A DNA stretch of 13,608 nucleotides from Candidatus Hodarchaeota archaeon (GCA_029856365.1 JAHQWW010000101.1:1-13608), one strand, 5' to 3'. Numbered from the stretch's first letter, positions 1 to 13,608 are shown. Translations and numbers: made by a program. The notes: generated by a model from the sequence alone, not told the origin.

Positions 1-57
1 ATGTATCTCAAAGGAAGGTTTTTATAATTAATTTTCAAATGATAATATGGGGTTAAT

Positions 58-438
58 TTGCGTAAGCTTCTCGTTTTTTAACAAAATAAAAAATGGGTTT
101 TATTGGTCGTCTTTATCTCAGGTATTATACTCGGGGGAGCTATCATTTTTTATCGGGTTGTTGAACCTTTGTTTATCATTTGGTAAGATACAAAACGGGT
201 ACCTTGTGACCAATTGCCTAATATGAGTCAAGCAGAGCAAATTTATAATGAACATCTCGACACAGTTGAGCAAATTGAAAACATTAGCCCAGGCAAAGTT
301 TTCGTGTCATTAGTAGAGCGATGTTCTGGAAAAGGGGAAGTAGAAATCCATTATGATACAATGAGTACTCGAAAACAGATTAAGGATTTAATTGGGGATA
401 CTTTTTTCGGGATCCCTTATGTAATGTTCAATATCTAA
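58..438 (+). pseudogene. Probable pseudogene of a small N-terminally membrane-anchored protein; ORF 214..438 is only its 3' part
   Basis: Frame +1 continues upstream of 214: (TTG58)RKLLVF*QNKKWVLLVVFISGIILGGAIIFYRVVEPLFIIW*DTKRVPCDQLPNMSQAEQ...GDTFFGIPYVMFNI. A clear TM helix precedes a soluble domain with two Cys. In-frame TAA at 79-81 and 184-186. The start at 58 is inferred. Confidence 0.6.
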
Positions 439-746
439 GGTAACCGTTCCTTGAGATCTAGACTTCTATTCCAAGCAATATTGTAGGAAAAATTTACGGA
501 AAAAACTTTCTATATCGTTGGATAGGAGCACTTAACCTGTGTAGTTTCCTTCATAATCCCCAGCAAAAATCCCTCCAGTTGTAGCCTCCAGTTTTATAGT
601 GTTCTAACCTCTCTATGAGATTTGATATACTTTTCATTGTGTTTCATAATTGGGTTGAATCTTGGTAAAGGTTGCGAAATTAGTAACGTTGGGTATCACT
701 AGTTTTTACTGATATTGATATTACTAAGATTTAATGATATTAATTC

Positions 747-1229
747 TTAATTAGACATTGCTTTTATCTTATCAGCTATCTCTTTCGCCCAGCTTTCAGC
801 ACGATCTAATTCTCCCTCTCTTAATGGACCTTTTCTTCCATTAACGATGAATCCTTCTGGTTCCGTAATAAGAACCTTATCTTGCTTTTTCAAGTTATTG
901 GCAATTCTTACCGCTGCGTGACCGAAAAACTGTTCTATCTTAGCGAGAAACCCAGTTGATGACGTTCGAGTATCAAAAGCAGCAACTCTAACACTAGACA
1001 TTGACAGTTTTGAAATTTTCTTGAGGAAGTCTTGAACCGCTTCCGTATATCTACCACCATGAGTAGGGGAACCAATGATCAATAAGTCTAATTCTGATAA
1101 TATTGCCTCCTTCATTTCAGTTGCTTTGACTATCCTAACATTATTGTACTCATCAAAAGCTTTTCCCATGGCTAGGGCAATTTGTTCAGTATGACCAAAA
1201 ACTGAATCATAAATAATTAGCACATTCAT
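747..1229 (-). CDS. Flavodoxin family protein (FMN-binding)
   Basis: FMN phosphate loop YDSVFGHTEQIA, then IIGSPTHGG, AAFDT and a C-terminal GPLREGELDRAESWA. ATG at 1229 (alternative TTG at 1235) lies downstream of a GGAG RBS. Confidence 0.92.
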   Translation of the reverse strand: MNVLIIYDSVFGHTEQIALAMGKAFDEYNNVRIVKATEMKEAILSELDLLIIGSPTHGGRYTEAVQDFLKKISKLSMSSVRVAAFDTRTSSTGFLAKIEQFFGHAAVRIANNLKKQDKVLITEPEGFIVNGRKGPLREGELDRAESWAKEIADKIKAMSN

Positions 1230-1720
1230 TAACAAAAATCTCCGTTTGAAAAAAACCTTAATTAAAGTTTGCTTAAATATTATTGGAAAGTGGATTCACT
1301 AATTAGCAAAAAAACAAATACTGTACAAATGAAGCCCTCTTATTACTATAAAGAGACAACAAGCTCATTTCACAAATTTTTCGGAACAAATCGTTGGATT
1401 GGTTAATGTATATTTACATATAGACTATGTGAAGTGAATGTAAAGCTTTTCATGAGTTAAACGTTGGTATTACACACAAACCTCCTTATATCATAAAAAA
1501 AAACTTCAAATACCCAATGTATGATATCCTGAAAGAGACTTTTGAAACTTCCAAAGCCTTCATTAACAATGACAACATTTTAGAATAAGAAACAAATAAA
1601 ATGTGTAAGAGCTTATTTTTCTAAGATTTAACCATCTGTTTGGCCAATAATTCCTTCTAGATAAAAAAAAATTGTTATTATTTTTTATCTTTAAATATAT
1701 TTGAGTATCGAATTCGGATA

Positions 1721-1738
1721 ATTATTATTATTATTATT
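1721..1738. repeat. (ATT)6 simple trinucleotide repeat
   Basis: attattattattattatt in AT-rich intergenic DNA. Confidence 0.8.
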
Positions 1739-1936
1739 TATTGTGATAAGAATAGTTAAATTCAGTAATAATAAAATAGAAACAATAAAGATCTTAGAAT
1801 AAGATATCTTGGTAAAGATGCCTTGAAGAATACAACCTTCCTCTCTAGAGTGAAGATAACTTGCTAGCTAAATCCTGATTAGTATGGAGTTAAATCAAAG
1901 ATTTCTCTATATTCTTGATATATCCATTTGATAATA

Positions 1937-1978
1937 TTTTTAAATTCTGAGGTGTTCTGAGTTACCTGGTGTGCTCAG
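1937..1978 (+). promoter_or_regulatory. Putative promoter/operator of the toxin-antitoxin pair
   Basis: TTTTTAAAT TATA-like box at 1937-1945. Direct repeat TTCTGAG at 1945-1951 and 1955-1961. Inverted copy CTCAG at 1974-1978. RBS-like GAGGTG at 1949-1954. Confidence 0.4.
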
Positions 1979-2259
1979 TGTCCACAGTTAAGTTTGATTT
2001 ACAAGAAGATTTAGAGGAATTGCAGGCACGAATATATCTTGATACGAAAAAAAAGCTAAGTAAAAAGGATATTTTGGAGCTTGCCTTTCGAATTGGAGCT
2101 AAAAACTATGATCAATTAATCAATGAGATTCAACAGAATCAAATACCACTGAATGACAATATTATCAAATCTGTTCTAGAATTAGCCTCAGACTTCGGAG
2201 AAGGAACTGAAAAATTGTCATCTCAAATTAACAAAATTACTTACGATTTGGAGAGATAG
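1969..2259 (+). CDS. Putative antitoxin (VapB-like, small DNA-binding protein)
   Basis: 96 aa, ending 7 nt upstream of a PIN gene. The N-terminal short strand plus two helices (STVKFD...LEELQARI...LSKKDILELAF) resembles an RHH fold, and the tail is acidic. GTG start at 1969 or 1978. Confidence 0.72.
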   Translation: MCSVSTVKFDLQEDLEELQARIYLDTKKKLSKKDILELAFRIGAKNYDQLINEIQQNQIPLNDNIIKSVLELASDFGEGTEKLSSQINKITYDLER

Positions 2260-2266
2260 TTCAACC

Positions 2267-2689
2267 ATGTCTACTTTTTTGGATAGTTGCTTTTTTGTAG
2301 CTCTATTAAATACGCGAGATGAAAAGCACGATAACGCAAAAAAGCTATTAAAAATGCTTAAGAAAGCTAAATACGGATCTCTTATAACCACAGATTACGT
2401 TGTTGATGAAGTATTTACTACTATTTGGGGCCATACTCATCGAAAAGACTTAGTTATCAATGCATATAAACTTACGTGCCAGAAACCTGAATTCGTCCAA
2501 TTTAAAAAGATTGAGGATAAACATTTTGGCATATCTTGGAAAAAATGGAAACAACTAGCTGAATGGCCAAAGAAACCTCTGAGTTTTACTGATTGTACCA
2601 TTTTAGCTTTCATTGAATCAGAAAATATTGAATTTTTAGTTACATTTGATGATGAATTTGACGGATTAACTAATATTGTAAAAATCTGA
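2267..2689 (+). CDS. vapC: PIN-domain ribonuclease toxin (VapC family)
   Basis: Conserved PIN acidic residues in FLDSCFFVAL, TTDYVVDEV, LSFTDCTIL and LVTFDDEF; 140 aa. Confidence 0.92.
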   Translation: MSTFLDSCFFVALLNTRDEKHDNAKKLLKMLKKAKYGSLITTDYVVDEVFTTIWGHTHRKDLVINAYKLTCQKPEFVQFKKIEDKHFGISWKKWKQLAEWPKKPLSFTDCTILAFIESENIEFLVTFDDEFDGLTNIVKI

Positions 2690-2969
2690 AAGAAGTCGAG
2701 ACTATGTATATAAAAAATGAATATAGCGTTGGTTAAGCCCGAATTTTATATAAAACGTATATACAAGATAATTTTTTGTGGTCAAAATGGAAAGATCAAG
2801 AAAAGAATACCGAGAATAATCAATATCAAAGATAAATATTTTTGAAGACGTTTTTTTGACTGAAAAGTTGGCTGAGAACTTGTTTTAATACTAAAAATAC
2901 CAATTATAATCCCAAACAACAATGATAGGAAACCAAGTCTAAACAACAGGGGTAGGAAAACATATCTAA

Positions 2970-3479
2970 ACCATTGATTTTGATAAGATTTTAGTAGAAT
3001 ATGAGAGTATTGTTAATGCAGATGAACTAATTAATGAATATATTCAGAAAAATTTTGATCTTTTCGAATGGGATCAATTAACATCGAGTATACAAACACA
3101 TTCTTCTGATGAAAAGCGGACATGGATTGTAACCGAGAATAGTAATCCCATTGGAATAATTCCTTTTAACAGGGTAGAATAAGTGAGTTAATTGGAGAAA
3201 ATACAAGTCTATGAAGTCAGTTATCCATTGGATTACACATTTACAAAGGGTCAAAAACTGAAGGAAGCTTGGGGAGTATTTTCAGTTACAGGAGCTCCGC
3301 TTCTACCTGTAAAAAATAATGATAATGAAATTATTGGTACATTATCTATTTTTAGTATTCCCAAACCCCAAAAAGAACTTGCTGCGACAAAAGAAGTCGA
3401 AATTGATGAAGCAATGAAGAAGGTTGGTGACTCTTTAGTTGAGAAATTATTGGAGAGACAAAATAGACAACCTAAATGA
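2970..3479 (+). pseudogene. Stop-interrupted CBS-domain pair (Bateman module); ORF 3192..3479 is the second CBS domain plus tail
   Basis: Frame +3 is open from 2970 to 3179 (TIDFDKILVEYESIVNADELINEYIQKNF...TWIVTENSNPIGIIPFNRVE). TAA follows at 3180 and 3189, then LEKIQVYEVSYPLDYTF...LKEAWGVF...LLPVKNNDNEIIGTLS. Both halves show the CBS 'h-V-x(3-5)-h-h-G-h-h' pattern. Further TAA at 2940 and 2967 lie after ATG 2922. Confidence 0.68.
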
Positions 3480-3574
3480 ACTTGTCAATTTCGATCAATC
3501 AATTCAATTAACTAAAAGCTGCATTGTGAAACCATCTATACCTGTTCAAAAAGAATCTATTCTATTCTCCTTAA

Positions 3575-3639
3575 TCCCCTAAAGGGGACTTGCCCCGTAC
3601 TCCCAAAAATCAATAATAAACACTTTGCGATACTTTGGG
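3575..3639. other. Two inverted repeats between convergent genes (possible terminator or REP-like element)
   Basis: TCCCC-TAAA-GGGGA at 3575-3588; CCCAAA (3602-3607) / TTTGGG (3634-3639). Confidence 0.35.
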
Positions 3640-3754
3640 GGAAAGAAATCATTATACCAATAGATAGGTATAATAACGATGAATGGCTTAAGAACCATTA
3701 TCTCAACACCAGAATAATGGGGATATCAAGATAGGATTAAAAAGGTTGATTAGA

Positions 3755-4798
3755 TTAGCCATTTCGTCTATTCTGATTATCTAAAGATCGTTTAATGACA
3801 AAAAATGTCATCAGAAGGAACAAAATAATCCCAATGAATCCAGAAGTTAGATTAGAAGACGAACTAAATGCTGAACTCTCAGAGATTGAGGAAGAACTCA
3901 TTGTTGAATTCAGAGACTTATCAAATAGGTCTGTTATTCGGTGTTTTTGATATCCTTTTTCTAATTCATCATCAAGATTCATTCTTAAGGCATTATCAAA
4001 GTCAGAATAATAGTAAAGGTAAATATCTCGATTTACTAAATCGAAAATGTGACTATATACTGTAAAACCATCAAAATGGACAGCATTTAGAACTTCCTTA
4101 CACGAAATCACTGATATATTCTCCTCCTGTATGAAAGTATCCAACATTTCTTTTGAGATATTATAACGTTCCCGAGAAGAACCCACATCAGGCTGCGAAT
4201 CAGCAGGAAAAGCTATGTTCTGGTTAGTAGAAATTAAATAATTTTCAGTTTCATTATTACGAGTGAAGATCCATTGACCATCTAGTCCTATACTAGCTAC
4301 TGCAGCATCACCTGTTGCATCAGCCCAATGCGCTTGTAAGCTCACATTGTAATCATAATCGGTTCCGTGTAAAGAAAAGTAATTTTCGATATCCTTGACT
4401 AATTCAAACTGTTCTAAAAAATAAAAATAGTTGTAATAGCTACCAGGTGGGAATGGAGTCTTTTCAGGATTTGCAAATATTGTCTTAGGGGGAACCCAAT
4501 TTTCATCATAACACAAACCTTGATCATTCATACCACCTAATCGGGCTCCATCCCATGGATGATCATTCCCCTCATAACCAAACCAGACATATCCATGTAA
4601 ATCTCCTTGAGGAGGAACAAATGTAATATATGTACCATTAAGACCAGAGTCTTCATTACTTCCAAAATAAACCTCGTTTTCATATTTTACTGTGAAAATA
4701 GTACATGCTAAGGTTTGAGTACAAGAAATACTTGATAATCCGAGTAGAATTATTATAGAAGTCCACTTATTTATAAGTTCCAGTGTATTTGAATCCAC
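3755..4798 (-). CDS. Secreted, C-terminally anchored Ntn-hydrolase (choloylglycine hydrolase / NAAA / peptidase C45-like)
   Basis: Signal peptide ends TLA|CTIFT, so Cys32 is the predicted N-terminal nucleophile. Family motifs FGSNED, GGMNDQGL, HWADATGD, ISTNQ, RY and TVYSHIFDL. A Ser-rich linker precedes TSGF, a TM helix and a basic tail. Confidence 0.88.
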   Translation of the reverse strand: MDSNTLELINKWTSIIILLGLSSISCTQTLACTIFTVKYENEVYFGSNEDSGLNGTYITFVPPQGDLHGYVWFGYEGNDHPWDGARLGGMNDQGLCYDENWVPPKTIFANPEKTPFPPGSYYNYFYFLEQFELVKDIENYFSLHGTDYDYNVSLQAHWADATGDAAVASIGLDGQWIFTRNNETENYLISTNQNIAFPADSQPDVGSSRERYNISKEMLDTFIQEENISVISCKEVLNAVHFDGFTVYSHIFDLVNRDIYLYYYSDFDNALRMNLDDELEKGYQKHRITDLFDKSLNSTMSSSSISESSAFSSSSNLTSGFIGIILFLLMTFFVIKRSLDNQNRRNG

Positions 4799-4940
4799 TG
4801 TTGTAATTATTGAATATTTAGTACAGGAAAACGAGTATAGCTTGAAATAAATTTACACTTCGTGATATATTTTATATATTTTTTTTGAATTTTATATGAA
4901 ACAAAGATCTTAAATGTGTATTGGGGAGAGTGAATGTAGT

Positions 4941-5054
4941 ATGGTCGACGAAAAGAAACAAATTATTAATGAAGCATGTGGATCAGGCTTTTCATTGAAA
5001 AAACTCCGTGAATTAGTTAAACACAAAGAAACAATGGTGGAAGAGGAAGAATAA
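4941..5054 (+). CDS. Unannotated small protein, 37 aa (MVDEKKQIINEACGSGFSLKKLRELVKHKETMVEEEE)
   Basis: ATG 4941 is preceded by purine-rich GGGGAGAGTGA and TATA-like TTTATAT (4891-4897). Composition is protein-like with an acidic tail. It is below the ORF-track length cutoff; an in-frame upstream ATG exists at 4914. Confidence 0.45.
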   Translation: MVDEKKQIINEACGSGFSLKKLRELVKHKETMVEEEE

Positions 5055-5240
5055 TTCCGTAGCGGAATGTCATAATTCCAACCACCAAACAAACATATAA
5101 TATGGTGGTAGAGCGGGTGGGTTAGAAAAAACCGCGATACTTTGTCCGATCTGAGTTTCGGGCCTTCTGAGGGATAGATCAGGGGGAGCTATCCCAATGA
5201 TGATTCTTTTTATACCTACCAAACTAGATACCCACAACTC
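5054..5240 (+). ncRNA. Candidate structured RNA / cis-element containing a box C/D-type kink-turn
   Basis: GC-rich island with successive stems: ATTCCG/CGGAAT (5054-5068), ACCACCA/TGGTGGT (5081-5109), GTCCGA/TCGGGC (5144-5163) and GTGGGT/ACCCAC (5117-5122/5230-5235). Kink-turn: CTGA(5167-70)-GGGATAG...CTATCCC-AAT-GATGA(5203). Confidence 0.5.
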
Positions 5241-5922
5241 CGAAGCTTTCAGTTGATACGTGTATAAGATAATTGAGTTCCTCATTGAAGCATTAGGTAA
5301 AAATGCCTTTGAATATTTCGATTTTATTTCATGTGTGGTTTAATTTGACACTAAAAAACAGCTATCTAAGAGAGATAAAAAAATTTATCAATTAATGGTG
5401 ACATTTCAAAGATTTCATTACTCTGTAGAAATATATCTAAATTTTAAGCCAAAAAACTCCAATAGAAGTTATGGATGGATGTACTGTGGTTTATCCGATT
5501 GAAACTCTAACCTTATTGATACTCAAGAAATTGAACTTGGAGATCTCTATACTGACATTTATATTGGATAATCAAATAATAAGCGTGTTTTATGATTTTG
5601 GTATATATGAATAACGATTTTCCTCCTAAGTTTCGTTGATTAATAGAAATAACTACCAACTTCGCCAAACACAGATTATAATTGTTAAAACTGGCTTTCA
5701 TCTGATATCACTTATAATTATATAATCAGTTGTCATATAATGTTCATAGTACACACGAAGCTCCTTTTCTTCAAATGAAAAGAATTTTTAGGAAAAATGA
5801 AAATTACCAGATTGATGGGGTTGCAATAGCGGCTGACGTACAGGGGGATATAACTTTTTTAATATGATAATACTAATTAGAATAGGTAATTTAAAAGTCA
5901 ATAAAAAGCTTGAGAGAAAGCA

Positions 5923-6648
5923 ATGAAATTCACGACCAGATTAGGAAGTATAGGAATCTTATTAGTTGTGATGATATCAATAGGATTATCACAAGCAAGA
6001 GTCTCCGAACCAATACTTACTTGGCAAGTAAAAACAGGAGATACTATCAAGCTTATCTATACTAAACTCTACGTAGAAGGTGAATCAGCTCAGAACATCA
6101 CATACTGGAATGAGAATGATGAACCAATAAATGTTACCATAACTAAAGGAACCACTCTAGAATTTATAATCACTTACTTAAATACTTCAGTAGAAAATCC
6201 AGAGGTAAGAGGGAAATCCATAATTAACGGAGAAGTAACAACTAAAGAAATTTCGTGGCATCAATCAAATCCAAATGTGATAATCGTTCCAACAATCGAC
6301 AACAAGACATATTGGAAAGAATGGTGTTGCCTTAAAAACTCCGAAATAGAATCTGAAGCATACAGGATTGAGGGTGATCTCTTGGTTTACGATCCAGACA
6401 TAGAGGGAGAGAAGAGTAATTTTGCTGTTAAGATTTTAAGAAAAAGGAATTGGAAAACAGGGTGGTTGATATATCAATACCTACAAGGATGGATAGGTAA
6501 TGAAATGATTGAGGAATTTGAAATTGTAGCAGAGGAATACATAGCTTCAAAAAATGAAATTACATCATTGGGAATGATTTCAGTAGCTTTTGGATTCTTT
6601 TTTGCTGTTATAATTTCATATCGGCATCATACAAGAAAAGAAGAATAA
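5923..6648 (+). CDS. Secreted/cell-surface hypothetical protein with C-terminal TM anchor
   Basis: N-terminal signal peptide (MKFTTRLGSIGILLVVMISIGLSQA) and a beta-rich body with several N-x-S/T sequons (NIT, NVT, NTS, NKT). C-terminal TM helix followed by RHHTRKEE. Confidence 0.8.
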   Translation: MKFTTRLGSIGILLVVMISIGLSQARVSEPILTWQVKTGDTIKLIYTKLYVEGESAQNITYWNENDEPINVTITKGTTLEFIITYLNTSVENPEVRGKSIINGEVTTKEISWHQSNPNVIIVPTIDNKTYWKEWCCLKNSEIESEAYRIEGDLLVYDPDIEGEKSNFAVKILRKRNWKTGWLIYQYLQGWIGNEMIEEFEIVAEEYIASKNEITSLGMISVAFGFFFAVIISYRHHTRKEE

Positions 6649-7016
6649 GATAAAGACGAGTACAAAGTCCAACACAGTTTTATATTAGATCAGTGATGCG
6701 CCGTGATAGGAAAACACAGAGCTATGAGTATCAACTATCCTCCTTCTTCTTTTTTTTCCTTCTCGAGCTCACAAATACTACAAAAAACTGGTAATCAATG
6801 ATATGTTTTAATTTCACGGTTTGATGTTGGTTAAGCGGCATTGGATTATCACAAGTGAACGTCGTCAAGCACATATTTTGCGACATAACTGATGAAATAT
6901 TCTAATAAGTTCAATTGCTTTTGAGTTAAGTAGTTTGAAATTAAGTGAATACATCTGGTTAATACATTTGAGAATAAAGGGACTAATCGTCAATCCATCT
7001 CCCCTAAAGATTTTTC

Positions 7017-9770
7017 TTATGTTAATATCTCTAATTGCTCTTTTAATTGAGATTTTTTATTTTTTAATTCTGCTAACTTCTCTTCCTCTTTTTCTACGAT
7101 CTCAGGAGGTGCTTTTTGCACAAATGGGCCTTTTAATTTTATAGATATCTGTTCTATATTCTTCTTAACTTTGATTAATTGTTTTTCTACTTTTCTCTTC
7201 TCTTTTTCTAGGTCAATTAATTCTTCTAGAGGAATGTACGCAGTTAAACCAGGTATGACAACTCGAGCAGCTCGTTTTGATGGTTCTTTTTCAGATGAAA
7301 TTGTTATTTTCGCGGGATCGATTTTCGCTAAAGTAATTATTTCTCTTCTTGTTTTTTCGAATGTAGCGATATTTTCACCTGTTTTTATTTGTAAGGGAAT
7401 TGTTTTACTTAATCCAACATTAAATACTGCCCGAATTCGCCTTATTTCATGAATTAAATCTGTTGTGAACTGGAACTCCTCTTCCAGTTTTTCATCAATG
7501 AACGTATCAGTATATTCTGGCCATTTAGCAACAATTATTGCTGGTCCACGTCTAATATTAGCAGGTAGATTCTGCCATAATTTCTCGGTAATAAACGGAA
7601 CAATCGGGTGAAGTAATTTAAATGTAATATCTAAAATATGGACTAAAATAGCTTTAGGAATGATCTTCTCTTCTTCATTCTCACCATATAGACGAATTTT
7701 AGATATTTCAATGTACCAGTCACAGAATTCATTCCAATAGAAGTTCTTAATTTCGCGTGAGGCCCTTAGGTAATCAAATGACTCCATACATTCTGTAACT
7801 GTTTTTACAAGTTGATTTAATCGGGATAAAATCCATTTATCAGGAATACCAAGGTCTTCTTTCTTGATTTCATTTATTGTTTGGATATTTTCATCTTTTT
7901 GGATATTATTAAGTACAAAACGAGTTGATTGCCAGATTTTATTCAGAAAGTGATGAGCACTGTCTAGTTGTCTTGGGTCTAAATTTGTGTCAATACCAGG
8001 AATGCTATTAGATATTAGAACATATCGTAATGAATCAGCCCCGTGTTCAAATATGATGTGTAGGGGATCGTATTTATCGACATCCTCCATAGACTTACTA
8101 ATCTTTCTACCCCTTTCATCTCGAATGAGCCCATGGAGATACACTGTCTTATAAGGAACCTTCCCTGTTAGTTCAATTCCTAACATCATTTCTCTGGCTA
8201 CCCAAAAGAATAGAATGTCATATCCTGTTTCTCTTGTACTTGTGGGGTAAAATCGTTGATAATCTGCACTCTCAATATTTGGCCAACCAAGTGTTGCATA
8301 GGGCCATAATCCACTTGAAAACCAAGTATCTAAGACATCTTCTTCTTGTGTTAAATTGTTACTACTACAGTTTGGGCATTTTTGAGGGTCATCCACATTT
8401 GGTGAAGGACAGATTTCTTCAGAACAGTCAGTACAATACCAAATTGGTATCCTATGGCCCCACCAAAGTTGTCTGGAGATACACCAATCATGAATATTTT
8501 CCATCCATTGGAAGAATCTTTTCTCTTCCCTTTTAGGGATAATTATTGTTTCTTTTTTTCGGACTTTATCCATGGCTGCTTCTGCTAGCGGTTTGGTTTT
8601 GACAAACCATTGAATAGATACTCTCGGCTCAACTAAAGTGTGACATCTTTGACAATGAGGTTCTTGATGAAGATAGGGTTCGATTTTAACAAGTAATCTT
8701 TCTTTCTCTAAATCTTTGACAATAGCTTCCCGACATTCAAATCGATCCATTCCAACATAAGGACCTGAATGTTCAGGAAGCATAGTTACTGCTTCATCTA
8801 GAATAGTTATTACTTCTAAATTATGCTGTTGGCCAATCTCGAAGTCATTAGGATCATGGCCAGGAGTAATTTTTAAAGCTCCTGTTCCAAATTCAGGATC
8901 TACGTAATCGTCAACGAAAATTGGAATTTCACGAGCGTTTACTGGTAGAATAGCTTTCTTAGTGACAAATTTCCCATATTCCTTATGATTTGCCGCAATA
9001 GCAACGCCTGTATCGCCTAAAAGAGTCTCGGGCCGAGTTGTAGCTACAACAATGAAATCTGATGCTCCTTCGGCCCACTTTCCGCTTCCCCATTCATGAA
9101 TAGGTTTTTCCCAGCTCTTACTTACAATTGGATATTTGATATACCATAAATGGCTGGCTTTTTCTTCAGATTCTGTTTCCAGATCAGAAATAGCTGATTC
9201 ACACCGAGGACACCAATTAATCATGTATTCGCCTCGATAAATCAAGCCTTTAGTATATAACCGATAAAAGGCCTCTCGAACAGCTTCTACATAGTTTGCA
9301 TCTAGTGTAAAGTGTTCACGGTCCCAGTCGCTACTCATTCCCATTCGTTTTGACTGTTCTGTTATCCGAGCTTGGTATATGTACTTCCATTCCCACACTT
9401 TTTCAACAAATTTTTCACGACCCAAGTTTTTCCTCTTAATTCCTTGTTTTAATAATTCTCTTTCAACGACATTTTGTGTAGCAATTCCCGCGTGATCAGT
9501 ACCAGGTATGAATAATGCTTCTTTCTGTTTCATCCTCTCATATCGAGTCATCGTGTCTTCAATGGATATAGTGACTGCATGACCTAGATGCAAAATTCCT
9601 GTTACATTTGGTAATGGAATAGTGATACAAAATCTGGGGCTTATTTTTCTATCTACCAATCCCAATTCGATTTGTTTTTCAGGTTTGAAAAAGCCCTCTC
9701 CTTCCCACCATTGATAGATTTCTTCTTCAATGTCGTGATGTTCATAAGACGTGGCAAGTCCATCTTTCAT
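7017..9770 (-). CDS. valS: Valine--tRNA ligase (bacterial/eukaryotic type, with C-terminal coiled-coil arm)
   Basis: PLPNVTGILHLGH (HIGH), GTDHAGIATQ, ATTRPET editing motif, GTGALKITPGHD, WCISRQLWWGHRIP, DVLDTWFSS and KISKS (KMSKS), plus a C-terminal coiled coil. GGAG RBS on the minus strand at 9779-9782. Confidence 0.98.
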   Translation of the reverse strand: MKDGLATSYEHHDIEEEIYQWWEGEGFFKPEKQIELGLVDRKISPRFCITIPLPNVTGILHLGHAVTISIEDTMTRYERMKQKEALFIPGTDHAGIATQNVVERELLKQGIKRKNLGREKFVEKVWEWKYIYQARITEQSKRMGMSSDWDREHFTLDANYVEAVREAFYRLYTKGLIYRGEYMINWCPRCESAISDLETESEEKASHLWYIKYPIVSKSWEKPIHEWGSGKWAEGASDFIVVATTRPETLLGDTGVAIAANHKEYGKFVTKKAILPVNAREIPIFVDDYVDPEFGTGALKITPGHDPNDFEIGQQHNLEVITILDEAVTMLPEHSGPYVGMDRFECREAIVKDLEKERLLVKIEPYLHQEPHCQRCHTLVEPRVSIQWFVKTKPLAEAAMDKVRKKETIIIPKREEKRFFQWMENIHDWCISRQLWWGHRIPIWYCTDCSEEICPSPNVDDPQKCPNCSSNNLTQEEDVLDTWFSSGLWPYATLGWPNIESADYQRFYPTSTRETGYDILFFWVAREMMLGIELTGKVPYKTVYLHGLIRDERGRKISKSMEDVDKYDPLHIIFEHGADSLRYVLISNSIPGIDTNLDPRQLDSAHHFLNKIWQSTRFVLNNIQKDENIQTINEIKKEDLGIPDKWILSRLNQLVKTVTECMESFDYLRASREIKNFYWNEFCDWYIEISKIRLYGENEEEKIIPKAILVHILDITFKLLHPIVPFITEKLWQNLPANIRRGPAIIVAKWPEYTDTFIDEKLEEEFQFTTDLIHEIRRIRAVFNVGLSKTIPLQIKTGENIATFEKTRREIITLAKIDPAKITISSEKEPSKRAARVVIPGLTAYIPLEELIDLEKEKRKVEKQLIKVKKNIEQISIKLKGPFVQKAPPEIVEKEEEKLAELKNKKSQLKEQLEILT

Positions 9771-10104
9771 ATCTATTTCTCCATATAAGTAAGCAAAATG
9801 TATTGTTTGTAGGTCGCAAGACTGATTGTATGAAGAATTATCCTAGAAATTGCCTTAGCTTCGCACTTTTTCCGATTATTTATAGAATTTTTTTGAATTA
9901 TTTTTAACCAATTTAAAACTATTTAAATCATATCATTTCGTCTTGATCTTAACTAGTTCAAGTCTGAAACTCTGGTTTTATCTTTATCTAGACATTGATC
10001 TTCTATTCATTTTTTCTGATAATTTTCCAGTTCGTTGGTCAGAATTATTCCCAAAATAGTTAGATGCTGATTGGGTTTTTAGAAACTCTTTACCACTGTT
10101 ATTG

Positions 10105-10151
10105 TGAAATTTTTTATAACTGAAGTACAAACTAGTTGGTCTAACCGAGGT
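10105..10151 (+). promoter_or_regulatory. Archaeal-type promoter and RBS for the NTPase operon
   Basis: GAAA followed by TTTTTTATAA (~10110-10119) about 45 nt upstream of ATG 10161; GAGGT RBS at 10147-10151. Confidence 0.5.
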
Positions 10152-10160
10152 TAACTCTAC

Positions 10161-11891
10161 ATGTGTCCGTATGATAGTTTTTTGAAGCCATGTGAACCCC
10201 ATTTAGTCGTAGGTCGACGAAGCCATGAGAAACGCTTTGAAACGATATTATCCGATTTTAAAGGAGAAAAACTAAAGGAAAATTTCATACTCATTTCTGG
10301 ATCACCCGGCATTGGGAAAACTAGCTTGCTGAACGTTTTTGGTGAGATCGTTAGAAATGAGATGATGGCTTATGGTCAAGTTACAGTCGGAATGGGCGGA
10401 AAAATGAATCGCAACTTATTCCGTGATATATATCAAGCAATTTCACCTTATTTAACAGAAGAAAAGAAGGGATTCTTTAAGAGATCAAAGGAAGAAGAGA
10501 TAAAATCATTTCCTCCGAAATCACAAATATCTGAAATTATCAGTAGTTTTACTAATAATTTAACAGCTCGCCCTCCTAAATCCCCAATTGTAATTGCTTT
10601 AGATCCCATTGATCGGATATCAGATTCTGGTCAAAACTATGTAATTAGTGGGCTAGCTGATCTGCTAAAAGTTCTTCAAAGCAAATTTCCACAATTATTA
10701 TTTATTGGTACAATCCAAGAATACAACTTAGATGAGATTAAAGAACTTCTCCAAATTAGTGAGCATTTTGTGTTAGATAGACTGGATTTTTCTGATTCAA
10801 AACTTCTCCTCTCTAAAATTGCCCGTGGAAAGTTGCAGACTAGTAGTCAATTACGTGATGAACTTGTAAAACAGAGCGATCGTTCACCTTTCAACCTTGT
10901 TTTCGTCGTAGATGTCGTCCGATGGGCTGAAGACAAAATTGAACGAGAAGGATTAGATGAAAGTGAGAGAATAATCCAAGAAATAGCTAAACCTTTCATT
11001 CGTACCTTCGCACTTAGGGCCTTTCTCCAAGAGATATTTAAAATTGATGAGGAAGAAAATAAATTACTTCAATTGATGTTAGGCTCCCCCCGAAATGCTG
11101 TTCCCCAAGAAACATTTGACTCAGCGAGAATTCCAAAGGATTTAATCAATAGCTTAGAAACTAAAGGTTTAATTCAAAAGCTAGGTGATTATTACCAATT
11201 TCCAAGCTATGCTGTATTTTCTCTTTTGGGGTCAGGGCTTACAGTCGTTGATTTAAAAGCTGAAGCCAGTTTACTACTCCAGATTCTTGAAGCAGATATG
11301 ATGATGGGATTTGAAATGAATCCAAAGGTTCTGGAACGATTAGAGCAGGCATCATACTCAACAGAACGATTGGAAGACAAATCCATCCCTAATCGATCAA
11401 AATCTCTTTATCAAAGTGCTTTCGAGGCTAAGAAATTCTTTGAAGCATACCGCCTAGCACTTCTAACAGGAAATTTTCTGCGAATGGCGAAAGATACTGA
11501 GGGTAGTGGCGTTTTCTTCGAAGAATGTGCCCAAGCGTTCTATAATCAGGAGAAAATCCCGTACACGGTAGCTCTTTATCGTAAAAGTATCGAATCTTAT
11601 CGTCTTGTTAAGAATGAGCGAAAACGTAAAGATATTAGCCAACGTACAGCTATGCTGTATCTGCAAAATGCAGAAAGATATGATAAACAAAAACAATTAG
11701 AATTAGCCCGATCGTCATATTTCCATGCATTCAAGCTATTTGAAGGAGCAGATGATGTTAATTCGGCCATAGATGCAATTAATAAAGCAATCAGAACTTA
11801 TACTTCAGATATACAAGCCCAATTTTTTAAAAACCTTTTAGCAAGTACTACACCTAAATCGGTGGAGGTTTCTCCCGAAACCAATATTTAA
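10161..11891 (+). CDS. STAND-like / AAA_16-like P-loop NTPase with probable winged-helix and C-terminal alpha-SNAP/TPR-like repeats
   Basis: N-terminal VVGR (hhGR), Walker A GSPGIGKTS (10299-10325), Walker B-like IVIALDPID (10587-10613), GxP-equivalent SDRSPFNL, wHTH-like INSLETKGLIQK...YQF, and TPR/SNAP-like helices from ~aa 428. Confidence 0.8.
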   Translation: MCPYDSFLKPCEPHLVVGRRSHEKRFETILSDFKGEKLKENFILISGSPGIGKTSLLNVFGEIVRNEMMAYGQVTVGMGGKMNRNLFRDIYQAISPYLTEEKKGFFKRSKEEEIKSFPPKSQISEIISSFTNNLTARPPKSPIVIALDPIDRISDSGQNYVISGLADLLKVLQSKFPQLLFIGTIQEYNLDEIKELLQISEHFVLDRLDFSDSKLLLSKIARGKLQTSSQLRDELVKQSDRSPFNLVFVVDVVRWAEDKIEREGLDESERIIQEIAKPFIRTFALRAFLQEIFKIDEEENKLLQLMLGSPRNAVPQETFDSARIPKDLINSLETKGLIQKLGDYYQFPSYAVFSLLGSGLTVVDLKAEASLLLQILEADMMMGFEMNPKVLERLEQASYSTERLEDKSIPNRSKSLYQSAFEAKKFFEAYRLALLTGNFLRMAKDTEGSGVFFEECAQAFYNQEKIPYTVALYRKSIESYRLVKNERKRKDISQRTAMLYLQNAERYDKQKQLELARSSYFHAFKLFEGADDVNSAIDAINKAIRTYTSDIQAQFFKNLLASTTPKSVEVSPETNI

Positions 11892-11893
11892 CG

Positions 11894-11898
11894 GGTGA
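11894..11898 (+). promoter_or_regulatory. Ribosome-binding site GGTGA in the 12-nt spacer between the NTPase and coiled-coil genes
   Basis: TAA(11889-91)-CG-GGTGA-GAATT-ATG(11904). Confidence 0.65.
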
Positions 11899-11903
11899 GA
11901 ATT

Positions 11904-13608
11904 ATGAGTACAGAACAGGATGAAAAAATTAGTAGAATAAAAGACCATAAAGAAAAGATTGAAAGTGAAAATACTCAAATTCAGAAGAGAATTCTTGATT
12001 TTCAAAAAGAAAGCAAAAAAGCGTTAGAAAGTTTTTCTAGCAGCCTAGCCCAATCCAAAGATAGTACTCTTTCTGAAATCAACTCTTTAATAAATAATAT
12101 CGATAATCTTACAAGAGAATTAGAGGATTATAAGAAGAAAACCATTGTATCAGAGCAAGATGCATTAAACGACCGTTTGAACAATTTATTGGAACAAATT
12201 AATTCCAGTGTTCAGAAACTTCAGAAATCAATGGTTAATTTATCAACAAAACAGGAAGAGGATGTTTCTTCTATTTATTCTCAAATGGCGGGAAAAGTCA
12301 ACACTGGCTTGAGTGATATTTATTCCATTCAACGGGATCAAATCTCTGAATTTGAGGATTCCATTTCCAATAAATTAGCTCAGATTCAACGTGATATTGT
12401 AAGTACGGTAGAAAGTGAAAGCGCTAATCAAAGAGAAATGACTGAAAATATTACCTCCTCATTTTTGGAATCATTAACTGATTTTCAGGCTAAAATCAGA
12501 GATCTTAGTGACTCCAAAGAAACTAATGTTGATGCTATCTTTACGGGTACCGTAAGTGACTCTGTGGGGCGGCTGGAGATGGCCAAAGAGGATTTAGAAG
12601 CAGGTATCGATGGTGTGATGAATAGTCTTGAAGAAAGTCTGGCAAGTCAAAAAGCTAACAATAGAGAGATGCAAAAAGCCATTCATGAAGCCATAATAAA
12701 AGCAAAGTCAGATGTTAAAGCTAGGATTGAGAACCAACTGATTGAAGCGATTAAAGATTGGAAATCAGTACAAGAAGGGCATCAAAGTGCTTTCTCCGTG
12801 ATTAAAGAAACTACTGAGAAATCTTTTCAAAGTGCTTTGGCATCGGATGAAAGCTCCCAAGCTAATATGTTAACAGAGCTAGAACATCAACTTAAGACAA
12901 ATTTATATAATGAAATTGACAATATTACGCTCTCATTCAGTAAATTCCAAGATTCATTTCTTAATCAAATTGATGCGCTTATATCTCGGTTAACTAGTGC
13001 ACGTGAGGAGATGAAAGGGAGTTTAGAGGGTCTTCTCATAACTAACTTAAATAAAATCGGTGTCATAGGGAAAAAACTCGAAGACCAGCTCTCAGGAGTC
13101 ATCTCTCAAGTTTCCGATGAATATAAACAGACTCGTGAAAGTACTTACTCTAGTTTAATGAATACTGTTGAAGATAGATTCAGTGCAATTGATTCATCCT
13201 TAGAAGAATTCAAAGCGAATACATCTACCAAGTTTGATGAAACTGCATCTGATTTAGATGTTTCCATGATGAATTTTTTCGATAATACAGAGATTATTGT
13301 CAGTGATACAATTGATAAAAATGCTAGTACACTTGATCAACTAGAAAATACGGTGAATGAATCATTCAGAACTCTTCAATCAGGACAGGAAAAGAATATC
13401 GAAACTACTCTCACAGACATTCGGAGTAACTTACGAAATAAACAGAGTGAATTGATCACTACTATTAGCAGCATTTCGCCTGCAGCTGAAGACCATATTG
13501 AATCTAATCGGGAATACATCGAGGAAAAGAAATCCGAAGTAACAAGAACAAGTAGAGCAGCATTTGATGATCTTAGGAAGCAAATAACTGCTATTAAGCA
13601 AGATGGGA
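11904..13608 (+). CDS. Large all-helical coiled-coil protein with 11-residue periodicity (partial, 3' end outside the window; absent from the ORF track)
   Basis: Open from ATG 11904 to the window end (568 codons: MSTEQDEKISRIKDHKEKIESENTQIQKRILDFQKES...DDLRKQITAIKQDG). In my manual translation it has one Pro and no Cys, is rich in S/E/D/K/Q/I/L, and shows no TM segment. Confidence 0.92.
   Translation, partial: MSTEQDEKISRIKDHKEKIESENTQIQKRILDFQKESKKALESFSSSLAQSKDSTLSEINSLINNIDNLTRELEDYKKKTIVSEQDALNDRLNNLLEQINSSVQKLQKSMVNLSTKQEEDVSSIYSQMAGKVNTGLSDIYSIQRDQISEFEDSISNKLAQIQRDIVSTVESESANQREMTENITSSFLESLTDFQAKIRDLSDSKETNVDAIFTGTVSDSVGRLEMAKEDLEAGIDGVMNSLEESLASQKANNREMQKAIHEAIIKAKSDVKARIENQLIEAIKDWKSVQEGHQSAFSVIKETTEKSFQSALASDESSQANMLTELEHQLKTNLYNEIDNITLSFSKFQDSFLNQIDALISRLTSAREEMKGSLEGLLITNLNKIGVIGKKLEDQLSGVISQVSDEYKQTRESTYSSLMNTVEDRFSAIDSSLEEFKANTSTKFDETASDLDVSMMNFFDNTEIIVSDTIDKNASTLDQLENTVNESFRTLQSGQEKNIETTLTDIRSNLRNKQSELITTISSISPAAEDHIESNREYIEEKKSEVTRTSRAAFDDLRKQITAIKQDG

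Follow-up and report, generated by a model that had tools for sequence, protein, structure and literature searches.

A predicted STAND NTPase and a probable hendecad coiled-coil rod in a three-gene module of Asgard archaea

MalT of Escherichia coli (8bob) and the Pyrococcus STAND-TPR protein 6mfv are built of a P-loop nucleotide-binding domain (NBD), a helical domain, a winged helix and then a helical-repeat sensor. STAND proteins normally have an effector domain, and MalT has a LuxR DNA-binding domain. The adaptors alpha-SNAP and Sec17 (1qqe, 3j96) are made of SNAP-type antiparallel helical hairpins, and alpha-SNAP ends in a C-terminal bundle that binds its partner ATPase, NSF. TrmB proteins, which carry a winged-helix head, are short (250–350 aa). 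They are classically sugar-responsive regulators (Pfam PF01978 description), and the family member TrmBL2 stalls or positions Smc-ScpAB in Thermococcus (PMC11840125). An 11-residue hydrophobic repeat (hendecad) gives straight or right-handed coiled coils in the peripheral stalk of A/V-type ATPases (PMC3293630), and tetrabrachion and bacterial filament proteins of the Scy/FilP type are hendecad coiled coils as well. In the tail of the Zorya protein ZorA, five chains wind without a break into a right-handed coiled coil about 70 nm long (PMC11946911).

The locus described here shares features with each of these systems. Its first gene product (A) has the domain order of MalT and 6mfv but lacks any effector domain, and its C-terminal 170 aa resemble the hairpins of alpha-SNAP and Sec17; the protein ends after eight helices, without the NSF-binding bundle, and its ATPase belongs to a different clade from NSF. 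Unlike the MalT-type STAND NTPases, gene A is always paired with long coiled-coil proteins, and its small family is confined, among records with a name, to Asgard archaea. The second gene product (B) has the hendecad repeat of the stalk, tetrabrachion and Scy/FilP-type proteins, which makes a rod-like structural role plausible by analogy. However, these named proteins have no sequence relation to B and no STAND NTPase partner, and B keeps a single register over ~700 residues. The third gene product has a TrmB winged-helix head, as does a shorter paralogue of it, but unlike TrmB and TrmBL2 the Asgard head continues into 700–1,700 aa of rod. The intensive work on Asgard archaea and the roots of the eukaryotic cell has centred on proteins that are recognisably eukaryote-like, among them actin, ESCRT, small GTPases and SNARE-like proteins, whereas the module described here is built from prokaryotic parts. 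Our literature search found no description of this Asgard three-gene module.

An A–B operon in a conserved Asgard module

The window is the whole contig JAHQWW010000101.1:1-13608 (13,608 nt) of Candidatus Hodarchaeota archaeon (GCA_029856365.1). The 15 sequencing runs listed for it were all DNA metagenomes, from marine sediment, seawater and mangrove, with no RNA run among them. Hodarchaeales (Asgard) are among the closest microbial relatives of eukaryotes.

Both genes lie on the + strand. Gene A (10161..11891, stop TAA at 11889-11891) encodes a P-loop NTPase of the STAND class (576 aa) with a TPR-like domain at its C-terminus; the gene is preceded by a GAGGT ribosome-binding site (10147..10151, +), 9 nt 5' of its ATG, which was kept in four orthologous loci. 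Gene B (11904..13608, ATG at 11904-11906) is represented in the window by the first 568 of its 718 codons, the frame being open to 13607 at the contig end. The two genes are separated by 12 nt, cgggtgagaatt, which contain a GGTGA ribosome-binding site for gene B (11894..11898, +) and leave no room for a second promoter. Since the orthologues begin MSTEQD, the ATG at 11904 rather than the GTG at 11895 is the real start of gene B. A candidate archaeal promoter, read from the sequence, was found at 10104..10119 (+), 42–57 nt 5' of the gene A ATG, and consists of a BRE-like GTGAAA followed by the TATA box TTTTTTATAA. This block was kept in four of six orthologous loci (the window, G007, G009 and G011), whereas the surrounding intergenic DNA diverges. 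The spacing, the ribosome-binding site and the shared TATA-like box had all been noticed in a previous sequence-only reading of this DNA and were confirmed, and its proposal of an operon in an Asgard archaeon was borne out: judged from these signals, the A–B pair is an operon.

Gene A was followed by a hendecad-rod gene within 0–16 nt in all eight Hodarchaeales loci and in at least five further families or classes. The pair spans Heimdallarchaeia, Borrarchaeum and Jordarchaeales, and the adjacency was seen in all related loci with downstream room except one, labelled Helarchaeota. Synteny, which the sequence-only reading had named beforehand as one of the points on which its proposal could fall, was thus kept far beyond close relatives. 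Outside Hodarchaeales, in most other Asgard lineages, a gene for a giant TrmB-headed rod directly follows B. The same gene order occurs in at least three Asgard classes, adjoined by housekeeping genes such as valS; the flanks of the module differ between lineages, and no target operon was conserved beside it. The A family has sharp limits: among 1.84 billion, 37 representatives reach E ≤ 1e-30. More distant relatives of the NTPase (E about 1e-38) are present in genomes labelled Loki and Hel. Within this genus, about half of the genomes had no match to A, and several Hodarchaeales genomes contain B paralogues without any A gene, indicating that B-type rods can work without A. On this comparison of genomes, A and B are two parts of a three-gene module (STAND, rod, TrmB-rod) conserved in many Asgard lineages.

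The NTPase and its C-terminal domain

The Pfam model AAA_16 matched A with 39.9 bits (E 7.9e-10), exceeding the cut-off of 32.6 bits. In the family alignments, residues G50, G52 and K53 of the Walker A motif GSPGIGKT (aa 47-54; 10299..10322, +) and the Walker B residue D148 (10602-10604, +) were invariant, and D148 and an S239-x-R241-x-x-F244 motif were conserved across classes. The AF2 model of A (pLDDT 87.8) placed an NBD, a helical domain and a winged helix in front of a TPR-like, all-helical repeat, in agreement with the suggestion from sequence alone that a P-loop NTPase is joined to a C-terminal helical repeat. The top Foldseek match of this model was 6mfv (E 2.2e-9), followed by Orc1/Cdc6. 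VIA-align ranked MalT first (8bob_D, Z 16.2, 293 aligned, residues 12-371), with Orc1/Cdc6 at Z 16.0 and NLRP9/NLRP3 at Z 15, and aligned 6mfv to residues 9-567; Avs3 and Avs5 were also among the fold matches. The whole-model VIA list was filled by the NTPase domain and barely covered residues beyond 396, so that it is uninformative on the fold of the C-terminal domain.

No effector domain was found in A, in which the NBD begins at about residue 16 after a leader of ~15 aa and the TPR domain extends to ~565 of 576 residues. Its fold matches agree with the earlier description of the NTPase as STAND-like, not NSF-like, and the model identifies A as a MalT/Orc1-type STAND NTPase that is effector-free. 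A classical AAA+ unfoldase of the NSF or Cdc48 kind was considered for A and rejected, as the best folds are STAND/ORC and there is no double ring: A has a single ATPase domain, Pfam AAA gave only 21.7 bits, and the D2 domain of NSF ranked 30th among the fold matches.

The C-terminal domain (aa ~400-565; 11358..11855, +) was predicted by AF2 as eight helices in hairpins (helices 408-563). When its profile was compared with the PDB, Sec17 and alpha-SNAP were the best matches (E 5e-4 to 2e-3), with only SNAP positions ~35-175, the N-terminal SNARE-binding sheet, aligned. Pfam SNAP (PF14938) scored 21.1 bits on residues 395-576, below its cut-off of 25 bits, and had no match at E ≤ 0.1 on the whole A protein; it matched 14 of 24 A-family members, every one below the cut-off. 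The domain was significantly related to archaeal TPR domains that do pass Pfam SNAP (96% probability in hhalign against one of these). PF14938 matched 19 places across this genome (up to 32.8 bits), none of them in gene A and including ordinary TPR proteins, and also fired in 10 of 14 control prokaryotes. This model is unspecific in prokaryotes. What A resembles is a SNAP-type TPR module widespread in archaea, rather than the NSF adaptor in particular. Look-alikes in the ESM Atlas had scores <0.9 and fell into generic TPR clusters, which serve as leads only. The earlier label "alpha-SNAP-like" is therefore partly supported: the best solved relatives are indeed Sec17 and alpha-SNAP, while the likeness, as far as the profiles go, holds at the level of the SNAP-type TPR domain that archaea have in common.

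The rods and the DNA-binding head

The missing 3' end of gene B was not found in the same assembly. A near-identical strain supplied the full-length gene (L092:5352-7508), which encodes 718 aa and is identical to the window over all 568 shared residues; members of the B family in Hodarchaeales have 661–723 aa. At this length B is long rather than giant, the word used for it before the whole gene was retrieved. Hydrophobic residues in the fragment in the window recur with a period of 3.67 residues, with a power of 47.5 compared to a maximum of 11.3 in 500 shuffles. Overall, the hendecad power of B was 47.5–60 (≤ 11.4 in shuffles), and the heptad power was 0.1–0.8. The hydrophobic phase stayed within about 60–125 degrees over residues 23-640, and B paralogues differed by exactly 55 residues, equal to five hendecads, with the register kept.

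The AF2 model of B was all helix, as expected from the earlier description of the gene as helical throughout. It drew four helices of ~170 residues each, which could fold back into a 25-nm bundle, but the overall shape is unreliable because the pTM was 0.30, and the hydrophobic phase showed no jump at the breaks drawn by AF2. These register arguments, rather than a structure, lead us to prefer one continuous helix over a folded bundle, and the repeat pattern makes it most likely that B is a single continuous coiled-coil rod of ~105 nm with one unbroken 11/3 stripe. Compared with the PDB, the fold of B had no match at E ≤ 0.001, and only generic long coiled coils such as the arms of SMC, MukB and Rad50 appeared; a PDB sequence search with B alone found nothing. 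The ESM Atlas look-alikes of B (scores <0.9) were apolipoprotein-like clusters and are leads only. ZorA models of PADLOC matched B (E 5.5e-12) and the giant rod (E 2.4e-18) through the tail only, at profile positions ~220-700. Like the rod predicted for B, the ZorA tail is a very long uninterrupted helix with right-handed-type periodicity, forming a homo-oligomeric rod of tens of nm. In contrast to B, Zorya has a MotA-like membrane motor, ZorB, ZorC and ZorD, and a defence context, and the likeness probably reflects the repeat pattern rather than descent.

Across the Asgard loci, the third gene of the module encodes a rod of 1,100–1,800 aa headed by a DNA-binding winged helix of the TrmB type. 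The giant rod of this genome has 1,533 aa (G000:C88:6445-11043) and lies on a different contig from the A–B pair; in G009 the two are about 8 kb apart. The head of the giant rod scored 28.5 bits, above the Pfam cut-off for TrmB. Its C-terminal domain, searched by sequence against Pfam and the PDB, had no match to TrmB, TrmBL2 or PLD. This genome, like G009, G002 and G010, encodes a shorter TrmB-headed rod (802 aa) between scpA and scpB, with smc alongside. In G001, scpA and scpB also flank a rod of the 802-aa type, and smc was not matched within the fetched stretch. The TrmB-headed partner rod, which had escaped the sequence-only reading, suggests that the module acts on DNA and not on membranes. 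The evidence for DNA lies with the third gene and the paralogue; neither A nor B contains a TrmB part.

Possible roles of the module

We propose that A acts as a hub, switched by nucleotide, for the organisation of long rods, and that one of these rods is anchored to DNA. This main reading is tentative, with a probability of about 0.45. A and B would be co-transcribed as parts of the three-part Asgard module, and the B helices would assemble with their own kind, giving a coiled-coil rod of about 105 nm that is straight or has a slight right-handed twist. Through its TPR domain, A may dock on a conserved patch or on the end of the rods, and nucleotide-dependent oligomerisation of A could then gather or release them. 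Together these parts would make up a DNA-tethered scaffold that can be switched and acts on the nucleoid, not a membrane-remodelling or unfolding machine. What A puts out is a guess because it has no effector domain.

The module supplies a nucleotide switch, a DNA-binding head and rods of 50–200 nm, considerable lengths relative to the diameter of the cell. Should these make up a structural system working on the nucleoid, archaea would have a cytoskeleton of a new kind, with a bearing on how large, organised genomes were handled before there was a nucleus. The proteins are soluble and should express easily, so rod length, oligomer state and the binding of A to the rods and of the head to DNA are directly testable. 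A bolder and improbable extension is an Asgard-specific chromosome-attached coiled-coil skeleton, in which STAND hubs would join the 100-nm B rods to the DNA-headed rods and, together with Smc-ScpAB, shape or partition the nucleoid, as a functional prokaryotic forerunner of the nuclear scaffold.

Alternatively, B and the giant rod might coat the surface of lipid or granules with amphipathic helices lying flat, like apolipoproteins, perilipins and phasins, with A regulating the loading. An 11/3 periodicity is typical of lipid-surface helices, apoA-I was the best PDB sequence match of B (E 2.7e-5), and Pfam Apolipoprotein (PF01442) matched both B (21.9–36.7 bits) and the giant (70–104 bits). However, the scores of B are far under the cut-off of 90 bits, and with one proline in 718 residues B lacks the Pro-punctuated 22-mers. 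Its 33% of hydrophobic residues is in keeping with the seam of a coiled coil. A surface-bound helix needs neither a register kept over >600 residues nor its preservation across a 55-residue indel. Neither a membrane anchor nor a signal is present in B, whose hydrophobic stretches all stay below 12 residues, and the partner rod has a DNA-binding head. We thus regard a coat as unlikely. It is the nearest form of the membrane or scaffold remodelling idea in the sequence-only reading, whose link to membranes was not supported.

Transcription control of the MalT kind appears just as doubtful. Here the TPR domain would let A detect a ligand, and A would in turn switch how the TrmB-headed protein binds DNA; B would be an accessory, and the rods would be the long dimerisation arms of a regulator. 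The fold of A, matching MalT best, is consistent with this, as are the sugar-responsive tradition of TrmB proteins and the giant's head passing the TrmB cut-off. Against it, a regulator needs neither 100-nm arms nor a second rod protein of 320–770 aa, rod length and register are conserved, and the varying flanks hold no conserved target operon.

A role in anti-virus defence, with A as an Avs-type STAND sensor of a viral protein via its TPR domain and the rods serving for signalling or as the effector in the manner of a Zorya tail, is considerably less probable. STAND plus TPR is the Avs architecture, Avs3 and Avs5 were among the fold matches of A, and the ZorA tail models matched both rods. 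Nevertheless, A matched no defence family (best 17 bits, in the P-loop only), no nuclease, protease, pore or other effector was present, and the ZorA matches did not include the MotA-like membrane domain. The constant order beside housekeeping genes in at least three classes is also unlike defence islands.

Finally, the proposed analogy to SNAP and NSF, in which B would take the place of a SNARE bundle, held by the SNAP-like domain and disassembled by the ATPase in the manner of alpha-SNAP and NSF, draws on the alignment of the A C-terminus to the SNARE-binding sheet and on the four equal helices that AF2 can draw for B, but is the least probable reading, given that A belongs to the STAND/ORC group and has NSF D2 only as its 30th fold match, that the NSF-binding bundle is absent and Pfam SNAP is unspecific in prokaryotes, and that B, far from the SNARE-like helical bundle once suggested, is a hendecad rod without heptads, the ~60-aa heptad SNARE motif or a membrane anchor. 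To our knowledge, members of the STAND/ORC group switch and oligomerise, and we know of none that threads a substrate. A 2026 preprint on Heimdall SNAREs reported no SNAP partner for them and suggested a Cdc48-like ATPase instead (10.64898/2026.10.19.760048).

Fusions of the same kind of SNAP-type domain as in A to VWA, Ig-like and SBP5 domains were also found in Theionarchaea, Methanofastidiosia and other groups. Several Asgard surface receptors carry the SNAP-type TPR domain at their cytoplasmic end, and a further part of the improbable skeleton reading is that it might dock them onto rods of the kind described here.

Operon layout and the switch NTPase

The window is an entire 13.6-kb contig, and the MAG carrying it is 4.2 Mb in size and 84% complete; from the names of near-identical and related proteins, it belongs to the Hodarchaeales/Heimdallarchaeia of the Asgard archaea. 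Gene A, a P-loop NTPase gene, was read as an ORF of 576 aa (10161–11891, + strand). Gene B, the hendecad-rod gene, starts on the same strand at the ATG at 11904 and is open at its 3' end, where the contig stops. The two genes are separated by 12 nt, counted from the gene A stop codon (TAA, 11889–11891), and this gap holds a GGTGA at 11894–11898 (+). Since all gene B orthologues begin with MSTEQD, translation starts at the ATG at 11904 rather than at the GTG that lies in frame before it. Upstream of gene A, sequence conservation marked a candidate BRE/TATA block, GTGAAA-TTTTTTATAA (10104–10119), followed by a conserved Shine-Dalgarno GAGGT (10147–10151). Four of the six orthologous loci kept both block and GAGGT amid otherwise diverged intergenic DNA, the pattern expected of a BRE/TATA promoter with a Shine-Dalgarno–led start. 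The ORFs, the 12-nt gap, the GGTGA and the upstream TATA block are thus as the sequence-only reading had described them. Its gene B, given as more than 568 aa, is a genuine ORF cut by the contig end; a near-identical strain (568 of 568 residues shared) carries the whole gene on a contig of 17 kb, and there it encodes 718 aa.

Pfam AAA_16 scored above cut-off in the gene A product, which many other P-loop families matched weakly. An AlphaFold2 model built from 20 family members was confident (pLDDT 87.8): the alpha/beta NBD leads into a helical domain and then a winged helix that ends near residue 360, the C-terminal part (408–563) is made of eight helices, and no residues remain for an effector domain. 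The top Foldseek match was the Pyrococcus STAND-TPR protein 6mfv, followed by Orc1/Cdc6, archaeal PF01637-type ATPases, NOD2, Avs3, CED-4 and Apaf-1. MalT (8bob_D) headed an exhaustive VIA-align search (Z 16.2, rmsd 6.4, 293 residues aligned), with Orc1/Cdc6 and NLRs within ~1.5 Z units and NSF D2 only in 30th place. The Walker A (G50, G52, K53), Walker B (D148) and S239-x-R241-x-x-F244 residues were kept even in orthologues of ~20% identity. Given the domain layout, the fold matches and the lack of room for an effector, the gene A product is a switch NTPase of STAND/ORC type that has a repeat "sensor" but lacks an effector, and the earlier description of it as STAND-like, not NSF-like, was correct.

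NTPase orthologues of one family (f3; loci L022, L023, L030 and L076) carry an additional acidic C-terminal tail, absent from the window's protein, which terminates in a conserved D-(D/I)-L-E-K-E-L-(D/E)-F peptide that looks like a short docking motif.

The hendecad rod

Polar residues abound in the gene B product (S 12%, E 10%, T 9%), which has a single proline and no hydrophobic stretch. Its hydrophobicity showed a single sharp periodicity of 3.66–3.67, that is 11/3. Normalised power reached 47.5 in the window's fragment and 60.1 in an orthologue of full length, whereas none of 500 shuffles exceeded 11.4; at the heptad period it was below 1. AlphaFold2 predicted the protein as all helix (pLDDT 74, pTM 0.30), with three low-confidence breaks yielding four helices of ~170 residues each. 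Between residues 23 and 640 the 11/3 phase stayed within ~60–125 degrees, without a jump at these breaks, and paralogues of 661–664 aa differ from the 718-aa protein by a single block of 55 residues, or five hendecads, which spans one of them. Phase and block together argue that the breaks are artefacts. A register that survives indels and more than 600 residues also argues for a single unbroken helix that enters a straight or right-handed coiled coil, as a fold-back bundle needs no such register. The extended rod would be ~105 nm long. The best-conserved patches, at 225–237 (EDLLAGIDG), 492–505 (GQEKNIETTLTD) and 513–528, the last terminating at the sole invariant proline, are candidate docking sites.

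A fold search of the PDB with gene B gave no match. The sequence matches, to apolipoprotein A-I and Pfam Apolipoprotein (far below cut-off) and to the tail regions of ZorA models, are all matches of repeat pattern. The ZorA tail, in which five helices form an unbroken right-handed coiled coil ~70 nm long (PMC11946911), is a structural precedent for the gene B rod and not a relative.

The SNAP-type TPR domain

The C-terminal domains of 24 gene A orthologues from several Asgard classes were aligned. The seven best PDB-sequence matches of the resulting profile were Sec17 and alpha-SNAP (E 5e-4 to 9e-3), ahead of the STI1/HOP TPR domains (E 0.05), and these alignments fell on the SNAP N-terminal sheet. 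Pfam SNAP touched 14 of the 24 domains, all below the 25-bit cut-off (best E 3.2e-5; 21.1 bits for the window's own domain). In a library of 1.84 billion representatives, profile positions ~437–550 matched the C-termini of unrelated proteins (E 1e-19 to 1e-9) that do pass Pfam SNAP, at 41–67 bits, and whose partner domains are VWA, Ig-like or SBP5; the named carriers are Theionarchaea and Methanofastidiosia. One of these SNAP-positive domains aligned with the gene A domain at 96% probability in hhalign. From the Sec17/alpha-SNAP matches and the SNAP-positive relatives, the gene A C-terminal domain is, by sequence profile, a member of the SNAP-type branch of TPR-like domains.

The likeness is not specific to NSF adaptors. 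As a control, the Pfam SNAP model matched 19 places in the own genome, at up to 32.8 bits and never in gene A, and, of 14 prokaryotes taken as controls, it matched 10, E. coli and B. subtilis among them. Since the model matches so widely, what the domain resembles is a docking module common in archaea rather than the NSF adaptor itself. The SNAP-like domain of the sequence-only reading therefore holds at the level of a SNAP-type TPR domain. Such a domain may serve as a shared cytoplasmic docking module.

Six proteins (P0140, P0145, P0152, P0181, P0202 and P0244), from Theionarchaea, Methanofastidiosia and metagenome contigs, join an N-terminal VWA, Ig-like/MSP or SBP5 solute-binding domain to a C-terminal SNAP-type TPR.

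Conservation, TrmB-headed rods and a possible role

Gene B follows gene A by 5–16 nt in eight Hodarchaeales loci with varying flanking genes. In other Heimdallarchaeia families, gene A (556–589 aa, ~20% identical) precedes a gene for a hendecad protein of 319–482 aa, and a third gene, the giant, comes after that. The giant protein (1,257–1,489 aa) opens with a TrmB winged helix of ~75 residues (Pfam 32–37 bits, above cut-off), continues as a hendecad rod and closes with an alpha/beta domain. When 250 Asgard genomes were searched with a profile, full-length gene A turned up in all sampled genomes of eight families (f3, f5, f6, f7, f9, f20, f22 and f23) and part of f12, and in none of those from three large families (0/59, 0/54 and 0/19). 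Some carriers were named by exact look-up as Borrarchaeum, Jordarchaeales and Heimdallarchaeota; full-length relatives labelled Helarchaeota and Lokiarchaeota were more distant (E ~1e-38). The order NTPase, rod, TrmB-headed giant was kept in all these classes, the Helarchaeota-labelled locus alone having no separate gene B. Synteny of the pair thus held across the relatives. The own-genome giant (1,533 aa, TrmB head 28.5 bits) lies on another contig, C88, and in the complete genome G009 the giant is ~8 kb from the pair, with metabolic genes inserted between. The sequence-only reading had allowed that gene B might prove to be a TrmB-fused regulator; gene B itself lacks TrmB, and the TrmB fusion is instead the gene usually found downstream of it. 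Only 37 representatives of the 1.84-billion-protein library belong to the gene A family at E ≤ 1e-30, below which scores fall sharply to generic STAND/ORC matches.

The linkage has limits. About half of this genus's genomes, many of them incomplete, gave no match to gene A, and gene B-type rods also occur without it: a 661-aa paralogue stands alone beside a 1,077-aa GNAT-domain protein, with no match to the A protein or profile there. Paralogues of 661–664 aa without an NTPase gene were seen at L085:8088–10073, L086, L087 and L089 (genomes G002, G013, G018 and G020) and on G021:C32; in the first four genomes the genes for the paralogue and for the conserved 1,077-aa protein, whose N-terminal domain is the GNAT acetyltransferase, are divergently transcribed. 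"Mini" giants of 715–734 aa, alike in head and tail with most of the rod missing, occur at G009:C1:3187107–3189251 (L090:7105–9252) and on G011:C3, G012:C105 and G019:C5, and the G009 copy adjoins small Rab-like GTPase genes.

Another TrmB-headed hendecad rod, of 802 aa, is encoded in the own genome with a probable scpA (282 aa) on one side and scpB (Pfam SMC_ScpB, E 6.8e-18) on the other, adjoining smc (1,196 aa), on the strand opposite to these neighbours (contig C18, L091:1453–9606; also L093, L094, L095 and L098). The same layout was found in G009, G002 and G010; in G001 scpA and scpB flank the rod, and smc was unmatched within the stretch fetched. Rod identity was 40–73% across these four genomes of the genus, and no rod next to smc was found in two other families checked. 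TrmBL2 of Thermococcus, a TrmB-family protein, assembles into stiff filaments on DNA and causes Smc-ScpAB to stall (PMC11840125). The smc–scp synteny and this precedent lend indirect support to the idea that TrmB-headed rods, and hence the module, act in connection with the chromosome.

The comparisons establish an operon, an effector-less STAND switch, a SNAP-type TPR, a register-perfect hendecad rod and conserved linkage to a DNA-headed rod. We infer, with a probability of about 0.45, that the TPR domain would dock on the rods and that nucleotide-driven oligomerisation of the gene A product would gather or release them, the outcome being a switchable scaffold tethered to DNA. A coat on lipid surfaces is an unlikely alternative to such a scaffold, and gene regulation in the manner of MalT, the top VIA-align match, is equally so. 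A defence role is very improbable, as PADLOC places gene A in none of its defence families and the locus shows nothing effector-like. Least probable is an NSF/SNAP-like disassembly machine, the NSF-binding bundle of alpha-SNAP being missing from the gene A domain.

No description of the three-gene module was found in the literature searched, and a 2026 preprint on Heimdall SNAREs does not mention a SNAP-like partner (10.64898/2026.10.19.760048). The parts are of known kinds; the system as a whole fits none described. New here are the Hodarchaeales form with its detached giant, the case for a continuous rod from phase continuity and the 55-residue block, the SNAP specificity control, the transitive link to SNAP-positive TPR domains, the conserved promoter block and the smc-scpA-rod-scpB synteny.

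Elsewhere in the window, the valine-tRNA ligase (7017–9770, −) is of bacterial type, with a C-terminal coiled-coil arm; it scored 1,063 bits with NCBIfam PRK05729 (above cut-off) and 556 bits with the archaeal-type PRK13208 (cut-off 738). A 96-aa ORF (1969–2259, +), followed after 7 nt by a 140-aa PIN protein (2267–2689, +; Pfam PIN, E 6.5e-11), looks like half of a VapBC-type toxin-antitoxin pair with it. A 241-aa ORF (5923–6648, +) had no family match, the sole match of a 347-aa ORF (3755–4798, −) was a weak one to an acyltransferase (AAT), and a 162-aa ORF (747–1235, −) is flavodoxin-like.
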